The translations under genes were made by a program, and so were the position numbers. Source: Sneathiellales bacterium (GTDB lineage Bacteria > Pseudomonadota > Alphaproteobacteria > JANQFL01). From it: DNA of 64,000 nt. The stretch is from contig JANQFL010000075.1 of the NCBI GenBank assembly GCA_028277845.1, positions 5,553 through 69,552 of the forward strand, read 5' to 3'. Positions 1 to 64,000 of the stretch are shown piece by piece; position 1 is the first letter of the stretch, and every line of letters starts with the position of its first letter. The notes under the pieces were generated by a model. The model ran no database searches. It was not told where the DNA came from and saw only the letters and a list, made by a program, of their open reading frames with translations.

Positions 1-544
1 TCATTTTCCGCACCAGTTTTCCGGTGGCATGCGACAGCGGGTGGTCATCGCCCTGGCGCTGTGCGCCGAACCGCGCCTGATCATTGCCGACGAACCGACC
101 ACGGCGCTCGACGTCTCGATCCAGGCCCAGATCATCACTCTGCTCAAGCGCTTGTGCCGCGAGCACCGCACGGCCGTCATGCTGGTCACCCACGATATGG
201 GCGTCATCGCCGAAGCGGCGCAGCGGGTGGCCGTGATGTATGCCGGTCGCATCGCCGAAATCGGTCCCGTGCAGGATGTGGTCAAACGGGCCAAGCATCC
301 CTACACACACGGCTTGATGGGATCGATCCCGCATGTCGGTCATGCCGCCGAGAAGTTGACACAGATCGACGGTTCCATGCCGCGGCTGACCGAAATTCCA
401 CAAGGCTGCGCCTTCAATCCACGCTGCACCAGGGTGTTTGACCGCTGCCGAGCCGAGCGGCCCGATCTGCAGCCGGTGGACGGGTCGGAAGTGGCGTGCT
501 GGTTGTTCGAGGAAGAGGAAAAGAAGGTTGGCTACGGTGACTGA
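1..544 (+). CDS. Dipeptide/oligopeptide ABC transporter ATP-binding protein (DppD/OppD-like), 5' end outside window
   Basis: The frame is open from position 2: FSGGMRQR signature, Walker B IIADEPTTALD, H-loop THDMG and an oligopeptide-type C-terminal tail (GCAFNPRC..RC). Stop at 542-544. Confidence 0.85.
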   Translation, partial: HFPHQFSGGMRQRVVIALALCAEPRLIIADEPTTALDVSIQAQIITLLKRLCREHRTAVMLVTHDMGVIAEAAQRVAVMYAGRIAEIGPVQDVVKRAKHPYTHGLMGSIPHVGHAAEKLTQIDGSMPRLTEIPQGCAFNPRCTRVFDRCRAERPDLQPVDGSEVACWLFEEEEKKVGYGD

Positions 545-1580
545 ACAAGCGGTCAGAACACGCCGTACCGTCGCCAGCGGCGACGAAACGGTGCTCCACG
601 TCGATGAACTGGTGCGCTATTTCGACGTTTCGCCGCCGTTCCTCAATCGCGTGATCGAACGGTCGGGCCGCCAGTTGGTCAAGGCCGTCGACGGCATCAG
701 TTTCGACATCAAGCGCGGCGAGACGTTTTCGCTGGTCGGTGAATCGGGCTGCGGCAAATCCACGGTCGCCCGGCTTGTCGTCGGCCTCTATCAGCCGACC
801 GCCGGATCGTTGATGTTCGAAGGAACGGAACTGGCCGATCATAAGGACCGCCTGCGCGTGCCGGAAATCCAGTCGCGCATGCAGATGATCTTTCAGGATC
901 CCTATGCCTCGCTCAACCCCCGTTGGCGTGTGAGCGACATCATCGCCGAGCCGATCACGGCCCGCAGATTGATTTCCGACAGGCCGCAGGTCAAGCAGCG
1001 GGTCGGCGAATTGCTGACCCAGGTTGGTCTCTCGCCGGCGGATGGCGAAAAGTACCCGCACGAGTTTTCCGGCGGCCAGCGCCAGCGTATTTCCATTGCC
1101 CGGGCCCTGGCCGGCGAGCCGGAATTCCTGGTGTGCGACGAGCCGACGTCGGCGCTCGATGTCTCGGTTCAGGCGCAGATCCTCAATCTGATGAAGGAGC
1201 TGCAGCTCACCTACAATTTGACCTATCTGTTCATCTCGCACGACCTGGCTGTCGTCTATCACGTCTCCACCAAGGTCGGCGTGATGTATCTCGGCCGGCT
1301 GGTCGAATGGGCGGACAAGAAGACGCTGTTCGAGAAGCCGCGCCATCCCTATACGCGCATGCTGCTTGATGCCATCCCCGACCTGGAAATGACCGGCCGG
1401 GCCCGCACGCCGGTGGCGGGCGAGGTGCCGAGCCCGATCAATCCGCCCAGCGGCTGCCCGTTTCATCCGCGCTGTCCCCATGCGGAGGACCGCTGCACGC
1501 GCGAGCGTCCGACGGCGTTGGAATTGAACGACGGTGCGCACGTGGCCTGCCACGCGGTGGAGGAAAACCGCATCAGTTGA
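537..1580 (+). CDS. Dipeptide/oligopeptide ABC transporter ATP-binding protein (DppF/OppF-like)
   Basis: GTG 537 overlaps the upstream stop (GTGA coupling). Walker A GESGCGKST, signature FSGGQRQR, Walker B LVCDEPTSALD, C-terminal GCPFHPRCP motif. Confidence 0.85.
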   Translation: MTEQAVRTRRTVASGDETVLHVDELVRYFDVSPPFLNRVIERSGRQLVKAVDGISFDIKRGETFSLVGESGCGKSTVARLVVGLYQPTAGSLMFEGTELADHKDRLRVPEIQSRMQMIFQDPYASLNPRWRVSDIIAEPITARRLISDRPQVKQRVGELLTQVGLSPADGEKYPHEFSGGQRQRISIARALAGEPEFLVCDEPTSALDVSVQAQILNLMKELQLTYNLTYLFISHDLAVVYHVSTKVGVMYLGRLVEWADKKTLFEKPRHPYTRMLLDAIPDLEMTGRARTPVAGEVPSPINPPSGCPFHPRCPHAEDRCTRERPTALELNDGAHVACHAVEENRIS

Positions 1581-1621
1581 CCGGTCGCATTGCGGGGCCG
1601 GTCCTATTGGAGGGGGTATCC

Positions 1622-2425
1622 ATGCCGACACTGACGGTCAACGGCGCGACATTGCACTACACGGACGAGGGCGGCGGGCCGGAAACCATCGTCTTTTCCC
1701 ACGGCCTGCTGTTCAGCGGCGCCATGTTCGAAGCCCAGGTGGCCGGGTTCAAGGACCGCTACCGCTGCATCACCTTCGATCACCGCGGCCAGGGCGGCAG
1801 CGAGGTCACGGCGTCCGGTTACGACATGGACACGCTGACCGAGGACGCCGCCGCGCTGATCGAGGCGCTCGATGCCGGTCCCTGTCATTTCGCCGGCCTG
1901 TCCATGGGCGGCTTCGTCGGCATGCGGCTGGCCATCCGCCGGCCCGAATTGCTCAAGTCGCTCGTCCTGATCGAAACTACCGCCGATCCGGAACCGCCGG
2001 AAAACGTGCCGCGCTACAAGACCCTCAATTTCGTCGCCCGCTGGTTCGGCCTGGGGCTCGTGATCAACAAGGTCATGCCCATCATGTTCAGCCAGTCGTT
2101 CCTCAACGACCCGTCCCGCGAGGCCGACAAGCGCAAATGGCGCTCCTTGATCCTGTCCAACCACCGCATCGGTATCACCCGGGCGGTTCGCGGCGTGACC
2201 GACCGGCAGGGGGTGTACGAACAACTGGGTAAGATCGGCCTGCCGACCCTGATCATCGTCGGCGAGGAGGACACGGCGACCGTGCCGGAGAAATCCGACC
2301 GCATGCACGCCGCGATCAAGGGGTCGGAACTGATCCGCGTTCCCCGCGCGGGTCACAGTTCGACGGTCGAGGAACCCGCCGCCGTCAACGAGGCGCTCGA
2401 GAATTTCCTCGGACGGCTGTCCTGA
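1622..2425 (+). CDS. Alpha/beta-fold hydrolase
   Basis: Starts MPTLTVNG. HGLLFSG oxyanion region, nucleophile elbow GLSMGG, C-terminal AGHSS histidine motif. Length (~267 aa) is typical. Confidence 0.8.
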   Translation: MPTLTVNGATLHYTDEGGGPETIVFSHGLLFSGAMFEAQVAGFKDRYRCITFDHRGQGGSEVTASGYDMDTLTEDAAALIEALDAGPCHFAGLSMGGFVGMRLAIRRPELLKSLVLIETTADPEPPENVPRYKTLNFVARWFGLGLVINKVMPIMFSQSFLNDPSREADKRKWRSLILSNHRIGITRAVRGVTDRQGVYEQLGKIGLPTLIIVGEEDTATVPEKSDRMHAAIKGSELIRVPRAGHSSTVEEPAAVNEALENFLGRLS

Positions 2426-2428
2426 CGG

Positions 2429-3874
2429 TCAGTCGGAGCCCTGACGATTGTAGACATCGTCGAAGCGGACGATGTCGTCCTCGCCGAGATAGCTGCCCGA
2501 CTGCACCTCGATGATATCGAGCGGCACCTTGCCGGGGTTTTCCAGCCGGTGGGCCGTGCCGATGGGGATGTAAACGGACTCGTTTTCGCTCAACAGTTTG
2601 ATGTCCTCGCCGCAGGTGACCTTGGCGGTGCCCCGCACCACGACCCAGTGTTCCGCCCGGTGGTGATGCATCTGTAACGAAAGAGCGGCGCCCGGTTTGA
2701 CCATCAGGTGCTTGACCTGGTAGCGGTCGCCCGTGTCGATGGATTCGAAGAACCCCCACGGCCGGTAGTCGCGCACATGGGCGTCGTGCTCGGTGCGGCC
2801 GCGGCGCTTGATGTCCTCGACGATGTCCTTGACGTCCTGGGCCCGGTCGCGCGTCGCCACCAGCACGGCGTCGCGGGTCTCCACCACGACCAGGTTTTCC
2901 ACGCCGATGGCGGCGACCATGCCGCTTTCGGCCCGCAGGTAGGAGTTCTTGACGTCGTGGCTCAGCACGTCGCCGGAGAACACGTTGCCGTGGCTGTCCC
3001 GGCCGCCGATATCCCAGAGCGCGTCCCACGACCCGACGTCGTTCCAGCCGATGTCGACGGGAATGACGGCCGCGTGTTCGGTATGCTCCATGACCGCGTA
3101 ATCGATCGACAATGACGGGCTGGCGGCGAACCGGTCTTCGTTCAGCCGCAGGAAGTCGAGGTCCGCTTCCGCCTGTTCGACGGCTTCGGCGCAGCACGCC
3201 GCCATGTCGGGCTGCAAGGCCGCCAGTTCCTCCAGATAGCGGTCGGCGCGAAACACGAACATGCCGCTGTTCCAGGCATAGTCGCCGGACGCCAGATACC
3301 TCTCGGCCGTCGCTTCATCGGGTTTCTCGACGAACTCGGCCACGGCGTAGCTGCCGTCGTGGCCGGCGATGGCGTCGCCGTGGCGGATATAACCGTAACC
3401 GGTGTGCGGTTCCGTCGGCGTAATGCCGAACGCCACGAGATAGCCGTCCCGGGCCAGGTTTCCGGCCGCTTCCACCGCGGTCAGAAAGCGGCCGGCGTGG
3501 CGGATGGCGTGATCGGCGGGCAGGACCGCCATGATGGCGTCGGGGTCGTCGCGCAGCAGCATGTGGGCCGCGGCTGCGACGGCGGGCGCGGTGTTGCGTC
3601 CCACCGGTTCCAGGACTATGGCGGCCGGCGCCTGGCCGATTTCCCGCATCTGCTCGGCGATGACGAAGCGGTGGTCGTTGTTGCAGACCACGACCGGCGC
3701 GGCCGAGTCCGGCAGGTCGGCCAGCCGCGCGGCGGTTTCCTGGATCATGGTACGGTCCGCCGTCAGGGCCAGTAGCTGTTTGGGATAACTGGCGCGGGAC
3801 AGGGGCCACAGCCGTGTGCCCGTGCCGCCCGACAGGATGACCGGATGAATATGACTGCGCGTCGGTTTCGTCAT
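2429..3874 (-). CDS. manC: Mannose-1-phosphate guanylyltransferase / mannose-6-phosphate isomerase (bifunctional ManC/XanB/AlgA type)
   Basis: N-terminal ILSGGTGTRLWPLSR..YPKQ nucleotidyltransferase motif. C-terminal cupin with RPWG and HHHRAEHWVVV. ATG at 3874 preferred; an in-frame TTG at 3889 is possible. Confidence 0.9.
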   Translation of the reverse strand: MTKPTRSHIHPVILSGGTGTRLWPLSRASYPKQLLALTADRTMIQETAARLADLPDSAAPVVVCNNDHRFVIAEQMREIGQAPAAIVLEPVGRNTAPAVAAAAHMLLRDDPDAIMAVLPADHAIRHAGRFLTAVEAAGNLARDGYLVAFGITPTEPHTGYGYIRHGDAIAGHDGSYAVAEFVEKPDEATAERYLASGDYAWNSGMFVFRADRYLEELAALQPDMAACCAEAVEQAEADLDFLRLNEDRFAASPSLSIDYAVMEHTEHAAVIPVDIGWNDVGSWDALWDIGGRDSHGNVFSGDVLSHDVKNSYLRAESGMVAAIGVENLVVVETRDAVLVATRDRAQDVKDIVEDIKRRGRTEHDAHVRDYRPWGFFESIDTGDRYQVKHLMVKPGAALSLQMHHHRAEHWVVVRGTAKVTCGEDIKLLSENESVYIPIGTAHRLENPGKVPLDIIEVQSGSYLGEDDIVRFDDVYNRQGSD

Positions 3875-3957
3875 AGGGCTCGCAACCAATGAAAGTATGG
3901 GCCGAAGAGGGGGCTTGTGATCTTCAAGTACCCTGTCTCCCGGGTTCCTGCAATTGC

Positions 3958-3971
3958 TTGATTTCGATCAT
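3958..3971. promoter_or_regulatory. Candidate FNR/FixK-type box (TTGAT-N4-ATCAT)
   Basis: TTGATttcgATCAT differs at one position from the TTGAT-N4-ATCAA consensus. It lies ~110 nt upstream of the USP start in the manC/USP divergent spacer. Confidence 0.35.
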
Positions 3972-4080
3972 TGAATGAATTTGCTCAGTAAACACATAGT
4001 GTATCGAAAAGGTTTACCGAATATGTCTCCATTCCCGTTTTTGGGGCGTATTGTCAGTCTTTCCTAATGGGGTTCGGACC

Positions 4081-4905
4081 ATGGCGATTAAAAACATCCT
4101 CCTTCATCTCACCCGTGATCCGCGCAACGACGCGCGCATCAACGTCGCGATCAATATGGCCAAGGCGCACACTGCCCACATCACGGCGCTGTATGTCATC
4201 GCGCCGCCGGAAGTCCCGGCGTTCGTCATGGCTTACATCCCGGCCGATGTTCTGGAAAAGCAGCAGGCCGACGCCGAAGCCGAAGCCAAGAAGGTGGAAG
4301 AGGCCTTCACCGCGCTGTGCGACCGCGAAGGCGTGGCCAGCGAATGGCGTCTGGTCAACGGCGATTCCCGTTCGGTCACGGCCTTCCACGCCCACTATGC
4401 CGACCTGGTGATCGTCGGCCAGACGGCGCCGGCGGAGGAACGGGCCAACGGCACCGAAGACCTGGCCGACGAATTGATCCTCTCGAGCGGCCGTCCGGTC
4501 CTGGTCGTGCCCTATGCCGGCAAGTTCGACGTCATCGGCAGGACGGCCCTGGTGGCCTGGAACGGCACCCGCGAATCGGCCCGCTGCCTGCACGATGCCC
4601 TGCCGATCCTGGAGCAGGCGGACAAGGTCATCGTCTACGCCGTCAACGAATCCAGCGCCGACCACATCCCCGGCGCCGATATCTCGACCCATCTGGCCCG
4701 CCACGGCGTGACCGCGGAAGCCCACCACACGGTGGCCCGCGACATTTCCGTCGGCGACGCCCTGCTGGCGGCGGTGTCCGATTACGGCGCCGACCTGCTG
4801 GTCATGGGGGCCTACGGGCACTCCCGCGTGCGCGAATTGGCACTGGGTGGCGCCACCCGGGACATCCTCAACACGATGACGGTTCCCGCCATCATGTCCC
4901 ACTGA
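4081..4905 (+). CDS. Universal stress protein, tandem UspA domains
   Basis: Starts MAIKNILLHL. Two Usp repeats; the second ends in the ATP-binding-type motif GAYGHSRVRELALGGATRDIL. Confidence 0.85.
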   Translation: MAIKNILLHLTRDPRNDARINVAINMAKAHTAHITALYVIAPPEVPAFVMAYIPADVLEKQQADAEAEAKKVEEAFTALCDREGVASEWRLVNGDSRSVTAFHAHYADLVIVGQTAPAEERANGTEDLADELILSSGRPVLVVPYAGKFDVIGRTALVAWNGTRESARCLHDALPILEQADKVIVYAVNESSADHIPGADISTHLARHGVTAEAHHTVARDISVGDALLAAVSDYGADLLVMGAYGHSRVRELALGGATRDILNTMTVPAIMSH

Positions 4906-4935
4906 GTTTCTATCTGCCTCCTCTCGTTGCCTGAA

Positions 4936-4968
4936 GGCCTCCCGGTACTGCCGGGAGGTCTTTTCTTG
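4936..4968 (+). terminator. Rho-independent terminator after USP gene
   Basis: Perfect 8-bp stem cctcccgg / ccgggagg with loop tactg, followed by tcttttctt. Confidence 0.65.
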
Positions 4969-5107
4969 TCCGGTTTTGCGTGCCAATTTTCCGTGATGTG
5001 GGACGATTGCCAATTTGCTTTGACCGCCGGTCGCTGTAGTCTGGCGCCTCCCCGATCCGATGCAAAGCGGCGGGGGCGTTCAGACAGGTAACCGACCGGA
5101 GGACCGT

Positions 5108-6283
5108 ATGCCGATCATCAATCGGATCGCCGAGTTTCACAACGAAATGACCGCGTGGCGGCGTGATATCCACGCCCACCCCGAAACCGCGTTCGAGGAA
5201 GTCCGCACCGCCGACTTCGTCGCCGAGAAACTCGAATCCTTCGGTATCGACGTGCACCGTGGCCTGGCCAAGACCGGCGTGGTCGGCACGTTGAAGGCGG
5301 GCAATGGCGGCAAGTCCATCGGCCTGCGCGCCGACATGGATGCGCTCGACCTGCAGGAGCTGAACACCTTCGATCACAAATCCACCATCGACGGCAAGAT
5401 GCACGCCTGTGGCCACGATGGCCACACCACCATGCTGTTGGGGGCGGCCAAGTACCTGTCGGAAACCAAAAACTTCGACGGCACGGTGCATTTCATCTTC
5501 CAGCCGGCCGAGGAAAACGTCGCCGGCGGCCGGGTCATGGTGGAGGAGGGGCTGTTCGAGATGTTCCCCGTCGACGGCGTCTACGGCATTCACAACATGC
5601 CCGGCATCAAGGCCGGCAAGGTGGTGGTCCGGCCCGGGCCGATGATGGCGTCGGCCGATTTCTTCGAAGGCACCATCACCGGCGTCGGCGCCCACGGCGC
5701 CATGCCCCACCAGGGCATCGATCCGGTGGTCATCGCCTCGCAGATCGTTCTCGCCTGGCAGAGCATCGTCAGCCGCTCGACCGACCCGATGGAATCGGCG
5801 GTCATCAGCGTCACCCAGATCCACGGCGGCCACACCACCAACGTCATTCCCGAACAGGTCGTCCTGTCGGGCACGACCCGGGCGTTCCTGCCGGAAATCC
5901 AGGACATGATCGAGACGCGCATGAAAAGCATGGCGGAAGGCATCTGCGCCGCCCACGGCGCGACGTTCGCATTCGACTATGCCCGGCGCTATCCGCCGAC
6001 CATCAACACCGAGAAGGAAACCGCCATCGCCGCCGACGCGGCGGCCAAGGTGGTCGGTGGCGACAATGTGCTGCACGACGAACCACCGGTCATGGGTGCC
6101 GAGGATTTCGCCTGGATGCTGCGGGAGCGGCCGGGCAGCTACATCTGGATCGGCAACGGCGAGGCCGACCAGAAGGGCGGCTGTTCGGTGCACAATCCCA
6201 AATACGACTTCAACGACGACATCCTCACCGTCGGTGCCAGTTACTGGGCGTCACTGGTGCACGACGTACTGACAAGGGACTAA
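5108..6283 (+). CDS. M20D-family amidohydrolase (N-acyl-amino-acid / hippurate hydrolase-like)
   Basis: Starts MPIINRIAEFHNEM..WRRDIHAHPE. Metal-binding HACGHDGH and FQPAEE motifs. Confidence 0.85.
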   Translation: MPIINRIAEFHNEMTAWRRDIHAHPETAFEEVRTADFVAEKLESFGIDVHRGLAKTGVVGTLKAGNGGKSIGLRADMDALDLQELNTFDHKSTIDGKMHACGHDGHTTMLLGAAKYLSETKNFDGTVHFIFQPAEENVAGGRVMVEEGLFEMFPVDGVYGIHNMPGIKAGKVVVRPGPMMASADFFEGTITGVGAHGAMPHQGIDPVVIASQIVLAWQSIVSRSTDPMESAVISVTQIHGGHTTNVIPEQVVLSGTTRAFLPEIQDMIETRMKSMAEGICAAHGATFAFDYARRYPPTINTEKETAIAADAAAKVVGGDNVLHDEPPVMGAEDFAWMLRERPGSYIWIGNGEADQKGGCSVHNPKYDFNDDILTVGASYWASLVHDVLTRD

Positions 6284-7158
6284 GCACCGCCGTCTTCGGC
6301 GAGCCCCCGCGCCGTCGCGACAAACGCCTTCACGGCGCGTGTTTCCGCGCGCTCCTTGAGGCACACGACATATTCCTTGGTCTCCACTTTGGCGCCGCGG
6401 ATGTCCAGCGCCACCAGGCGGGGGTCGTGGCCCAGTTCCGGTTCGGCGACGACGCTGAAGCCAAGGCCCGCGGCCACGGCTTCGCGCACCGCCTCGCGGC
6501 TGCCGATGTCGAGCACGAAATCGGGTGTGACGCCGGCCTTGTCGAGGGCGGCCTCGAACAGTTTGCGGGTCGCCGAACCGCTTTCCCGGCGGATCATCGG
6601 CTGGCCTTCCATGTCCTGAACCCGGATCGTCTTTCGTTTGGCCCAGGGATGATCGCGGTTGACGAAGGCCACCACCCGGTGGCGGCCGAACGGCAGGGAC
6701 AGGAACCGTTCGTCACCGTCGTCCTCGGCCAGCACCGCCACGTCGGTGCGGTAGTCCAGAAGGCTGCGCCGGACCACGGCGCTGTTGCCGAGCGACACCG
6801 TCAGTTTCAGGCCGGGATAGTCGTTGCGGAACGCGGCGATGACGCCAATGACGTGATAAGGCCCGTCGGCGCCCACTCTGAGCCGCCCGCGCCGCATGCC
6901 GCCGACCGACGACAACAGGTCGTCGGTTTCTTCCTCCAAACGGAACATGCGCAGGGTTTGGGAATATAGGGCGGTGCCCGTGTCGGTCAGTTCCACGCGC
7001 CGGCCGCGGCGGTGGAACAGGTCGATGCCGTAGGTTTCCTCCAGCGCCTTGACCTGAAGAGTGACGGCCGGCTGGGTCAGGTTGAGCCGGTTGGCGGCGG
7101 CCGTGAAGCCGCCCTCGCTGGCCACCGCATGGAAGGCCCGGAGTTGTGCGTGATTCAT
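6280..7158 (-). CDS. LysR-family transcriptional regulator, divergent from phnW
   Basis: N-terminal HTH MNHAQLRAFHAVASEGGFTAAANRLNLTQPAVTLQVKALE plus a C-terminal substrate-binding domain. ATG 7158 preferred over the ORF-track start 7176. Confidence 0.85.
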   Translation of the reverse strand: MNHAQLRAFHAVASEGGFTAAANRLNLTQPAVTLQVKALEETYGIDLFHRRGRRVELTDTGTALYSQTLRMFRLEEETDDLLSSVGGMRRGRLRVGADGPYHVIGVIAAFRNDYPGLKLTVSLGNSAVVRRSLLDYRTDVAVLAEDDGDERFLSLPFGRHRVVAFVNRDHPWAKRKTIRVQDMEGQPMIRRESGSATRKLFEAALDKAGVTPDFVLDIGSREAVREAVAAGLGFSVVAEPELGHDPRLVALDIRGAKVETKEYVVCLKERAETRAVKAFVATARGLAEDGGA

Positions 7159-7184
7159 AAATCTGACATATCGCAAAGATAAGA

Positions 7185-7208
7185 ATTAGTAATTTGATTT
7201 ATACTAAT
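7185..7208. promoter_or_regulatory. Candidate LysR operator: perfect 7-bp inverted repeat ATTAGTA-N10-TACTAAT
   Basis: Read directly in the AT-rich LysR/phnW divergent spacer. It has T-N11-A-like architecture. Confidence 0.45.
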
Positions 7209-7302
7209 ACCCGTGGCCAAATCACGCAACGTCTTGCGGCCACAGGTACATTGAATTGGCACATTGAAATGGCGCAAGGAAAACCAGTCGAGGCGAGGCC
7301 GC

Positions 7303-8442
7303 ATGACCACCAACGAAACGGGAAACACCAACTACCTGCTGACGCCCGGTCCTCTGACCACGTCCCTGTCGATCAAGCAGGCGATGCTGCGCGACTGGGG
7401 CTCGCGCGATGCCGATTTCATTGCCTTGACGGCCCGCATCCGCGAACGCCTGCTTGCCGTTGCAAACGCATCCGACAGTCATGTCTGCGTTCCGGTTCAG
7501 GGCAGCGGCACATTTGCCGTCGAGGCCGCCTTGGGCACCGTGGTGCCATGGGACGGCAAGGTTCTGGTGCTGATCAACGGGGCGTACGGCCAGCGCATGG
7601 CACGGATCCTCGGCATCGTCGGCCGCGAGGTCGTGACGATCGAAAATGCCGAGAACGAGGTCAGCGATACGGCCGCGCTGGATGCCATGCTGGCGCGGGA
7701 CACGGCCATCAGCCACGTGGCCGCGGTGCACTGCGAGACCACATCGGGCATCCTCAATCCCATTCAGGAGATCGCCGATATCGTTGCCCGTCACGGCCGC
7801 AGTCTGCTGATCGATTCGATGAGCGCGTTCGGCGCCATCGATGTGGATGCATCCAAGGTCCGTTTCGACGTACTGATGGCGTCGTCCAACAAGTGTTTCG
7901 AGGGCGTGCCCGGGATGGGTTTCGCCCTGATCCGCCGATCGGTATTGGAAGGTTGCGAAGGCAACGCACACAGCCTTTCGCTGGATCTGTATGACCAGTG
8001 GCAGGCGTTGGAAAAGAACGGCCAGTGGCGCTTCACGCCGCCGACCCACGTGCTGGCGGCATTCGACCGGGCCTTGAGCGAACACGCCGACGAGGGCGGC
8101 GTGGCCGGGCGGCATGCGCGATATGCCGGCAATTGCGGAATCCTGGTCGACGGCATGCGGGCCATGGGATTCGAAACGCTGCTGCCGGACGATGTGCAGG
8201 CGCCGATCATCATCACGTTCCACACGCCGTCCGACCCCAAATTCGATTTCCAGGTGTTCTACGATTCGCTCAGTGATCGGGGTTTCGTCATCTACCCCGG
8301 CAAGTTGACCGTGGCCGACAGTTTCCGCATGGGCTGCATCGGCCGGCTGGGCGAGGACCAGATGCACGCCGCCCTGGACGCGGTCCGCGCAACGTTGTCC
8401 GAAATGGGGGTGACTCAATGCGGCCGCGCGCGGGCCGCGTGA
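7303..8442 (+). CDS. phnW: 2-aminoethylphosphonate--pyruvate transaminase
   Basis: Starts MTTNETGNTNYLLTPGPLTTS. Class-V aminotransferase fold with the PLP-lysine region SSNKCFEGVPG. Length ~379 aa, with an adjacent LysR as in known phnW loci. Confidence 0.8.
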   Translation: MTTNETGNTNYLLTPGPLTTSLSIKQAMLRDWGSRDADFIALTARIRERLLAVANASDSHVCVPVQGSGTFAVEAALGTVVPWDGKVLVLINGAYGQRMARILGIVGREVVTIENAENEVSDTAALDAMLARDTAISHVAAVHCETTSGILNPIQEIADIVARHGRSLLIDSMSAFGAIDVDASKVRFDVLMASSNKCFEGVPGMGFALIRRSVLEGCEGNAHSLSLDLYDQWQALEKNGQWRFTPPTHVLAAFDRALSEHADEGGVAGRHARYAGNCGILVDGMRAMGFETLLPDDVQAPIIITFHTPSDPKFDFQVFYDSLSDRGFVIYPGKLTVADSFRMGCIGRLGEDQMHAALDAVRATLSEMGVTQCGRARAA

Positions 8443-8758
8443 CCCGGACGGCAGGTTCGCCGTCGAGATTTGATTTGCCGGAAAGGAGTTGTGGAACAAT
8501 TCGAAACATGGGCTTCGACGCCACGCATGTGGTTCATTTGAGTGATCCATACGAGTGTGGTGGTCCTCTGCAGGACGGCAGCCGTCAGGAACACGAGACG
8601 AACGAAAAAACCCTGATGATTCATGCCGCTACGTCGGAACTGGACCCTGCCAGGTCGCAATCCGATTCTTGCAGTCACCTAATAAATGTTACAGATTGGT
8701 GACAATACGAAGTCAAAAACTGTGGGCATTTCCGGCACCGGTCATCCTTTTGCCGTGG

Positions 8759-10528
8759 ATGATCGGGTTTCCGGTTGAGACGAGGGAGACGGCAATCACA
8801 GGTACCGGCATTTTGATCTACGTCGTGGGGGGCGTTGCACTGCTGTTGTGGGGAACCCGCATGGTGCGCACCGGAGTCATGCGCGCCTACGGTGGCGACC
8901 TGCGCCGCATCATCGGTTCGGGGACCCGCAACCGGTTTACCGCCTTCCTTTCGGGCATGCTGGTGACATCGCTGTTGCAAAGTTCCACGGCGACCGCGCT
9001 GTTGACCACGAGTTTTGCCGGCCGCGAGCTTTTGGCGGTTGCGCCCGCCCTGGCCATCATGTTGGGCGCCGATGTGGGCACCACGCTGGTGGCTCAGGTG
9101 TTCTCCCTCAATATCGGGTGGTTGTCGCCGCTGCTGATTCTAATCGGTGTCGTCGCGTTCATGTCGGGCGGCCCGACGCGGCGGCGTGACCTCGGTCGGG
9201 TCGCCATCGGTCTCGGGTTGATGCTGGTGGCCCTGAAACAAATCGTTCACGCCAGTACGCCCCTGCGGGAAGCCGAGGCCATGCAGTCGGTGGTCGCTGC
9301 TCTGGCCGGCGAGCCGCTGCTGGCCGTGCTGATCGGCGCACTGCTCACTTGGCTCGCCCATTCCAGCCTGGCCATGGTGTTGCTGATCGTCTCGCTGGCG
9401 GTTGGCGGCGTGGTGCCATTGACGCTGGCGTTCGCGTTGGTTCTGGGCGCCAATCTCGGCGGTGCCGTTCCGGCCGTCATCTCCACTCTCGGTCAGCCAT
9501 CCACGGCCCGTCGGGTGCCGCTCGGCAATCTGATGTTCCGGTTCATCGGCGTGGCTGCGCTATTGCCGTTCATCGATCTGGTGGCGCCCTATCTGGCGCA
9601 ACTGGAAACCGCTCCGGCCCGCCAGGTGGTCAACTTCCACACCGGGTTCAATATCGCGTTGGCCGTGGTGTTCATCGGTCTGGTCGGTGCCGCCGCCAAG
9701 CTGGCGGCGCGTGTGCTGCCCGAAACCGAGAACGGCGAGAGCCCCGACCGGCCGCGCTACCTCGATCCCGATATCGTCGACAAGCCGTCCTTGGCCCTGG
9801 CCGCCGCGTCGCGTGAGACTTTGCGTATGGGGGACGTGGTCGAGACCATGCTGGCCCGCAGCCTGGATGTGTTCCGCACCGACGATCGCAAGCTCATGGC
9901 CGAGGTCGAGGAAATGGACGATGTGGTCGATGCGTTGCACGAAGCGGTCAAGCTCTATGTCACCGACGTCAGCCGCACCCCGCTGAACGAAGAGGAAAGC
10001 CGGCGCTGCGTCGACATCATCACCTTTACCACGAACCTGGAGCACATCGGCGACATCATCGACAAGAATTTGATGGAACTGGCCAACAAGAAGTACCGCA
10101 AAAAGCTCCAGTTCTCGCCCCAGGGACTGGTGGAAATCACGGAACTGCACCAGCGGGTCACCGACAACCTGCGCATGAGCCTCAGTGTCTTCATGTCGGG
10201 CGACGTGGATTTGGCGCGCAATCTGCTGGCGGAAAAGATCGAAGTGCGCGACATGGAACGGGAGGCGGCCGAGAATCACCTCGAGCGGCTGCGCGACGGC
10301 CTGCGTGAAAGTATCGAATCGTCCGCCTTGCATCTGGACGTCTTGCGCGACCTCAAGCGTATCCACTCGCACATTACGTCGGTGGCCTATCCCATACTCG
10401 ATGCGGCCGGGGAATTGCGTTCCAGCCGTCTGAAAAAACGCAAAAAAGTCAGGGAGGACAACTCAGAGCAGCCGCGGCAACAGAGCATGGCGCCGCACCC
10501 TAGTCAAACCGCAACAAAACTGTCTTAA
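8759..10528 (+). CDS. Na+/phosphate cotransporter family protein with C-terminal PhoU-like repeats
   Basis: A polytopic N-terminal half (two Na_Pi_cotrans-like repeats) and a charged helical C-terminal half with repeated PhoU-like segments. ATG 8759 chosen because the upstream ORF extension is non-membrane junk. Confidence 0.8.
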   Translation: MIGFPVETRETAITGTGILIYVVGGVALLLWGTRMVRTGVMRAYGGDLRRIIGSGTRNRFTAFLSGMLVTSLLQSSTATALLTTSFAGRELLAVAPALAIMLGADVGTTLVAQVFSLNIGWLSPLLILIGVVAFMSGGPTRRRDLGRVAIGLGLMLVALKQIVHASTPLREAEAMQSVVAALAGEPLLAVLIGALLTWLAHSSLAMVLLIVSLAVGGVVPLTLAFALVLGANLGGAVPAVISTLGQPSTARRVPLGNLMFRFIGVAALLPFIDLVAPYLAQLETAPARQVVNFHTGFNIALAVVFIGLVGAAAKLAARVLPETENGESPDRPRYLDPDIVDKPSLALAAASRETLRMGDVVETMLARSLDVFRTDDRKLMAEVEEMDDVVDALHEAVKLYVTDVSRTPLNEEESRRCVDIITFTTNLEHIGDIIDKNLMELANKKYRKKLQFSPQGLVEITELHQRVTDNLRMSLSVFMSGDVDLARNLLAEKIEVRDMEREAAENHLERLRDGLRESIESSALHLDVLRDLKRIHSHITSVAYPILDAAGELRSSRLKKRKKVREDNSEQPRQQSMAPHPSQTATKLS

Positions 10529-10659
10529 TTTGCGGATAGGAATGGCGCGGTTGAGCCGTCGCGGCAGCACAGGATATTCCATGCCGGCCCCAGACCGGTA
10601 AAACAACGCACCATCCGGTGCACAACGATCGTCGAACCGAAGTAACAGGGAGCAATCGA

Positions 10660-11703
10660 ATGACGAAAAAGAATATGTTTGGAAAACTGGGAACCGCCGC
10701 GGCCGTCGGCCTGGCGCTCGCCGCGTTCAGTGGTCTGCAGGCCCGGGCGGCCAGCGAACTGACCGTCTACACGGCGGTCGAGGCCGAGGACCTGAAGAAG
10801 TACGCAGCCAAGTTCAACGAGGACCACCCCGACATCAAGATCAAGTGGGTGCGCGACTCGACCGGCATCATCACGGCCAAGTTGCTGGCCGAAAAGAACA
10901 ACCCCAAGGCGGACATCATCTGGGGCCTGGCGGCCACCAGCCTGATGTTGCTCGGCAATGAAGGCATGCTGGAAGCCTACGCGCCGAAGGGTGTCGACAA
11001 GCTCGACAAGAAGTTCGTCGATGCGGCCAATCCGCCGACCTGGACGGGTATGGACGCCTGGGTCGCCGCCATCTGCTACAACACCGTCGAAGGCAAGGCC
11101 AACAACGTGCCGGCGCCGGCCTCGTGGAAGGACCTGACGAAGCCGGTCTACAAGGGCCATGTCATCATGCCGAACCCAAACTCCTCGGGCACCGGCTTCC
11201 TCGACGTCTCGTCGTGGCTGCAGTTGTTCGGCGAAAAGGGCGGCTGGGAATATATGGACGGCCTGCACCAGAACATCTCGCGCTACACGCACTCGGGCTC
11301 CAAGCCGTGCAAGCTGGCGGCCGCCGGTGAAACCACCATCGGTGTCTCGTTTGCGTTCCGTGGCGCCAAGTCCAAGGCCAAGGGTGCGCCGCTCGACATC
11401 ATCATCCCGACCGAAGGTGTCGGCTGGGACATGGAAGCCACGGCCATCGTCAAGGGCACCAAGAACCTCGCGGCCGCGAAGACCCTGGCCGACTGGTCGA
11501 TCAGCCGCAAGGCCAACGAGATGTACAACGCGGGTTACGCCGTCGTGGCCATGCCCGGCGTCGCCAAGCCGGTGAAGTTCTTCCCGGAAAACACCGTGTC
11601 GGCGATGATCGACAACAACTTCGCCTGGGCGGCCAGCAACCGCAAAGCCATCCTGGCCGAGTGGCAAAAGCGCTACGACTCCAAGTCTGAGCCCAAGAAG
11701 TAG
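10660..11703 (+). CDS. Periplasmic substrate-binding protein, Fe(III)/2-aminoethylphosphonate (PhnS2-like) ABC family
   Basis: Signal peptide MTKKNMFGKLGTAAAVGLALAAFSGLQARA followed by ELTVYTAVEAEDL..ADIIWG, typical of this SBP family. Context includes phnW. Confidence 0.75.
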   Translation: MTKKNMFGKLGTAAAVGLALAAFSGLQARAASELTVYTAVEAEDLKKYAAKFNEDHPDIKIKWVRDSTGIITAKLLAEKNNPKADIIWGLAATSLMLLGNEGMLEAYAPKGVDKLDKKFVDAANPPTWTGMDAWVAAICYNTVEGKANNVPAPASWKDLTKPVYKGHVIMPNPNSSGTGFLDVSSWLQLFGEKGGWEYMDGLHQNISRYTHSGSKPCKLAAAGETTIGVSFAFRGAKSKAKGAPLDIIIPTEGVGWDMEATAIVKGTKNLAAAKTLADWSISRKANEMYNAGYAVVAMPGVAKPVKFFPENTVSAMIDNNFAWAASNRKAILAEWQKRYDSKSEPKK

Positions 11704-11731
11704 ACGATTCAGGTTATACTGAATTAGTGGC

Positions 11732-11765
11732 GGTCCGGCCTGTCCTTTCGGGGATGGGCCGGACC
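11732..11765 (+). terminator. Stem-loop after SBP gene (intra-operon attenuator/stabiliser or terminator)
   Basis: 9-bp perfect stem ggtccggcc / ggccggacc with a 16-nt loop, 30 nt after the stop. No clear U-tract. Confidence 0.4.
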
Positions 11766-11851
11766 TGCCATGACAACGAACACAACGCCCGCCGGCGCGC
11801 AGTGTCTGCCGCCGCAATCGCGGGCGACGAGGGGGAAGGCGCGGAACGCCC

Positions 11852-12970
11852 ATGACGACCGCTATGCAGGACAGCCCGGGGCACGAATCCGCCGGGACAA
11901 AGACGTATCTCCGGATCGACGATCTCACCAAGAATTTCGGCGCGTTCACTGCATTGCGCGATGTTTCGCTGGAAATCTACGAAGGCGAGTTCGTCTGTTT
12001 TCTCGGTCCCTCGGGCTGCGGTAAAACCACCTTGCTGCGCTGCATCGCCGGCCTGGACTATCAGACGGCAGGGCGTATTGCGCAGGGTGGTACGGATATC
12101 TCGGCCTTACCGCCGTCGGAGCGCGATTTCGGCATCGTATTTCAATCCTATGCCTTGTTCCCCAACCTGACGGTGCAAAAGAACATCGCCTACGGCCTCG
12201 AGAACCGGAAGGTCGGCAAGGCGGATACCGAGCGCAAGGTCGCCGAACTGCTGGAACTGGTCGGCCTGGAAGGGCAGGGGCCGAAATATCCGGCTCAACT
12301 GTCAGGTGGCCAGCAACAGCGCGTGGCATTGGCGCGGGCCCTTGCAACGTCGCCGGGCCTGCTGTTGCTCGACGAACCGTTGAGCGCGCTCGATGCCCGG
12401 GTGCGGGTCCATCTGCGCCATGAAATCCGCCAGTTGCAGGAGCGCCTGGGCGTGACCACCATCATGGTGACCCACGACCAGGAAGAGGCCCTGACCATGG
12501 CCGACCGTATCGTCGTCATGAACCATGGCGTCATCGAACAGATCGGCACGCCGACCGAGGTCTATGGCACGCCCAAGACCGCTTTCGTCGCCGATTTTGT
12601 CGGCACGATGAATTTCATGCCCGGAACGGCGGCCGGGGCCGGCCGGGTGCGTCTCGGCACGGTGGAACTGAACTGTGCGGCCATGAACGGCATCAGCGAA
12701 GGCACACCGGTGACTGTCGCCGTGCGGCCGGAAGACTTTGTCGTGCGCTGCACCGACGGCGCCAACGGCAACGCATTCGAAGCGGAAATCGACGACATGG
12801 AATTCCTCGGCTCGTTCTACCGCGCGGAGCTGAAAGTGCCGGGCATGGGCGAGAGCCGCATCGTCGTCGACCTGTCGGTCAATGCGGTCCGCGATCTGGA
12901 ACTGGCCGGCGGCCGGTCCTTGCCGGTGGCCGTGCCCAGCGACCACATCCTCGTCTTCCCGGCGGATTAG
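11852..12970 (+). CDS. ABC transporter ATP-binding protein (PhnT2/PotA-like, with C-terminal TOBE-type domain)
   Basis: Walker A GPSGCGKTT, signature LSGGQQQR, Walker B LLLDEPLSALD, and a ~120 aa C-terminal regulatory domain. Confidence 0.85.
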   Translation: MTTAMQDSPGHESAGTKTYLRIDDLTKNFGAFTALRDVSLEIYEGEFVCFLGPSGCGKTTLLRCIAGLDYQTAGRIAQGGTDISALPPSERDFGIVFQSYALFPNLTVQKNIAYGLENRKVGKADTERKVAELLELVGLEGQGPKYPAQLSGGQQQRVALARALATSPGLLLLDEPLSALDARVRVHLRHEIRQLQERLGVTTIMVTHDQEEALTMADRIVVMNHGVIEQIGTPTEVYGTPKTAFVADFVGTMNFMPGTAAGAGRVRLGTVELNCAAMNGISEGTPVTVAVRPEDFVVRCTDGANGNAFEAEIDDMEFLGSFYRAELKVPGMGESRIVVDLSVNAVRDLELAGGRSLPVAVPSDHILVFPAD

Positions 12971-13040
12971 GGGCGGCACCGTGGCGGTCACCACCATTGG
13001 CGCCGGCGCCGTAAAACCCAAGGTCAGTGGCGACGAACGT

Positions 13041-14678
13041 ATGATGCGCGTCGGCATCGTGGTGATCGGCCTGTTCCTGTTGATCGGGTTGCTGTTGCCG
13101 CTCTACGCCATGATGTCGAAGAGTTTCCAGGACTCGGACGGCAATTTCATCGGCCTGGCCAATTACGCCGAGTATTTCTCGACACCGGCGCTGTTTTTCT
13201 CGATCTACAACAGCCTGACGGTGTCGGTTCTTGCCACCGTCATCACCATCAGCTTCGCGTTCGTTTACGCCTATGCGCTGACCCGCAGTTGCATGCCGTT
13301 CAAGGGGGTGTTTCGGGCTATTGCGCTGATCCCCATTCTGGCGCCGTCGTTGCTGCCGGCCATTTCGCTGGTCTACTTCTTCGGCAAGCAGGGCATCATC
13401 AAAAGCTGGCTGTTCGGTGAATCCATCTACGGTCCCATCGGTATCGTCATCGGCGAGGTGTTCTGGACCTTCCCGCACGCCATGATGATCCTGGTGACGG
13501 CGCTGTCGATCACCGACGCGCGCCTCTACGAAGCCGCCGCGGCCCTGCGCACCAGCAAGATCCGCACGTTCTTCACGGTGACGCTGCCCGGCGCCAAGTA
13601 CGGCGTCATCAGCGCCATCTTCGTCGTCTTCACGTTGGTGTTCACCGATTTCGGCGTGCCCAAGGTCATCGGCGGCCAGTACAACGTGTTGTCCGTGGAC
13701 ATCTACAAGCAGGTGATCGGCCAGCAGAACTTCGAGATGGGCGCGGTGGTCAGCGTCGTGCTGCTGATTCCGGCGGTGATTTCGTTTACCATCGACCGCA
13801 TCGTACAGCGCCGCCAAGTCGCCTTGCTGTCGGCCCGCGCCGTGCCGTTGGAGCCCAAGCCCAACCGCACCATCGACACCTCCATGTTGATCGTCTGCGG
13901 CATCATCGCCTTCGTCATCGTGTCGATCATCGTCATGGCGGGCTACGCGTCGTTCGTCCAGTTCTGGCCGTATAACCTGAACCTGGTGCTGAGCAACTAC
14001 GACTTCGACGTCATGGACGGTGGCGGCTGGGATTCCTACACCAACTCCATCCAGATGGCGGCGTGGACGGCGGTGATCGGTACGGCCTTCATCTTTACCG
14101 GCGCCTATCTGGTGGAGAAGGGGCAGGGCTTCAAGAAGGGCCGCACCGTTATCCACTTCCTGGCCATCCTGCCGCTGGCGGTGCCCGGCATGGTGCTGGG
14201 CCTCAGCTACATCTTTTTCTTCAATCACCCGGACAATCCGTTCGGCTTCATCTACCACACCATGGCGATCCTGGTGGTCGTCACCATTGCCCACTTCTAT
14301 ACGGTCAGCCATTTGACCGCGGTGACGGCATTGAAGCAGATGGACCCGGAATTCGAGGCCGTATCGGCCTCCCTCAAGGTGCCGTTCTACAAGACCTTCT
14401 GGCGGGTGACCGTGCCGGTGTGCATGCCGTCGATCATCAACATCGCGGTTTACCTGTTCGTCAACGCCATGACCACGGTGTCGGCGGTGATCTTCCTCTA
14501 TGCGCCCGACACGACACTGGCCGCCGTCGCCGTGCTGAACATGGACGATGCCGGCGACATCGCCCCGGCGGCGGCCATGGCCATGCTGATCTTCGCCACC
14601 AATGCGGTGCTGTACAGCATTTACTCGCTCGGCACGCGCGGACTGCAGGCCCGGACCCAGGCCTGGCGCAAGCGGTGA
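13041..14678 (+). CDS. Fused two-domain ABC permease (PhnU2/FbpB-like, ~12 TM)
   Basis: Two tandem BPD-transporter permease modules, hydrophobic throughout. ATG 13041 (MMRVGIVVIG); an upstream in-frame GTG at 12981 is possible. Confidence 0.85.
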   Translation: MMRVGIVVIGLFLLIGLLLPLYAMMSKSFQDSDGNFIGLANYAEYFSTPALFFSIYNSLTVSVLATVITISFAFVYAYALTRSCMPFKGVFRAIALIPILAPSLLPAISLVYFFGKQGIIKSWLFGESIYGPIGIVIGEVFWTFPHAMMILVTALSITDARLYEAAAALRTSKIRTFFTVTLPGAKYGVISAIFVVFTLVFTDFGVPKVIGGQYNVLSVDIYKQVIGQQNFEMGAVVSVVLLIPAVISFTIDRIVQRRQVALLSARAVPLEPKPNRTIDTSMLIVCGIIAFVIVSIIVMAGYASFVQFWPYNLNLVLSNYDFDVMDGGGWDSYTNSIQMAAWTAVIGTAFIFTGAYLVEKGQGFKKGRTVIHFLAILPLAVPGMVLGLSYIFFFNHPDNPFGFIYHTMAILVVVTIAHFYTVSHLTAVTALKQMDPEFEAVSASLKVPFYKTFWRVTVPVCMPSIINIAVYLFVNAMTTVSAVIFLYAPDTTLAAVAVLNMDDAGDIAPAAAMAMLIFATNAVLYSIYSLGTRGLQARTQAWRKR

Positions 14679-15232
14679 CGCGCCTCATCCTGGTGCGCCA
14701 CGGGGAGGCCGCGGCCGCCTGGTCCGACGCGCCCGATCCGGGCTTGAGCGCGCTTGGGCAGCGGCAGGCCAAAGCCGTGGCCGACGCCATTGGTCAATCT
14801 TCGCCCATGGCCATCGTGTCCAGCCCGCTGCAACGGGCGCGGGAGACAGCGATGCCGTTGGAAGCGCTCTGGCGGCAAACCGCCGCGATCGAACCGGGCG
14901 TCGCCGAGGTGCCGTCCAGCCACACCGACGCGGAAGCCCGGACCCGCTGGCTGGATTGGTTTCTGTCCAGCCGCTGGTCCGATATTGACGCCCATTTGCA
15001 GGACTGGCGCGCCGGTGTGCTCGAAGCCCTGCAGTCGATGAATCACGATGCAGTGATCTTCACGCATTTTGTCGCCATCAACGTAGCCGTGGGTGCCGCT
15101 ACGGAATCCGACGATGTGCTGTGTTTTCGTCCCGGCAATTGCAGCCGGACCGTGGTCGAAGTGAATAGTACAGGCTTGACTTTGGTGTCACGAGGCGATG
15201 AAGGTGTCACAAAAGTGAACTTAGCCCCATGA
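14675..15232 (+). CDS. Histidine phosphatase family protein
   Basis: GTG 14675 overlaps the permease stop (GTGA). LILVRHGE (RHG catalytic motif) and SSPLQRARET. The long ORF-track N-terminal extension overlaps the permease and was rejected. Confidence 0.75.
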   Translation: MTRLILVRHGEAAAAWSDAPDPGLSALGQRQAKAVADAIGQSSPMAIVSSPLQRARETAMPLEALWRQTAAIEPGVAEVPSSHTDAEARTRWLDWFLSSRWSDIDAHLQDWRAGVLEALQSMNHDAVIFTHFVAINVAVGAATESDDVLCFRPGNCSRTVVEVNSTGLTLVSRGDEGVTKVNLAP

Positions 15233-15254
15233 CGACAAGGAAAGGCGTTTCCGT

Positions 15255-16178
15255 ATGAGTGAGATTATCCTGCACCACTATCCGGCCTCCCCGTTCGCCC
15301 AGAAGGTGCGCAGCGCGCTGGGCATCAAGGGCCTGTCCTGGCGTTCGGTGAAGATCCCGATGGTCATGCCGAAACCGGACCTGATGCCCCTGACCGGCGG
15401 CTACCGCAAGACCCCGGTGATGCAGATCGGCGCCGATATCTATTGCGATACCCAATGTATCCTGCGCGAACTGGAACGGCGCTATCCGACGCCCAGCCTG
15501 TTCACCGGCACCACCGAGGGTCAGGCCATGGCCATGTCCCACTGGTCCGACAAGGCCTTGTTCAGCGCGGTGGTGGTGCTGAACTTCGGCGCCATCGGTG
15601 AGCATCTGCCGGAGGAATTCATCAAGGACCGTTCCGAAATGGGTGGTGCGCCGTTCGACGTCTCCCGGATGAAGGCGGCGGCGCCGCTGATGCTGGACCA
15701 GTTGCGTGCCTTTCTCGACTGGACTGAAAGCATGATCGGGGACGGCCCGTTCATCATGGGTGATGCCGCGGGCATGGCCGACCTGAACGCCTTTCATGTT
15801 CTGTGGTTCCTGCGCAAACAGCATCCCGGTGCCGGTCCTATCCTGGAGCCATATGCCAAGACCTCGGCCTGGCTGGAGCGTATGGACACCATCGGCCACG
15901 GCACCATGGCGCCCATGGACGCCGCCGACGCCCTCGACGTCGCCCGCGACGCCACCAGCACGACCGAAGCCGCCGAGGACCCGGGCGATCCATCCGGCCG
16001 CAAGCCCGGCGATAGACTGACGGTGATGCCCGACGACACCGGCCGGGTGCCGGTGACCGGCGAACTGGTATCCTCGAGCGCCCACCACGTCGCCATTCGC
16101 CGCAGCGAGGAGCGGGTCGGCGAGGTGGTCGTGCACTTCCCGCGCGCCGGTTTCCGGGTGCTGCCGGCGCGGGATTGA
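15255..16178 (+). CDS. Glutathione S-transferase family protein
   Basis: N-terminal thioredoxin-like segment ILHHYPASPFAQKVRSALGIKGL..TPVMQIG followed by a helical C-domain. Confidence 0.75.
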   Translation: MSEIILHHYPASPFAQKVRSALGIKGLSWRSVKIPMVMPKPDLMPLTGGYRKTPVMQIGADIYCDTQCILRELERRYPTPSLFTGTTEGQAMAMSHWSDKALFSAVVVLNFGAIGEHLPEEFIKDRSEMGGAPFDVSRMKAAAPLMLDQLRAFLDWTESMIGDGPFIMGDAAGMADLNAFHVLWFLRKQHPGAGPILEPYAKTSAWLERMDTIGHGTMAPMDAADALDVARDATSTTEAAEDPGDPSGRKPGDRLTVMPDDTGRVPVTGELVSSSAHHVAIRRSEERVGEVVVHFPRAGFRVLPARD

Positions 16179-16188
16179 TCACCGTTCG

Positions 16189-17730
16189 CTAATACCGCGC
16201 TTCCCGCGCCTCGGTGACGCCGCCGGGGCCGAGCATCATACCGGTGAGGATGCGTTCCTCGTGGTTCATGCGCCAGGACAGCATCTTCTGGGCGTACTCC
16301 AGAACCGTGGCGGTATGGGCCGGATCGCCGGCCAGGTTCTTGAGTTGCTGCGGATCGTCCTGCAGGTCGAAGAACAGGGGCGGCAGGGCGGTGAAGTGCA
16401 CGTACTTGTACCGGTCGTCGCGGATCACGGACAGGGCGCACTGGTCCTGGGTCAGGCCGAGCACGGTTTCGGCATCGCGGTCGGCGGGGTGGCGGAAATC
16501 CATCTGCCAGTGGACCGTGTCGCGCCAGGTCCGTGGCTCCCGGCCTTCCAGGAACGGCGTCAGCGCCTTGCCGTCGCACTGCACCGGCACCTCGCCGCCG
16601 AGCAGGTCGAGCAGGGTCGGCGTGACGTCGATGTTCTCGCTGAACCTGTCGACGATGACGCCGCGGCCCGCGTCATACGCCGGGCGCGGGTCGCGGATGA
16701 TCAGCGGGATGTTGAAGGCGCCGTCGAACCAGCCCCGCTTGCCTTTCAGCCAGTAGTCACCGGCCAGCTCGCCGTGATCGGAACAGAACACGATGAGGGT
16801 GTTGCCGTCGCGTCCGGTTTCCTTGAGCCAGGCGAACAGACGGCCCAGCTGGTCGTCGACCTCGCGCATCATGCCGTAGTAGGTGGCCCGGAGCTGCCGC
16901 ACGTCCCGGTCGCTGTCGGGCGCCCGCGCGCTGTCTTGCCGCAGGGCCCATGCGAGCCAGGGATGCTGCGCGGCCTGCTGCTCCGGTGACGGCAAGCGCG
17001 CCGGCATCGGCACGTCGGCGGGATCGACCATCGCGTTATAGGGCTCCGGCACCACGTAGGGCGGATGGGGCCGGATATAGCTGGCGTGCACGAACCACGG
17101 CGCATCGCCCTGGTCGCCGATATAGCGCATGACCTCCTCGGTCAGGAACGCCGTCTCGGTGTGTTCGGCCTTGTACCGGGGCGGCGCGAAGGTGGGGCCA
17201 CGTTCGGCGGCGCCGGGATAGTCGGCGTCGGGCCGGTGCAGGTCCTTGGGATTGCGCGGAATGACGTAGCCCTTGAGCGCGAGCCACTCGTACCACGGCC
17301 CGTGATGGTCCGGCAGGTCGACCACGGCGCGGAAGCCCGGCAGCACGCCTTCATAGGTCGTCAGCGCCGGGTCGTCGGCCGCCACCGTGCGCGGATCGAC
17401 GGACGTGTCGGTGTAGCCGAACAGCACCGGGTCGTAGCCCAGCGCCCGGGCCTCCAGCGCGATGTTGGTGTGGCGGGCGTCCAGCGGGGTGCCGTTGATG
17501 CACGAGCGGTGATTGTGCAGGTAGAGGCCGGTATAGAGCGACGCCCGGCTCGGCCCGCACGGCACCGCCTGGGCGTAATGCTTGCGGAACAGCACACCCT
17601 CCGCCGCCAGGGCGTCGAGGGCGGGCGTCTCCACCGCCGGGTGCCCCAAAATGGACAAACAATCGCCACGCCATTGATCGGCGGTGATGAACAATACGTT
17701 GGGTTTTCGATCCGCGGAACCGGCAGCCAT
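16189..17730 (-). CDS. Sulfatase / alkaline-phosphatase-superfamily hydrolase, phosphonate-monoester-hydrolase (PMH/PehA)-like
   Basis: NVLFITADQWRGD metal site, formylglycine motif PCGPSRAS (C-x-P-x-R), SDHGE, and C-terminal KYVHFTALPPLFFDL, which I recall from PMH-type enzymes (~514 aa). Confidence 0.8.
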   Translation of the reverse strand: MAAGSADRKPNVLFITADQWRGDCLSILGHPAVETPALDALAAEGVLFRKHYAQAVPCGPSRASLYTGLYLHNHRSCINGTPLDARHTNIALEARALGYDPVLFGYTDTSVDPRTVAADDPALTTYEGVLPGFRAVVDLPDHHGPWYEWLALKGYVIPRNPKDLHRPDADYPGAAERGPTFAPPRYKAEHTETAFLTEEVMRYIGDQGDAPWFVHASYIRPHPPYVVPEPYNAMVDPADVPMPARLPSPEQQAAQHPWLAWALRQDSARAPDSDRDVRQLRATYYGMMREVDDQLGRLFAWLKETGRDGNTLIVFCSDHGELAGDYWLKGKRGWFDGAFNIPLIIRDPRPAYDAGRGVIVDRFSENIDVTPTLLDLLGGEVPVQCDGKALTPFLEGREPRTWRDTVHWQMDFRHPADRDAETVLGLTQDQCALSVIRDDRYKYVHFTALPPLFFDLQDDPQQLKNLAGDPAHTATVLEYAQKMLSWRMNHEERILTGMMLGPGGVTEAREARY

Positions 17731-17950
17731 GAACGGGTCTCCCAGAAAAAGGCCGACGCTAACGAGCGCGGATTATGGTTTGACGACGGCGCGGCTGCAA
17801 TCGGGAACGTACGGATTCTCGCTGGTTCTACCGATGCCTGGAATTTGGAACGTTTCCCGGCTTTAACCATTGTTAAGCCTGCCGTTGTAGACTTGGCCCA
17901 TTCCGCGCATCCTATGCGTCTTGGTTTGTCAGAAACGGGCTGAACCGATC

Positions 17951-18955
17951 ATGACCAGGCACCTGCACCCGCATCCTGTCGCACCGCCCCTCGCATCGGG
18001 GCGGGACGGCTGGCCGTGGCAGGAGGCGGCGCGGTCGAAGCCCGCTCACATCCGGGCGCGTGCCGACTGGCCGCGCATCACCATCGTCACGCCGTCGTTC
18101 AACCAGGGTGATTTCCTCGAGGAAACCCTGCGCTCAGTGTTGCTGCAGGGCTATCCCAACCTGGAACATATCGTCATGGACGGCGGCTCGACCGACGGCT
18201 CGGCCGGCATCATCCGGCACTATGAACCGTGGCTGACCCACTGGGCGTCGGAGAAGGACAACGGCCAGTCCGACGCCATCAACCGGGGCATGGCCATGGC
18301 GACGGGCGAGATCTGCGCCTGGCTCAACAGCGACGACATCCTTACGGCGGACGCCCTGTGGACGGTCGGCGATTATTTCGCCCGCCATCCCGAATGCCGC
18401 TGGCTGGCCGGTGCCGGCCGGTTGGATTTCCTCGACAGCGGACGCCGCGGCGTCATGGAGAGCCGGCAGATTCATCCCGACGGGTTTCTCGAGTTCTGGC
18501 ATTTCGGCGGCGGCGGCAGTTTCGTCTTCCAGCCCTCCGCGTTCTGGCGCCGCGACCTGTGGCGCGAGGTCGGCGGATTGGACGAGGCCATGCACTACGC
18601 CATGGACTACCAGTTGTGGCTGGATTTCGCCGAGCGGACCGACCTGCATGCCCTGGATGACGTCCTGTCGGCGGCCAAGCGGCACGACCGGTGCAAGACC
18701 GTCGCCGGCCACGACAAACAGATCGCCGAACTCATGGACACGGCCTACCGCATGGCGCGGCGCTACGGCATATCGGGTGCGCAGTTGACGGCTCATATGA
18801 TGTCCTGGCGGTTCCTCCAGCAGTTGCGGTCGGCGAAACACCGGTGGGAGCGCGGCGAGCGGACCGGCGTGTCCGGGCCGCTCAAGGACGTTCTGTTCAA
18901 GCCGCTCGCGCTGATCAGCGCACACGGCCGGATCAGGGCCTTGACGGGGGAATAA
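17951..18955 (+). CDS. Family 2 glycosyltransferase
   Basis: ITIVTPSFNQGDFLEETLRSVLLQ..MDGGSTDGS..WLNSDD (DxD-type) motifs. Confidence 0.8.
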   Translation: MTRHLHPHPVAPPLASGRDGWPWQEAARSKPAHIRARADWPRITIVTPSFNQGDFLEETLRSVLLQGYPNLEHIVMDGGSTDGSAGIIRHYEPWLTHWASEKDNGQSDAINRGMAMATGEICAWLNSDDILTADALWTVGDYFARHPECRWLAGAGRLDFLDSGRRGVMESRQIHPDGFLEFWHFGGGGSFVFQPSAFWRRDLWREVGGLDEAMHYAMDYQLWLDFAERTDLHALDDVLSAAKRHDRCKTVAGHDKQIAELMDTAYRMARRYGISGAQLTAHMMSWRFLQQLRSAKHRWERGERTGVSGPLKDVLFKPLALISAHGRIRALTGE

Positions 18956-19069
18956 CCCCGCCCGCCCCAGGGCCAAATCCGCCGTTTCTTAAGTCAATGT
19001 TAATGTTAACAAATCATTGTGATCCCTTGGCAACGCACGCCGTCGCAGGCGCGTTTCGTGGGAGCAACG

Positions 19070-19630
19070 ATGGTTATTTGGATTACCGGCCTTTCGGGGG
19101 CGGGCAAGACGACCCTTTGCGAGGCCCTGTCCCGCCGTCTCAAGCCCCATCTTCCTGAATTGACCAATCTGGACGGGGATGTGGTGCGCCAGGTGTTCGG
19201 CGGCGAACTGGGCTATGGCGAACCCGACCGGGTCGCCCAGATCAAGCGCATCCAGTCGCTGGCCGAAATGCTGGACGGGCAGGGCCTGGTGGTGCTGGTC
19301 GCGGCGCTTTACGCCCACCCGGACCTGCTGGCCTGGAACCGCGCCACCTTCGCCGACTATGTCGAAGTCTACCTCGAGGCGCCGCTCGACCTGGTGCGGG
19401 CGCGCGACCCCAAGGGGCTCTATGCCAAGGCCGCCGCCGGGCGGATGCCCGACGTGGTCGGCCTGGACATTCCCTGGCACGCGCCCGTCAACCCCGACCT
19501 GACCATCGACATGACCGCCGGCCCTTCGGTGGACGACGCGGCGCAGACTATCATCGACGCCGTGCCCGTCCTGGCCGAGGCCGAACGCATCTCCCACATC
19601 CTGGACCGCCATGCCCGCGTATCAGCTTAA
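19070..19630 (+). CDS. cysC: Adenylyl-sulfate (APS) kinase
   Basis: MVIWITGLSGAGKTT P-loop, LDGD, and length ~186 aa. Overlaps the sat start by 20 nt. Confidence 0.85.
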   Translation: MVIWITGLSGAGKTTLCEALSRRLKPHLPELTNLDGDVVRQVFGGELGYGEPDRVAQIKRIQSLAEMLDGQGLVVLVAALYAHPDLLAWNRATFADYVEVYLEAPLDLVRARDPKGLYAKAAAGRMPDVVGLDIPWHAPVNPDLTIDMTAGPSVDDAAQTIIDAVPVLAEAERISHILDRHARVSA

Positions 19631-20696
19631 CTTCCGCCAGTACCTCGAACTGGAGAAACTCCACTTCGGCGCCTTCGCGCCGCTCACAGGCTTCATGGAC
19701 GAGGCCGCCTTCACCGGCGTCGTCGACACCATGCGCCTGCCCGACGGGTCCGTGTTCACGCTGCCCGTCGTTTTCGACGTGTCCGCCGGGGACGCCAAAA
19801 CGTTCGAGACGGCCGGCGCGGTCGAGCTGCTGTTCGACGGGCAAGCCGTCGGCGTGCTCTCGCCCACCGGTGTTTTCTCCTGCGACAAGCCCGCCGTGGC
19901 CGCCAAGGTCTACGGCACCGGCGATGCCGCCCATGCCGGCGTCGATCAGTTCTACCGCATGGGCGATCGCTTCGTCGGCGGGCCGGTGCACCTGACCAGG
20001 AAGATCGACTACGGCTTTTCCGCCTTCGAACGCACGCCCGACGAATGCAAGGCGGCGTTTTCCGCACGTGGCTGGAAGACGGTGGTCGGGTTCCAGACCC
20101 GCAACGTGCCCCACCGGGCCCACGAATATCTGCTGCGCCTCGGCCTCGAGCTGGGCGACGGCCTGTTCGTGCAGCCGCTGATCGGCCAGAAGAAGCCGGG
20201 CGACTACACGCCGCAATCGGTCATGGCCGGCTACCGGGCGCTGATCGGCGACTTCCTGCCGGCCGACCATGTGCTGCTGGCGACGCTCTCCACCTACATG
20301 CGCTACGCCGGGCCGCGCGAGGCCGTGTTCCACGCCATCATCCGGCGCAATTACGGCTGTACTCATTTCATCGTCGGCCGCGACCACGCCGGCGTCGGCG
20401 GCTATTACGACAAATACGCCGCCCACGACCTGACCCGCCGGTTCGAGCACGAGCTGGGCATCGAGATCCTGCGCCTGCACGGCCCCTACCATTGCAGCGT
20501 CTGCGGCGGCATCGTCACCGAGAAGACCTGCCCCCACGGCGCCGGCGGCGGCCACGGGACGACGGAGATCTCCGGCACCATGGTGCGCGAGATGCTGAGC
20601 GGCGGCGCCGATCCGGAACCCCACATCATGCGGCCGGAAATCGTCGCCAGCCTGGCGGGCGAACACCTGTTCATCGGGGAGTCCTCCCATGACTAA
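19611..20696 (+). CDS. sat: Sulfate adenylyltransferase (homo-oligomeric ATP sulfurylase type)
   Basis: GFQTRNVPHRAHE and FIVGRDHAGVG motifs with a PUA-like N-terminus. Confidence 0.9.
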   Translation: MPAYQLNFRQYLELEKLHFGAFAPLTGFMDEAAFTGVVDTMRLPDGSVFTLPVVFDVSAGDAKTFETAGAVELLFDGQAVGVLSPTGVFSCDKPAVAAKVYGTGDAAHAGVDQFYRMGDRFVGGPVHLTRKIDYGFSAFERTPDECKAAFSARGWKTVVGFQTRNVPHRAHEYLLRLGLELGDGLFVQPLIGQKKPGDYTPQSVMAGYRALIGDFLPADHVLLATLSTYMRYAGPREAVFHAIIRRNYGCTHFIVGRDHAGVGGYYDKYAAHDLTRRFEHELGIEILRLHGPYHCSVCGGIVTEKTCPHGAGGGHGTTEISGTMVREMLSGGADPEPHIMRPEIVASLAGEHLFIGESSHD

Positions 20697-22170
20697 GACC
20701 AAGATCGTCGCCACCATCGGCCCGGCGACGGCCAGCCCCGCCGGCCTGCGCGCGCTGGCCGAGGCCGGCATGAACGTGGCGCGCCTGAACGGCTCCCACG
20801 CCGATCTGGACTGGCACAAGGCCACCATCGCCCTGATCCGCGACACCCTGCCCGGCGTGCCGGTGCTGCTCGACATCCCCGGCCGCAAGATCCGCACCGT
20901 CCAGCTGGCCCACGAGCCCCGCTTCGCCGCCGGCGACGGCCTGGTCCTGACCACCGACCAGAGCCACGACGGCACGCAGAAGGTGCCGGTCAACAACCCG
21001 ACCCTGCACGCACATCTGAGTGCGGGCGACGTCATCCTGGCCGACGACGGCACCCTGCGCTTCGAGGTCGCGCGCGTCGACGGCCCCGACATCCACTGCC
21101 GCGCCTGCACCGCCGGCACCCTGAAAAGCCGCAAGGGCATCAACGTGCCGCATGTGCAACTGGCCGCCGACCTGGTGACGGACCGGGACCGGGAGATGGT
21201 CGCCTTCGCCCGCGACAACGAAGTGGACTATATCGGCATCAGCTTCGTCGAATCGGCTGCTCACGTCGCCGCCATCCGCGATCTGACCGGCGGCACCTGG
21301 CCGCGTATCGTCGCCAAGATCGAGAACCAGGGCGGCATCGAAAACATGGACGAGATCCTGGCCGCCACCGACGTGGCCATGATCGACCGCGGCGACCTGT
21401 CGGTGGAAACCAGCCTGGAAAACATGGTGGTGTTCCAGAAGAGGATCATCGAGACGGCCCGCCGCACCGGCACGCCGGTCATCGTCGCCACCGAGATGCT
21501 GCACACGATGATCGAGAACCCGTACCCCACCAAGGCCGAGGTCAGCGACATCACCAACGCGGTGATGGACGGCTGCGCCGCCACCATGCTGTCGGGCGAA
21601 ACCGCCGTCGGCGCCCATCCGGCGGAAACGGTCGGCCTGATGCGCCGGGTGCTGGACGCCGCCGAATCCCACAGCCAGGCGCTGCTGGACATGGGGCGGA
21701 GCGACGATCCCGTCACCGTGCAGAACGTGGTCGAGGACGCCGCCGGACGCATCTGCCGCACCCTGCCGGTCACCAAGATCGTCGCCGTGACGCTGCAGGG
21801 TTATGCCGCGCGGGTGATGTCCGCCCGCCGCCCGTCCCAGCCCATCCTGGCGGTCAGTTGCGACGCCATGGCGGCGCGCAGTTTCAACCTGCTGCCCGGC
21901 ACCGAAGGCGTGCACGTGGACATCCCGTTCGAACGGAACAGCACCGACCACATCGCGCTGTGCCTGCGCCAGTTGTGGCGCGACGGCCGGCTGGCCGGCG
22001 ACGACCTGGTCATGGTCGCGGCGGTGGGTTACCCGAAATCTGGCAATCTGCTCAACGTGCTGCAGATCCACCGCATCGGCGACCTGATCGAAAGCCTGCG
22101 CTGGGACGACGACATCCGCGAGGCCCTGACCGATGTGGCGCCCCACGCCTACACGGCACGGGCGGGGTAG
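20689..22170 (+). CDS. Pyruvate kinase family protein (divergent motifs)
   Basis: KIVATIGPA, MNVARLNGSHA, MIDRGDLSVE, VATEMLHTM and a C-terminal alpha/beta domain. The canonical LDTKGPEIR reads LDIPGRKIR. Its start overlaps the sat stop. Confidence 0.85.
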   Translation: MTKTKIVATIGPATASPAGLRALAEAGMNVARLNGSHADLDWHKATIALIRDTLPGVPVLLDIPGRKIRTVQLAHEPRFAAGDGLVLTTDQSHDGTQKVPVNNPTLHAHLSAGDVILADDGTLRFEVARVDGPDIHCRACTAGTLKSRKGINVPHVQLAADLVTDRDREMVAFARDNEVDYIGISFVESAAHVAAIRDLTGGTWPRIVAKIENQGGIENMDEILAATDVAMIDRGDLSVETSLENMVVFQKRIIETARRTGTPVIVATEMLHTMIENPYPTKAEVSDITNAVMDGCAATMLSGETAVGAHPAETVGLMRRVLDAAESHSQALLDMGRSDDPVTVQNVVEDAAGRICRTLPVTKIVAVTLQGYAARVMSARRPSQPILAVSCDAMAARSFNLLPGTEGVHVDIPFERNSTDHIALCLRQLWRDGRLAGDDLVMVAAVGYPKSGNLLNVLQIHRIGDLIESLRWDDDIREALTDVAPHAYTARAG

Positions 22171-22178
22171 GGACGGAC

Positions 22179-23237
22179 ATGCGCCTCAACGCCCACGAAG
22201 CCACCCGCACCTGGTTCAATGCCTTCTTCGCCGGGGAACGGCATTACAAGGCGGCGTTCCTGGAAACCCTGGGGCGCCATCCGCTACCGCTCGGCCTGAT
22301 CGTCGGCAACAATTTCGGCGGTTCCACGTCGGTGTTCGAGGCTCTCTCGCGTTTCCCCAACGTTTTTCCCGTCGTCGCCCGCGAGCACAACAACTTCCAG
22401 TTCGGCCGCGAAAACAGGCTGCTGGAATACAATCTCAACCACCTGTTCTACTTCGCCCACCTGGCGCGGGTCGGCAAGCTGCACGTCACGCCGGAACACT
22501 ACGGCCAGGCCGTCGGCGAGCTGCTCAGCCTGGCCGACACCATGTACCGCACCCACACCGTCTCGTCCTGCGGCCTGTGCCCGTTGCCCGACGCCGGCGA
22601 ACCGGTCGCGGCGGTAGACCAGAGCCTGTGCTTCGAATACGCCGAGGCGCCGCAAATGGTGGAAATCCTCAACCCGGACACCCGGATCATCGTCATCGCC
22701 CGCGATCCCGTCGACCGGGCCTACAGCAATTACCAGCGCGACAAGGTCTACGCCCTCGGCGCCGAAGGCGTGCGCCGCGGCGATCCCTATCCGGCGTTCG
22801 AGGATCTGGTGCCGCTGACCGACCTGATCAATGCGTCGAACCGGGAAGACCTGCTCACGCTGGAACGCACCTCTCACGTGTTCCGCTACATCACCCGCGG
22901 CCTCTACGACCTGCACCTGGCCAACTGGCTCGAGGTTTTCGCCCGCGACCGGGTGCTGTTGATCGACAATGTGGCGCTCAGGCAGGACCCGGAAGGGGAG
23001 ATGCGCCGCGCGCTGGCGTTCCTCGGCCTCAACTGGCCCGAAGGCTACGCCATCGACCTGACATCCGAATACCGTGGCAGCGCCGGGGACTACAACAGGA
23101 TCGATCCCATTTCGCCCGGCGCCGAAGCCGCCCTGCGCCGGTTCTACCGGCCCCACGTGCAACGGTTTGCCGAGTTGGCGGACCAGGACTTCGGTTGGGC
23201 GGCCCATTTCGAGGGGGACCACCGTGCAGCACTTTGA
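22179..23237 (+). CDS. Sulfotransferase family protein
   Basis: PSB-like GNNFGGSTS and IIVIARDPVDRAYSNY (RDPxDRxxS) motifs. ATG 22179 lies 9 nt after the pyk-like stop. Confidence 0.7.
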   Translation: MRLNAHEATRTWFNAFFAGERHYKAAFLETLGRHPLPLGLIVGNNFGGSTSVFEALSRFPNVFPVVAREHNNFQFGRENRLLEYNLNHLFYFAHLARVGKLHVTPEHYGQAVGELLSLADTMYRTHTVSSCGLCPLPDAGEPVAAVDQSLCFEYAEAPQMVEILNPDTRIIVIARDPVDRAYSNYQRDKVYALGAEGVRRGDPYPAFEDLVPLTDLINASNREDLLTLERTSHVFRYITRGLYDLHLANWLEVFARDRVLLIDNVALRQDPEGEMRRALAFLGLNWPEGYAIDLTSEYRGSAGDYNRIDPISPGAEAALRRFYRPHVQRFAELADQDFGWAAHFEGDHRAAL

Positions 23238-24099
23238 TCTGATGCAGACCGTCCGGACCCGCTACGCGGCCAACGGCATCGTCAAGTTGAGCGGACTGTT
23301 CGACGACGACACCCTGTCGGCGCTGTGGCAGGAAATCCAGGATTTCACCGGCGTCCGGTCCGAGGACTATGCAGGCGTCATGGACGGCAGCAGGAAGGCC
23401 TACAACTCGCCGGGCACCGTCATCCGCAACAGGCAGTTCTGGCACCTGCTGGAAAACGACATCATCAACGACACCATCAAGCTGCTCGTCGGCTACGAGG
23501 TCAAGTTCCTCGGCCTGGATTCCATGACCGTGCACTGGTCGTCCCACGGCCTGCACCGGGATTCCCATGTCGGGATGGAACCGTTCACCCAGGGCTTCTC
23601 GCCGGCCGATGCGCCGTACACCGTCACCCGGGCGCTGGTGCATGTCAACGACCCCGACGCCGCGCCCTACGAATTTCAATTCCATCCGGCGTCCCACAAT
23701 ATCGAACTGGGCGAAATGAACGTGCATGGCGTGCCGCTGTTCGACGCATCGCAGATTTGCGCGTCCATGCTGGTCGAGCCGGGCGACTGCCTCATCTTCG
23801 ACGCCCGCCTGCTGCACACCGGCATGCCCATCGTGTCGCCCAAATGCTTCGTCACCATGACCTACGGCCTGCCCAATTTCTACAGCTACGACCATTTCTT
23901 CTATTCCCGCTACGTCCGGGTCGACCAGGGCCTGACCGACATGCCGCCGGAACTGGTCGAGATCCTGCGGGTCAGGAACATGTACCTGGAAGGCTCGACC
24001 GACGAGAGCCTGCGCGAGGAATTCCTCGCCCCCCGCGCCGAAGACATCGGCAAGTTCGATCCCGATCTGTTGTCGCGGGATTATGTGCGGGATATCTAG
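23224..24099 (+). CDS. Phytanoyl-CoA dioxygenase (PhyH)-family Fe(II)/2-oxoglutarate oxygenase
   Basis: GTG 23224 overlaps the sulfotransferase end. HRDSH (HxD) region, a later His, and RLLHTG. Size ~291 aa. Confidence 0.65.
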   Translation: MQHFDLMQTVRTRYAANGIVKLSGLFDDDTLSALWQEIQDFTGVRSEDYAGVMDGSRKAYNSPGTVIRNRQFWHLLENDIINDTIKLLVGYEVKFLGLDSMTVHWSSHGLHRDSHVGMEPFTQGFSPADAPYTVTRALVHVNDPDAAPYEFQFHPASHNIELGEMNVHGVPLFDASQICASMLVEPGDCLIFDARLLHTGMPIVSPKCFVTMTYGLPNFYSYDHFFYSRYVRVDQGLTDMPPELVEILRVRNMYLEGSTDESLREEFLAPRAEDIGKFDPDLLSRDYVRDI

Positions 24100-24108
24100 G
24101 GCGGCGGT

Positions 24109-24168
24109 CTAGACGAGCATCAAACTCAGCTCCGGCACCAGCACGATCAGCACCGGCAGCATGATCGC
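24109..24168 (-). pseudogene. Orphan duplicate of the last ~20 codons of dctM (displaced 3' terminus; att-like left repeat)
   Basis: The minus strand reads ..AIMLPVLIVLVPELSLMLV-TAG, versus the intact dctM end VIMLLVLILIVLVPELSLMLV-TGA at 27601-27666. The nucleotide match has 2 substitutions and one 6-nt indel over ~50 nt. Confidence 0.8.
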
Positions 24169-24502
24169 GGTGTTACTCTGAAGTAGAGGGCACGTTTGTT
24201 CCTTATTTTCGGTCGCGGAATTGCGTTCTGAATATTTGAGTGGCCGCTCTTTCCTTCACAAGCGATTCGTATCAGCTGTCGTTGCGGAAGCACTTGTCGT
24301 TCTAGTGCGCGCGACAGATCAGGTCGGTTACTAACACTAGACCGCAAATACATCGGTGTAATCGCTGGCGTTGTCGCCTTGATGAGTCTGCGAGGCGGGA
24401 CTTAGAGGTGTATGAAGAGTTGAAACTCTCCTCATATTAGAATTGACGATATGAAGTCACTGAAAGGTAGCAATGAATAACTATTTCAGTAAAATATAAC
24501 TG

Positions 24503-24970
24503 TTGTTTGAAAAAACGAAACTGGTGGTCGAATTGCAAATCTTATTAGATATTGGATACTCTGTCGGTTTCGTTGCGGCCTTATTGACTATTTTTAATTT
24601 CTTTCTTCCTATTAACACTGCTAAAGCTCGAGTTTGGCATGCAGCATACATAGTTGTGGTTTGCGTCGTAATTAGTTATTCGACATTTCTGTCAAGCAAA
24701 CAGTCTCGGCTAAACAGTATTGCTATCGCTGCTGATACATTGCTTGCTGAAAGAGATATGGAATATACACACAGAGGTTTTGTATTGGCCGTATTTTCCT
24801 TTTTAGAAAAAAACAAAGATCTCTTTCCTGACAACTATGATCGTGCAGTACAGCTCTGCAATGAGTTTAAGTGCAATAGTCCGCAGATGAGATCAAATGA
24901 TATTGTAACCCTTTCCTCTAGTTTAGCTGGTCTTGTAAGAGGAATAGGAACGCTTAGCAAAACTCAATAA
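24503..24970 (+). CDS. Hypothetical 2-TM membrane protein (islet gene 1)
   Basis: Only long ORF in this stretch. Two hydrophobic helices (ILLDIGYSVGFVAALLTIFNFFL; AAYIVVVCVVISYSTFL) then a soluble tail. No ATG near the 5' end (TTG 24503 or GTG 24524), so the start is uncertain. Confidence 0.45.
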   Translation: MFEKTKLVVELQILLDIGYSVGFVAALLTIFNFFLPINTAKARVWHAAYIVVVCVVISYSTFLSSKQSRLNSIAIAADTLLAERDMEYTHRGFVLAVFSFLEKNKDLFPDNYDRAVQLCNEFKCNSPQMRSNDIVTLSSSLAGLVRGIGTLSKTQ

Positions 24971-25081
24971 AGTGCCTAATTGGAGACTACAAACCTTAAT
25001 TTGGAACTATTGCTGCTGGTGAAGCAGCAATTTTTAATACTAATTCCCGCGAAAGTTTATAGAATCGTTTCCCCTTAAACT

Positions 25082-25909
25082 ATGAACAAAGTTGGGAACA
25101 TGCAGTCTAATAAAACTTGCTTTGTGATTGCCCCAATTGGTGAGCCGGAATCTGAAACCAGAAGGCGTTCTGACCAGGTACTAAAACATGTTATATCGCC
25201 AGCTGTAGAAGAGTGCGGGTATATTGCAGTTAGGGCTGATCAGATTTCTGAGCCCGGAATTATTACTAGTCAAGTTATTCAGCGAATTGTAGATGACCAG
25301 TTAGTTGTGGCGGATTTGACAGAAAGAAATCCGAATGTTTTCTACGAACTAGCCATCCGTCATGCTATTCGGAAACCATTAGTGCAGCTAATCAAAAAAG
25401 GTGAGCAAATTCCGTTCGATGTCGCTGGAACTCGCACCATTTATGTCGATCATCATGATCTTGATAGTGTTGAAGATGCAAAAAAGGAAATTATTTCACA
25501 AGTTCGCGCGCTTGAAAGCGATTCCTCCAATCTTGATACACCCATCTCGGTATCATTAGATCTTCAGCTTTTGAGACAAAGTGAAAACCCAGAACAAAGA
25601 TCGTTGGCCGATTTGCTGTCCGTAATTTCTGAGTTGCGCACTAGTGTAATAAGTATTGAAAAACGTTTGGATCATCCAGAAACAATTCTACCTATCCACA
25701 TCCTGGAAGATCTTATTGAGCGTAGTGAAAGACAATCTGTATGGTCACGAAAGCTGAGCAACGAGATTCGTTTGAGACTCCGCGAACTACTAACAGACAT
25801 GCAACATGACAAACCTAGAGGGGCAGAGGACCGACATAAGCACGAAGTTCGTCTAAAAGAACTTGAAAGAGTTTCTGAAATAATTACGCGTTCAATTTCA
25901 GATTATTAG
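25082..25909 (+). CDS. Nucleoside 2-deoxyribosyltransferase-like / TIR-like Rossmannoid N-domain fused to a coiled-coil C-domain (islet gene 2)
   Basis: CFVIAPIGEP..YIAVRAD..LVVADLTERNPNVFYELAIRHAIRKPLVQLI..IPFDVAGTRTIYV strand-helix pattern. The C-terminal 140 aa are charged and heptad-like. An alternative ATG is at 25100. Confidence 0.65.
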   Translation: MNKVGNMQSNKTCFVIAPIGEPESETRRRSDQVLKHVISPAVEECGYIAVRADQISEPGIITSQVIQRIVDDQLVVADLTERNPNVFYELAIRHAIRKPLVQLIKKGEQIPFDVAGTRTIYVDHHDLDSVEDAKKEIISQVRALESDSSNLDTPISVSLDLQLLRQSENPEQRSLADLLSVISELRTSVISIEKRLDHPETILPIHILEDLIERSERQSVWSRKLSNEIRLRLRELLTDMQHDKPRGAEDRHKHEVRLKELERVSEIITRSISDY

Positions 25910-26271
25910 AAAAGTTAAATATGATTGGATACTGCGAATTGTGCATAAAACATTTGTCGTGTCACAAATTTACTTTTTAGGTAAGAAATTGCTTTCGAAA
26001 GATCCGCTATTTTTAGCGTTACATCAGCGCAACTGTGTTTTCAAAATAGTGGGGTAACGGGTCAAGTCTCGCGTTGTAGCATCTTATAACGCCATTACGT
26101 TCAAGGCTCCCGTTGTCGTCGAATACGACGAACCGCGTCGGGTGACGACTATCACATTGCATGATCCTGGATGCTACAGTTCGAGACCTGACTACTTTTA
26201 CGTATGACCCCTCTTGCGTTCCTTGTGTTCTTGTATTCCTAAAATCAGTGTAAGAACCAAGGTAAAAAAAG

Positions 26272-27132
26272 ATGGCTGTCCCGAAATCAAAAAGTACGAC
26301 AAGTAAGGCGAAACTGGTGTTTGGTGCTGGAGCAGCGACCAGTTTCATTACCTGTATCTTTCTGCTAATCGCGGACAAAACTGCGAGCGCTACAGTCGCC
26401 GCGACATTGACCATAGTGTTATTGCTATTTCTTTACTTCCCTGTCATTGAGAGTTTCGAGTTTTTTGGTTTGAAAGCAAAGCTAAGGCACAGCGTTTTGG
26501 AAATTGAAAACGTGTTGGCCAAGGTCAGGAAGACTGCCGAAGTTTCAGCCAAGCTACTTTACATACAACTCGCTTGGATGAACCGCATGGGTTCAATCAC
26601 CTGGGAGAAGAAACGCGAACTCTTGTCTGATATCGACAGTTTGCTGGACAGTGTCGAAATCAACAAAAATGAGATCGACAATTTGAAGCAACCGTTTCTG
26701 ATTATGATAGCGAGGGACCTTCTTGGCACATGGCAGCATGCCATTAGATTTCGGGTCAACCACAACCACAATCTAGTAATGGATGAGTTGAACAGCCGGT
26801 TTGGGAACGGACCCACTAATCCAACGGATCCAGTGTACTTGGATCTTTCTAATAGGCGGCGCACGTGGAGCTACAAGTCATTTGAAAGCGATGACATACT
26901 TTCAGATACACGCTTTCTAGAATTCGATCAGTTCACAAAAGACCTTATCGCCCCATACCCTTTCTCGAGTCAGGAACTATCAGTTTTTGAAAAAACACGT
27001 ATGGAACTTGTCGCTCTCGAAAGAGACTGCAGGAACAGCGGTACGATCACTAAGGAGGCTGGTGAGTTTCTCGAGAAATACAGTCACCCCCAAGACAAGT
27101 TATACAGAGAGATTTTCGACGGTTTCGACTAG
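26272..27132 (+). CDS. Hypothetical membrane-anchored protein (islet gene 3)
   Basis: Lys-rich N-terminus, two TM helices (FGAGAATSFITCIFLLIA; VAATLTIVLLLFLYFPVI), then a ~210 aa helical soluble domain. No family recognised. Confidence 0.6.
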   Translation: MAVPKSKSTTSKAKLVFGAGAATSFITCIFLLIADKTASATVAATLTIVLLLFLYFPVIESFEFFGLKAKLRHSVLEIENVLAKVRKTAEVSAKLLYIQLAWMNRMGSITWEKKRELLSDIDSLLDSVEINKNEIDNLKQPFLIMIARDLLGTWQHAIRFRVNHNHNLVMDELNSRFGNGPTNPTDPVYLDLSNRRRTWSYKSFESDDILSDTRFLEFDQFTKDLIAPYPFSSQELSVFEKTRMELVALERDCRNSGTITKEAGEFLEKYSHPQDKLYREIFDGFD

Positions 27133-27158
27133 CGGAGTATTTTCTTGCTCGCGTATGT

Positions 27159-27482
27159 TTGGCGCAGCAAATGGGACAAAAACTGGAGAGTAGGTTGGCA
27201 ATTTGGAAATTAACGCCGATCGATGTTGGTCAAAGAAATTGGGGGGCGAGCACGTACAAAGAACAAGTAGTTGTCCGAGCCGCTGACGAACGAGATGCAA
27301 GATTAAGGGCCCAAAGGGCATTTCAAATCGCTACTTATATTGTACCTGGTACGGAAATCGCGCTCTGCCCTTGGCAGTATCCGGATATGGTTCGTGCAGA
27401 GCGATTAGACGAAGGTCAATATGAAGAAGAAGGGCCAAATCAAATTCTCGAGCCTGATTGGGCTGAAAGTGAGATTAAATAG
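27159..27482 (+). CDS. Small hypothetical protein with acidic C-terminus (islet gene 4)
   Basis: ORF 27 nt after gene 3. The likely true start is TTG 27195, preceded by GGAG (ctGGAGagtaggTTG). Ends ..EGQYEEEGPNQILEPDWAESEIK. Confidence 0.45.
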   Translation: MAQQMGQKLESRLAIWKLTPIDVGQRNWGASTYKEQVVVRAADERDARLRAQRAFQIATYIVPGTEIALCPWQYPDMVRAERLDEGQYEEEGPNQILEPDWAESEIK

Positions 27483-27600
27483 TCTGACGCTTTCTAATGG
27501 GCACAACAATTTTTCCGTTGGCCTTTGTGGTCAACAATTGCTTGCCATTTAACGGCGTCGTGAATTGAAAGTGACGGATTGGGCCGCGCATCCCATTCAC

Positions 27601-28926
27601 TCACACCAGCATCAAACTCAACTCCGGCACCAGCACGATCAGGATCAGCACCAGCAGCATGATCACCGCGAACGGGAAGGCGCCGCGGAAGATTTCACCG
27701 AGACTGATTCTGTCGTCGTCCAACGTCGATTTGATCACGTAAACGGCGATACCTAGAGGCGGTGTCAGCAGGCCGATCTCGACGGCGATGATGGTGACGA
27801 TGCCGAACCATACCAGGTCGGCGTTGAAGCCGCCGACGATGGGCAGGATCAGCGGCAGCACGATGAGCAGGATCGAGGTCGAGTCCAGCACCGTGCCCAT
27901 CAAGAGAATCACGATGATGTAGATGGTCAGCAGGGCGGCGAAGCTCAGCTCCGCCGCCTCGATGCCGCCGATGAGGAACTGCGGCAGGCCCGACAGCGCC
28001 AGCATGCGGGTGTAGATGCTGGCGGCGATGATCAGGAACGAAATCGAGACGGTGACGTGGCCGGTCTCCACCAGCACCGACCACAGGCCGCGCCAGGTCA
28101 GCTTGCGCCGGGCCAGGGCCAGCAGCAGCGCCCCCAACGCGCCGACGGCGCCGGCTTCCGTCGGCGTGAAGAAGCCGCCGTAGATGCCGCCCAGCACCAC
28201 GGCGATGAGCAGCACGATGGGCGCCATCTTGGCGGCCATGACCGGCAGGGTCAGGTCGTCGTCTTCCTGATCGCTGCCGGAACCGGATATTGCGTCCGGC
28301 CCGCCGACGAAACCCGGCACCCGGTGGGCCAGGAACACGATGGCCAGGCCGAACGCGGCGGCCAGCAGCAGGCCGGGAATGACGCCGGCGATGAACAGCG
28401 CGCCGACCGAGACCTCGGCCAGGAAGCCGTAGACGATCAACAGCAAACTCGGCGGGATCAGCATGCCCAGCACCGACGACCCGGCCACCACGCCGACCGA
28501 GAAGCGCGGCGTGTAACCCAGCCGGAGCATTTCCGGCACCGCCACCTTGGTGAACACGGCGGCGGAGGCGATGGAGATGCCGGTGATGGCGGCGAACACC
28601 GCGTTGGCCGCCACCGTGGCGATGCCCAGCCCGCCCTTGATGCGGCGGAACAGGTGGTTGGCCACCTGGAAGGTATCGCGGCCGATGTCGGCCTGGCTCA
28701 CCAGCAGCCCCATCAGCACGAACAGCGGCACCACGCCGAAGATATGGCTGGCGATGGAATCGGCGGCGGCCTGGGCCAGCAGCTTGCTGGCGACGATGAC
28801 CTTGCCCTTGATCGCCCAGACGCCGAGGAACGAAAGCAGCGTCAGCGCCACGCCCACATGCATGCCGAGCCAGATCAGCACCAGCATGGCGGCGAGCGAC
28901 GCCAGCCCGATCTCCAGCCCGGTCAT
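27601..28926 (-). CDS. dctM: TRAP transporter large permease subunit
   Basis: 441-aa polytopic protein with typical DctM organisation. Followed on the same strand by dctQ and dctP. Confidence 0.9.
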   Translation of the reverse strand: MTGLEIGLASLAAMLVLIWLGMHVGVALTLLSFLGVWAIKGKVIVASKLLAQAAADSIASHIFGVVPLFVLMGLLVSQADIGRDTFQVANHLFRRIKGGLGIATVAANAVFAAITGISIASAAVFTKVAVPEMLRLGYTPRFSVGVVAGSSVLGMLIPPSLLLIVYGFLAEVSVGALFIAGVIPGLLLAAAFGLAIVFLAHRVPGFVGGPDAISGSGSDQEDDDLTLPVMAAKMAPIVLLIAVVLGGIYGGFFTPTEAGAVGALGALLLALARRKLTWRGLWSVLVETGHVTVSISFLIIAASIYTRMLALSGLPQFLIGGIEAAELSFAALLTIYIIVILLMGTVLDSTSILLIVLPLILPIVGGFNADLVWFGIVTIIAVEIGLLTPPLGIAVYVIKSTLDDDRISLGEIFRGAFPFAVIMLLVLILIVLVPELSLMLV

Positions 28927-29030
28927 GGGATGACCGCCATGATGCCCTCCCGGCGGGGGGCGGGGGGCGCACGGTGAGTGTCCGGAACGGCTGGCCGCTT
29001 TTCAGCCGTTGGCCGCAAGTCCTCAACGCA

Positions 29031-29165
29031 CACTCCGTCGTCATGCCCGCGCTCGACGCGGGTATCCACGTGGCGCCGCTGCACGGACGTCGGGTCGCGG
29101 GCCGCGTTGTCGCCACGGATGGACGTGGGTACCCGGATCAAGTCCGGGCACGACGATGGAGAGGT
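29031..29165. repeat. REP/MITE-like inverted-repeat element, copy 1 (between dctQ and dctM)
   Basis: Left arm cactccgtcgtcatgcccgcgctcgacgcgggtatccacg. The right arm is its imperfect reverse complement (cgtgggtacccggatcaagtccgggcacgacgatgg). Each arm holds its own small hairpin. Related copies lie at 51985-52122 and 57211-57360. Confidence 0.6.
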
Positions 29166-29212
29166 GGCCGGTGGCGCTATGACCTTTCTCAGGTTGGGGC
29201 ACGTTGAACCGC

Positions 29213-29686
29213 TCATGCGCCGCCCCGCAACGCCATTCGGAACTCCTTCCACGCCAGCAGCAGGAACTGAATGGCGGTGGCGGCGCAGCCGATCAGGATG
29301 ATCAGCTTGATCGGCCACACCGGCGCGGTGAAGTCGCCGGCGGCGCCGACATATTCGTCGATCTCCCAGGCCGTTTGGAAATACGGTACGCTGGCGTGGA
29401 AGATGATGGCGAACAGCACCGCGCCGATCAGGTTGTAGAGCGCCGACAGGCCGTGCCCGAGCCAGGGCCGGGTGCGCAGCAGGTGGTTGAGCAGGGCGTC
29501 CGAGCGGGTCAGGCGGCCGGCCCACAATGTATGGGCGAGCTGCAGGAAAACGATGCCGACGATGGAGAGGGACACCAGTTCGGTGACGCCGCGGATCGGC
29601 GCGTCCAATGCCTCGCGGCCGAAGATGTCGGCGTTGATCAGGACCATCAGCAGGAAAATCCAGACCGTGCCGACGGCGTTCAGCAC
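29213..29686 (-). CDS. dctQ: TRAP transporter small permease subunit
   Basis: 157 aa, four hydrophobic helices, GTG start, positioned between dctP and dctM. Confidence 0.8.
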   Translation of the reverse strand: MLNAVGTVWIFLLMVLINADIFGREALDAPIRGVTELVSLSIVGIVFLQLAHTLWAGRLTRSDALLNHLLRTRPWLGHGLSALYNLIGAVLFAIIFHASVPYFQTAWEIDEYVGAAGDFTAPVWPIKLIILIGCAATAIQFLLLAWKEFRMALRGGA

Positions 29687-29811
29687 GCCGGTGAAACCGG
29701 CGAAGGAAAAAGAACGGGAACGGTGACCGGTCTCGTCCGGTGCACCGTTCCCGTATTGGTCGCTCGAAATAACGAAGCCCCTTTATCGGATCCAGGGAAG
29801 GTTTCCGGGAA

Positions 29812-30900
29812 CTACTTCTTCGACCAATCCCTTGGGATGTCGGCGCCCGAGGCGATCAGGGCGCTCATATAACCTTTCAGGACCTTGGTGCCGGGCAGGC
29901 CCTTCTTGTCCAGGCCGGCGGCCCAGGCGGACGCCACGTTCGGCACCGTATTGGCCCAGCGGGCCCGTTCGGCGGCGCTGAACTCGGACATCTTGGAGCC
30001 GCTTTCCACCATCTTGGCCAGCAGCTTGGTGGCGATGGCCTGCTGGGTGGCGGCGAACCTGGCCGAATATTCGTCGGCCACGGCCTGGAACACGTCACGC
30101 ACTTCCTGCGGGAAGCCGTCCCAGGTGTCCTTGTTGATGGAAATGCCGCCGGCGAACTGGGAGCCGAAATTCACCTTGGTGATGTAGGGCGCCACCTCGT
30201 AGACCTTGGAGCCCCAGGCGCCGGTGGCGAAGGTCAGGGTGCCTTCCGACACGCCGGTCTTGATGTCGTTGTAGTAGGTCTTCAGGTTGCCCGACACGGC
30301 CACCGCGCCGGTGCCCTTGATCCAGTTGGCCGACGGGCCGGGCGCCGAGATCTTGCGGCCCTTCAGGTCGTCCATGGTTTTGACCGGGAACGACGTGTAG
30401 AGGTGATAGGTGTCCAGCGCCGCGCCGCCGAGATAACGCTGGTTGTGCTTGCTCCAGGCGGCGTTCATTTCGGGGATGTCTTTCTGCAGCTTGGCGATGG
30501 TGCCCGACACGACGGAGATGTTGTCGGTGCCGAACGGTGTCAGGTACGACACGTTCTGCAGCGGCATCTTCGGCGCCTCGAAAATGGTGCCGACGAAGCC
30601 CATGTCGACCAGGCCTTCCTCGATGGCTTCCAGCACGCCGCCGATCTTGGCGACGGTGCCGCCATAGGCCTCGGTCCATTCGATCTTGTGATTGCCCTTG
30701 GCGGCCAGGCGCTTGTCGACCTCGGGGATGAAGAACTCGTGCATGAGCTTGACCCAGAGGAACACCGGCGGATGGCCAGCGGCCGCGGTGATCTTGATGG
30801 TCTCGGCCTGGGCCGCGCCGGCGGCCAGAACGCTCATGGCAACCGTGGCGGCGGCGGTGGTGCCCAGTGCGGCACGGCGAATGCGTTGATACATGGTCAT
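29812..30900 (-). CDS. dctP: TRAP transporter substrate-binding protein (DctP family)
   Basis: ATG 30900 is preceded by GGGAGGA. Signal peptide ..AMSVLAAGAAQA followed by a DctP-type fold. The ORF-track start 30960 was rejected. Confidence 0.85.
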   Translation of the reverse strand: MTMYQRIRRAALGTTAAATVAMSVLAAGAAQAETIKITAAAGHPPVFLWVKLMHEFFIPEVDKRLAAKGNHKIEWTEAYGGTVAKIGGVLEAIEEGLVDMGFVGTIFEAPKMPLQNVSYLTPFGTDNISVVSGTIAKLQKDIPEMNAAWSKHNQRYLGGAALDTYHLYTSFPVKTMDDLKGRKISAPGPSANWIKGTGAVAVSGNLKTYYNDIKTGVSEGTLTFATGAWGSKVYEVAPYITKVNFGSQFAGGISINKDTWDGFPQEVRDVFQAVADEYSARFAATQQAIATKLLAKMVESGSKMSEFSAAERARWANTVPNVASAWAAGLDKKGLPGTKVLKGYMSALIASGADIPRDWSKK

Positions 30901-31167
30901 GGCGGCTGATGTCCTCCCATCGTCGGCCATGACACGCCGGTTGGGTCTTGAGTGGGTCATGGCTCGTGTTTTGTTGCGGTCCGACGGGCGCGGGCGCGTC
31001 CCATCCCCCTACGGCAAAACTGTAGCCCCCGGTGCGGTGGCTGGCAACCGAATTATACGAACGTTCAATCAAATTGTGCTGGCCTTTCCAGTCCCGCGCG
31101 TTATCGTAGAAGCATTGTTTGCATTGGCCGGGCAGGCGCCTGGCCAAGCGTTCATGGCGGAGCGGGG

Positions 31168-31827
31168 ATGGCGCGCGGCCGGACCGATACCAAGACCAGG
31201 CTGATGGACGTGGCGGAGAAGCTGTTCGCGGATCACGGCTTCGACGGCGTGTCGCTGCGCCGGATCACCACCGAGGCCGGCGCCCAGCTGGCCATGGTCA
31301 ATTACCATTTCGGCACCAAGCGGGGCCTGCTGGAGGCGGTCATCGCCCGGCGCATCGAAGTGCTGAGCGAACAGCGCGTGCGGTTGCTGGAGGACCTGGA
31401 GGCCGCGGCCGGCGACGGGCCGCTGCCGCTGGAAGACGTGGTCGCCGCCTTCATCGGGCCCTATTACCGGTTGTCGTCCAACGGCGGGCGGGGCTGGAAG
31501 AACTATGGCCGCCTGGTGGCCCAGGGCGCCAACTCCCGGGCCCTGATCCAGCACGGCCTCAGCAACCTGTTCGATCCGGTGGCCAAGCGCTTCATCGCGG
31601 CCTTTCAGCGCGCCCTGCCGGAGCGCAGCGAGGAGCAGGTGGTCTGGGGCTTCCACTTTCTCATGGGCACAATGCTCTACATGTTCGCGGAAACCGGCCG
31701 GATCGAGAAACTGACCGGCGGCAAGTACCGCAGCGGCGACCTGGACGCCATGTACGCCCACGTGGTGCCGTTCCTGGCCGCCGGGTTCCGGGCCTGCGAG
31801 GCGCAGGTGCAACGGCAGGCAAGTTAA
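31168..31827 (+). CDS. TetR/AcrR family transcriptional regulator
   Basis: RLMDVAEKLFADHGFDGVSLRRITTEAGAQLAMVNYHFGTKRGLLEAV HTH. Divergent from dctP. Confidence 0.85.
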   Translation: MARGRTDTKTRLMDVAEKLFADHGFDGVSLRRITTEAGAQLAMVNYHFGTKRGLLEAVIARRIEVLSEQRVRLLEDLEAAAGDGPLPLEDVVAAFIGPYYRLSSNGGRGWKNYGRLVAQGANSRALIQHGLSNLFDPVAKRFIAAFQRALPERSEEQVVWGFHFLMGTMLYMFAETGRIEKLTGGKYRSGDLDAMYAHVVPFLAAGFRACEAQVQRQAS

Positions 31828-31843
31828 CAAAGGATCGACATCG

Positions 31844-32767
31844 ATGAAGCTGGCGACTTTCGTGTATCGGGGTTCGGAGAAAATCGGCGCCGTCGTCAAC
31901 GGCGACACCCAGGTCGTGGACCTGGCCGCCGCCGATCCGTCGTCACCCCACTTCGCCTCCATGCTCGCCTTGATCGACGGCGGCGCGGTGGCCCTGGGCG
32001 CGGCCCGCGCCGCGTCGGCCGACGCCCAGGCATCGGGCGATCATCTGCTGGCCCTGTCGGACGTCACGCTGCTGTCGCCCATCCCGGTACCGCGCCGGCT
32101 GCGCGACTGCCTGGTGTTCGAGGAGCACCTCAAAAATTCCTTCCGCCGGGCGTCCGAGCGCACGGGGCGCACCTACACCATTCCCGACGTCTGGTACGAA
32201 CAGCCCATCTACTACAAGGGCAACCATTTCAGCGTCGTCGGCACCGATGCCGAGGTGCGCTGGCCGGCCTATTCCCAGGTCATGGACTACGAGCTGGAGC
32301 TGGCCTGCATCATCGGCAAGGGCGGCGCCGACATCGCCGAGGACGACGCCCTCGGCCACATCTTCGGCTACACCGTGTTCAACGACTTCTCCGCCCGCGA
32401 CGCGCAACTGGCGGAAATGCCGGGGCAGCTCGGACCGGCCAAGGGCAAGGACTTCGATACCGGCAATGCGCTGGGTCCGTGGATCGTCACGGCCGACGAG
32501 ATCGGCGATCCCCACGACCTGACCATGATCGCCCGGGTCAACGGCGCGGAATGGAGCCGGGGCAACTCCGCCACCATGCACCACAGCTTCGCCCGCATCG
32601 TCTCCTACCTGTCCCAATCGGAACGGCTGGTGGCGGGGGAGGTGATCGGCTCGGGCACCGTCGGCAACGGCTGCGGCCTGGAGCACGGCAACTACCTCAA
32701 GGCCGGCGATGTGATCGAGCTGGAGGTCGGCGGTATCGGCGTTCTGCGCAACCGTATCGCCGGATAG
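31844..32767 (+). CDS. Fumarylacetoacetate hydrolase (FAH) family protein
   Basis: MKLATFVYRG.. N-terminal domain. The catalytic domain has YELELACIIG, FNDFSARD and GKDFDTGNALGPW. Confidence 0.85.
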   Translation: MKLATFVYRGSEKIGAVVNGDTQVVDLAAADPSSPHFASMLALIDGGAVALGAARAASADAQASGDHLLALSDVTLLSPIPVPRRLRDCLVFEEHLKNSFRRASERTGRTYTIPDVWYEQPIYYKGNHFSVVGTDAEVRWPAYSQVMDYELELACIIGKGGADIAEDDALGHIFGYTVFNDFSARDAQLAEMPGQLGPAKGKDFDTGNALGPWIVTADEIGDPHDLTMIARVNGAEWSRGNSATMHHSFARIVSYLSQSERLVAGEVIGSGTVGNGCGLEHGNYLKAGDVIELEVGGIGVLRNRIAG

Positions 32768-32813
32768 ATCGACGAATTAGACTGACGACAAGAAAAAACG
32801 ACGGGAGGCCATC

Positions 32814-33590
32814 ATGGCGCGGCGCATAGTCGATATTTCGATGTACCTGGAAAACGACGTGATCTCGGACCCGCCGCCGTTCGGGCCGCAGATCACCTAC
32901 ATGGACCACCAGTCCACCTTCGATCAGCTGGCCGGCTTCTTTCCCGGCCTGAAAAAGGAGGACCTGCCCGACGGCGAGGCCTGGGCGGTCGAGCAGGTCA
33001 ATCTGATCACCCACAACGGCACCCATCTGGACGCGCCCTATCATTTCCATTCGACCATGAACAAGGGCGAGCGGGCCATCACCATCGACGAGGTGCCGCT
33101 GGACTGGTGCTTCCAGCCGGGCGTCAAGCTGGATTTCCGCCATTTCGACGACGGTTATGTGGTGACCGCGGCGGACGTGGAGGCCGAACTCGACCGCATC
33201 GGCCACGACATCCGGCCCCTCGACATCGTCATGGTCAACACCCGGGCCGGGTCACGTTACGGCGCGGATGACTACGTCGCCGCCGGCTGCGGCATGGGCT
33301 ACGCGGCCACCATGTACCTGCTGGAACGGGGCGTGCGCCTGACCGGCACCGACGCCTGGAGCTGGGACGCCCCCTTCGTCTACACCGCCGAGAAATACGC
33401 CGAAACCGGGGACGCCGGCGTCATTTGGGAGGGCCACAAGGCGGGCCGCGACATCGGTTACTGTCATTTGGAGAAACTGCACAATTTGGAGGCTTTGCCT
33501 GCGGACGGTTTCATGGTTAGTTGTTTCCCGGTCAAGATACGCGGCGCGTCGGCGGGCTGGACCCGCGCCGTCGCCATCTTCGACTCTTAG
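32814..33590 (+). CDS. Cyclase family protein (kynurenine formamidase-like, PF04199 type)
   Basis: HNGTHLDAPYHF metal motif. Size 258 aa. Confidence 0.8.
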   Translation: MARRIVDISMYLENDVISDPPPFGPQITYMDHQSTFDQLAGFFPGLKKEDLPDGEAWAVEQVNLITHNGTHLDAPYHFHSTMNKGERAITIDEVPLDWCFQPGVKLDFRHFDDGYVVTAADVEAELDRIGHDIRPLDIVMVNTRAGSRYGADDYVAAGCGMGYAATMYLLERGVRLTGTDAWSWDAPFVYTAEKYAETGDAGVIWEGHKAGRDIGYCHLEKLHNLEALPADGFMVSCFPVKIRGASAGWTRAVAIFDS

Positions 33591-33618
33591 GATCGGGGAC
33601 CAACAAACCGAAACGGCA

Positions 33619-34044
33619 ATGGACGAAGACAAACCCTACCGCCTGGATAAGCAGGTGGGACACCTGTTGCGCCGGGCCAACCAACGGCATCTGGCGATTT
33701 TTCAAGAGTTGATCGGCGATCCGCAGGTCACGGCCACCCAGTTCGCCGCCATGGTCAAGCTGCGCGACGAGACCGAGCTGTCGCAGAACCATCTCGGCCG
33801 GCTGACGGCCATGGATCCGGCGACCATTCAGGGCGTCATCCGGCGGCTCATGGACCGCGACCTGATCGCCAGCCGCAGCGACCCCAACGACAAGCGCCGC
33901 ACCCTGCTGCGCCTGACCGGGGACGGCGCGGCCCTGGTCGACCGGCTGGTCGCCAACGGCGAGCATATCTCGTCGACCACGCTCTCGCCGCTGAACGAGC
34001 GCGAGCGCGAGACGTTCCTCACGCTGCTCGCCCGCCTGTCCTAG
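33619..34044 (+). CDS. MarR family transcriptional regulator
   Basis: 141 aa winged helix: VTATQFAAMVKL..LSQNHLGRLTAMDPATIQGVIRRLMDRDLI..DPNDKRR. Confidence 0.85.
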   Translation: MDEDKPYRLDKQVGHLLRRANQRHLAIFQELIGDPQVTATQFAAMVKLRDETELSQNHLGRLTAMDPATIQGVIRRLMDRDLIASRSDPNDKRRTLLRLTGDGAALVDRLVANGEHISSTTLSPLNERERETFLTLLARLS

Positions 34045-34116
34045 TTTTCCGCCCGTTCGCCGGAAATTCGGATGCCCCGGTTCCCGCCGATCCCCTCGGG
34101 CCGGCGGGCCAAGCGT

Positions 34117-34188
34117 GGTGCCGCGCCTGGTGCCGCGATGGGCGCCGCGACAGGTTCCGCGCTTGGGGCCGCGATGTGTGCCGTGCTT
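34117..34188. repeat. Six imperfect tandem ~12-bp units (GGTGCCGCGnnn)
   Basis: Units start at 34117, 34129, 34140, 34153, 34165 and 34177/8. The period is 11-13 bp, immediately upstream of a TTGACA hexamer. Confidence 0.45.
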
Positions 34189-34193
34189 GATGC

Positions 34194-34239
34194 TTGACAA
34201 CACCCGGTCGGGTTGGCGTAATATCGTTTGTACACAAAC
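34194..34239 (+). promoter_or_regulatory. Candidate sigma70-type promoter plus operator for the Mo-hydroxylase operon
   Basis: TTGACA (34194-34199), a 19-nt spacer, TAATAT (34219-34224), then the inverted repeat GTTTGT-AC-ACAAAC (34226-34239). Lies ~55 nt upstream of ATG 34292. Confidence 0.35.
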
Positions 34240-34291
34240 AAAATAAGGGTGCGTCAAGCACTCCAGGTTTTATCAGGGAGGTCGAAACCGG

Positions 34292-35134
34292 ATGGGGCGC
34301 TACCTCAACCCCAAAACCGCCGACGAAGCGCTCGCCGCATTACGTGACGGCGGCCTGACCGTCCTCGCCGGCGGCACCGACTACTACCCCGCCCGGGTCG
34401 GCAAGCCCCTGTCGGACGACATCCTCGACATCACCGGCATCGAAACCCTGCGCGGCATCTCGGACGACGGCGACGCCTACCGAATCGGCGCCACCACCAC
34501 CTGGACCGACGTGGTCAAGGCCGACCTGCCGCCCCTGTTCGACGGCCTGAAACGGGCGGCGCGGGAGGTCGGCGGCGTGCAGATCCAGAACGCCGGCACC
34601 GTCGCCGGCAATCTCTGCAACGCCTCGCCCGCCGCCGACGGCGTGCCGCCTTTGCTCGCCATGGACGCCCGGGTCGAGCTGAGCAGCCTGGCCGGCGTGG
34701 ACACCGTGCCGCTCTCCGACTTCATTCTCGGTAACCGTTCGACATCGATCCGTCCGGACCAGATGCTCAGCGCCGTCCTGGTGCCCAAACACGGGGCAGG
34801 GGCGAAAAGCCATTTCTACAAGCTGGGCGCCCGTCGCTACCTAGTGATTTCCATCGTCATGGCCGCGGCCGTGGTCGAAACCGGCGGCGACGGGGCGGTC
34901 ACCGCCGCCCGGGTGTCCGTCGGCGCCTGTTCCGCCGTGGCGCAACGGCTGACGGCGTTGGAAGACCGCCTGATGGGCCGCCCGTGCGACGGCGCGCTGG
35001 GTGACATGGTGACCGAGGCGGACGTGGCCGGCCTGTCGCCCATCGACGATATCCGGGCCAGCGCCGCATACCGCGCCGAAGCGGTGGTCACCGTGGTGCG
35101 GCGCCTGCTCAACGAACTGGGAGCGCAACCGTGA
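34292..35134 (+). CDS. Molybdenum hydroxylase FAD-binding (medium, CoxM/XdhB-like) subunit
   Basis: LAGGTDYYP FAD/PCMH motif, 280 aa. Its stop overlaps the next start. Confidence 0.85.
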   Translation: MGRYLNPKTADEALAALRDGGLTVLAGGTDYYPARVGKPLSDDILDITGIETLRGISDDGDAYRIGATTTWTDVVKADLPPLFDGLKRAAREVGGVQIQNAGTVAGNLCNASPAADGVPPLLAMDARVELSSLAGVDTVPLSDFILGNRSTSIRPDQMLSAVLVPKHGAGAKSHFYKLGARRYLVISIVMAAAVVETGGDGAVTAARVSVGACSAVAQRLTALEDRLMGRPCDGALGDMVTEADVAGLSPIDDIRASAAYRAEAVVTVVRRLLNELGAQP

Positions 35135-37932
35135 ACGAAGCCGCCCCCTTGACCCAGACCGGCGACGCCGGCCGCGAAATCGCCTTCAACGTCAACGGCC
35201 AGCGCGTAACCGTCGACGTGCCGCCGGTCAAGCGCCTTTCCGACGTGCTGCGCGACGATCTGGGCCTGACCGGCACCAAGATCGGCTGCAATGCCGGCGA
35301 TTGCGGCGCCTGTTCGGTGCTGGTCGGCGGCAAGCTGGTGTGCGGCTGCCTGACGCCGGTCTCCCAGGCCGAGGACACCCTGGTGGTGACGGTCGAGGGG
35401 CTCAAGGCCCACGGCACGCTCAGCCGCGTGCAGCAGGCCTTCCAGAAACACGGTGCGGCCCAGTGCGGCATCTGCACGCCCGGCATGCTGATGGCGTCGG
35501 TCGCGCTGCTCGGCGGCAAGGAAAAGCCGAGCGAGGAGGACATCCGCGATGCCCTGGGCGGCGTTCTGTGCCGCTGCACCGGCTACGGCAAGATCGTCGA
35601 CGCGGTCAAGGACGCGGTCAATCACACCTTCGATCCGGCATTGGAGCCCGAGACCGGCGCCGCCGTCGGCGCCCGGCTGGAAAAGGTCGACGGCCTGCCG
35701 CGCGTCACCGGCGAAACCCTGTTCGGCGCCGACGGCATTCCCGCCGGCGCCCTGTGGCTTCGGGCCGTGCGTTCGCCCCATGCCAGCGCCAGGGTCACGC
35801 TCGGAGACTTCGCGCCGCTGCTCGCCGCCCATCCCGGACTGGAGCGGGTGCTGACCCACGCCGACGTGCCGTTCAACGGCTTCGGCATCTATCCCGACAT
35901 CAAGGACCAGCCGGTCCTGGCCCGGGACGTGGTGCGCCATCGCGGCGAGGCCGTGGTGGCCCTGGTCGGCGACAAGGACACGGTGGAAGCCATCGACCTC
36001 GACACTCTGCCCATCACCTACGAACCGCTGCCCGCCGTCGACGGACTCGAAGCCGCGCTGGCCGCCGGCGCACACGCGGTCCAGGCGGACAAGCCGGACA
36101 ACATTCTCATCCGCGGCCGGGTGGTCTCGGGCGACGCCGACGGGGCGCTGGACAGCGCGGCCCACGTGGCCACGGGGTCGTTCAATACCCGCTTCGTCGA
36201 ACATGCCTACATCGAACCGGAGGCGGGCTACGCCGAGCGGGTCGGCGACCGGCTGGAGCTGCATGTCAGCACCCAGGCGCCCTACATGGACCGGGACGAA
36301 GTGGCCAACGTCATGGGCATTGCCCAGGAAGACGTGCGCATCATTCCCACAGCCTGCGGCGGCGGCTTCGGCGGCAAGCTGGACCTGGGCCTGCAGCCGC
36401 TGATCGCTGTGGCGGCGTGGCTGACCGGCAAGCCGGTGGCCTGTGTTTACACAAGGCCCGAATCCATGGCCTCGTCGACCAAGCGTCATCCGTCCAACAT
36501 CGATGTGCGCATGGGCTGCGACGCCGACGGCACCCTGACCGGTTTCGATTTTTCCGGCGACTTCGACACCGGCGCCTATGCCTCGTGGGGACCGACCGTG
36601 GCCGGGCGGGTACCGGTGCATGCCTCGGGGCCCTACAAGGTGCCCCACGTCAGGGCCTTATCGGCCGGCGTCTTCACCAACAACCCGCCGTCGGGCGCCT
36701 TCCGCGGCTTCGGCGTGCCCCAGGCCGCCATCGCCCAGGAAACCATGCTCGACGACCTGGCCGGACAATGCGGCCTGGACCGGCTGGAGATCCGGCACAA
36801 AAATGCCATCCGCGCCGGCGACACCACGCCGTGCGGCCAGACCCTGCAGGCCAGCGCCGGACTGGCGGCCTGCCTCGAAGCCCTGCAACCCCACTGGTCC
36901 GCCATGCTGGACGACGCCAAGCGGTTCAACGGGTCGGGCAACGGCGCTGTCCGTCGGGGCGCCGGCATCGGCTGCATGTGGTACGGCATCGGCAATACGG
37001 GCATGTCCAACCCGTCCACCATGCGGGTCGTGCTGGGCCGAGAAGGCGCGGTGACGCTCTACAACGGCGCGGTCGATATCGGCCAGGGCTCCAACACCAT
37101 CTTCGCGCAAATCTGCGCCGATGCCCTGGGCGTGCCGGTTGGGCTGATCCGCCAGGTCAACGGCGACACCGATCTGACCGCCGATGCCGGCAAGACCTCG
37201 GCCTCGCGCCAGACCTATGTGTCGGGCAAGGCCGTCGAGCTGGCCGCCGCCGATCTGCGGGCGCAGATCCTGCGCCAGGTCAACGCCGGGCCGGACAGCC
37301 GCATCGCCATCGCGGACGGCGCCGTCACGGTGAGCGACGGCGAAACGTCCCACCGCATCGACCTGGCCGGCCTGCCGGTGATGGACGGCGAGGACGGCGG
37401 TGTTCTGGCCGGCCACGGCACCTTCGATCCGCCGACCCAGCCGCTCGACGAGGACGGCCAGGGCGTGCCCTATGCCTGCTACGGTTTCGCGGCACAGATC
37501 ATCTCGGTCGACGTCGACGTCGAGCTGGGCACCGTCAAGGTCAATCGGATCGTCGCCGCCCACGATGTCGGCAAGGCGGTCAACCCGATCCAGGTGGAAG
37601 GGCAGATCCAGGGTGGCATCGCCCAGGGCCTCGGCCTGGCGCTGATGGAGGAATACCACTCCGGCGTCACCGACAATCTGCACGACTACCTCATCCCCAC
37701 CATCGGCGACGTGCCCGACATCGACGTCATCATCGTCGAGGACGGCGAGCCGACCGGTCCGTCAGGCGCCAAGGGCGTCGGCGAGCCCGGCCTGGTGCCG
37801 ACACCGCCGGCCATCCTCAGCGCCATCAAGGACGCCACCGGCGTGCGCATCACCGAAGTGCCGGCGACGCCCCACCGCGTGCGCGCCGCGTTGCGTGACG
37901 CGGGCATCGCCCGCAGGGAGAACGGACAATGA
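35131..37932 (+). CDS. Fused [2Fe-2S] + molybdopterin-binding subunit of a xanthine-dehydrogenase-family hydroxylase
   Basis: N-terminal CNAGDCGACSV and CGICTPG 2Fe-2S motifs, followed by ~780 aa of aldehyde oxidase/xanthine dehydrogenase a/b hammerhead and Moco domains (GGGFGGK; GVGEPG). Confidence 0.9.
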   Translation: MNEAAPLTQTGDAGREIAFNVNGQRVTVDVPPVKRLSDVLRDDLGLTGTKIGCNAGDCGACSVLVGGKLVCGCLTPVSQAEDTLVVTVEGLKAHGTLSRVQQAFQKHGAAQCGICTPGMLMASVALLGGKEKPSEEDIRDALGGVLCRCTGYGKIVDAVKDAVNHTFDPALEPETGAAVGARLEKVDGLPRVTGETLFGADGIPAGALWLRAVRSPHASARVTLGDFAPLLAAHPGLERVLTHADVPFNGFGIYPDIKDQPVLARDVVRHRGEAVVALVGDKDTVEAIDLDTLPITYEPLPAVDGLEAALAAGAHAVQADKPDNILIRGRVVSGDADGALDSAAHVATGSFNTRFVEHAYIEPEAGYAERVGDRLELHVSTQAPYMDRDEVANVMGIAQEDVRIIPTACGGGFGGKLDLGLQPLIAVAAWLTGKPVACVYTRPESMASSTKRHPSNIDVRMGCDADGTLTGFDFSGDFDTGAYASWGPTVAGRVPVHASGPYKVPHVRALSAGVFTNNPPSGAFRGFGVPQAAIAQETMLDDLAGQCGLDRLEIRHKNAIRAGDTTPCGQTLQASAGLAACLEALQPHWSAMLDDAKRFNGSGNGAVRRGAGIGCMWYGIGNTGMSNPSTMRVVLGREGAVTLYNGAVDIGQGSNTIFAQICADALGVPVGLIRQVNGDTDLTADAGKTSASRQTYVSGKAVELAAADLRAQILRQVNAGPDSRIAIADGAVTVSDGETSHRIDLAGLPVMDGEDGGVLAGHGTFDPPTQPLDEDGQGVPYACYGFAAQIISVDVDVELGTVKVNRIVAAHDVGKAVNPIQVEGQIQGGIAQGLGLALMEEYHSGVTDNLHDYLIPTIGDVPDIDVIIVEDGEPTGPSGAKGVGEPGLVPTPPAILSAIKDATGVRITEVPATPHRVRAALRDAGIARRENGQ

Positions 37933-39425
37933 GTGAAGCCCCGGCCATGGACACGGACGACGGCACCGCCAAGTCCGATGTCATCCGCTGCGACGCCTGT
38001 CCGGTGCTGTGCCGCATCCGCGACGGTAAGACCGGCGCCTGCGACCGCTACGCCAATTTCGACGGTGTGCTGACCCGCATCGATCCGCTGGTCATCGCCC
38101 AGCAGACGGTCGAGGAGGGCGGCAAGCTGGTGCCCTTCCTGCAGGGCGCCGAGGACTGGGACGGCACGCTGGTGTCCGGCGCCGCCAGCTTCGTCACCGG
38201 TGTCGGTTCGGGCACCACCTATCCCGACTACAAGCCGGCACCGTTTATCGTCGGCAGCCAGGTCGACGGCATCGACATGGTCACCGTGGTGTCCGAGGGC
38301 ATCTTCTCCTATTGCGGCCTCAAGGCGAAAATCGACACCGACCGTTATCTCGGCCCGGAACAGGCGGCGGTACGCTGCGAAGGCGAACAGGTCGGCCACG
38401 TCACCACGGCGGAATACGGCTCGCAGATGCTGTCCATCGGCGGTGTGCGGCATCTGACCGGCGGTTCCAAGAAGGAAGGCAACGTCACCTGCCAGGCCAT
38501 GCTCGATTTGAGCAACGGCGATCCGGTGGAGCTGACCGTAGACGACGGTGCCACCATCGTGGTGCAGGCGGGCCGGCCGCCGGTGATCGACGGCGTGTGC
38601 GAGGAACGCATGCGGGTCGGCTGCGGTTCTGCGGCCATCGGCATGTTCGCCAAGCAATGGGCCGAGCACGCGGACGAGGTCATCGTCGTCGACGACCACA
38701 TCACCGGCGTATTGACCGAACACCAGGCTGGCCGCTTCCTCGACATGAAACCGGCAGGGATTCGTGTCAGGGGACGCAAATCGACACCCGGGCGCTATTT
38801 CCAGGTGGCCAATCACGGCAGCGGCTGGGGCGGCACCGACGTCACCGACCCGACCGAGATCATCGACACCATCAACCCGAAGACGGCGTGGCCGGGCCTT
38901 CGCCTGCTGATGGTCAGCACGACGGGCGAGGATTCCGCCTGGTACGTGCTCGACGACGACCTCAAGCCGGTGCAGACCGACGCGCCCGATCCGATCCTCA
39001 ACGCCGTCGACCGCATCGCCGAGAACTGCGAACCGGCGCTCTGTTCGGTCCTGTTCATGGCCGGCGCGGGCGGCAGCCTGCGCGCGGGCGTGACGGAAAA
39101 CCCGGTGCGCCTGACCCGCTCGGTCAAGGACACGTTGACCCGGGTGACCAGCGGCGGCGCGCCGGTCTATGTCTGGCCGGGCGGCGGCATCACCATCATG
39201 GTCGACGTCCTGCGCATGCCGGAAAACTCGTTTGGCTACGTGCCGACCCCGGCGCTGGTGGCGCCCATCGAATTCACCATGACCCGCGACGACTACGCGG
39301 CGCTCGGCGGCTACATGGATAGTATTGTCGAGCTCGACACCGTGCTCGGCCAGCACCGCCACAAGGCCGAGCGCTGGCGCATCGACAATCCCTGGCCGGT
39401 GCAACCGGCGCGGGCGGAGGACTGA
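37929..39425 (+). CDS. Conserved Cys-rich protein, 6-hydroxynicotinate-reductase-like (annotation recalled, not verified)
   Basis: ATGA overlap with the upstream gene. N-terminal IRCDACPVLCRIRDGKTGACDRYAN cluster motif. 498 aa. Confidence 0.6.
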   Translation: MSEAPAMDTDDGTAKSDVIRCDACPVLCRIRDGKTGACDRYANFDGVLTRIDPLVIAQQTVEEGGKLVPFLQGAEDWDGTLVSGAASFVTGVGSGTTYPDYKPAPFIVGSQVDGIDMVTVVSEGIFSYCGLKAKIDTDRYLGPEQAAVRCEGEQVGHVTTAEYGSQMLSIGGVRHLTGGSKKEGNVTCQAMLDLSNGDPVELTVDDGATIVVQAGRPPVIDGVCEERMRVGCGSAAIGMFAKQWAEHADEVIVVDDHITGVLTEHQAGRFLDMKPAGIRVRGRKSTPGRYFQVANHGSGWGGTDVTDPTEIIDTINPKTAWPGLRLLMVSTTGEDSAWYVLDDDLKPVQTDAPDPILNAVDRIAENCEPALCSVLFMAGAGGSLRAGVTENPVRLTRSVKDTLTRVTSGGAPVYVWPGGGITIMVDVLRMPENSFGYVPTPALVAPIEFTMTRDDYAALGGYMDSIVELDTVLGQHRHKAERWRIDNPWPVQPARAED

Positions 39426-39427
39426 GC

Positions 39428-40294
39428 ATGACCGCCGTCGCCGCCCTGCTCAACGACGGACGGCTGCACCTGCAGCACGGACCCATCGACCTGATCATCG
39501 GCGCCGATGGTGAGGCGGGCGAGGTGCGAGCCGCCTACGGCCAGGCCCGTGAACGTTTCGCCACCATCCTCGACGAACTGGTCGCCGAACTGCCCCGGCT
39601 GCGCACGGCGGTTGGTGACGTGTTCCCGCTGTTCTCCGGCACCACGGCGCGGCGCATGGCCGACGCGGTGTGGCCGCACCGCAACTGTTTCGTCACGCCC
39701 ATGGCGGCGGTGGCCGGTGCCGTGGCGGACGAAGTCCTGGACGCCATGGCCACGAACCGCACGCTGCGCCGCGCCTACGTCAACAACGGCGGCGACATCG
39801 CCCTGCATCTGACACCCGGCACGTCCTACCGTTCCGGCGTGGTGGCCAACCAGGACGACCCGGCCATCGACGCATTGACCACCGTGTCCGCCGAGCAGGC
39901 CGTGCGCGGCATCGCCACCTCGGGCTGGCGCGGCCGGTCGCAAAGCCTGGGCATTGCCGATTCGGTGACGGTGCTGGCAGCCAGCGCGGCGCAGGCCGAC
40001 GTGGCGGCGACGCTGATCGCCAACGCGGTCGACGCCGACGACCCGGCCATAGAACGCACGCCGGCCAACGATCTCCGCGACGACACCGACCTCGGTGATT
40101 TGCCGGTGACCGTTTCCGTGCCCGATACATTGCCGGACGAAACCGTCGCGGCGGCACTGGCATCGGGCCGGGCGCGGGCGGCAGAAATTCTCGAACAAGG
40201 ATTGATCGCCGCGGCGCTGATCGTGCTGCACGGACGGCAGGTGGTCGTCGGCGGCCAGCAGGAAACCCGGCTCAAGGGAGTGATGGATCGATGA
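39428..40294 (+). CDS. UPF0280 family (ApbE-like fold) protein
   Basis: Starts 3 nt after the upstream stop. LHLQHGPIDLIIGADG.. and ..NNGGDIALH resemble the UPF0280/ApbE-like families as I recall them. Confidence 0.55.
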   Translation: MTAVAALLNDGRLHLQHGPIDLIIGADGEAGEVRAAYGQARERFATILDELVAELPRLRTAVGDVFPLFSGTTARRMADAVWPHRNCFVTPMAAVAGAVADEVLDAMATNRTLRRAYVNNGGDIALHLTPGTSYRSGVVANQDDPAIDALTTVSAEQAVRGIATSGWRGRSQSLGIADSVTVLAASAAQADVAATLIANAVDADDPAIERTPANDLRDDTDLGDLPVTVSVPDTLPDETVAAALASGRARAAEILEQGLIAAALIVLHGRQVVVGGQQETRLKGVMDR

Positions 40295-40878
40295 GTGACC
40301 GGATTCGCGTACGCAAGATCGTGACGGTGGTGGAGGACGTGCTCCACGAAGGCGGGCCGCCGGCCGATCCGCCCTTGAAGCGCGGCGCCATCATGGTGGT
40401 GCTGGAAAACCCCTTCGCCGGCCGTTACGAGCCTGAGCTGGAACCGATGATGAAGGAACTGGAGCCCCTGGGCCTGGAGCTGTCGAACCGGTTGATCGCG
40501 GCCATGGGCGGCGATGCCTCGGTCATTACCAGCTACGGCAAGGGCTCCATCGTCGGCGCGGCGGGCGAACTGGAACACGGCGCCCTGTGGCACGCACCGG
40601 GCGGCTACGCCATGCGCGAGACCCTGGGCGGCGCCATGGCCATCGTGCCGTCGACCAAGAAGGTGGGCGGCGTCGGCACCCGTATCGACATTCCCATCAC
40701 CCACAAGGATGCGGCCTATGTGCGCAGCCACTTCGACGCCATGGAAATTGGTGTGCCGGACGCGCCGAAGGACGACGAAATCGTATTTGCGCTGGTCATG
40801 ACGACCGGCGGCCGGGTCCATGCCCGCATGGGCGGGTTGCAGGCCGAAGACATTAAGGGAGAAGACGGCTTGCGGTAA
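40291..40878 (+). CDS. Amino-acid-synthesis family protein (DUF1185/AA_synth, PF06684-like)
   Basis: ATGA overlap. IRVRKIVTVVEDVLHEGGP..KRGAIMVVLENPFAGRY is the pattern I associate with this family. Confidence 0.55.
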   Translation: MSDRIRVRKIVTVVEDVLHEGGPPADPPLKRGAIMVVLENPFAGRYEPELEPMMKELEPLGLELSNRLIAAMGGDASVITSYGKGSIVGAAGELEHGALWHAPGGYAMRETLGGAMAIVPSTKKVGGVGTRIDIPITHKDAAYVRSHFDAMEIGVPDAPKDDEIVFALVMTTGGRVHARMGGLQAEDIKGEDGLR

Positions 40879-40954
40879 ACGCCATGGCGTCGGTCATTGG
40901 CGTCATTCAACCATAATCACGACAAACGAAGACAGCAGCAACGAGGAGGAAGTC

Positions 40955-42169
40955 ATGATTACACGCAGAGGCATTCTGGCCGGTCTTGGCCTAACGGTCG
41001 CCGCCACCATGTGGGGCACGGCCGGTCCGTCGCTCGCCGCCGATACCATCAAGATCGGCGAGATCAACAGCTACACCCGCCTGCCGGCGTTCACTATCCC
41101 CTACCGCAACGGCTGGCAGCTCGCCGTCGAGGAAATCAATGCGGCCGGCGGCGTGCTCGGCAAGCCGCTCCAGATCATCAGCCGCGACGACGCCGGCAAG
41201 CCCGGCAACGCGGTCAAGATCGCCGAGGAACTGGTGAGCAAGGACAAGGTGGTCATGCTGGCCGGCACGTTCTTCTCGCATATCGGTCTGGCCGTCACCG
41301 ACTTCGCCAAGCAGCGCAAGGTGATGTTCCTGGCCTCCGAGCCGCTCAGCGACGCCATCGTCTGGGCCAAGGGCAACGACTACACCTTCCGCCTGCGGCC
41401 TTCCACGTCCATGCAGGCCACCATGCTGGCCGAGCAGGCGGCCAAGCTGCCGGCCAAACGCTGGGCCACCATCGCGCCGAACTACAAGTACGGCCAGGAC
41501 GCGGTTGCCGCGTTCAAGGCGGCGCTGAAGGCGCGCAAGCCCGACGTGGAGTTCGTCGAGGAACAATGGCCGGCGCTGTTCAAGATCGACGCTGGCGCCA
41601 CCGTGCGCGCCATCGCCGCGGCAAAGCCCGACGCCATTTACAACGTCACCTTCGGCGGCGACCTGGCCAAGTTCGTGCGCGAGGGCAGCCTGCGCGGCCT
41701 GTTCAAGGGCAGGGAAGTGGTCAGTCTGCTGACCGGTGAGCCGGAATACCTCGACCCGCTGAAAAAGGAAGCCCCGGACGGCTGGATCGTCACCGGCTAT
41801 CCCTGGTACGCCATCGACACGCCGGCGCACAAGAAATTCGTCGCCGCCTATCAGGCCAAGTTCGACGACTATCCGCGCACCGGTTCGATCGTCGGCTACA
41901 ACACCATGCTGGCCATCGCGGCGACCATCAGGAAGGCCGGCTCGACCGACCGCGACAAGATGATCGCGGCCATGAAGGGCATCAGCTTCGATTCGCCGAC
42001 CGGCAACGTCACCTTCCGCAGCGTCGACCACCAGTCCACCATGGGCGCCTATGTGGGCCGCACGGCGGTCAAGGACGGCAAGGGCGTGATGGTCGATTGG
42101 GTCTACGCGGACGGCGCCAACTACCTGCCGAACGAGGCCGAGACCCGCAAACTGCGGCCGGCCAACTAA
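40955..42169 (+). CDS. HAAT-family (Leu/Ile/Val-type) ABC substrate-binding protein
   Basis: GAGGAGGA RBS. Signal peptide MITRRGILAGLGLTVAATMWGTAGPSLAA followed by DTIKIGEINSYT.. (type I PBP). Confidence 0.85.
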   Translation: MITRRGILAGLGLTVAATMWGTAGPSLAADTIKIGEINSYTRLPAFTIPYRNGWQLAVEEINAAGGVLGKPLQIISRDDAGKPGNAVKIAEELVSKDKVVMLAGTFFSHIGLAVTDFAKQRKVMFLASEPLSDAIVWAKGNDYTFRLRPSTSMQATMLAEQAAKLPAKRWATIAPNYKYGQDAVAAFKAALKARKPDVEFVEEQWPALFKIDAGATVRAIAAAKPDAIYNVTFGGDLAKFVREGSLRGLFKGREVVSLLTGEPEYLDPLKKEAPDGWIVTGYPWYAIDTPAHKKFVAAYQAKFDDYPRTGSIVGYNTMLAIAATIRKAGSTDRDKMIAAMKGISFDSPTGNVTFRSVDHQSTMGAYVGRTAVKDGKGVMVDWVYADGANYLPNEAETRKLRPAN

Positions 42170-42288
42170 TCGGCCGGACGACGGCGGCATCCCGCGCATC
42201 CCCCGTGCGGGATGCCGCCACCTTTGCTGGCTTCGGCCTTTGATTTGGCCTGGGATTTCGTGTTCCCTGTTTCTATTGAGGTACGGGC

Positions 42289-44145
42289 GTGGGCTTTTAT
42301 TTTGCGCAATTCCTGACCGGACTGGCCAGCGCGGCGTCGCTGTTCCTGGTGGCATCGGGGCTGTCGATCATCTTCGGCGTCACCCGCATCGTCAACTTCG
42401 CCCACGGCTCGTTCTACATGCTGGGCGCCTATCTGGCCTACACCCTGGTCGACGCCTGGCAGGCCGGGCCGTTCGGCTTCTGGGGCGCGGTGATCATCGC
42501 CGCCGTCGCCGTCGGTTTTATCGGTGCGGCCATCGAATTCCTGCTGCTGCGCCGCATCTACCACGCGCCCGAGATGTTCCAGCTGGTCGCCACCTTCGGC
42601 GTGGTGCTGGTGATCCAGGACCTGACGCTGATGATCTGGGGCGCCGAAGACCTGGTCGGCCCGCGCGCGCCCGGCCTGGACGGCGCCGTCGAAATTTTCG
42701 GCGAGCTGGTACCGGAATATGACTTGGCCCTGATTGTGCTCGGCCCGGCCGTACTGGGCGGCCTGTGGCTGCTGTTCAATCGCACCCGCTGGGGCACCCT
42801 GGTGCGCGCCGCGACCCAGGACCGGGAAATGGTCGGCGCGCTGGGCGTCAACCAGTCCTGGCTGTTCACCGGCGTGTTCTTTCTCGGTTCGTTGCTGGCC
42901 GGGCTGGGCGGCGCACTACAGGTACCGCGCGAGGCGGTCAGCCTGCTCATGGACCTCAACATCATCGCCGAGGCCTTCGTCGTCGTGGTCATCGGCGGCA
43001 TGGGCTCGATCCCCGGCGCCTTCCTCGCCGCCGTGCTGCTGGGCGAGATGAACGCCTTCGGCATCCTCATCTTCCCGCAGATCACATTGGTCATGATGTT
43101 CCTGGTCATGGCGGTGGTCCTGGTGGTGCGGCCGTGGGGCCTGTTGGGCAAGGCCGAAGCCGCGGCGCGGCCGCCGTCGGGCGCCGCCGAACCGCCGCTG
43201 CGCGTCGCCGGCGGCATGATGCGCTGGCTCGCCATGGGCGGCCTGGCGGTACTGCTGCTGCTGCCGTTCCTGACGGACGAGTTCACCCTGGTCCTGCTCA
43301 TCGATATCATGGTGTTCGCCCTGTTCGCCGCCAGCCTGCACTTCATCATGGGTGCGGGCGGCATGGTGTCGTTCGGCCACGCCGCCTATTTCGGCCTCGG
43401 CGCCTACGGCGCGGCGCTGCTGATCAAGTTCCTGTCCATGCCCATGGAACTGACGTTGATCCTGGCGCCGGTCATCGCCGGCATCGGCGCGCTGGCGTTC
43501 GGCTGGTTCTGCGTGCGGCTCAGTGGCGTCTATCTCGCCATGCTCAGCATGGCGTTTGCCCAGATCGCCTGGTCGGTGGTGTTCCAGTGGTACGAGGTCA
43601 CCGGCGGCGATGACGGTCTCTTGGGCATCTGGCCGTCCGAGTGGGCCAGCGACAAGACCGTGTTCTATTACCTGACCATTGCCGTCTGTGGCGGCGGCAT
43701 CTGGGCGCTGCGCCGCATCCTGTTCGCGCCGTTCGGCTATACCCTCAGGGCCGGACGGGATTCGGCGCTGCGCGTCGACGCCATCGGCATCGACCTGCGC
43801 CGGCACCAGTGGTTCTCGTTCGCCCTGGCCGGGATGTTCGCGGGCATTGCCGGTACCATCTATGTCTTTTCCAAGGGCAGCGTATTCCCCGACGAGATGT
43901 CGATCCCGCGCTCCGTCGACGGCCTGATCATGGTGCTGCTGGGCGGTGTGCAGACCGTGGCCGGGCCGGTCGTCGGCGCGGCATCGCTGACACTGCTCGA
44001 GGACTTCATCTCGCGCCTCGATTACTGGCGCATGATGCTGGGTGCGGTGGTGATCGCCATCGTCGTGGCGGCGCCCCAGGGTATCGCCGGGGCTTTCCTG
44101 CAACTCATTCCGGCGCGCTGGACCGGACGGGAGGAAACGGCATGA
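42289..44145 (+). CDS. Fused LivH-LivM-type ABC permease
   Basis: 618 aa and hydrophobic throughout. The N-half resembles LivH (GLSIIFGVTRIVNFAHGSFYMLGAY), the C-half LivM (GGMVSFGHAAYFGLGAY). GTG start. Confidence 0.85.
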   Translation: MGFYFAQFLTGLASAASLFLVASGLSIIFGVTRIVNFAHGSFYMLGAYLAYTLVDAWQAGPFGFWGAVIIAAVAVGFIGAAIEFLLLRRIYHAPEMFQLVATFGVVLVIQDLTLMIWGAEDLVGPRAPGLDGAVEIFGELVPEYDLALIVLGPAVLGGLWLLFNRTRWGTLVRAATQDREMVGALGVNQSWLFTGVFFLGSLLAGLGGALQVPREAVSLLMDLNIIAEAFVVVVIGGMGSIPGAFLAAVLLGEMNAFGILIFPQITLVMMFLVMAVVLVVRPWGLLGKAEAAARPPSGAAEPPLRVAGGMMRWLAMGGLAVLLLLPFLTDEFTLVLLIDIMVFALFAASLHFIMGAGGMVSFGHAAYFGLGAYGAALLIKFLSMPMELTLILAPVIAGIGALAFGWFCVRLSGVYLAMLSMAFAQIAWSVVFQWYEVTGGDDGLLGIWPSEWASDKTVFYYLTIAVCGGGIWALRRILFAPFGYTLRAGRDSALRVDAIGIDLRRHQWFSFALAGMFAGIAGTIYVFSKGSVFPDEMSIPRSVDGLIMVLLGGVQTVAGPVVGAASLTLLEDFISRLDYWRMMLGAVVIAIVVAAPQGIAGAFLQLIPARWTGREETA

Positions 44146-44969
44146 CGAACGTGTCCAATCCCGTGCTTGCGGTCCGGGGGCTGAGCAAATCGTTCGGCGG
44201 CGTGCATGCCGTCGCCGACGTCAACTTCTTCCTCGACGCCGGTGAACTGCTGGCGCTGATCGGCCCCAATGGCGCCGGCAAGACCACCTGCTTCAACATG
44301 CTGAACGGCCAACTCCCGCCCGATGCCGGTTCGGTCAAGCTGCAGGGCAGGGAACTGGTCGGCATGACGCCGCGCCAGGTCTGGCGCCTGGGTGTCGGCC
44401 GGACGTTCCAGATCACCGCCACCTTCGCCTCCATGACCGTGCGCGAGAACGTGCAGATGGCGCTGATCTCCCACCACAAGCGCATCCGGGCCCTGTGGCG
44501 CCGCACCGGCGACCACTATGCCGACGAGGCCCTGGCGCTCCTGGACCGGGTCGGCATGGCGGAACAGGCGGAACGGGCCTGCGGCGTGCTGGCCTACGGG
44601 GATCTCAAGCGGGTCGAACTGGCGGTGGCGCTCGCCAACGAACCACAGTTGCTGTTGATGGATGAACCCACGGCCGGCATGGCACCGCAGGAGCGCATCG
44701 ACCTGATGGCCCTGACCGCCGGCATCGTGCGTGAACGCAGCATCAGCGTGCTGTTCACCGAACACGACATGGACGTGGTGTTCGCCCACTCCGACCGGGT
44801 CATGGTGCTCAACCGCGGCGAACTGGTGGCCGAGGGCAGCCCGGCCGCCGTGCGCGCCGACCCGCTGGTGCAGGAGATCTATCTGGGCGCGGGGTCGACT
44901 TTCGGATCCGACGAACAGCCGGCAGCCACCACAACGGCCGATGCCGCGGCGGGAGGGACCCATGCTTGA
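44142..44969 (+). CDS. HAAT ABC ATP-binding protein (LivG-like)
   Basis: ATGA overlap. Walker A GPNGAGKTT, signature YGDLKRVE.., Walker B LLLMDEPTAGM. Confidence 0.85.
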   Translation: MTNVSNPVLAVRGLSKSFGGVHAVADVNFFLDAGELLALIGPNGAGKTTCFNMLNGQLPPDAGSVKLQGRELVGMTPRQVWRLGVGRTFQITATFASMTVRENVQMALISHHKRIRALWRRTGDHYADEALALLDRVGMAEQAERACGVLAYGDLKRVELAVALANEPQLLLMDEPTAGMAPQERIDLMALTAGIVRERSISVLFTEHDMDVVFAHSDRVMVLNRGELVAEGSPAAVRADPLVQEIYLGAGSTFGSDEQPAATTTADAAAGGTHA

Positions 44970-45663
44970 CGTCGCCGACCTGCACAGCCACTACGGCCGC
45001 GCCCATATCCTGGCCGACGTCACCCTGCATGTGGGCCGGGGTGAGGTTGTCGCCCTGCTGGGCCGCAACGGCGCCGGCAAGTCGACCACATTCAAGACCA
45101 TCATGGGCCTGGTCAAACCGACCTCGGGCAGCGTCATGTTCAACGGCGAGACCATCTCAGGCGCCGGGTCCCATACCATCTGCCAGAAGGGCTTGGGCTA
45201 CGTGCCGGAGGACCGGCGCATCTTCACCGACCTCACGGTGATGGAGAACCTGGAGGTGGGCCGCCAGCCGGAGCGTGAGGGCGCGCCGGCCTGGACCGTC
45301 GAGAAGCTGTTCTCCGTCTTCCCCAATCTGGCGGAAATGCGCAACCGGCCGGGCGGACGCATGAGCGGCGGCGAACAGCAAATGCTGACCATTGCCCGCA
45401 CGCTGATGGGCCACCCCTCGGCCATCCTGCTGGACGAGCCCTCGGAAGGCCTGGCGCCGGTCATCGTCGAACAGATGGCGCAGACCATCGGCGCGTTGAA
45501 ATCGGAGGGCCTGACGGTGCTGCTGTCGGAACAGAACCTGCACTTCGCCACTTTGCTGGCCGACCGCGCCTACATCATCGAAAAGGGCCGCATCCGCTAC
45601 GAAGGCACCATGGCCGACCTGGCCGCCGACGAGGAGGTGCGGGCCGCCTACTTGACGGTCTGA
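44962..45663 (+). CDS. HAAT ABC ATP-binding protein (LivF-like)
   Basis: Overlaps the upstream end. GRNGAGKSTT, MSGGEQQML, ILLDEPSEGLAP. Confidence 0.85.
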   Translation: MLDVADLHSHYGRAHILADVTLHVGRGEVVALLGRNGAGKSTTFKTIMGLVKPTSGSVMFNGETISGAGSHTICQKGLGYVPEDRRIFTDLTVMENLEVGRQPEREGAPAWTVEKLFSVFPNLAEMRNRPGGRMSGGEQQMLTIARTLMGHPSAILLDEPSEGLAPVIVEQMAQTIGALKSEGLTVLLSEQNLHFATLLADRAYIIEKGRIRYEGTMADLAADEEVRAAYLTV

Positions 45664-45680
45664 CGATCCGACCACCGAAT

Positions 45681-45703
45681 CGCCGGTGTCACGGCCACCG
45701 GCG
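45681..45703 (+). terminator. Candidate terminator hairpin after the LivF-like gene
   Basis: Perfect 8-bp GC-rich stem cgccggtg / caccggcg with a 7-nt loop, 18 nt after the stop. No U-tract. Confidence 0.35.
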
Positions 45704-45862
45704 GTACCCGGGGAAGCAGCGGACGGCCGGTGCATCACACACGGACCGGCAGCTGCCACTTTTTCGCGCATGCCGGTTGCCGTCCGGCGTGAAAATGTTA
45801 TCTCTTCCTGCGGGACGAAGGGTCTTTCGTTCCCTCAGTCCGAACAGTCATGGGAACAGAGC

Positions 45863-46003
45863 ATGCGTCGCCTTCCGGCCAATGCGATAGGCGTCTTGTG
45901 GGTTGCGTTGGGCACGGCTCTATTTTCCGTGCTGTTTGCATCGGGCAAATTGTCGGGCGGCGCGGCGGCGGAAGAAGCGAGTGACGACCCGAGTGGAGGA
46001 TGA
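45863..46003 (+). pseudogene. Possible truncated N-terminus of a DMT/EamA-type transporter
   Basis: MRRLPANAIGVLWVALGTALFSVLFASGKLSGG looks like EamA TM1. It then runs into unrelated acidic residues and a stop exactly where composition turns AT-rich. Confidence 0.3.
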
Positions 46004-46085
46004 AAATCTATAACCTTAAATACAGGGGGCGAAACAAACATTTTTCTAATCTAGAGAGCCTCAATAAACGTACAGGGAATTGTAT

Positions 46086-46583
46086 CTAACTTAAAACTAT
46101 GAACTGAAATAAGACGATATAGACAACAGAACCTGAAGCCACCAGTGCAGAAATTTGCTTAGTCCAATAAAAGATCCGTCTTAGTTTGTAGCTAAACCAG
46201 CTTTTTTTATAATGCAGTTTTCCGTCTTCCCGGCTCAGCGCTTTTTCAACTGCAAAAGCGCCACATAGATACTGCAAATAATCTGAGAATATTGCTGTTG
46301 CCCCAGTTAGCCCTGTCAAATAGAGGGCAATACCATGATTAGTTACAATATCTTGAGCGAAAGGTTTGTCAGAAGTTAGTACTGTGTAAAAGATTGCCAA
46401 TACACCGAAGCCTATAAATCTACAGGTTTCCCCAATGCGGCCAGTTACATAGTTTTTCTCTCCGAGACGTATTTGTCTCAGAGCTTCTAGCTTGGCTGAT
46501 TCGTCTCTGGACTCGTCAACTTCCATGCTATCAACGTTGTCCTTTAGCTCGCCCGGCGTCGGGTGCTCTACGTCGTCCGACAA
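46086..46583 (-). CDS. Hypothetical 3-TM membrane protein with acidic N-terminus
   Basis: TTG start preceded by GGAGG at good spacing. 18 nt downstream of the HU-like gene. Helices FIGFGVLAIFYTVL, GIALYLTGLTGATAIF, ISALVASGSVVYIVLFQFIVL. Confidence 0.6.
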   Translation of the reverse strand: MSDDVEHPTPGELKDNVDSMEVDESRDESAKLEALRQIRLGEKNYVTGRIGETCRFIGFGVLAIFYTVLTSDKPFAQDIVTNHGIALYLTGLTGATAIFSDYLQYLCGAFAVEKALSREDGKLHYKKSWFSYKLRRIFYWTKQISALVASGSVVYIVLFQFIVLS

Positions 46584-46601
46584 TTATATACCTCCAAATG
46601 G

Positions 46602-46928
46602 TTAACGTCTTATCCCTGGTCCAGGATCGTCTGTATCATCATCGTCGCCATTTCCACCCTGAACGGCATATTTTAGTACTTTTCCAGCCTTGAATTTTGG
46701 TTGTTTTCCGCCCGGTATGTGGACTATTTGGCCAGTCCGAGGATTTCGACCTTCTTTCGCTACTCTCTGTGTGACAGAAAATGTGCCAAAACCAACCAAC
46801 CGAACTTCTAATCCTTCGCTAAGGGAGTTTCCAATCGTATTGAATATTGTATCGACAGCGGTACGTGCATCGTTCAAAGATAATCCAGCTGTAACTGCCA
46901 CTAATTTGATTAGCTCATTTTTATTCAT
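46602..46928 (-). CDS. HU/IHF-family DNA-binding protein with Asp-rich C-terminal extension
   Basis: MNKNELIKLVA..RLVGFGTFSVTQRVAKEGRNPRTGQIVHIPGGKQPKFKAGKVLK is a canonical HU core, followed by GGNGDDDDTDDPGPGIRR. ATG 46928 has AAGG upstream; an in-frame GTG at 46946 is possible. Confidence 0.8.
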   Translation of the reverse strand: MNKNELIKLVAVTAGLSLNDARTAVDTIFNTIGNSLSEGLEVRLVGFGTFSVTQRVAKEGRNPRTGQIVHIPGGKQPKFKAGKVLKYAVQGGNGDDDDTDDPGPGIRR

Positions 46929-47263
46929 TTGTTGCGCCTTATTCACGTAAAAGTAATCTACGGCTGCCAGAAAATGTACTAATAGTATTATATATGAACC
47001 TGCCGATTGCTACCAATAGCGTTCCTATTTATAAAATTTTGACGTTAGTCGGTGTGATATTGCCAACAAATATAACCTGCTGGCCCCAAATGGCGGTCGA
47101 AGCGGTTGGTAGCGTATTAACAGGAATACCTGAATTCCACTCAGTCCTACCCGAACTTGATCCGTTTATCCACGTTGTCGATGGCAGAGATGACCGTGAT
47201 CGGTCGGAAGTGCAGTACCTCGTGGATCACCGCATCAAGTCCGGTGATGATGAGTTTGGAAAA

Positions 47264-48256
47264 CTAGCGGGAGAGCCGGCTCCCCAGCCAATTCAGCGGC
47301 GTCGCCAGCAGGCCTTGCGGTAGCAGAACCACAGACACCATGAACACGAGGGCGAGGGCGAAGATCCAGTAGTCGCCGAGGAGTTGGCCGAACAGGCTTT
47401 CGATCAGTCGGACGCCGATCGCCGCGAGGAAGGCGGCGAGGACCATTTCCTTGCCGCCCAGCGCCACCCAGATCAGCACTTCGGCCGACAATGCGAAGCC
47501 GATCAGGGTGGGGGAGGCGAATTCGTCGGTGGCGACGAACAGCGCGCCGGAGAGGCCGGCGACGGCGGCGCCGATGGTGAAGGCGCCGAGCCGCACCCAC
47601 AGCACCCGGTAGCCGAAGAAAGCGGCCCGTTCCGGGTTGGTCTTGACCGCCGTCAGCACCACGCCGAAGGGCGAGGCGACGAGGCGTTCGAGGAAGATGT
47701 AGACCAGGAGGCCGACGACGAGCAGCGTGTAGAAGCGCGGAACCGGTTCCCACAACTCGACGCCGCCGAACACGCCTGTGTTGAGGGGCGGCACGCCGGA
47801 CAGGCCGTTGGCGCCGCCGAGACCGTACCAGCTGTTGATGAGCTGTTCGAGGATGTAGGCGATGGCGATCGTGACGATAGCCAAGTACGGCCCGGACAGG
47901 CCCTTGCCCCAAAAGAGGAAGTAGCCGAGAAAGGCGGCGAACAGACCGGCGCCGATGACGGCGATGAGCAGGCCGAGATAGCTCGACATCAGCCAGTCGC
48001 CCAGCATGCCCATGGTGACGGCGGACATGAGGTAACCGCCGAGGCCGAAGAACATGGCCTGGCCCAGACACAGAATGCCGCCGCGGCCCCACACCAGGCT
48101 GAGCGACATAGCGAACACGCCGTAGAGGATGTAGCGGGCGAACTGGTCGGTCCAGTAGTCGCCGGCCAGGGGCACCAGGGCGAGGGCGGCGAACACGGCG
48201 GCGCCGAGCCACACCGGCAGGCGGCCGCTTCTGGCCGTCGTGCTTGATGCGCTCAC
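47264..48256 (-). CDS. HAAT ABC permease (LivM/UrtC-like)
   Basis: GTG 48256 overlaps the upstream stop (GTGA). GGILCLGQAMFFGLGGY motif, hydrophobic. The longer ORF-track N-terminus is in a different gene's territory. Confidence 0.85.
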   Translation of the reverse strand: MSASSTTARSGRLPVWLGAAVFAALALVPLAGDYWTDQFARYILYGVFAMSLSLVWGRGGILCLGQAMFFGLGGYLMSAVTMGMLGDWLMSSYLGLLIAVIGAGLFAAFLGYFLFWGKGLSGPYLAIVTIAIAYILEQLINSWYGLGGANGLSGVPPLNTGVFGGVELWEPVPRFYTLLVVGLLVYIFLERLVASPFGVVLTAVKTNPERAAFFGYRVLWVRLGAFTIGAAVAGLSGALFVATDEFASPTLIGFALSAEVLIWVALGGKEMVLAAFLAAIGVRLIESLFGQLLGDYWIFALALVFMVSVVLLPQGLLATPLNWLGSRLSR

Positions 48257-49107
48257 GACTTGTCCCCCAGGATGCCTTGCGGGCGCAGGCGGATGACCAG
48301 GATGGCCAGGGTGAAGACGGCGATCTGCGCCACCACCGGCGACAGCCAGATGGTGAGGATGCTGTCGGTGCCGCCGACCACGCCGCCGCCGGCCAGCACG
48401 CCGGCCAGCGGACCCGCGCCGCCGACCAGGATGGAGAGGAAGGCGGGGATCAGGTAGCCGAGCCCCATCTGCGGGTCGACACTGATCAGCGGCGCCACTA
48501 GCGCCCCGGCCAGCCCGGCGATGGCGGTGCCGATGACAAAGGTGACCCGGTACATGCGCCGGGTGTCGATACCCAGGCTGGCCGCCGTGTGGGGCCGGGC
48601 GATGACGGCGCGGGCCTGCAGGCCGAAGTCGGAGCGCAGGAAAATGACGAACACCGCGGCGATCACGGCCACCGCGATACCCATCAGCAGCAGCCGGTAG
48701 GCCGGGTAGGCGAAGGCGCCGAAGCTGACCTCCGCCTGGATCGGCGCGATGACGCTGTGGCTGGCCGGGCCGAAGACCAGGATCGCCGCCTGCTTCAGCG
48801 CGATGGAGAGGCCCCAGGTGGCGAGGATGGTGTCCAACGGCCGGTGGTAGATGTGGCGTATCAACGACCATTCAATGACCAGCCCGGCGGCGCCGACCAC
48901 CAGCGGCGCGGCCAGCACGGCGACCCAGAACGGCGCCCCGGCGCCCTCGACGGCGACCACGGTGTAGGCGCCCAGCATGAACAGCTCGCCGTGGGCCATG
49001 TTGATCACGCCCATCATGCCGAACACCACCACCAGCCCCAGCGCCACCAGGATGAGGATCAGGATGTAGGAGAGGCTGTTGAGGCCGATGGCGAAAACTT
49101 CGGTCAC
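48253..49107 (-). CDS. HAAT ABC permease (LivH/UrtB-like)
   Basis: GTG 49107 is preceded by GGGAGA. VVFGMMGVINMAHGELFMLGAY motif. Confidence 0.85.
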   Translation of the reverse strand: MTEVFAIGLNSLSYILILILVALGLVVVFGMMGVINMAHGELFMLGAYTVVAVEGAGAPFWVAVLAAPLVVGAAGLVIEWSLIRHIYHRPLDTILATWGLSIALKQAAILVFGPASHSVIAPIQAEVSFGAFAYPAYRLLLMGIAVAVIAAVFVIFLRSDFGLQARAVIARPHTAASLGIDTRRMYRVTFVIGTAIAGLAGALVAPLISVDPQMGLGYLIPAFLSILVGGAGPLAGVLAGGGVVGGTDSILTIWLSPVVAQIAVFTLAILVIRLRPQGILGDKS

Positions 49108-49117
49108 GGGGTCTCCC

Positions 49118-49819
49118 TCAAATCGACAGATGCCGGTGCAGGATGGTTTCGTCGGCCTCCAGCGCGTCGCGGCCGCATTGCTCGACGATGACGCCGTTGT
49201 CCATGAAGGCAACGGTGTCGGCCACGGTCAGCACCATGTCGACGTTCTGCTCGACGACCAAGACCGTCAGCCCGGTCTCCTTGGCGATGCGGGCGATCGT
49301 TTCGCCGACCTCGTGCACGATGCTCGGCTGGATGCCTTCGGTCGGTTCGTCGAGCAGCAGCATGTCCGGGTCGGCGGCGAGCGCCCGGGCGATGGCCAGC
49401 ATTTGCTGCTGCCCGCCGGAAAACGTGCCGGCCTTCTGGCTCTTGCGTTCGGCCAGGATGGGGAACCACTCGTACAGGCGCTGCGGCACCGGGTCCTTGC
49501 CACGGCCGTGGCCGAGCATGCCGAGGCGCAGGTTTTCCTCGACGGTGAAGGCGTCGAACACCTCGCGGCCCTGGGGCACGTATCCCAATCCGGCGCGGGC
49601 GATCTTGTGGCTCGACTGCCGGGTGATGTCGCTGTCCTTGAACGTCACCGTGCCCCGGCGTGCCGGCACCTGGTTGACGACGGTGCGCAGGAACGTGGTC
49701 TTGCCCATGCCGTTGCGGCCCATCAGGGCGGTGACGGTGCCGGCGGCGACGCTCAGGTCGACGCCGTGCAGCACCGTGCTGGCGCCGTAGCCGGATTCCA
49801 GGCCCGCGACCGTCAGCAT
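49118..49819 (-). CDS. HAAT ABC ATP-binding protein (LivF/UrtE-like)
   Basis: GRNGMGKTT, FSGGQQQML, LLLDEPTEGIQP. Confidence 0.85.
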   Translation of the reverse strand: MLTVAGLESGYGASTVLHGVDLSVAAGTVTALMGRNGMGKTTFLRTVVNQVPARRGTVTFKDSDITRQSSHKIARAGLGYVPQGREVFDAFTVEENLRLGMLGHGRGKDPVPQRLYEWFPILAERKSQKAGTFSGGQQQMLAIARALAADPDMLLLDEPTEGIQPSIVHEVGETIARIAKETGLTVLVVEQNVDMVLTVADTVAFMDNGVIVEQCGRDALEADETILHRHLSI

Positions 49820-49820
49820 C

Positions 49821-50549
49821 TCAGTGCTTCCGGCCGAAGTAGAGTTCGCGCACCTCGTCGTCGGCGCGGATGTCGTCGTAGCTGCCCGAGCGCAGCACCC
49901 GGCCCTTGCTCATCACCGTCACCGGGCAGCCGAGATCGCGGATGAAGCCGATGTCGTGCTCAATCACGAGAATTGTGGCCTCGCCCCGGGACGCGATGTC
50001 TTTAATCAGATCTGCGGTGGCGCGTGTTTCCGTCACGGTCATGCCGGCGGTCGGTTCGTCGAGCAGCAACAGGCGCGCGCCGCTGGCCAGCAGCATGCCG
50101 ATCTCCAGCCACTGACGCTCGCCGTGGGAGAGGTCGGCGGCGGGCTGGTCGCGCTTGTCGGCGAGTTTGATCAGGTCGAGCAGGTCGGCCACGTCCTCCG
50201 CCGCCGCCTGGCGCCACAAGCCGAGGCGCTTTTCGGGCCAGCGCGGCACCGAGAGGTTCTCGGCGACCGTCAGTTCGTCGAACACGGCGGGCACCTGGAA
50301 TTTGCGGCCGACGCCGAGGCGGGCGATCTCGTAGCTGGCCAGGCCGGTGATCTCGCGGCCGTCGAAGCGTACCGTGCCGCCGCTTGCGGGAAACGCGCCG
50401 GTGATCAGGTTGAACAACGTCGACTTGCCGCAGCCGTTCGGGCCGACCAGGGCGTGCAACTGGCCGGCCTCGAGGGCGAAGGAAAAGCCGTCGACCGCGG
50501 CCAGGCCGCCGAAGTCCTTGCGCAATCCGTCGATTTCGAGAACCGCCAT
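49821..50549 (-). CDS. HAAT ABC ATP-binding protein (LivG/UrtD-like)
   Basis: GPNGCGKST, LSHGERQWLE, LLLLDEPTAGM. Confidence 0.85.
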   Translation of the reverse strand: MAVLEIDGLRKDFGGLAAVDGFSFALEAGQLHALVGPNGCGKSTLFNLITGAFPASGGTVRFDGREITGLASYEIARLGVGRKFQVPAVFDELTVAENLSVPRWPEKRLGLWRQAAAEDVADLLDLIKLADKRDQPAADLSHGERQWLEIGMLLASGARLLLLDEPTAGMTVTETRATADLIKDIASRGEATILVIEHDIGFIRDLGCPVTVMSKGRVLRSGSYDDIRADDEVRELYFGRKH

Positions 50550-50747
50550 CCCCTCACACGCCGCGCCGCGTTTTTGTAGCGCGGTCCGCTACTCCCTGTT
50601 GTTTCGGCCCCGGTTAAGCCGTATTCATTGGTCTCGTCGCGCCGATTGTGCGGACAAGAAATTCCTTTGTCATCCCCCGGTGCGCGCGTATCATTGTTTG
50701 TATACTAATAAACAGGTTCATAGCGAGAGACAAGACGGGGAGAGACC

Positions 50748-51941
50748 ATGTCACACTTCACGAGACGCACGTTCCTGAAATCCACCGCCGCGGCGGGTGC
50801 GCTGGCCGGCGCATCGTCGTTCGGTTTTCCCGCCATCGCTGCCGGTTCGGTCAAGGTCGGCGCGGCGCTGCCGTTCTCGGGCGGGCTGGAACTGTTCGGC
50901 GCCCAGGCGCGCATCGGCCTGGACCTGGCGGCGGCCGAGATCAACGCCGCCGGCGGCATCGCCGGTTCCAAGGTCGAGATGATCTACGAGGACATGAAGA
51001 CCGACCCAAAGACGGCGGCCGAGAAGGCGCGCAAGCTGATCCAGCGCGACGAGGTTACAGCCGTGGTCGGGCCGATCACCTCGTCGGGCCGCAACGCCAT
51101 GATCCCGTTCCAGGAACGGCTCAAGACGCCGCTTCTCTACGCCACCAACTATGAGGGCGCCGACGACCAGGGCGGCGGCTGCGGCCGTTACACATTCTTC
51201 TTCAACACCGTGCCGAACCAGGACACGGCGCCGCTGATCCCGTACCTGAAAGACCAGGGCATCGGCACCAGCTACTACATGTTCGGCGCCAACTATGTCT
51301 GGCCGCGCAACATGTTCAAGGCGGCCAAGGCGATGATCGGCCAGACCGGTGGTAAGGACCTGGGCGAGGAATACACGCCGTGGGGCGTCAAGGATTTCTC
51401 GTCGGTGATCCGCAAGGTGGCCGACTCGGGCGCCGAAATCCTGCTGTTCGCCCTGCCGGGTGCCGACGGCATCACCTTCATCAAGCAGGCCGAGGAATTC
51501 GGCCTGATGAAGAAGACCACGGTGGCGTTCCTCGGCTTCTCCGAGACCTATCTCGGTGCCTTCGGCGAAGGCAAGGGCGAGAACATGTACTGCGGCGTAC
51601 CGTTCGTGGCATCCGACAGCTCGCCGGGCGTGGCCGATTTCGTCGGCCGGGTGCGCAAGATGCACGGCGCCGACACCGGCGTCTCGCACTACGTCATGAC
51701 CCACTACAACGCCCTGATGGCGCTGAAGGCGGGGCTCGAGAAACAGGGCACCATCAGCCGCGAGGCGGCGGTCGACGGCATGGCCGGGCTCAACTTCAAG
51801 ATCCCGACCGGCGACGCCTCGATCACGTCGGGCGACCACCACATCACCATGAACATGTACATCGCCCGCACCGAGGGCGGTTCGTTGAAGGTGATCAAGC
51901 CGCTGGGCGCCATCGCGCCGGCGTCGGGCTGCAAGGTGTAA
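50748..51941 (+). CDS. Type I periplasmic binding protein, amide/urea (AmiC/FmdD)-like, Tat-type signal
   Basis: MSHFTRRTFLKSTAAAGALAGA.. twin-Arg leader, then VKVGAALPFSGGLELFG..INAAGGIAG. Divergent from the ABC operon. Confidence 0.8.
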   Translation: MSHFTRRTFLKSTAAAGALAGASSFGFPAIAAGSVKVGAALPFSGGLELFGAQARIGLDLAAAEINAAGGIAGSKVEMIYEDMKTDPKTAAEKARKLIQRDEVTAVVGPITSSGRNAMIPFQERLKTPLLYATNYEGADDQGGGCGRYTFFFNTVPNQDTAPLIPYLKDQGIGTSYYMFGANYVWPRNMFKAAKAMIGQTGGKDLGEEYTPWGVKDFSSVIRKVADSGAEILLFALPGADGITFIKQAEEFGLMKKTTVAFLGFSETYLGAFGEGKGENMYCGVPFVASDSSPGVADFVGRVRKMHGADTGVSHYVMTHYNALMALKAGLEKQGTISREAAVDGMAGLNFKIPTGDASITSGDHHITMNMYIARTEGGSLKVIKPLGAIAPASGCKV

Positions 51942-51984
51942 GAGGAGGGTTATGTGGGGCCGCGCCATCAGCGTCCCCGCTCGC

Positions 51985-52122
51985 CTCACACTCCGTCGTC
52001 GTGCCCGGGCCTGTCCCGGGTACCCACGTCCCTCCGTGTCAATGGTTTGGCGGACTGCCCGAGGATTGAGTCGCAGCACGACGTGGATACCCGCGTCAAG
52101 CGCGGGCATGACGGGTGAGGGG
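51985..52122. repeat. REP/MITE-like inverted-repeat element, copy 2
   Basis: Arms ctcacactccgtcgtcgtgcccgggcctgtcccgggtacccacg and cgacgtggatacccgcgtcaagcgcgggcatgacgggtgagggg are imperfect reverse complements. Same family as 29031-29165. Confidence 0.6.
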
Positions 52123-52214
52123 CGGTGCTGTCGTCTTCATTTCTCCGTGCATGACAGGAGTAGGCGGCGAAGATAGAGTTTGCGCGAACATTCCCCGCAG
52201 GAGACGTCCGCATC

Positions 52215-52850
52215 ATGAGCATCAGCATCAATCCCGAGACAGACGCCCTGGTGGCGGTCGACGTGCAGTACGATTTCTGTCCCGGCGGCAACCTGGCCGT
52301 GCCCGACGGCCACCAGGTAGTGCCGGTCATCAATGCGCTGGCGAAAAAGATCCCCCACGTAGTGATGACCCAGGACTGGCACCCGGCGGGGCACGCTTCC
52401 TTTGCGTCCTCTTATGACGGCAAGGCCCCGTTCGAGACGGTGGACCTGGACTACGGCGTGCAGGTGCTGTGGCCAGACCACTGCGTGCAGGGCACCAACG
52501 GCGCGGCGTTTCACGCCGACCTCGACCTGCCCAACGCCGAGATGATCGTCCGCAAGGGCTTCCGCCCGGGTATCGACAGCTATTCGGCGTTCTACGAAAA
52601 CGACAAGACCACCCACACCGGCCTCGCCGGCTATTTGCGCGAGCGCGGCATCACGCGATTGTTCATGACCGGCCTGGCCACCGACTTCTGCGTCTACTAC
52701 TCGGCCGAGGACGGCCGTAAGGAAGGCTTCGACGTGATCCTGGTCGAGGACGCCTGCCGCGCCATCGATCTCGACGGCTCACTCGAAGCCGCAATGTCGG
52801 CGATGCAAGCCGCGGGCGTTAAGATCTGCCATTGGGACGATGTGGGGTGA
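52215..52850 (+). CDS. pncA: Nicotinamidase / pyrazinamidase (isochorismatase superfamily)
   Basis: LVAVDVQYDFCPGGNLAV, metal site QDWHPAGHASF, catalytic Cys in LATDFCV. Confidence 0.85.
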   Translation: MSISINPETDALVAVDVQYDFCPGGNLAVPDGHQVVPVINALAKKIPHVVMTQDWHPAGHASFASSYDGKAPFETVDLDYGVQVLWPDHCVQGTNGAAFHADLDLPNAEMIVRKGFRPGIDSYSAFYENDKTTHTGLAGYLRERGITRLFMTGLATDFCVYYSAEDGRKEGFDVILVEDACRAIDLDGSLEAAMSAMQAAGVKICHWDDVG

Positions 52851-52929
52851 CGCCGTTCCGTCCGCGCATGACATGACACGAGGGTCGTGGTCTAAATCCA
52901 ACACAATCTACTGACGGGAACGCACGCCG

Positions 52930-53556
52930 ATGATCGACCAAGCCACACTGATCACCTATCTCGTCATCCTACTCGGCTTCGTGTTCATTCCTGGGCCGGC
53001 GACGTTGCTGACGCTGGCGCGGGCGAGCACGTCGGGCACGCGGGTCGGCATGGCGACTGGGCTCGGTATTGCCGTCGGCGACGTCATTCACACCATGATG
53101 GCCGTGTTCGGGCTGTCGGCGATCATTCTGACGTCGGCCCTGCTGTTCAATTTAGTGAAATATGCCGGCGCCGCCTACCTGGTCTATCTCGGCATCCGGG
53201 CGATCCTGGAAAAACCGCAGACCGACGTCACCACGGGCAATGCGGGCATCAGTGCCCCGCAGGCTTTGCGCCAGGCCATTCTGGCCGAAGTGCTGAACCC
53301 GAAATCCGCGCTGTTTTTCCTCGCCTTCCTGCCCCAGTTCGTCAAACCGGAAAACGGCGCCGTGGCCCTGCAACTGACCGTGCTGGGGCTGCTGTTCGTC
53401 GCCATGGGCTTGCTCAGCACCATGGTGGTCTCCGTGTTTGCCGGCGGCGTCGGCCGCTGGCTGCGCCGCCACCCCGGTTTCCTGCGCTGGCAGGGCAGGG
53501 TGGTGGGCACCATCTACTGCGGCCTCGGTGTGCGCCTGGCCTTGCAGGAGAGGTGA
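52930..53556 (+). CDS. LysE/RhtB family amino-acid efflux translocator
   Basis: 208 aa, ~6 TM, with N-terminal FIPGPATLLTLARA typical of the LysE family. Confidence 0.85.
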   Translation: MIDQATLITYLVILLGFVFIPGPATLLTLARASTSGTRVGMATGLGIAVGDVIHTMMAVFGLSAIILTSALLFNLVKYAGAAYLVYLGIRAILEKPQTDVTTGNAGISAPQALRQAILAEVLNPKSALFFLAFLPQFVKPENGAVALQLTVLGLLFVAMGLLSTMVVSVFAGGVGRWLRRHPGFLRWQGRVVGTIYCGLGVRLALQER

Positions 53557-53666
53557 CGCGTTTCCGTGCCCTACACGCCCGCCGCCACTAGCCGGGCACG
53601 CGCAGGTGCCGGAGCGGGACCAGGCTCACCACGCAAACGATCAGGACCAACTGTTTTCGAACGGTC

Positions 53667-54053
53667 CTAGCTGCAATCGCCGTAGGCGACGTGATCGCCG
53701 TCGTTCTTGTTGCCGTGGTCCCAGTCGGCCTCGTTTTCCTCGCCGAGTTTGTAGGTGAACGTCACCGGCGTGCCTTCCTGGTCGTAGGTCTGAAGGCCGG
53801 CTTGGGCACTGCCCTGGGCACTGTTGTGCGAACTCTTGGGGCAGGTCATGCCCATCTCCCATACGCCGTTGCCGTCTTCCTGTTCGAACGTGCAGAAAAG
53901 GCGATCGGAGGACTCTGACGTATAAGTGCCTTTCTCGCCATCCGGAATGGTCGTCGTGCTGTTCAAGTTATCGAACGAGGCGCAGCGCGTGTCCGTGCAC
54001 TTCACCGTTTGCCCGGTTGAATTCTCGACAATGAGTGTGACTCTCGTGGACAT
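53667..54053 (-). CDS. Aegerolysin-like small beta-sandwich protein (paralog 1, 128 aa)
   Basis: ATG 54053 is preceded by GGAGAGGGAG. VTLIVENSTGQTVKC.. and ..GMTCPKSSHNS resemble the aegerolysin/Cry34/RahU patterns (xIxNxTGxxI; DCPWGSxxN). Paralogous to the adjacent gene. Confidence 0.6.
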   Translation of the reverse strand: MSTRVTLIVENSTGQTVKCTDTRCASFDNLNSTTTIPDGEKGTYTSESSDRLFCTFEQEDGNGVWEMGMTCPKSSHNSAQGSAQAGLQTYDQEGTPVTFTYKLGEENEADWDHGNKNDGDHVAYGDCS

Positions 54054-54104
54054 GGAACGCTCCCTCTCCGCAATTGCGTGTGCTGAAATTCGGCTGGTCA
54101 AACC

Positions 54105-54497
54105 TTACGAGCAGTCGCCGTAGGAGATTGTGTCTCCATTGTTTTGATTGCCGTGGTTCCAGTCGGCCTGATTCGGTGTGCCGGGGATATATTCGAACTC
54201 GACCGGCGTTCCACTGCGATCGTAGTGCTGAAGCCCGGCATTGGTGCTGCCGTAGGCGCTGTTGGACGAACTCTTGGGACAGGTCATGCCCATCTCCCAG
54301 GCACCGTACGCCCCTTCCTCTACCCAGGTGCAAAAGATGCGGTCGCTGGACGTTGCCGTGAAGGTCTTGGACTCTCCGTCCGCGATCGTGGTCACCCCGC
54401 CTTCCATGCCCGAAATCGATTCGCATTTCGTGTTCGTGCATTTGATGGTGTTGCCTGTTTGGTTGTTTATCGTCAGCTTCACTCTGACATTCGACAT
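54105..54497 (-). CDS. Aegerolysin-like small beta-sandwich protein (paralog 2, 130 aa)
   Basis: ATG 54497 is preceded by GGAGA. VKLTINNQTGNTIKC.., SKTFTATSSDRIFC, GMTCPKSSSNS. The ORF-track extension to 54833 was rejected. Confidence 0.6.
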   Translation of the reverse strand: MSNVRVKLTINNQTGNTIKCTNTKCESISGMEGGVTTIADGESKTFTATSSDRIFCTWVEEGAYGAWEMGMTCPKSSSNSAYGSTNAGLQHYDRSGTPVEFEYIPGTPNQADWNHGNQNNGDTISYGDCS

Positions 54498-55423
54498 GGG
54501 TGTCTCCTGTTTGCCGTGGCCAGTGGACCGGACGGTCAGCCCGCTTGCGTTCGCCGTCTCATGGGGCCGGGACCGGTGGGATCGGACCGGCAAAGAACGC
54601 GGTTGACGGGTTCGGGATGATCTCGATTGGCCCGTTGGGCAAATCCGGCGTGTCGCCGATGGCGAGAAAACCGCCGGATAACAAAGGAAATCGATCGTTT
54701 GCGCCTTTAATCGATAGGCAAGTCGCGTATGAGCAAACAAAGCTGCAAGCAAACAAACGAAAACTGCCCGACATCTGGCGTCCTTCCTGTTTGTTTTCTT
54801 GTCATCGATCTTTGTCACGTTCCATCGAAGCAAGAAATGTTCCAGATTTGTTTTCCGTATATTTTCAATAACTTACCTAAATACTTTTCGGGTGCTATCC
54901 ATCGAATGTAAAGTTTTTCGACAAAAATAACTCTATAATACATCTTATAAGTGCAGTATACTTCTTAAACATTCGAAAAATCGAGTGGTTGATTAAAAAT
55001 TCTGCGTGTATTCTCGGTGTAAACAATACCGACAGTATCCGGGTCCCGGGTTTTGCAAATCGGGTGTTCCAGAGGCGGCAGCTCCATCGCCACGAACACG
55101 TCCATCACCCGCATCCGAAGGCGGCCCGTCGGAGGTGATCGCGCTTCTCGGCACAACATGACCGGTCCGTCACGGCCTCGGCGGCGGAGTATGGGGGTCG
55201 GGCCCGCGTTGGAGGGGCGAGGGGTCATGCCATTTGCCCGCTACCGAAAACTGCGCCTATACTCTTACCCGACCAAACCCGTAGGGATTACCGCGTCCGC
55301 GTTTTGTCACGTGTGTACCGCGTATCCGTAGCTTCCAGGAGACTAGGAGAGAGACTTCGCCGCCGAAACGCGGCGCACCGGCCGTTTAGCCGGCCAACTG
55401 ACCGACCGTCGTGGGGGGCAGGC

Positions 55424-57208
55424 ATGAAGACGCGTTCGTTCGAAGTCGTGTTGATCAAACCGTCCAAGTACGACGACGACGGTTACGTCATCCGCTGGTT
55501 CCGGGGCGTCATTCCCGCCAACTCCCTGGCTGTCATGAACGCCATCGCCTGCGATTCGGCGGACCGGCAAGTGCTGGGTCCCGATCACGCCATCGCGGTC
55601 GATACCGTCGACGAGGTGACGGCGCGGGTCGACCTCTCCGCCATCAAGCGGCGCTTCTACGACAGCGGCAATTTCGGCCTGGTCGGGCTGGTCGGCGTGC
55701 AGTCGAACCAGTATCCCCGGGCGCTCGACATCGGCCGCACGCTGCGGGCCGAGGGCATCCCCGTGATCATGGGCGGGTTCCACGTCTCGGGCCTGATGTC
55801 CATGTTCGACGAGACCCACCCGGACCTGCAGGAAGCGCTCGATCTCGGCATATCCCTGTTCGCTGGCGAGGCCGAGGGCGGGCGGTTCGATGATGTGCTG
55901 CGCGACGCGGCGGCCGGCGACCTCAAGCCGATCTACAACCACATCGGCGACCTGCCCGACATCGGCACCGTGCCCGTGCCGTTCCTGCCGAAACACAAGG
56001 TCGCCAAGACCATTGACAACTACACCAGCTTCGACGCCGGACGCGGCTGCCCGTTCCAGTGCTCGTTCTGCACCATCATCAACGTGCAGGGCCGCAAGTC
56101 GCGCACCCGTTCGGCCGACGACATCGAGAAAATCATCCGCCAGAACATCGCCCAGGGCGTGACGCGGTTCTTCATCACCGACGACAACTTCGCCCGCAAC
56201 CACGACTGGGAGGACGTGTTCGACCGCATCATCGCGCTCAGGGAAGCCGACAACATCAAGGTGCGGCTGATCATCCAGGTCGACACGCTGTGTCACAAGA
56301 TCCCCAACTTCGTCGAGAAGGCGCGCCGCGCCGGCGTGGTGCGGGTGTTCATCGGGCTCGAAAACATCAACCCCGACAACCTGCTGGCGGCCAAGAAGCG
56401 GCAGAACAAGATCACCGAATACCGCGCCATGATCCAGGCCTGGAAGGCGGCGAAGGTCATCACCTACGCCGGCTACATCCTGGGCTTCCCCAACGACACG
56501 CCGGAGACCATCCGCCACGACGTGGAGATCATCAAGCGTGAACTGCCGGTCGACATCCTGGAGTTCTTCTTCCTCACGCCGCTGCCCGGGTCCGAGGACC
56601 ACAAGACCCTGTGGACCAAGGGCGTCGCCATGGACCCGGACATGAACAAGTACGACCTGGAGCACGTCACCACCGGCCACGCCAACATGAGCCAGGCCGA
56701 GTGGCAGAAGGTCTACGACGATATGTGGCAGCTCTACTACACGCCCGAGCACATGGAAACCATCATGCGCCGTTCGCGCGGCCGCGGGCTGGGGCGCCTG
56801 ATGTCCATGCTGCTGTGGTTCTCGGCGGGCACCGAGATCGAGAAGCTGCACCCGTTGCAGTGCGGTTTCCTGCGCCTGAAATCCCGCACCGACCGGCGGC
56901 CTGGCTTCCCCATCCTGCCGCCGTGGCGGTTCTACCCGCTCTACTGGGGCGAGACGGTGGCCAAGTTCGCCCGCCTCGGCGCCCGCGCCTGGCAGCTCGA
57001 ACGCATCCGCCAGCGCCTCAAAAAGGACCCGAACCGCGACACCTACTTCGACCCCTCCCTGGCCGAAGCCCACGAGGACGACGACCAGCGCCTCGACCTG
57101 CTGACCCAGACCGAATCGGCGCGCAAGGCCGTCGGCCACATCCGCCGCGTCTCGGGCCAGGCACCCCCGTTGAAGGAGAGGGAGGAGAAACGGCTCGCGG
57201 CGGGATAG
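55424..57208 (+). CDS. B12-binding-domain radical SAM protein (class B), function unknown
   Basis: N-terminal Rossmann-like cobalamin-type domain (EVVLIKPSKYDDDGY..), then GRGCPFQCSFC (CxxxCxxC) and a long C-terminal extension. ATG 55424. Confidence 0.8.
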   Translation: MKTRSFEVVLIKPSKYDDDGYVIRWFRGVIPANSLAVMNAIACDSADRQVLGPDHAIAVDTVDEVTARVDLSAIKRRFYDSGNFGLVGLVGVQSNQYPRALDIGRTLRAEGIPVIMGGFHVSGLMSMFDETHPDLQEALDLGISLFAGEAEGGRFDDVLRDAAAGDLKPIYNHIGDLPDIGTVPVPFLPKHKVAKTIDNYTSFDAGRGCPFQCSFCTIINVQGRKSRTRSADDIEKIIRQNIAQGVTRFFITDDNFARNHDWEDVFDRIIALREADNIKVRLIIQVDTLCHKIPNFVEKARRAGVVRVFIGLENINPDNLLAAKKRQNKITEYRAMIQAWKAAKVITYAGYILGFPNDTPETIRHDVEIIKRELPVDILEFFFLTPLPGSEDHKTLWTKGVAMDPDMNKYDLEHVTTGHANMSQAEWQKVYDDMWQLYYTPEHMETIMRRSRGRGLGRLMSMLLWFSAGTEIEKLHPLQCGFLRLKSRTDRRPGFPILPPWRFYPLYWGETVAKFARLGARAWQLERIRQRLKKDPNRDTYFDPSLAEAHEDDDQRLDLLTQTESARKAVGHIRRVSGQAPPLKEREEKRLAAG

Positions 57209-57210
57209 TG

Positions 57211-57360
57211 CCTCAACTCGTCATGCCAGGAACACACTCTCGTCTTGCCCGGACTTGATCCGGGTATCCACGGCTATCAGCCCAGAATGCATTGAGAACG
57301 TCACCCGCCGGATGCACGGCACCGCGTGGATAGGCGGGTCAAGTCCGTGCATGACGATTT
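57211..57360. repeat. REP/MITE-like inverted-repeat element, copy 3 (more degenerate)
   Basis: cctcaactcgtcatgcc..cgtcttgcccggacttgatccgggtatccacgg and cgcgtggataggcgggtcaagtccgtgcatgacgatt arms. Sits between convergent genes. Confidence 0.5.
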
Positions 57361-57372
57361 GCCAAGGTGTTT

Positions 57373-58053
57373 TCAGTCCTCCCCGTCCTCCGCCCCGCCG
57401 AGGTGGGTGAGCGCGCGGACGAAGAGGGTGAGGAAGCGCTGCAGGGCGTCGGGGTCGCCGTCGATGAGGGTCAGGTGTTCGCGGGAGAAGGCATCGGGCG
57501 GGAGGGCGCCGTCGCCGACGGCGAGCAGGGCGTCGTATGTGGTGGAGAGGACCGCTTCGGGGTTCTCGCAGGGACCGAGCGCCATGGCCGTTTGCGTGCC
57601 GCGCACGGTGATACAGTAGGGCTCGCCGCCGATGTTGAGCTGCAGGCGCAGGCGGTCGTCGGCGGTGGCGCCGCGCTCCAGCATCGCCGCCATGGTCACC
57701 GCCACGGTGCGGTAGCTGGTGGTCGGCTTGACGTCTGGGTCGGGCGGGAACTGGGTACCGAACTGGGACAGCTCGAACAGCAGGTTGCGGGTCTTGGCGC
57801 CGCGCGGGGTCAGGGCGTAAACCGTGACGCCCAGCTGGGTCTCGATCTTCTCGATCAGATCGATATCGGCCAGCTTGACCAGCCGGTCCGCCAGCAGGTT
57901 GGTGGCGATGCCGGGCAGGCCGGTCTGCAGGTCCTTAAAGCGGGCGGGACCAGCGTGCAGGTCGCGCAGGATCAGCAGGTCCCAACGGTCGCCGACGGCA
58001 TCGAGTGCGCGGGCGATGGGGCAGAGGATCTTGTAGCGGCGGGCGGAGGCCAT
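57373..58053 (-). CDS. HxlR-type winged-helix regulator with extra C-terminal domain
   Basis: CPIARALDAVGDRWDLLILRDL..FKDL..GIATNLLADRL is the HxlR signature. A ~110 aa C-terminal extension follows. Confidence 0.8.
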   Translation of the reverse strand: MASARRYKILCPIARALDAVGDRWDLLILRDLHAGPARFKDLQTGLPGIATNLLADRLVKLADIDLIEKIETQLGVTVYALTPRGAKTRNLLFELSQFGTQFPPDPDVKPTTSYRTVAVTMAAMLERGATADDRLRLQLNIGGEPYCITVRGTQTAMALGPCENPEAVLSTTYDALLAVGDGALPPDAFSREHLTLIDGDPDALQRFLTLFVRALTHLGGAEDGED

Positions 58054-58076
58054 GGCCGAATGTCTCCAGACAACGG

Positions 58077-58158
58077 GTCAACGGGCACAAGTCAACGGGC
58101 ACGGATATCACTTTATTTTATCAATTTAAAACTTGAAAATATAAAGTGATAACTTTAT
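58077..58158. promoter_or_regulatory. Candidate operator region in HxlR / carbonic anhydrase divergent spacer
   Basis: Tandem 12-mers GTCAACGGGCAC at 58077-58088 and 58091-58102. A perfect 11-bp inverted repeat TATCACTTTAT (58106-58116) / ATAAAGTGATA (58141-58151). A third ACTTTAT half-site at 58152-58158. Confidence 0.4.
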
Positions 58159-58210
58159 CTCCTATATGTGACACAGCCGAAGGCGTGCAATCAACCAGGA
58201 GATCCCTCTC

Positions 58211-58768
58211 ATGACTGCCATGACTCAGACAACCGAGTCGTCCGGAACGGCGACGCTTCTCGACCGCAACCGCCGCTTTGCCGGCGATTTCGCCGCCGCG
58301 GATCTGCCGGTCCTGCCGAAACTGCGCACGGTGATGCTGACCTGCGCCGATGCCCGGGTCGACCCGGCCCACGTGATGGGCCTGGAACTGGGCGATGCCG
58401 TGGTGATCCGCAACACCGGCGGGCGGGTGACGCCGGAGGTGGTGCAGGAGGTTGCGGCACTGGCGTTCCTGGTTGGTCAGATGGAAGGCAGTACCCCGGG
58501 CCGGTTCGAACTGGTGCTGATGCAGCACACCCAGTGCGGCGCCGAACGCTTCGCCGATCCCCAGTTGCAGGGCGCCCTCAAGGCCAAGCTCGGCGTCGAC
58601 GTATCGCACGTGGCCATCACCGACCACGAACAGAGCCTGCGCGAAGACATCCAACGCCTGCGCGACGCGCCCGAACTGCCCGGGCATATCATCGTTTCGG
58701 GCCTGCTCTACGACGTGCGCGATGGTACCGTGCGCGAAGTCATCGCCCCGGCACCGCTGGCGGATTAA
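58211..58768 (+). CDS. Beta-class carbonic anhydrase-like protein
   Basis: Zinc ligand motifs CADARV (CxDxR) and HTQCG (HxxC). 185 aa. Confidence 0.8.
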   Translation: MTAMTQTTESSGTATLLDRNRRFAGDFAAADLPVLPKLRTVMLTCADARVDPAHVMGLELGDAVVIRNTGGRVTPEVVQEVAALAFLVGQMEGSTPGRFELVLMQHTQCGAERFADPQLQGALKAKLGVDVSHVAITDHEQSLREDIQRLRDAPELPGHIIVSGLLYDVRDGTVREVIAPAPLAD

Positions 58769-58784
58769 CAATCATTGAGTTCAG

Positions 58785-58814
58785 GAAAGCGCCTGGCCCG
58801 CTCCGGGCGCTTTC
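58785..58814. terminator. Bidirectional terminator-like hairpin between convergent genes
   Basis: 9-bp stem gaaagcgcc / ggcgctttc with a 12-nt loop that contains its own short pairing. Confidence 0.45.
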
Positions 58815-58826
58815 GCGCTCCAAAAT

Positions 58827-59312
58827 CTACTCGATCGGCACCCAGTATTCGACGTCGCCCCGGCCGGTCGAAGCGTCGAAACGGTGGTCGTAGAGCTCGA
58901 AGTCGGGCGCCGGGCGGTGGGTGACGTCGGCGTCCGCCAGGCCTTTGTGCCACACCGTGTAGGCGGTCTTGCGGAAATCGGCGATGTCGCCCGAGTGGGT
59001 GAAGACGATGTAGCGTCCGGGCGGCACCGTGACGGCGTCCATGCCGTCGGGCAGGTTGTTGTCCGTCGTCACTTCGACGCCGGCCATGTAGTCGAAATTG
59101 CCCTCGTCGTCGCTGTTGTAACAAACGCCGTAAAACAGCTCGCCGGTGCCGGCCGCGATCTCGCCCGCCCGGCCGCCGAAATCGCGCCACTGCTCGGGAA
59201 TGCCCACGTTGGTCTCGAAGGAATAGCGCCGGCACAGGCCCGCCACCGTCATGCCGCCATGCTCGGCGAACCGCGGCGGCGCCAAGTTCACAATCAACGA
59301 TTCATCGACCAT
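58827..59312 (-). CDS. GyrI-like small-molecule-binding domain protein
   Basis: 161 aa. ..IPEQWRDF.., FYGVCYN..DYMAGVEV, and ..FELYDHRFD..G.VEYWVPIE are typical of the AraC-E-bind/GyrI-like fold. Confidence 0.7.
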   Translation of the reverse strand: MVDESLIVNLAPPRFAEHGGMTVAGLCRRYSFETNVGIPEQWRDFGGRAGEIAAGTGELFYGVCYNSDDEGNFDYMAGVEVTTDNNLPDGMDAVTVPPGRYIVFTHSGDIADFRKTAYTVWHKGLADADVTHRPAPDFELYDHRFDASTGRGDVEYWVPIE

Positions 59313-59377
59313 TTCCGCCTCTATGTTTCCATTTTGTTCGCATCATAAAGCGAGCGGCGGAAATGTCCATGTCGGGA

Positions 59378-59542
59378 TCACGGATCGCCGATGTCAATGC
59401 CGTATTGGCGCAGCAGCCGGATCGCCTCCACTCTGCGGCCTTCGGCGAGGGCACGGTCGAGGGCGGCGCAGGCGTCGTCCGGGGCCGTCCCTTGCGCGAC
59501 CGCCCGTCGCAGGTCTTCGCGGGCCTCGTCCCAGCTTTTCAT
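59378..59542 (-). CDS. Possible 54-aa small protein
   Basis: Not in the ORF track (<60 aa). MKSWDEAREDLRRAVAQGTAPDDACAALDRALAEGRRVEAIRLLRQYGIDIGDP. GC-rich third positions. The EAIRLLRQ-x-G segment resembles the L7/L12 C-terminal helix motif. No clear RBS. Confidence 0.25.
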   Translation of the reverse strand: MKSWDEAREDLRRAVAQGTAPDDACAALDRALAEGRRVEAIRLLRQYGIDIGDP

Positions 59543-59572
59543 GCGTGTCTTGTTCACGGCGCCGGTGCCGTC

Positions 59573-59836
59573 CTAGATGTCATCGTCATCATCGTCGGCC
59601 GCGCCCCGTCCGCGCAGCCGGTCGGCCAACTTGAACAGCGGGCCGGAAAACAGCAGCGCCGGCAGGGCTGGCGCCAGTGCCAGGAACCACCAGTCGTCAT
59701 CCTGCACGGCGCACCAGCCGAACAGGCATTCGACGCCGAACCACGGCAGCGTCCATAGCGCCACGATGGCCGTGCCATAGGCCCATACCGGGCGGGCGTC
59801 CCAGCGCGGGTTCCATTCGATCGGCTGCAGATGCAT
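59573..59836 (-). CDS. Hypothetical 2-TM small membrane protein with poly-Asp tail
   Basis: 87 aa, Trp-rich, helices AYGTAIVALWTLPWFGV and WWFLALAPALPALLF. Ends AADDDDDDI. High GC3. Lies downstream of the DMT gene on the same strand. Confidence 0.45.
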   Translation of the reverse strand: MHLQPIEWNPRWDARPVWAYGTAIVALWTLPWFGVECLFGWCAVQDDDWWFLALAPALPALLFSGPLFKLADRLRGRGAADDDDDDI

Positions 59837-59870
59837 GGCGGTGCGGTCCTCCCGGTTGCCGGGGAACAGT

Positions 59871-60794
59871 CTACCCCTTGGCCGGTTTCACCGTCAGCAA
59901 AATCCCCGCGGTGACCACGGCGATACCGAGCCATTCCCATGGGGTCGGGACCTCGCCCAGCGCCGGGACGGCGGCAAGGGCGGCAACGGCGGGCACGGCG
60001 GCCATCAGGGCGGCGGTGCCGGTGGCCCCCAGGTTGCGTAGCGCCACCACAAAGAGCGGCACGGCGATCAGGCTTGGCCCCAGGCCCTGGTAGAGCATCT
60101 GCAAGAGGATTTCGGCCCAAGGCGCTTCGCCCAAGCGGCTCGGCAGCAGGAACCACAGCGGCACGAACAGCACGCCGTTGAGCACCGGCACCACGGCCAG
60201 CATCTCGCGCGGCTTGAGCCCCCAGTGCCGGGTCGCCACCATGTAGACGGTGAGTAAGAGCGAGGCCGCCAGCATGAAGCCGTAGCCGATCCACAGGCTC
60301 GCCTGTGCGGCGCCGCCGCCGTCACCGGAAAAGCCCATGACGGCGCTGCCGGCGGCGATCAGCACAACACCGGCGATTTTCCATCCGGTGGGGATGTCGC
60401 GCAGCCACAACAGCCCGACCAACACCGCGAACACCGGCAACGAGCCGTTCATCACCGCGCCGGCATGGGATACGGGCGCCGCCGTCATGCCCTGGAAGGC
60501 CAGCAGCGCGTAGGGCACGCCGGGCCCGGAGGCGAGGAACAGGCACTGCCAGACCGAGAGCTGCTTCGGCCACCACAGAAAGGCGAACGGCAGCATCAGC
60601 AGCCCGGCGAAGCCGAAACGCAACGCGGCCACGTCGTAGATGGTCAGGGTGTTGGTGACCCCGAATCGGGCAACGACGATGAAGCCCGACCAGATACACA
60701 CGATCGCCAACGCGGCGGCGAGGCCGACGCCGAAACGGGGCGCGTCGGTGACGCTGGAGGATGCGGCGGCGGACGTACGAGAGGGAGCACTCAT
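59871..60794 (-). CDS. DMT superfamily (EamA) transporter
   Basis: ~10 TM, two EamA-like halves. ATG 60794 (MSAPSRTSAAA..); the ORF-track extension to 60956 was rejected. Confidence 0.85.
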   Translation of the reverse strand: MSAPSRTSAAASSSVTDAPRFGVGLAAALAIVCIWSGFIVVARFGVTNTLTIYDVAALRFGFAGLLMLPFAFLWWPKQLSVWQCLFLASGPGVPYALLAFQGMTAAPVSHAGAVMNGSLPVFAVLVGLLWLRDIPTGWKIAGVVLIAAGSAVMGFSGDGGGAAQASLWIGYGFMLAASLLLTVYMVATRHWGLKPREMLAVVPVLNGVLFVPLWFLLPSRLGEAPWAEILLQMLYQGLGPSLIAVPLFVVALRNLGATGTAALMAAVPAVAALAAVPALGEVPTPWEWLGIAVVTAGILLTVKPAKG

Positions 60795-60952
60795 GGCCCC
60801 GGACCATGCCACGGACGGCCGGGCCGCGCCATGACGGAAACGGTAAGGGCGGGCATGGCTGCCATGCGCGGGAGGAAGGGGCGTCTCCTCTTCTGTCATG
60901 TACGGCCTAAATACCAAGCCCGCGATGACGCGGAGGACGATGCCCTCCGACC

Positions 60953-62521
60953 TCACACCACCTGCTTCTCATGCCCCTCCCAATAGGGCTCGCGCAGCGT
61001 CCGTTTGAGGATCTTGCCGGACGGGTTGCGGGGCAGGGCGTCGATGAAATCCACCGTCTTGGGCGCTTTGTAGTGGGCGATGCGCTCGCGGGTGAAGTTG
61101 ATCAGGTCGTCGGCGCTGACGTCGGCGTCGGGAGCCTTGACGACGATGGCCTTGACCTGTTCGCCCCAGGTTTCGTCGGGCACGCCGATCACCGCCACGT
61201 CGGCCACGGCGGGGTGGCCGAACAGGGCGCTTTCCACCTCGGCCGGGTAGATGTTCTCGCCGCCCGAGATGATCATGTCCTTGACCCGGTCGTAGATATA
61301 GACGTAGCCGTCCGCGTCCATGTAGCCGGCATCGCCGGAGTGGAACCAGCCGTCGCGGATGGCATTCTTGGTGGCGTCGGGCTTGTTGTAATAGCCCTTC
61401 ATGTTGAGTGCCGTGCGGCAGGCGATTTCGCCGATCTCGCCGGGCGGCATGAATTTGCCGTAAGGGTCGAGGATGGCCATCTCGACGCCCGACATGGCGG
61501 CGCCGCAGGACTTCATGCGCTCCGAGCCTTCCGCCGTGTGGTGCTCGGGCCCGAGATAGGTGACGGCGCCGGTGGTTTCGGTCAGGCCGTAGACCTGGCC
61601 GAAGCCGCAGCCGAACGCCGCCATGGCGTTGCGCAGAAGGTCCATGGGAATGGGCGAGGCGCCGTAGACCAGGAGTTCCAGCGACGAGAAGTCGGTGTTC
61701 TGGCAAGTGGGCTGCTGCAGCAGGAACAGGATTACGGCGGGCACCATGAACGACTTGGTGATGCGGTCGTTCTGGATGGACTGCAGGATCGCCGGCGGGT
61801 CGACGTCGCGCATGACCACGCCCTCGGCCCCGGCGTAGAGGCCGACCAGGCCCCACACCGTGCCGGCGATATGGAACTGGGGCATCACCACTTGCGAGAC
61901 GTCGGCCGGCGACCAATCGCCGATATCGGCGGTGGCGGCGTTGGCCGAGGCCATCAGATTGCGGTGCGAGAGTTCCGCGCCCTTGGGGTGGCCGGTGGTG
62001 CCCGAGGTGTACATTTGCATGGCGGTGTCGTCGGGCGCGTGGGGCACGTTCGGGTCCGTATCGCCCTGGGCGTCGCGCCAGCCGGTGTAGGCTTGCCATT
62101 CGGCGTGATCGCCGTCGACGGCGATCCCCGTCTCGACCGTCGGCAGGTCGCCCAGCGCGGCGGCGGCCAGTTCGGCGAAGTCGGCGCCGACCATCAGCAT
62201 CCTGGCCTGGGCATCGTTGACGATGTAGCTGATCTCGGCCGGCGCCAGACGCCAGTTGACCGGCACCAACACGCAGTTAGCCTTGGCCGCGCCGAACAGC
62301 ATCTCGTAGAACGTGTCGGTGTTCTTCGACACCCAGGCGACCCGGCTCTGGGGCTCCAGACCGGCCGCGATGAGCGCGTTGGCCACCCGGTTGCAGCGGG
62401 TCTCGAATTCGCCGTAGGTGGTGGTGGCGCCCTCGAAGCGCATGGCCACCTTGTCGCCACGCCTGGCCGCCTGCGCCGCCGGCAGATCGCGGATCCGATC
62501 GATGCTGATATCCACCGCCAT
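60953..62521 (-). CDS. AMP-dependent acyl-CoA synthetase/ligase
   Basis: ATG 62521 is preceded by GGGAGG. AMP-binding motif YTSGTTGHPKGA, later GWFHSGD and SGKILKR. Confidence 0.9.
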   Translation of the reverse strand: MAVDISIDRIRDLPAAQAARRGDKVAMRFEGATTTYGEFETRCNRVANALIAAGLEPQSRVAWVSKNTDTFYEMLFGAAKANCVLVPVNWRLAPAEISYIVNDAQARMLMVGADFAELAAAALGDLPTVETGIAVDGDHAEWQAYTGWRDAQGDTDPNVPHAPDDTAMQMYTSGTTGHPKGAELSHRNLMASANAATADIGDWSPADVSQVVMPQFHIAGTVWGLVGLYAGAEGVVMRDVDPPAILQSIQNDRITKSFMVPAVILFLLQQPTCQNTDFSSLELLVYGASPIPMDLLRNAMAAFGCGFGQVYGLTETTGAVTYLGPEHHTAEGSERMKSCGAAMSGVEMAILDPYGKFMPPGEIGEIACRTALNMKGYYNKPDATKNAIRDGWFHSGDAGYMDADGYVYIYDRVKDMIISGGENIYPAEVESALFGHPAVADVAVIGVPDETWGEQVKAIVVKAPDADVSADDLINFTRERIAHYKAPKTVDFIDALPRNPSGKILKRTLREPYWEGHEKQVV

Positions 62522-62629
62522 GCCTGCCTCCCTGGCTGAATTGTATGGTTGTTTATTAGGTGGAAGTGTAGCGGGTTGGAGAGGTGTTTGCATCCCCGCC
62601 CACCGTTGTGCCCGGGTTAGTATCTTATG

Positions 62630-62662
62630 CGCGAAAGCGCCCGGGGCCGGCCCGCTTTCGCG
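62630..62662 (-). terminator. Hairpin after the UxaA-family gene
   Basis: 10-bp perfect stem cgcgaaagcg / cgctttcgcg with a 13-nt GC loop, ~12 nt downstream of the stop on the minus strand. Confidence 0.4.
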
Positions 62663-62673
62663 GACAATAGACG

Positions 62674-64000
62674 TCACATCACAGGCCCCACCTGCCAGGG
62701 CACGAACTCGTTGTCGCCGAAGCCCAGCGCCTCCGACTTGCTGGGCGTGCCCGACGCTACGTCGAGGATGGTGTCGAAGATCTCGCCGCCCTTTTCGTCG
62801 ACCGTCGCCTCACCATCCACGATGCCGCCGCAGTTGATGTCCATGTCATCGGCCATGCGGGCGTACATGGCGGAGTTGGTGGCGAGCTTGATGCTGGGCG
62901 CGGGCTTGTAGCCGAAGACCGATCCGCGGCCGGTGGTGAAGCACACGACGGTGGCGCCGCTGGCCACCTGGCCGGTGATGGAGGCCGGGTCGTAGCCCGG
63001 CGAGTCCATGAACACGAAGCCCTTGGCCGTCACCGGTTCGGCGTATTCATAGACGCCGGCGAGATTGGTGGTGCCGCCCTTGGCTGCGGCGCCCAGGGAT
63101 TTTTCCAGGATGGTAGTCAGGCCGCCGGCCTTGTTGCCGGGCGAGGGATTGGCGTTCATCTCGCCGCCGGTGCGTGTCGTGTAGTCCTCCCACCACTTGA
63201 TGCGCTCCACCAGCTTCTCGCCCACCGCCTGGTCGACGGCGCGGCGGGTCAGCAGATGTTCGGCGCCGTAGATCTCGGGCGTCTCGCTGAGGATCGCCGT
63301 GCCGCCATTGGCCACCAGCCGGTCGACGGCGGCGCCCAATGAGGGGTTGGCGGTGATGCCCGAATAGCCGTCCGAACCGCCGCACTGCAAGGCGATGGTC
63401 AGTTCGCTGGCAGGCACGTTGACGCGTTCGACGGCGTTGGCCGCCGGGAGCATGTCGCGGATGCAGGCGATCCCGGCCTCGACGGCGGCGCGGGTGCCGC
63501 CGGACTCTTGAATCGTCATGGTCTGGAAGGTGGGGCCGTCCTCGATGCCGTAGGCCTCTTTCAGGAATGAGATCTGGTTGACCTCGCAGCCCAGGCCGAC
63601 CAGCAGCACGCCGGCGAAGTTGGGATGGCGGGCATAACCCCACAGCGTGCGTTGCAAGAGGGCATAGCCGTAGGCATCGGACGACATGCCGCAGCCGGTG
63701 CCGTGCACGAAGGCGGAGACGCCGTCCACGTTGGGGTATTCGGCCAGCGCTTCGCCCCGGAAGGCGTCGGCGATGTAGCGCGCCACCGTGGCCGAGCAGT
63801 TCACCGAGGTCAGCACGCCGATATAGTTGCGCGTGCCGACCCGGCCGTCGGCGCGGCGGTAGCCCTTGAAGGTGCGGCACTGGTCGTCGGGCAGGGGTTG
63901 GATGTTGCGCACGTCGGCGCCGAAGGCGTAGTCGCGGTTGAAATCCCCCATGGTGCAATTGTGGGTGTGTACGTGTTCGCCCGGAGCGATGGCGGCGCCG
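62674..64000 (-). CDS. UxaA-family hydro-lyase (altronate/galactarate dehydratase-like), 5' end outside window
   Basis: RNYIGVLTSVNCSATV and ..HGTGCG.. motifs. The frame stays open upstream of Met 63951 to the window edge (..AAIAPGEHVHTHNCT, the end of a SAF domain), so the true start lies beyond 64000. Confidence 0.85.
   Translation of the reverse strand, partial: GAAIAPGEHVHTHNCTMGDFNRDYAFGADVRNIQPLPDDQCRTFKGYRRADGRVGTRNYIGVLTSVNCSATVARYIADAFRGEALAEYPNVDGVSAFVHGTGCGMSSDAYGYALLQRTLWGYARHPNFAGVLLVGLGCEVNQISFLKEAYGIEDGPTFQTMTIQESGGTRAAVEAGIACIRDMLPAANAVERVNVPASELTIALQCGGSDGYSGITANPSLGAAVDRLVANGGTAILSETPEIYGAEHLLTRRAVDQAVGEKLVERIKWWEDYTTRTGGEMNANPSPGNKAGGLTTILEKSLGAAAKGGTTNLAGVYEYAEPVTAKGFVFMDSPGYDPASITGQVASGATVVCFTTGRGSVFGYKPAPSIKLATNSAMYARMADDMDINCGGIVDGEATVDEKGGEIFDTILDVASGTPSKSEALGFGDNEFVPWQVGPVM

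Follow-up and report, generated by a model that had tools for sequence, protein, structure and literature searches.

How did a 3.4-kb segment of AT-rich DNA come to lie between two copies of the end of one gene, and does the duplicated terminus mark the attachment sites of an integrative element? In the window (the whole 64-kb stretch of DNA that was analysed), a PhyH-family gene and the transporter gene dctM are convergent, and the islet lies between them. The initial annotation took this arrangement for a site-specific insertion into the 3' end of dctM, with a replacement terminus supplied by the element and attL/attR-like ends.

A foreign segment behind dctM

The locus has the following features outside the cargo genes.

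23224–24099, + strand: dioxygenase gene of the PhyH family (Pfam PF05721, 2.5e-05, above the curated cut-off), forming the left host flank
24109–24165, − strand: displaced dctM 3'-end stub, 18 sense codons plus TAG (IMLPVLIVLVPELSLMLV*)
24166–24502, no strand: non-coding left islet end, 46% GC, without family match or significant structure
27483–27600, no strand: non-coding right islet end, abutting the dctM stop codon
27601–27663, − strand: repeat copy serving as the functional dctM end (IMLLVLILIVLVPELSLMLV*, TGA)
27601–28926, − strand: intact dctM, TRAP transporter large permease of 441 aa, right host flank

The PhyH gene (GC3 0.85) is the final gene of a sulfation cluster, with sulfotransferase, pyruvate kinase, ATP sulfurylase and APS kinase genes upstream of it. 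DctM covers positions 1–413 of the 413 in Pfam PF06808 (1.4e-81), so the earlier description of the 27.6-kb copy as continuous with an intact 441-aa dctM is correct; dctP and dctQ lie upstream in the order dctP-dctQ-dctM, as in a TRAP transporter. The relatives of this DctM are 79–91% identical, and its synteny with TetR and FAH genes is kept in Oceanibacterium hippocampi.

The 3.4-kb segment is horizontally acquired foreign DNA. Its interior is 43% GC (parts 37–48%), as against 65% in the left flank, 67% in dctM and 62–70% in the genome, and its tetranucleotide distance from the remainder of the window is 0.77, whereas that of 64 other 3.4-kb windows is 0.18 ± 0.035 (z ~17); the contrast in composition with both flanks that had been seen by eye is thus borne out by computation. 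The same arrangement is present in a separately assembled Logan contig (L081, SRR20820740), in which the islet and flanking proteins are all identical and both repeat copies are found. Other AT-rich patches of the window (46.0–47.2 kb and 54.7–55.15 kb) have no duplicated gene ends, and the same genome holds another small AT-rich islet.

The two copies of the dctM 3' end

The dctM 3' end is present twice, at 24109–24165 and at 27601–27663, and both copies have a stop codon of their own. These full boundaries follow from the translated sequences, which stay homologous up to the stop codons. Their minus-strand translations, ..TAIMLPVLIVLVPELSLMLV (TAG) for the stub and ..AVIMLLVLILIVLVPELSLMLV (TGA) for the 27.6-kb copy, agree with those first proposed. 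Chance similarity, named at the outset as the finding that would speak against a duplication, does not account for the pair: the two 200-nt repeat regions align locally with a score of 83, against a maximum of 32 in 486 random window pairs. A 33-nt core with one degenerate base has two exact occurrences in the window and none in 100 shuffles, and the pair is the top-ranked direct repeat of at least 30 nt within the 64 kb. The copies are 54% and 58% GC, against 43% for the islet.

Over their full length the copies differ by 6 nucleotides and a 6-nt indel (~90% identity), whereas the narrower pair aligned initially (24118–24165 and 27610–27663) shows 2 substitutions and the one 6-nt indel, exactly as had been counted by hand. 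The differences are coding-like: three are synonymous, one exchanges the stop codons (TGA/TAG), one swaps L and P, and the indel is in frame. The longest perfect blocks are 21 nt and 13 nt. In a comparison of C-termini, the stub departs from all relatives by the L-to-P change and the absence of two codons, the 6-nt deletion falling at a CTGATC tandem; it thus has two defects, a proline inside a transmembrane helix and two missing codons. The functional end has the same sequence and length as in the closest relatives. The stub had been described as 20 codons long and 10 nt past the PhyH stop; it is indeed there, with 18 sense codons plus the stop by measurement, and its allele end reads CTC GTC TAG, the stop codon beginning at 24109, 9 nt from the PhyH stop (24097–24099).

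Cargo genes

The cargo comprises four ORFs in one orientation, with GC of 38–47% gene by gene.

24503–24970, + strand: orfA, 155 aa, hydrophobic N-terminus, 38% GC, orphan
25100–25909, + strand: TIR / nucleoside-2-deoxyribosyltransferase-like gene, 269 aa, C-terminal half helical
26045–26205, no strand: long imperfect inverted repeat lying in the 362 nt that separate the TIR-like gene from orfC
26272–27132, + strand: orfC, 286 aa, an all-helical domain preceded by two hydrophobic helices at the N-terminus
27159–27482, + strand: orfD, 107 aa, orphan, doubtful as a real gene

The TIR-like protein is a member of a large, widely transferred family. It has 6585 homologues, and the best 120 of these 6585 are 59–83% identical and take in Rhodospirillales, Desulfobacteraceae, Dyella and Marinimicrobia; homologues are also found in temperate Streptococcus and Staphylococcus phage genomes, and IMG/VR gives one distant match. 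It matches phrog_3634 (1.3e-51) and, at residues 21–149, a PADLOC TIR effector model (7e-11), has weak sequence matches to Rcl/DNPH1, and matches no Pfam family at E ≤ 0.01. Its AlphaFold2 model (pLDDT 74.8) finds TIR-STING, MilB, DNPH1 and NDT as top Foldseek matches (E 5e-5 to 1e-3); TIR-STING is matched at 5e-5, yet DNPH1, NDT and MilB score equally. From these matches the gene is probably of defence type and, judged from this TIR/NDT-like gene only, the small islet as a whole probably has a role in defence or conflict. The likeness to TIR defence islets (Thoeris ThsB, TIR-STING) lies in the N-terminal domain, which matches the PADLOC TIR effector and has a predicted TIR/NDT-like fold; unlike them, the islet has no Pfam TIR match and no ThsA, STING or SIR2 partner, and the gene is solitary elsewhere. 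A Thoeris-like pair of the TIR-like gene with the orfC membrane protein was considered and dropped because the two genes were not found together elsewhere.

In other genomes (L082/L083, L084, L169 and L170), the TIR-like gene stands without orfA, orfC, orfD or constant flanking repeats. In L082/L083 and L170 it forms an AT-rich single-gene insertion with neither flanking repeats nor an integrase, and in L082/L083 this insertion truncates AbiEii and adjoins the AbiE toxin-antitoxin pair. These cases suggest that insertion without repeats or an integrase is common for TIR-like cargo.

The family of the orfC product is small and lacks annotation: it counts 290 cluster representatives at E ≤ 1e-3, and the 30 members checked show no Pfam match. 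Its AlphaFold2 model (pLDDT 90.9), which has no PDB fold match below E 0.4, describes a membrane-anchored all-helical protein. orfA has no match in Pfam, NCBIfam or PADLOC and a marginal one only in PHROGs (0.073), orfD has none in these four collections, and neither is called as a gene in L081. No match to the orfA, orfC and orfD proteins was found among plasmids. In an exact-protein look-up, the window DctM and a 275-aa version of the TIR-like ORF had no record, and the 269-aa version matched L081 alone (the same strain).

An Rfam scan of the islet gave no match, the inverted repeat at 26045–26205 included, and promoter and terminator scans stayed at chance level except for a terminator-like hairpin 3' of orfA (25009–25031). 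The inverted repeat, with arms at 26061–26083 and 26170–26192, has a DNA fold of −27.1 kcal/mol (z = −3.0; 0/200 shuffles as stable).

Search for mobility genes

When the four islet ORFs were scanned with Pfam, NCBIfam, PHROGs and PADLOC, no domain of an integrase, transposase or excisionase appeared, and the 18 flanking genes tested (~10–14 kb on each side) have none either, which upholds the absence of any recombinase inside or beside the islet first noted by inspection. Among 90 related dctM loci, no integrase-bearing related element was seen at any dctM end, and no copy of two dctM-end mimic patterns was found in IMG/VR viral contigs. The recombinase-linked copies of the cargo that a BLAST search had been proposed to reveal did not appear, the islet DNA having no match in plasmid and phage collections. 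A transposon or insertion sequence was rejected, since there is no transposase, no inverted repeat pairs the islet ends, and the repeat is ~57–63 nt and imperfect. An integron cassette array (CALIN), in which each cassette would be followed by an attC site (an imperfect palindrome ending in GTTRRRY), was considered and set aside because no attC-like boxes were seen: the lone long palindrome at 26045–26205, read by eye, shows no R''/R' boxes. The region tested has no IntI.

Relatives and a parallel case

The initial annotation expected relatives in which PhyH and dctM are directly convergent, and no such empty junction was recovered among the relatives examined. Scans of contigs with DctM found O. 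hippocampi as the best genome match (79%), with no PhyH gene downstream, and a best metagenome match of 83%; in these nearest relatives with DNA (DctM 79–83% identical) PhyH does not adjoin dctM. The closest relatives of DctM (~91%) and of PhyH (70–72%) all come from JGI sample 3300042731. There the ~91% dctM is followed by an unknown convergent gene 6 nt past its stop or by a Collar-domain gene, and the PhyH homologues are followed by co-directional genes other than dctM, a variability read from gene calls on four short JGI contigs, none of which spans the whole interval.

It is also evident that the architecture is not confined to the window. Among the 90 related dctM loci, one distant lineage (L051), with a DctM only 57% identical to that of the window, carries a 750-bp vapBC cassette that follows the dctM stop and is bounded on its other side by a dctM-end stub of 29 nt, the only other such stub found, and has no integrase. 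Three of its relatives (L114, L122 and L126) have empty sites, and a further one (L116) has the cassette at the same spot without a stub. Between L051 and L116 the cassette is 94% identical, the dctM flank 90–93% and the TPP-gene flank 85–90%. This pattern suggests spread by flank recombination with variable joints, which fits better than precise att-site chemistry.

Route of acquisition

We favour a route in which homologous anchoring in dctM was combined with an illegitimate join, and hold it tentatively, at somewhat less than an even chance, over a decayed or trans-mobilised att-flanked element. The donor would have been a relative in which the islet already lay downstream of dctM, and its DNA would have been anchored inside dctM by homologous recombination, while the non-homologous far end was joined illegitimately in the recipient dctM 3' end, 57 nt before its stop. 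The incoming segment would have brought its own last ~20 dctM codons, from a related high-GC lineage, and these would now terminate dctM; the resident terminus would have been displaced to the far side, to survive as a non-functional stub. No dedicated recombinase would be needed. Such a route would amount to homology-facilitated illegitimate recombination (HFIR) at a variable locus resembling a 'minimal mobile element'. Donor, anchor and join are what we infer from the features of the locus.

That the incoming DNA probably brought its own dctM end follows from the copies differing mostly silently (three synonymous changes, the stop swap, L/P and the in-frame indel). When all six substitutions were assumed to fall on a neutral stub, P was 0.003–0.006, and when initially identical copies were simulated with the functional one alone under selection, P was 0.044, so that two pre-existing dctM alleles are the better reading. 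The higher GC of the copies is as expected for real dctM ends of high-GC relatives. The recombinase-free route is further favoured by the lack of a recombinase in or near the islet, by the variable dctM and PhyH neighbours in the closest relatives (JGI gene calls), by the analogy of the L051 vapBC cassette, and by the insertion of the TIR-like gene elsewhere without repeats or integrase. Both of its parts are also published models, namely HFIR with displacement of the old gene end in T6SS and Rhs arrays (PMC5361080) and the minimal mobile element, in which variable cargo between conserved flanks is exchanged by homologous recombination (PMC3787668). Against it, donor, empty site and recombination tract were not recovered for the window's lineage, and site-specific integration has as its classical signature a direct repeat of a gene 3' end that exactly encloses foreign DNA. 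As a rule HFIR deletes recipient DNA instead of duplicating it, and a join upstream of the homology end is unusual; the L051 analogy comes from a lineage 57% identical in DctM, and with the two defects of the stub, some post-insertion change must be assumed too.

The same signature speaks for site-specific integration, which we consider possible but less probable. There the copies would be attL and attR, formed when a tyrosine or serine recombinase integrated an element into the dctM 3' end, its attP carrying a mimic of the dctM terminus that restored the gene, and the integrase would have been lost or would act in trans, as in cis-mobilizable elements (CIMEs). The ~57–63 nt direct repeat includes the gene's stop codon, a crossover core could lie in its perfectly matching blocks (21 and 13 nt), the four cargo ORFs share one orientation, coding-like differences would also be expected of an attP mimic under selection, and CIMEs are a recognised class (PMC5704250). 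Nevertheless, no integrase lies inside the islet or within ~10 kb, the 90 dctM ends have no related integrase-bearing element, the viral contigs have no dctM-end repeat, and the islet DNA is unmatched in plasmids and phages. With its 3.4 kb the islet would have to be reduced to an extreme degree and yet have kept its two att sites and an undamaged cargo; this cargo has a mosaic look (38–47% GC by gene, with the TIR-like gene alone elsewhere), and the single parallel case (L051) has variable cassette junctions. Of the initial reading, foreign DNA, the dctM 3' end as its site, the replacement terminus, the displaced stub and the lack of a recombinase stand, while the attL/attR interpretation is not the best supported. 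Improbable in turn is a duplication made identical by the insertion itself, through a staggered double-strand break with fill-in and end-joining or through Campbell-type RecA insertion of a circular fragment via short dctM homology, with later selection on the functional copy and drift of the stub. The L-to-P change and the deletion at the CTGATC tandem do resemble decay, the remaining silent changes could have arisen in the selected copy, and the simulated P of 0.044 allows for such a route. A neutral 57-nt stub, however, should show many more changes than its one substitution and one indel if the 20 functional codons have gained three silent ones and a stop switch, a longest perfect match of 21 nt is a poor RecA substrate, and the cargo ORFs are still intact.

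More remote is the view that the dctM 3' end, where it faces the tail of an adjacent gene, might be a recurrent docking site for very small integrase-less cassettes, which would bring replacement termini and be installed by a dedicated recombinase in trans; its two members would be the window islet and the L051 vapBC cassette, with defence or toxin-antitoxin cargo. Least credible of all is an assembly chimera, in which AT-rich DNA of a foreign organism was joined to a high-GC contig at a short shared sequence. The apparent metagenome or draft origin of the assembly and the extreme jump in composition would agree with a chimera, but L081 spans both junctions with identical proteins and both repeat copies, the longest exact repeat (21 nt) is shorter than usual assembly k-mers, a mis-join could not create the stub's own sequence variant, and a second small AT-rich islet exists in the same genome.

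Comparison with known systems

Staphylococci offer a similar case in the pseudo-SCC elements that lack a recombinase and lie at the 3' end of rlmH/orfX. As in CIMEs, which are decayed integrative elements that have kept attL and attR and lost the integrase (PMC5704250), foreign DNA lies at the 3' end of a protein-coding gene between direct repeats that include the gene end, with a replacement terminus and no integrase. Unlike CIMEs, the islet has no known cognate integrase, integrase-bearing sibling or excision product; its repeats are ~90% identical with an indel, it is very small, and its cargo looks mosaic. In T6SS effector-immunity, Rhs and CDI arrays, HFIR has been put forward as the origin of orphan modules (PMC5361080). 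With these arrays the islet would share anchoring in a conserved gene, a new 3' end with cargo, an old 3' part kept downstream as a displaced orphan fragment with sequence in common with the main gene, and a route that needs no recombinase. It differs from them in that the gene is a housekeeping-type TRAP permease, where the arrays have a polymorphic toxin, that the protein end encoded by the replaced terminus is the same, and that a single displacement is seen. Like minimal mobile elements, the locus has no mobility genes, and exchange through flanking homology would be expected; judged by gene calls on four short contigs, the cargo next to these conserved genes may also differ among close relatives. 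Unlike this locus, minimal mobile elements of the classic kind do not leave a gene end in duplicate.

Significance

As a footprint of horizontal gene acquisition the islet is real, though fairly ordinary. It is nonetheless a clean, well-delimited case in which a high-GC alphaproteobacterium has gained AT-rich, probably conflict-related genes with no visible mobility gene, and in which the interrupted transporter gene dctM stays intact despite the acquisition. If the recombinase-free route is true, a duplicated gene terminus around an islet would not suffice to prove an att site, and such loci would be mislabelled by programs that detect islands from duplicated termini. The cargo also adds two uncharacterised families that can be tested for a role in defence, the very widespread 266-aa TIR/NDT-like protein and the helical orfC protein, the latter confidently modelled as membrane-anchored and without a structural relative in the PDB.

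A displaced dctM terminus borders a foreign islet

The 3' end of dctM is present twice, once at the end of the intact gene and once as a stub beside PhyH, and the islet between them carries four ORFs, all on the plus strand:

24097-24099: PhyH stop codon, TAG
24109-24111, minus strand: stop codon of the stub, nine bases beyond the PhyH stop
24166-24502: non-coding left end of the islet
24503-24970, plus strand: orfA, with a hydrophobic N-terminus and followed by a terminator-like hairpin
25100-25909, plus strand: TIR-like ORF of 269 aa, member of a very large family
26272-27132, plus strand: orfC, member of a small unannotated family (290 cluster representatives, ~280 aa)
27159-27482, plus strand: orfD, an orphan
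27483-27600: non-coding right end of the islet
27601-28926, minus strand: dctM, intact, 441 aa (PF06808, 1.4e-81)

On the minus strand, the 18 codons before the stub stop encode ..IMLPVLIVLVPELSLMLV, and the intact gene terminates in ..IMLLVLILIVLVPELSLMLV-TGA. The two repeat regions align locally with a score of 83, whereas the maximum among 486 random pairs of 200-nt window segments is 32. The window contains their 33-nt core twice, whereas 100 shuffles yielded no copy of it, and none of the direct repeats of at least 30 nt elsewhere in the 64 kb is close to the dctM-end pair. The similarity of the two segments, which the initial annotation had described as a duplicated gene end, is thus far above that of random pairs, and the insertion is real.

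The DNA between the two copies is foreign in composition. Its GC content is 43% (37-48% by part), against 65% in the left flank and 67% in the rest of dctM, and its tetranucleotide profile lies ~17 standard deviations away from 64 other 3.4-kb windows, so that the AT-rich interior reported initially is upheld as well. It is hardly credible that an assembly artefact made the islet, because both repeat copies recur in a separate Logan assembly (L081, SRR20820740), where the proteins encoded across the two junctions are identical to those of the window; a mis-join is therefore unlikely. We found no recombinase or transposase domain in the four islet ORFs, nor by Pfam in 18 flanking genes, which include sulfatase, glycosyltransferase, APS kinase, ATP sulfurylase, sulfotransferase and PhyH genes on the left and DctM, TetR, FAA hydrolase, cyclase and molybdopterin dehydrogenase genes on the right. 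The earlier statement that the islet lacks an integrase therefore holds for ~10 kb on each side.

Other features of composition and repetition were also seen in the window. A second AT-rich islet (46000-47200, 37-48% GC) has no flanking direct repeat. It is bounded on one side by a short ORF (45686-46003) and on the other by a branched-chain amino-acid permease gene (47264-48871, minus strand), whose 3' end faces the islet, and contains two genes:

46086-46583, minus strand: 165-aa ORF without assigned function
46602-46946, minus strand: HU-family DNA-binding protein (PF00216, 6e-28)

A short, strongly AT-rich patch at 54700-55150 (~37-44% GC), apparently non-coding and without a flanking repeat, lies upstream of a 634-aa gene starting at 55304. 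Moreover, an intergenic repeat family of ~57 nt has copies 65-77% identical at 29022-29078, 51980-52036 and 57224-57280. One of them lies where dctQ (stop 29213) and dctM (start 28926) are separated by an unusual gap of 286 nt; in a close relative the gene calls of dctQ and dctM overlap by 4 nt.

Cargo genes of the islet

The TIR-like protein has 6585 homologues, and the best 120 of them are 59-83% identical and come from hosts that include Rhodospirillales, Desulfobacteraceae, Dyella and Marinimicrobia; more distant relatives are found in plasmids and in the genomes of temperate phages of Streptococcus and Staphylococcus. It matches phrog_3634 (1.3e-51) and the PADLOC TIR-effector model (7e-11). 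Its AlphaFold model (pLDDT 74.8) has a flavodoxin-like domain at the N-terminus, followed by a C-terminal half made of helices, and the best PDB matches of the N-terminal domain are TIR-STING, MilB, DNPH1 and nucleoside 2'-deoxyribosyltransferase (NDT), with E values of 5e-5 to 1e-3. Because the protein matches no Pfam family and its fold matches to DNPH1 and NDT equal those to TIR, it is a candidate member of the TIR family proper, here termed TIR/NDT-like. Conserved acidic residues of the 269-aa protein are E51, D72 and E83, candidates for a catalytic role.

No function could be assigned to orfA, orfC or orfD. A family match was lacking for orfA; the orfC family has no Pfam family, and the confident model of its product (pLDDT 90.9), all-helical with two hydrophobic helices at the N-terminus, resembles no PDB fold (best E 0.44). 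Between the TIR-like gene and orfC there is a long imperfect inverted repeat (26045-26205), which has no Rfam match and folds better than 200 of 200 shuffles (z = -3.0). It may mark the joint of two separately acquired modules.

Elsewhere, the TIR-like gene occurs as a solitary AT-rich insertion of ~1 kb in genomes of 65-67% GC. Three retrieved contigs (L082:7750-8850, the same place in L083, and L170:7800-9000) bear single-gene islets of 45-47% GC with homologues ~69% identical, and none of these has flanking repeats or an adjacent integrase. The insertion in L082 and L083 abuts and truncates an AbiEii toxin gene beside AbiEi, while that in L170 lies between NDUS4 and GST genes; in two further contigs (L084, L169) the gene is near IS elements. 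In the genomes retrieved it never co-occurs with orfA, orfC or orfD and has no conserved partner gene. Because the TIR-like gene is solitary elsewhere, the islet appears to be a mosaic of genes that travel separately rather than a coherent element. The phage and plasmid relatives, the AbiE neighbour in one genome and the wide horizontal transfer make it likely that the TIR/NDT-like gene has a role in defence or conflict.

The PhyH-dctM interval in relatives and a parallel case

The nearest genome with DNA available, Oceanibacterium hippocampi (79% DctM identity), has FAH-TetR-DctPQM in common with the window and no PhyH downstream, and the best metagenome dctM locus is 83% identical. The closest proteins all come from one JGI sample (3300042731), where they are known from gene calls on four contigs of 2914, 2452, 2964 and 1666 nt. 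In that sample, a convergent gene of unknown function begins 6 nt past one dctM, another dctM is followed by a Collar-domain gene, and the PhyH homologues are followed by co-directional genes other than dctM. With such differing neighbours, the PhyH-dctM interval, which no single contig spans, appears to vary in cargo from one relative to another.

For 90 related loci, we also asked whether the last 66 nt of dctM recur downstream of the gene. One locus stood out, in a MAG (L051) whose DctM is 57% identical to that of the window, and it represents a second, independent dctM-end stub. The compared regions are as follows:

L051:11306-12105: cassette with stub
L116:2521-3390: same cassette at the same spot, without stub
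L114:2190-2300, L122:5141-5251 and L126:5388-5510: empty sites

In L051 the dctM stop is followed by the 750-bp cassette, a MazE-type antitoxin/PIN toxin pair (vapBC-like), and then by a 29-nt stub, GACTCTTCTTTTGGTTTTCGTGCCGCAGC. This stub, a homologue of dctM codons -16 to -7, abuts the stop of a convergent TPP-enzyme gene. At the empty sites the dctM stop is followed by a 9-16-nt spacer and the TPP-gene stop. Identity between L051 and L116 is 94% in the cassette, 90-93% in the dctM flank and 85-90% in the TPP-gene flank, and these two occupied genomes share dctM-end synonymous variants absent from the empty-site relatives. No integrase is present at this locus. The cassette is thus tiny, has spread among relatives along with the flanking dctM sequence and is joined variably on its far side. 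Exchange through homologous recombination, combined with illegitimate joining, would be expected to give this pattern; precise att recombination would not.

Origin of the two termini and route of insertion

Compared from ATC ATG through the stop, the two copies show one amino-acid change, CTG/CCG (L/P), and three silent ones, TTG/CTG, CTG/CTC and GTG/GTC; they also differ by a 6-nt indel, in frame, at a CTGATC tandem, and TGA of the functional copy is TAG in the stub, which ends in CTC GTC TAG. P0122 and P0123, the DctM proteins closest to that of the window (~91% identical), terminate in ..IMLLVLVLIVLVPELSLMLV, which shows that the functional copy is of normal length and sequence and that the stub has the Pro and lacks two codons. 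In a simulation that placed six random substitutions on a neutrally evolving stub, the outcome of a kept stop and no more than one changed amino acid had P = 0.003-0.006. The better reading, suggestive rather than decisive, is that the event joined two dctM ends, both with a history of evolution as coding sequence; with the same reservation, the incoming DNA would have supplied a dctM terminus of its own, and later decay would account for the Pro and the deletion in the stub. An identical duplication created at insertion, with the copies diverging afterwards, is improbable: starting from identical copies with selection on the functional one only, the simulation gave P = 0.044.

The initial annotation had proposed a site-specific insertion. 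Its displaced and replacement termini stand, but attL/attR is not the mechanism with the best support. A gene-end repeat that brackets the segment exactly is the classical signature of att sites in a decayed or trans-mobilised CIME-like element (PMC5704250), and the coding-like differences fit a donor gene fragment as well as an attP mimic; the variable joints of the L051/L116 case, however, are unlike precise att recombination, and we consider such an element somewhat unlikely. Most weight goes, tentatively, to a recombinase-free route. A related high-GC bacterium already carrying the islet behind dctM would have been the donor; its DNA would have paired with the recipient's dctM, and illegitimate joining would have attached the non-homologous far end at a point 57 nt short of the recipient's stop, leaving a donor-type functional terminus and a recipient-type displaced stub. 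Some probability stays with mechanisms other than these. The recombinase-free route would be homology-facilitated illegitimate recombination, the process by which orphan modules in T6SS and Rhs loci have been proposed to arise (PMC5361080), and the PhyH-dctM spot would act like a minimal mobile element (PMC3787668). The islet, next to which the transporter gene is intact, belongs to a known kind, small genomic islets that lack an integrase and lie beside a displaced gene end.

Follow-up and report, generated by a model that had tools for sequence, protein, structure and literature searches.

Introduction

In type VIII Thoeris, canonical cADPR made by a TIR enzyme switches on ThsI, a 'CMP hydrolase and TPR' effector (Yirmiya et al., bioRxiv 10.64898/2025.12.03.692087), and the TPR domain of ThsI is the proposed sensor of cADPR. 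ThsH and ThsI can use one common TIR, and hybrid operons containing both have been published. Pairs of a TIR protein and a TM effector have also been validated in Thoeris types II and VII. TIR effectors are likewise part of CBASS and Pycsar (Cap12 TIR-STING, PycTIR), where a CD-NTase or a pyrimidine cyclase is encoded in the operon and the effector carries a STING, SAVED or cNMP-binding sensor. Swarozyc consists of a single gene, encoding a DUF4062 TIR-like NADase that is activated by a phage protein and leads to abortive infection (Osinski et al., bioRxiv 10.64898/2026.05.01.722283). The NDT/DrHyd N-glycosidases (MilB/BlsM CMP hydrolases, DNPH1, NDTs and the NDT-type effectors of retrons) are mostly metabolic enzymes, and the retron-linked ones need RT and msDNA.

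Here, we compare these systems with a small islet located in a 64-kb window, the window being the whole stretch of DNA that was analysed. A preliminary description had read the four genes of the islet as one module of sensor/effector, membrane disruptor and antidote. Our analysis points instead to a mosaic of independently evolving genes, in which one gene, referred to below as gene 2, has a predicted catalytic domain that by sequence is homologous to that of ThsI.

A low-GC islet in the 3' end of dctM

The islet comprises positions 24166-27600 (3.4 kb), with the cargo at 24503-27482. Its features, including the two border repeats, are:

24109-24165, minus strand: left border repeat, 57 nt that copy the 3' end of dctM, including a stop codon, and are detached from the gene (repeat search, alignment, sequence reading)
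24166-24502, no strand: left non-coding spacer, 46% GC (ORF list, Pfam, GC)
24503-24970, plus strand: gene 1, 155-aa 2-TM protein, TTG start (ORF list, homologue search)
25009-25040, plus strand: terminator-like hairpin between genes 1 and 2, 9-bp stem ATTGCTGCT/AGCAGCAAT, then TTTTTAAT (consensus scan only)
25100-25909, plus strand: gene 2, 269 aa, predicted N-terminal TIR/NDT-class (ThsI-like) N-glycosidase domain (profiles, alignment, AF2/Foldseek)
25910-26271, no strand: gap of 362 nt between genes 2 and 3, strong predicted secondary structure
26272-27132, plus strand: gene 3, 286 aa, N-terminal 2-TM hairpin and all-helical cytoplasmic domain (AF2 model, homologue search)
27195-27482, plus strand: gene 4, 95 aa, TTG start after GGAG (homologue alignment)
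27601-27663, minus strand: right border repeat, which is the 3' end of dctM in its reading frame; this TRAP-transporter gene is intact and spans 27601-28926 (repeat search, alignment, Pfam)

The GC content is 38-47% over ~24.2-27.55 kb as compared with ~66% in the flanks, and the GC3 of the four genes (0.32, 0.32, 0.54 and 0.37 for genes 1 to 4) is far from the value of 0.93 found for host genes. On one side the islet is flanked by a gene that matches nothing in Pfam, and on the other by dctMQP, where Pfam confirmed DctM, DctQ and DctP. The two copies of the dctM 3' end are ~89% identical with a 6-nt indel. Read on the minus strand, the left copy ends in ..AIMLPVLIVLVPELSLMLV and a stop, and it lies 9 nt past the stop codon of the upstream gene, which is convergent. 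Because this direct repeat matches the GC transitions and the dctM stop exactly, we retained it as the border of the islet. These data agree with the horizontally acquired islet claimed beforehand, show it to be low in GC and give it definable ends: the insertion lies within the final ~20 codons of dctM, whose 3' end is imperfectly duplicated at the two borders.

Foreign composition, preservation of the target reading frame and target-derived direct repeats are all shared with small integrative genomic islands that insert into 3' ends of genes; the islet differs from these in that no integrase, excisionase or transposase was found within or beside the 3.4 kb. The left spacer contains no recognisable integrase remnant, and a 68-aa ORF on the minus strand (24147-24353) has no Pfam match. 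Inside the islet, the ORF list and Pfam revealed no recombinase and, besides the four genes, only small ORFs without a match. The islet DNA matched neither plasmids nor phages, the Rfam scan gave no match, and the searched collection contained no protein related to those of the host at ≥90% identity. We also considered recurrent repeat-flanked islets as a property of the gene 2 family. Repeats do occur at eight gene 2 loci, but controls at shifted positions gave an equal rate (4/47 vs 6/55), and this idea was rejected.

Gene 2 and its relation to ThsI

The most likely start of gene 2 is ATG 25100, giving 269 aa; the 275-aa form given earlier would start at ATG 25082, a possible alternative. 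An NDT/TIR-like Rossmannoid domain fused to a coiled coil had been proposed, and two of the suggested checks support a Rossmann-like domain of this type followed by long helices. In PADLOC, the protein matches the 'Effector TIR' profile PDLC00733 (E = 7e-11), and its AF2 model (pLDDT 72) has TIR-STING, MilB CMP hydrolase, DNPH1 and NDTs as top Foldseek matches. The order of secondary structure elements in the model fits a flavodoxin-like three-layer fold with the conserved Glu after strand 3. We conclude from the model that the N-terminal domain has the fold of the TIR/NDT (DrHyd) Rossmannoid N-glycosidase superfamily, with catalysis being predicted. Gene 2 also matches PHROG 3634 (E = 1e-51). 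In Pfam, neither TIR, NDT nor DUF4062 was matched and no match was listed at E≤1; a search of the gene 2 profile against PDB by sequence returned only coiled-coil noise, and hhalign against ThsB-like TIRs was weak (E = 0.067), with the Glu of gene 2 aligned to the ThsB-like Glu. A serine-recombinase-like catalytic domain, considered as an explanation of mobility, was dropped, since it is TIR/NDT enzymes that gene 2 matches significantly in sequence and fold.

The domain contains the invariant motif VVADLTERNPNVFYELAIRHAIRKPLVQ, and the codon for the putative catalytic Glu is at 25346-25348; this glutamate, in ...NPNVFYEL..., is invariant in 20 sequences. The domain is followed by a conserved linker (TPISVSLDLQLLRQS.NPEQRSLAD) and then by a hypervariable helical tail. 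Mean pairwise identity within the family is 82% for the N-terminal domain vs 32% for the C-terminal tail.

Gene 2 aligns over 200 aa with the N-terminal domain of a ThsI-like protein from pA7J1, annotated as 'TRAFs-binding domain' (31% identity, pairwise E = 2e-26). The TIR gene downstream of this ThsI-like gene is 76% identical to the ThsB of a type VIII Thoeris validated by experiment. The motifs CFVI..G, RAD.I, VVAD(L/I)..NPN..YEL.IRHA and IPFD are common to gene 2 and this protein, and the catalytic domains of gene 2 and ThsI are homologous. The similarity does not extend to the TPR domain of ThsI: no TPR was matched in gene 2 by Pfam, the alignment stops near residue 198, and the pA7J1 protein has 411 aa. 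In its place, gene 2 has the conserved linker and a tail of ~80 aa, modelled by AF2 as a few long helices.

The best PADLOC profile match of gene 2 belongs to the TIR effectors of CBASS and Pycsar, a TIR-STING (9lmq) is its best Foldseek match, and by motif reading the conserved Glu appears to be in the same place, in an (N)V.(Y/F)EL(G/A) helix. However, the Pfam model of this TIR class misses gene 2, none of the sensors typical of these effectors was detected in it, and neither a CD-NTase nor a pyrimidine cyclase was found among the four islet proteins (PADLOC, Pfam) or nearby. The NDT/DrHyd enzymes have the same fold, with the catalytic Glu opening the helix that follows strand 3 (target-normalised TM score ~0.55-0.6 at Foldseek E = 5e-4 to 1e-2), but they are only 13-20% identical to gene 2 in sequence and lack its linker and helical tail; RT and msDNA are absent from the islet. 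Swarozyc would be the same concept as that proposed below for gene 2, namely a TIR/NDT-like enzyme that bears an accessory domain and acts alone, but its DUF4062 places it in another family.

Gene 2 as a probable solo effector

The reading that we favour, and consider probable, is that of a mosaic accessory islet in which the sole interpretable gene encodes a ThsI-like effector that stands alone and may by itself act in abortive infection. Here, the TPR sensor would have been replaced by the conserved linker and the hypervariable helical tail. The enzyme would be kept inactive until the tail sensed an infection cue or drove oligomerisation, and would then, acting alone as an N-glycosidase, deplete NAD+ or the nucleotide pool and so cause abortive infection.

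In type VIII Thoeris the ThsB TIR gene is adjacent to the effector gene, whereas gene 2 has no such neighbour in the islet or anywhere in the window: a ThsB-like HMM run over all frames of the 64 kb gave no match at E≤1, and Pfam and PADLOC gave no TIR match in genes 1, 3 or 4. Gene 2 is thus solitary in the window, a state that it shares with ~94% of the relatives examined. At 5/80 genomic loci of the family a ThsB-like TIR gene lies next to the homologue; two of these also have SLATT, as ThsI sometimes does, and these loci resemble the published ThsH+ThsI hybrid operons. The relatives beside ThsB-like TIR genes include close ones, at 56-67% identity to gene 2. Together with the relation to the ThsI catalytic domain and the published sharing of one TIR by ThsH and ThsI, the ~6% of the family that still adjoin such genes would suit an orphan Thoeris-type effector working in trans, in which cADPR or a similar signal, produced on infection by a ThsB-like TIR whose gene lies at another genomic site, is sensed via the linker and helical region; the solitary state of gene 2 could then reflect reliance on a TIR gene beyond the window. 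We regard this as unlikely, given the empty window, the missing TPR and a proportion of solitary loci that is unusual for a signal-dependent effector. If true, it would illustrate the uncoupling of effectors from the operon.

Returning to the solo effector, the family to which gene 2 belongs is found in Archaea and across bacterial phyla, counts at least 6,585 protein clusters and has no Pfam model. Its distribution is patchy, consistent with spread by horizontal transfer, and the GC content of the copies is almost always below that of the surrounding genome. Prophages of Streptococcus and Staphylococcus also contain homologues, as do PHROG families; the prophage copies are morons that lie in reverse orientation within modules for lysogeny or replication. 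The family as a whole might be a widespread, mostly solitary single-protein immune effector independent of TIR signalling, in which the tail would detect phage components directly, leading to NAD+/nucleotide depletion, and of which the islet would be a typical solitary low-GC insertion; this extension of the favoured reading is possible, although we hold it only tentatively. If solo proteins of this kind defend alone, bacterial and archaeal immunity would gain a common single-gene system, and a signal-dependent effector would be seen to have turned autonomous. In any case, the analysis exposes a very large unannotated family that has its catalytic domain in common with a newly validated Thoeris effector and mostly lacks both the TIR partner and the TPR sensor.

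Both the immediate and the wider neighbours of gene 2 homologues are mostly housekeeping genes rather than classic defence islands, and no neighbour family recurs in more than ~6/76 loci. The guilt-by-association signal for a defence role is therefore modest. These neighbours are among the points in favour of gene 2 having no defence role, being either a metabolic or salvage nucleotide or nucleoside N-glycosidase or a decaying passenger, in an islet left over from a larger integrative element that has eroded and lost its integrase. The fold is common to the metabolic DNPH1, MilB and NDT enzymes, the catalytic domain is very highly conserved, and the islet has att-like repeats yet no recombinase. 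Set against this, gene 2 is by sequence best linked to immune effectors, through the PADLOC TIR effector profile and through ThsI, the family is patchy, horizontally spread and lower in GC than its hosts, copies occur as morons in prophages, and a hypervariable tail is unexpected in a metabolic enzyme. We consider the absence of a defence role quite improbable. As a separate observation, fast-evolving defence enzymes do not typically show the 82% conservation that the N-terminal domain keeps across phyla, which counts against a defence reading.

The four genes as a probable mosaic

The four same-strand ORFs are present at the coordinates claimed for them (ORF list), and Pfam and NCBIfam placed none of them in a housekeeping family. 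The term 'orphan' fits genes 1 and 3, which are near-orphans, but not genes 2 and 4, both with large families.

Genes 1 and 3 each encode two hydrophobic helices, also seen in the AF2 model, in line with the two TM segments assigned to them. Gene 1 has an alternative start at TTG 24533, preceded by GGTGG, and a weak Pfam match to 8xMP (E = 0.5). Its one homologue, which has an IS66 element on one side and a convergent SLATT_4 gene on the other, is 48% identical, and gene 1 is thus a real gene. For gene 3, only four homologues were found among 5.8 billion proteins, and its AF2 model (pLDDT 74) gave no significant fold match in PDB or BFVD. The homologues of the two genes have an IS element, SLATT, AIPR, retron-type RT or prophage genes nearby. 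At the protein level, genes 1, 3 and 4 had no match in plasmids and gene 3 had none in phages. SLATT is the 2-TM effector feature of type VII Thoeris, and both proteins were considered as divergent members; however, hhalign against a SLATT alignment was negative (E = 0.59 for gene 3, 0.37 for gene 1), as were Pfam for SLATT in both proteins and a SLATT HMM run over the window. A relationship between genes 1 and 3 was likewise rejected by hhalign. They are rare 2-TM proteins that travel with mobile or defence-type DNA.

For gene 4, the earlier range of ~95-107 aa narrows to 95 aa from TTG 27195, with a plausible ribosome-binding site GGAG at 27184-27187, since most homologues among the matches listed begin their alignment, at residue 1-2, with residue 13-14 of the 107-aa ORF. 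The protein is a member of a widespread, uncharacterised and unnamed small-domain family (370 representative clusters at E≤1e-3; consensus MPIWKLxPxD..W.AST..G.VIVRA..E..AR..A..AF.IA...PG...PW). Elsewhere the domain stands alone or is often fused: in some relatives an Xre-type HTH precedes it, and in others it is N-terminal to further sequence, which on reading the sequences contains putative KAP-type P-loop (P0269), MBL-fold-like (P0235) and BON-like (P0183, P0227) domains.

The co-occurrence of homologues, a check set beforehand in the preliminary description, was examined by tblastn and profile HMMs at 248 loci, of which 160 belong to the gene 2 family, 80 to that of gene 4, seven to that of gene 3 and one to that of gene 1. 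There were zero cross-matches among the families and no pair of them occurred together, although for genes 3 and 1 this negative result rests on three distinct genomic contexts and one, respectively. A first gene 4 HMM had produced cross-matches in gene 2 loci that came from its HTH columns; an HMM of the core produced none. None of the 7 gene 3 loci has a gene 4-like ORF and none of the 80 gene 4 loci a gene 3-like ORF; the conserved adjacency expected of a type II toxin-antitoxin pair was thus not found, and gene 4 is not the conserved partner of gene 3, even though the two are probably co-transcribed in the islet, 62 nt apart. Small TM proteins, considered as functional analogues of genes 1 and 3 beside gene 2 homologues, were rejected because they are not enriched there (6/131 immediate neighbours vs 13/360 distal).

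The layout of the cargo points in the same direction. Genes 1 and 2 are separated by the terminator-like hairpin, although the total of such sites in the region is not above shuffled expectation (consensus scan). The gap between genes 2 and 3 is predicted to be strongly structured on the plus strand (z = -4.5), has an inverted repeat (26061-26083 / 26170-26192) and no Rfam match, and its sequence is not conserved upstream of gene 3 homologues. The cargo probably has at least three transcription units, namely gene 1, gene 2 and genes 3-4.

It is therefore very unlikely that the four genes cooperate as a lineage-specific system, with the gene 2 enzyme signalling to or working with genes 1 and 3 as membrane effectors and the small acidic gene 4 protein as antidote or regulator. 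Such a system would be in keeping with the common strand and islet, with the TIR and TM-effector pairs of other Thoeris types, with the antitoxin-like Xre HTH fused to some gene 4 relatives and with the short distance between genes 3 and 4. On the other side, besides the results on co-occurrence, TM neighbours, SLATT and spacing, GC3 is heterogeneous among the genes, and in operons the relatives of gene 2 hold the position of the effector (ThsI), not that of the signal generator. The four-gene 'system' is not real, and is thus not to be pursued as one; what stands of the defence idea is the homology of the gene 2 catalytic domain to ThsI, its TIR-effector match and the mobile-element or defence-type surroundings of gene 1 and gene 3 homologues.

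Least probable of all, and hardly credible, is that mobile elements use gene 2-type proteins for counter-defence or competition, for instance to hydrolyse TIR-derived signalling nucleotides, with the islet copy derived from such an element: the prophage and PHROG homologues and an enzyme class that works on ribosyl-nucleotide bonds would allow it, but we know of no anti-Thoeris protein with this fold, the prophage copies are oriented as morons expressed in lysogeny, the usual site of prophage-encoded defence, and close relatives of gene 2 lie downstream of ThsB and SLATT, in the position of the effector.

The islet and its gene models

The preliminary description had placed four same-strand open reading frames (ORFs) in a horizontally acquired islet, and both the GC profile and the ORF positions, all on the plus strand, bear this out. 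Over approximately 24.2-27.55 kb the GC content is 38-47%, compared to about 66% for the window, and GC3 is 0.32 in g1 (24503-24970), 0.32 in g2 (25100-25909), 0.54 in g3 (26272-27132) and 0.37 in g4 (27195-27482), compared to 0.93 in the flanking host genes. The drop in GC and the gap in GC3 thus mark the islet DNA as foreign, and the spread of GC3 among g1-g4 means that its composition is not uniform. Both borders lie at dctM sequence:

24109-24165: left border, a detached 57-nt copy of the dctM 3' end with its own stop, ..AIMLPVLIVLVPELSLMLV*
27601-28926, minus strand: dctM, an intact TRAP-transporter gene (Pfam DctM, 1e-81), ending at 27601, the right border

A gap of 9 nt separates the left copy from the stop codon of the upstream gene, which is convergent, and by repeat search and alignment 24109-24165 is about 89% identical to 27601-27663, a 6-nt indel aside. 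With the two dctM 3' end copies as borders, the islet is 24166-27600. It is foreign DNA with att-like direct repeats; no recombinase gene was found within it, and no tRNA gene within the 64-kb window.

The four plus-strand ORFs stand as described, except that alignment with homologues moved the starts of g2 and g4 inward. For g2, the start is most likely ATG 25100 (269 aa), because this form is present in the protein collection and because homologues begin 4-5 residues ahead of the conserved CFVIAPIG. For g4 it is TTG 27195, preceded by GGAG (95 aa), since residue 1-2 of most listed homologues aligns with residue 13-14 of the 107-aa ORF. A hairpin with a 9-bp stem and a T-run is found 3' of g1 (25009-25040), and the intergenic distances are 362 nt for g2-g3 and 62 nt for g3-g4; the genes probably fall into three transcription units, g1, g2 and g3-g4. 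The protein-collection search returned the window's own g2 and g3, but neither g1 nor g4. The original gene caller apparently missed these two TTG-start genes (24503-24970; 27159-27482), both of which have real homologues.

The spacer between g2 and g3 (window 25905-26275) folds far better than shuffled sequence (z = -4.5 on the plus strand, -2.5 on the minus strand). It has no Rfam match, its sequence is not conserved 5' of g3 homologues, and it carries two further features:

26061-26083 / 26170-26192: inverted repeat with 23-nt arms, inside the spacer
26019-26162, minus strand: 47-aa ORF overlapping the spacer, no Pfam match

Distribution of the four families

Neither Pfam nor NCBIfam returned anything significant for g1, g2, g3 or g4, in agreement with the earlier statement that none could be placed in a housekeeping family. 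That all four are orphans holds only in part. The protein-collection search gave at least 6,585 homologous clusters for g2 (the best 120 of these share 60-83% identity), and for g4 there are 370 representative clusters at E<=1e-3, falling to 84 at E<=1e-10, with lengths mostly of 90-100 aa; g3, for which 5.8 billion proteins yielded only four homologues, and g1, with one homologue at 48% identity, are nearly orphans. Genome loci of the g2 family were found in Chlorobiales, Acidobacteria, Planctomycetes, Verrucomicrobia, Bacteroidetes, Actinobacteria and Chloroflexi, and among archaea in methanogens, Halobacteria and Thermoproteota. The g2 family is thus very large and undescribed, and it is to this family, not to the proposed four-gene system, that interest attaches.

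g2 carries a catalytic domain related to ThsI

The assignment of an NDT/TIR-like Rossmannoid domain to g2 proved correct. Residues 21-149 match PADLOC profile PDLC00733 ('Effector', TIR; 7e-11), and the protein matches PHROGs 3634 (1e-51) and 10872 (1e-33). In the AF2 model, built from 20 sequences (mean pLDDT 72), a Rossmann-like beta-alpha core spans residues 5-116 and gives way to long helices; the model's best Foldseek PDB matches are TIR-STING (9lmq, 3.8e-4), the MilB CMP hydrolase (4ohb, 5.4e-4), DNPH1 and nucleoside 2-deoxyribosyltransferases. The motif VVADLTERNPNVFYELAIRHAIRKPLVQ is invariant, and a weak hhalign match (E = 0.067) pairs its Glu, encoded at 25346-25348, with the Glu that is conserved in ThsB-like TIRs. 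The catalytic domain is of the ThsI/TIR/NDT class, with the conserved Glu.

Against plasmids, tblastn with g2 gave matches annotated 'TRAFs-binding domain-containing protein'. On the Pseudomonas plasmid pA7J1, the gene for a 411-aa 'TRAFs-binding domain' protein is followed after 6 nt by a 134-aa TIR gene. g2 aligns with the N-terminal 200 residues of the 411-aa protein (31% identity, pairwise E = 2e-26), and over 127 residues the TIR shares 76% identity with the ThsB TIR from a metagenomic Pseudomonas type VIII Thoeris that was experimentally validated by Yirmiya et al. (Tables S1, S2; bioRxiv 10.64898/2025.12.03.692087). Canonical cADPR activates the type VIII Thoeris effector, ThsI, whose description reads 'CMP hydrolase and TPR' (bioRxiv 10.64898/2025.12.03.692087). 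Together, the alignment and the TIR identity indicate that the N-terminal domain of g2 is homologous to the ThsI catalytic domain. ThsI has a TPR and g2 does not. The pA7J1 pair (L251 2896-4542, NZ_MK376342.1) is a type VIII Thoeris annotated only as 'TRAFs-binding domain-containing' and 'TIR domain-containing protein', and the same annotation lies under g2-like matches on numerous plasmids from Rhizobium, Vibrio, Citrobacter and Agrobacterium.

Most of the examined g2 relatives are solitary

Unlike ThsI in its operon, about 94% of the examined g2 relatives are solitary, and across the 64-kb window there is no ThsB-like gene and no SLATT gene. A ThsB-like TIR gene adjoins the g2 homologue in 5/80 genomic loci (L008, L019, L038, L052, L073); L008 and L052 have the gene order TIR-SLATT-g2, which resembles the rare published ThsH+ThsI hybrid operons (bioRxiv 10.64898/2025.12.03.692087). 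With such pairs in few loci and none in the window, g2 is unlikely to be an effector that acts in trans together with a TIR gene located elsewhere. L008 (5213-9989), from a Methanobacteriaceae MAG, is an archaeal defence-type cluster:

first gene: putative DUF4062-like, as read from a motif
7078-7485: ThsB-like TIR
7495-7947: SLATT-like 2-TM protein
then two tandem g2 homologues, the first (8001-8795) seemingly interrupted, its ORF spanning only the C-terminal 148 aa

Clustering of the neighbours of g2 homologues gave no family in more than about 6/76 loci, and the immediate and second-/third-order neighbours are mostly housekeeping genes (PGK, TIM, IMPDH, RNR, GAPDH, TsaD, HisRS). A few are of the defence or mobile-element type, namely SLATT, ThsB_TIR, type I R-M S subunits, PDC candidates, a pPIWI-associated nuclease and two integrases. 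Small TM proteins are not enriched beside g2 homologues (6/131 adjoining vs 13/360 farther off). A non-defence metabolic gene or a decaying passenger, as the housekeeping surroundings might suggest, is a quite unlikely reading of g2; its homologues are almost always below host GC.

We consider 24166-27600 to be a mosaic islet whose interpretable gene, g2, presents a known effector domain in a solo form. g2 would deplete NAD+ or a nucleotide as an N-glycosidase, would be activated via its helical tail, and would act alone as an abortive-infection effector, a role that may be analogous in logic to Swarozyc, the comparison system for such stand-alone action (bioRxiv 10.64898/2026.05.01.722283). 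Among 20 close g2 members of different phyla, mean identity is 82% over residues 4-190 and only 32% over residues 191-269, a pattern suggestive of a constrained enzyme and linker that carry a diversifying tail for recognition or oligomerisation.

The four genes do not travel together

The proposal that g1-g4 form one candidate undescribed defence or abortive-infection-like module was examined at 80 genomic and 80 viral loci of the g2 family, 7 loci of g3 in three distinct contexts, 1 locus of g1 and 80 metagenomic loci from one g4 subclade. When every six-frame ORF was searched by tblastn and with profile HMMs, none of the collected loci contained more than one of the four families. The preliminary description had itself regarded such a lack of co-occurrence as refuting the module, which is thus unsupported; the four genes have independent distributions. 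That they nevertheless make up a lineage-specific system is very unlikely.

Phage-borne g2 homologues

Distant g2 homologues (31-41% identity) are found in Streptococcus and Staphylococcus prophages as reverse-oriented morons in lysogeny or replication modules:

L249 4004-4699: distant g2 homologue, Streptococcus phage Javan37
L250 3998-4648: distant g2 homologue, Staphylococcus phage SA13

In these temperate Firmicute phages each homologue stands alone and runs opposite to the early/replication genes around it, in a moron-like placement, and one adjoins a repressor/Cro switch. The prophage homologues may belong with a distinct TIR version described in small Firmicute phages (Iyer et al., 2022; PMC9503650). 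Even with phage-borne relatives, g2 is barely credible as a counter-defence enzyme.

Relatives of g1, g3 and g4

In the AF2 model of g3 (pLDDT 74), a pair of TM helices at the N-terminus accompanies a helical bundle, and the model has no structural neighbour in PDB or BFVD. One g3 homologue is flanked by a D12 methyltransferase and an AIPR gene, with a retron-type RT and a Mu-like prophage protease close by. Another is at one end of a prophage capsid/terminase block and a third beside a DUF6710 gene; the single g1 homologue is flanked by an IS66 element on one side and a SLATT_4 gene, which is convergent, on the other. Neither g1 nor g3 has profile similarity to SLATT or to the other.

The g4 domain (~90 aa), for which there is no Pfam or NCBIfam model, occurs in relatives either alone or C-terminal to an Xre/HipB-like HTH. 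In longer relatives it precedes a putative KAP-type P-loop (P0269, 1344 aa), a putative MBL-fold domain (P0235) or putative BON-like repeats (P0183, P0227), labels that come from reading the sequences only. It is a mobile module (protein relatives P0127, P0130, P0135, P0146, P0221, P0269, P0183, P0227, P0235). In contigs where the alphaproteobacterial-type g4 subclade was placed, the neighbours are unrelated to g1-g3. The contexts of g1, g3 and g4 relatives fit accessory or mobile DNA and do not in themselves give a function.

Other low-GC stretches in the window

A second low-GC islet (45850-47300, about 40-50% GC) has no flanking direct repeat. Features in this islet and beyond it are:

46602-46946, minus strand: HU-type DNA-binding protein with acidic tail (Pfam Bac_DNA_binding, 6e-28), second islet
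46086-46583, minus strand: 165-aa multi-TM protein, no Pfam match and no similarity to g1-g4, second islet
53667-54470, minus strand: two tandem paralogues, ~128-aa Cys-containing proteins, GC reduced

The copy at 53670-54053 has no Pfam match, and the consensus of the paralogues is ...TCPKSS.NSA.GS..AGLQ.YD..GTPV.F.Y......ADW.HGN.N.GD...YGDCS. Beyond them, another stretch of 39% GC is found at 54.8-55.1 kb.
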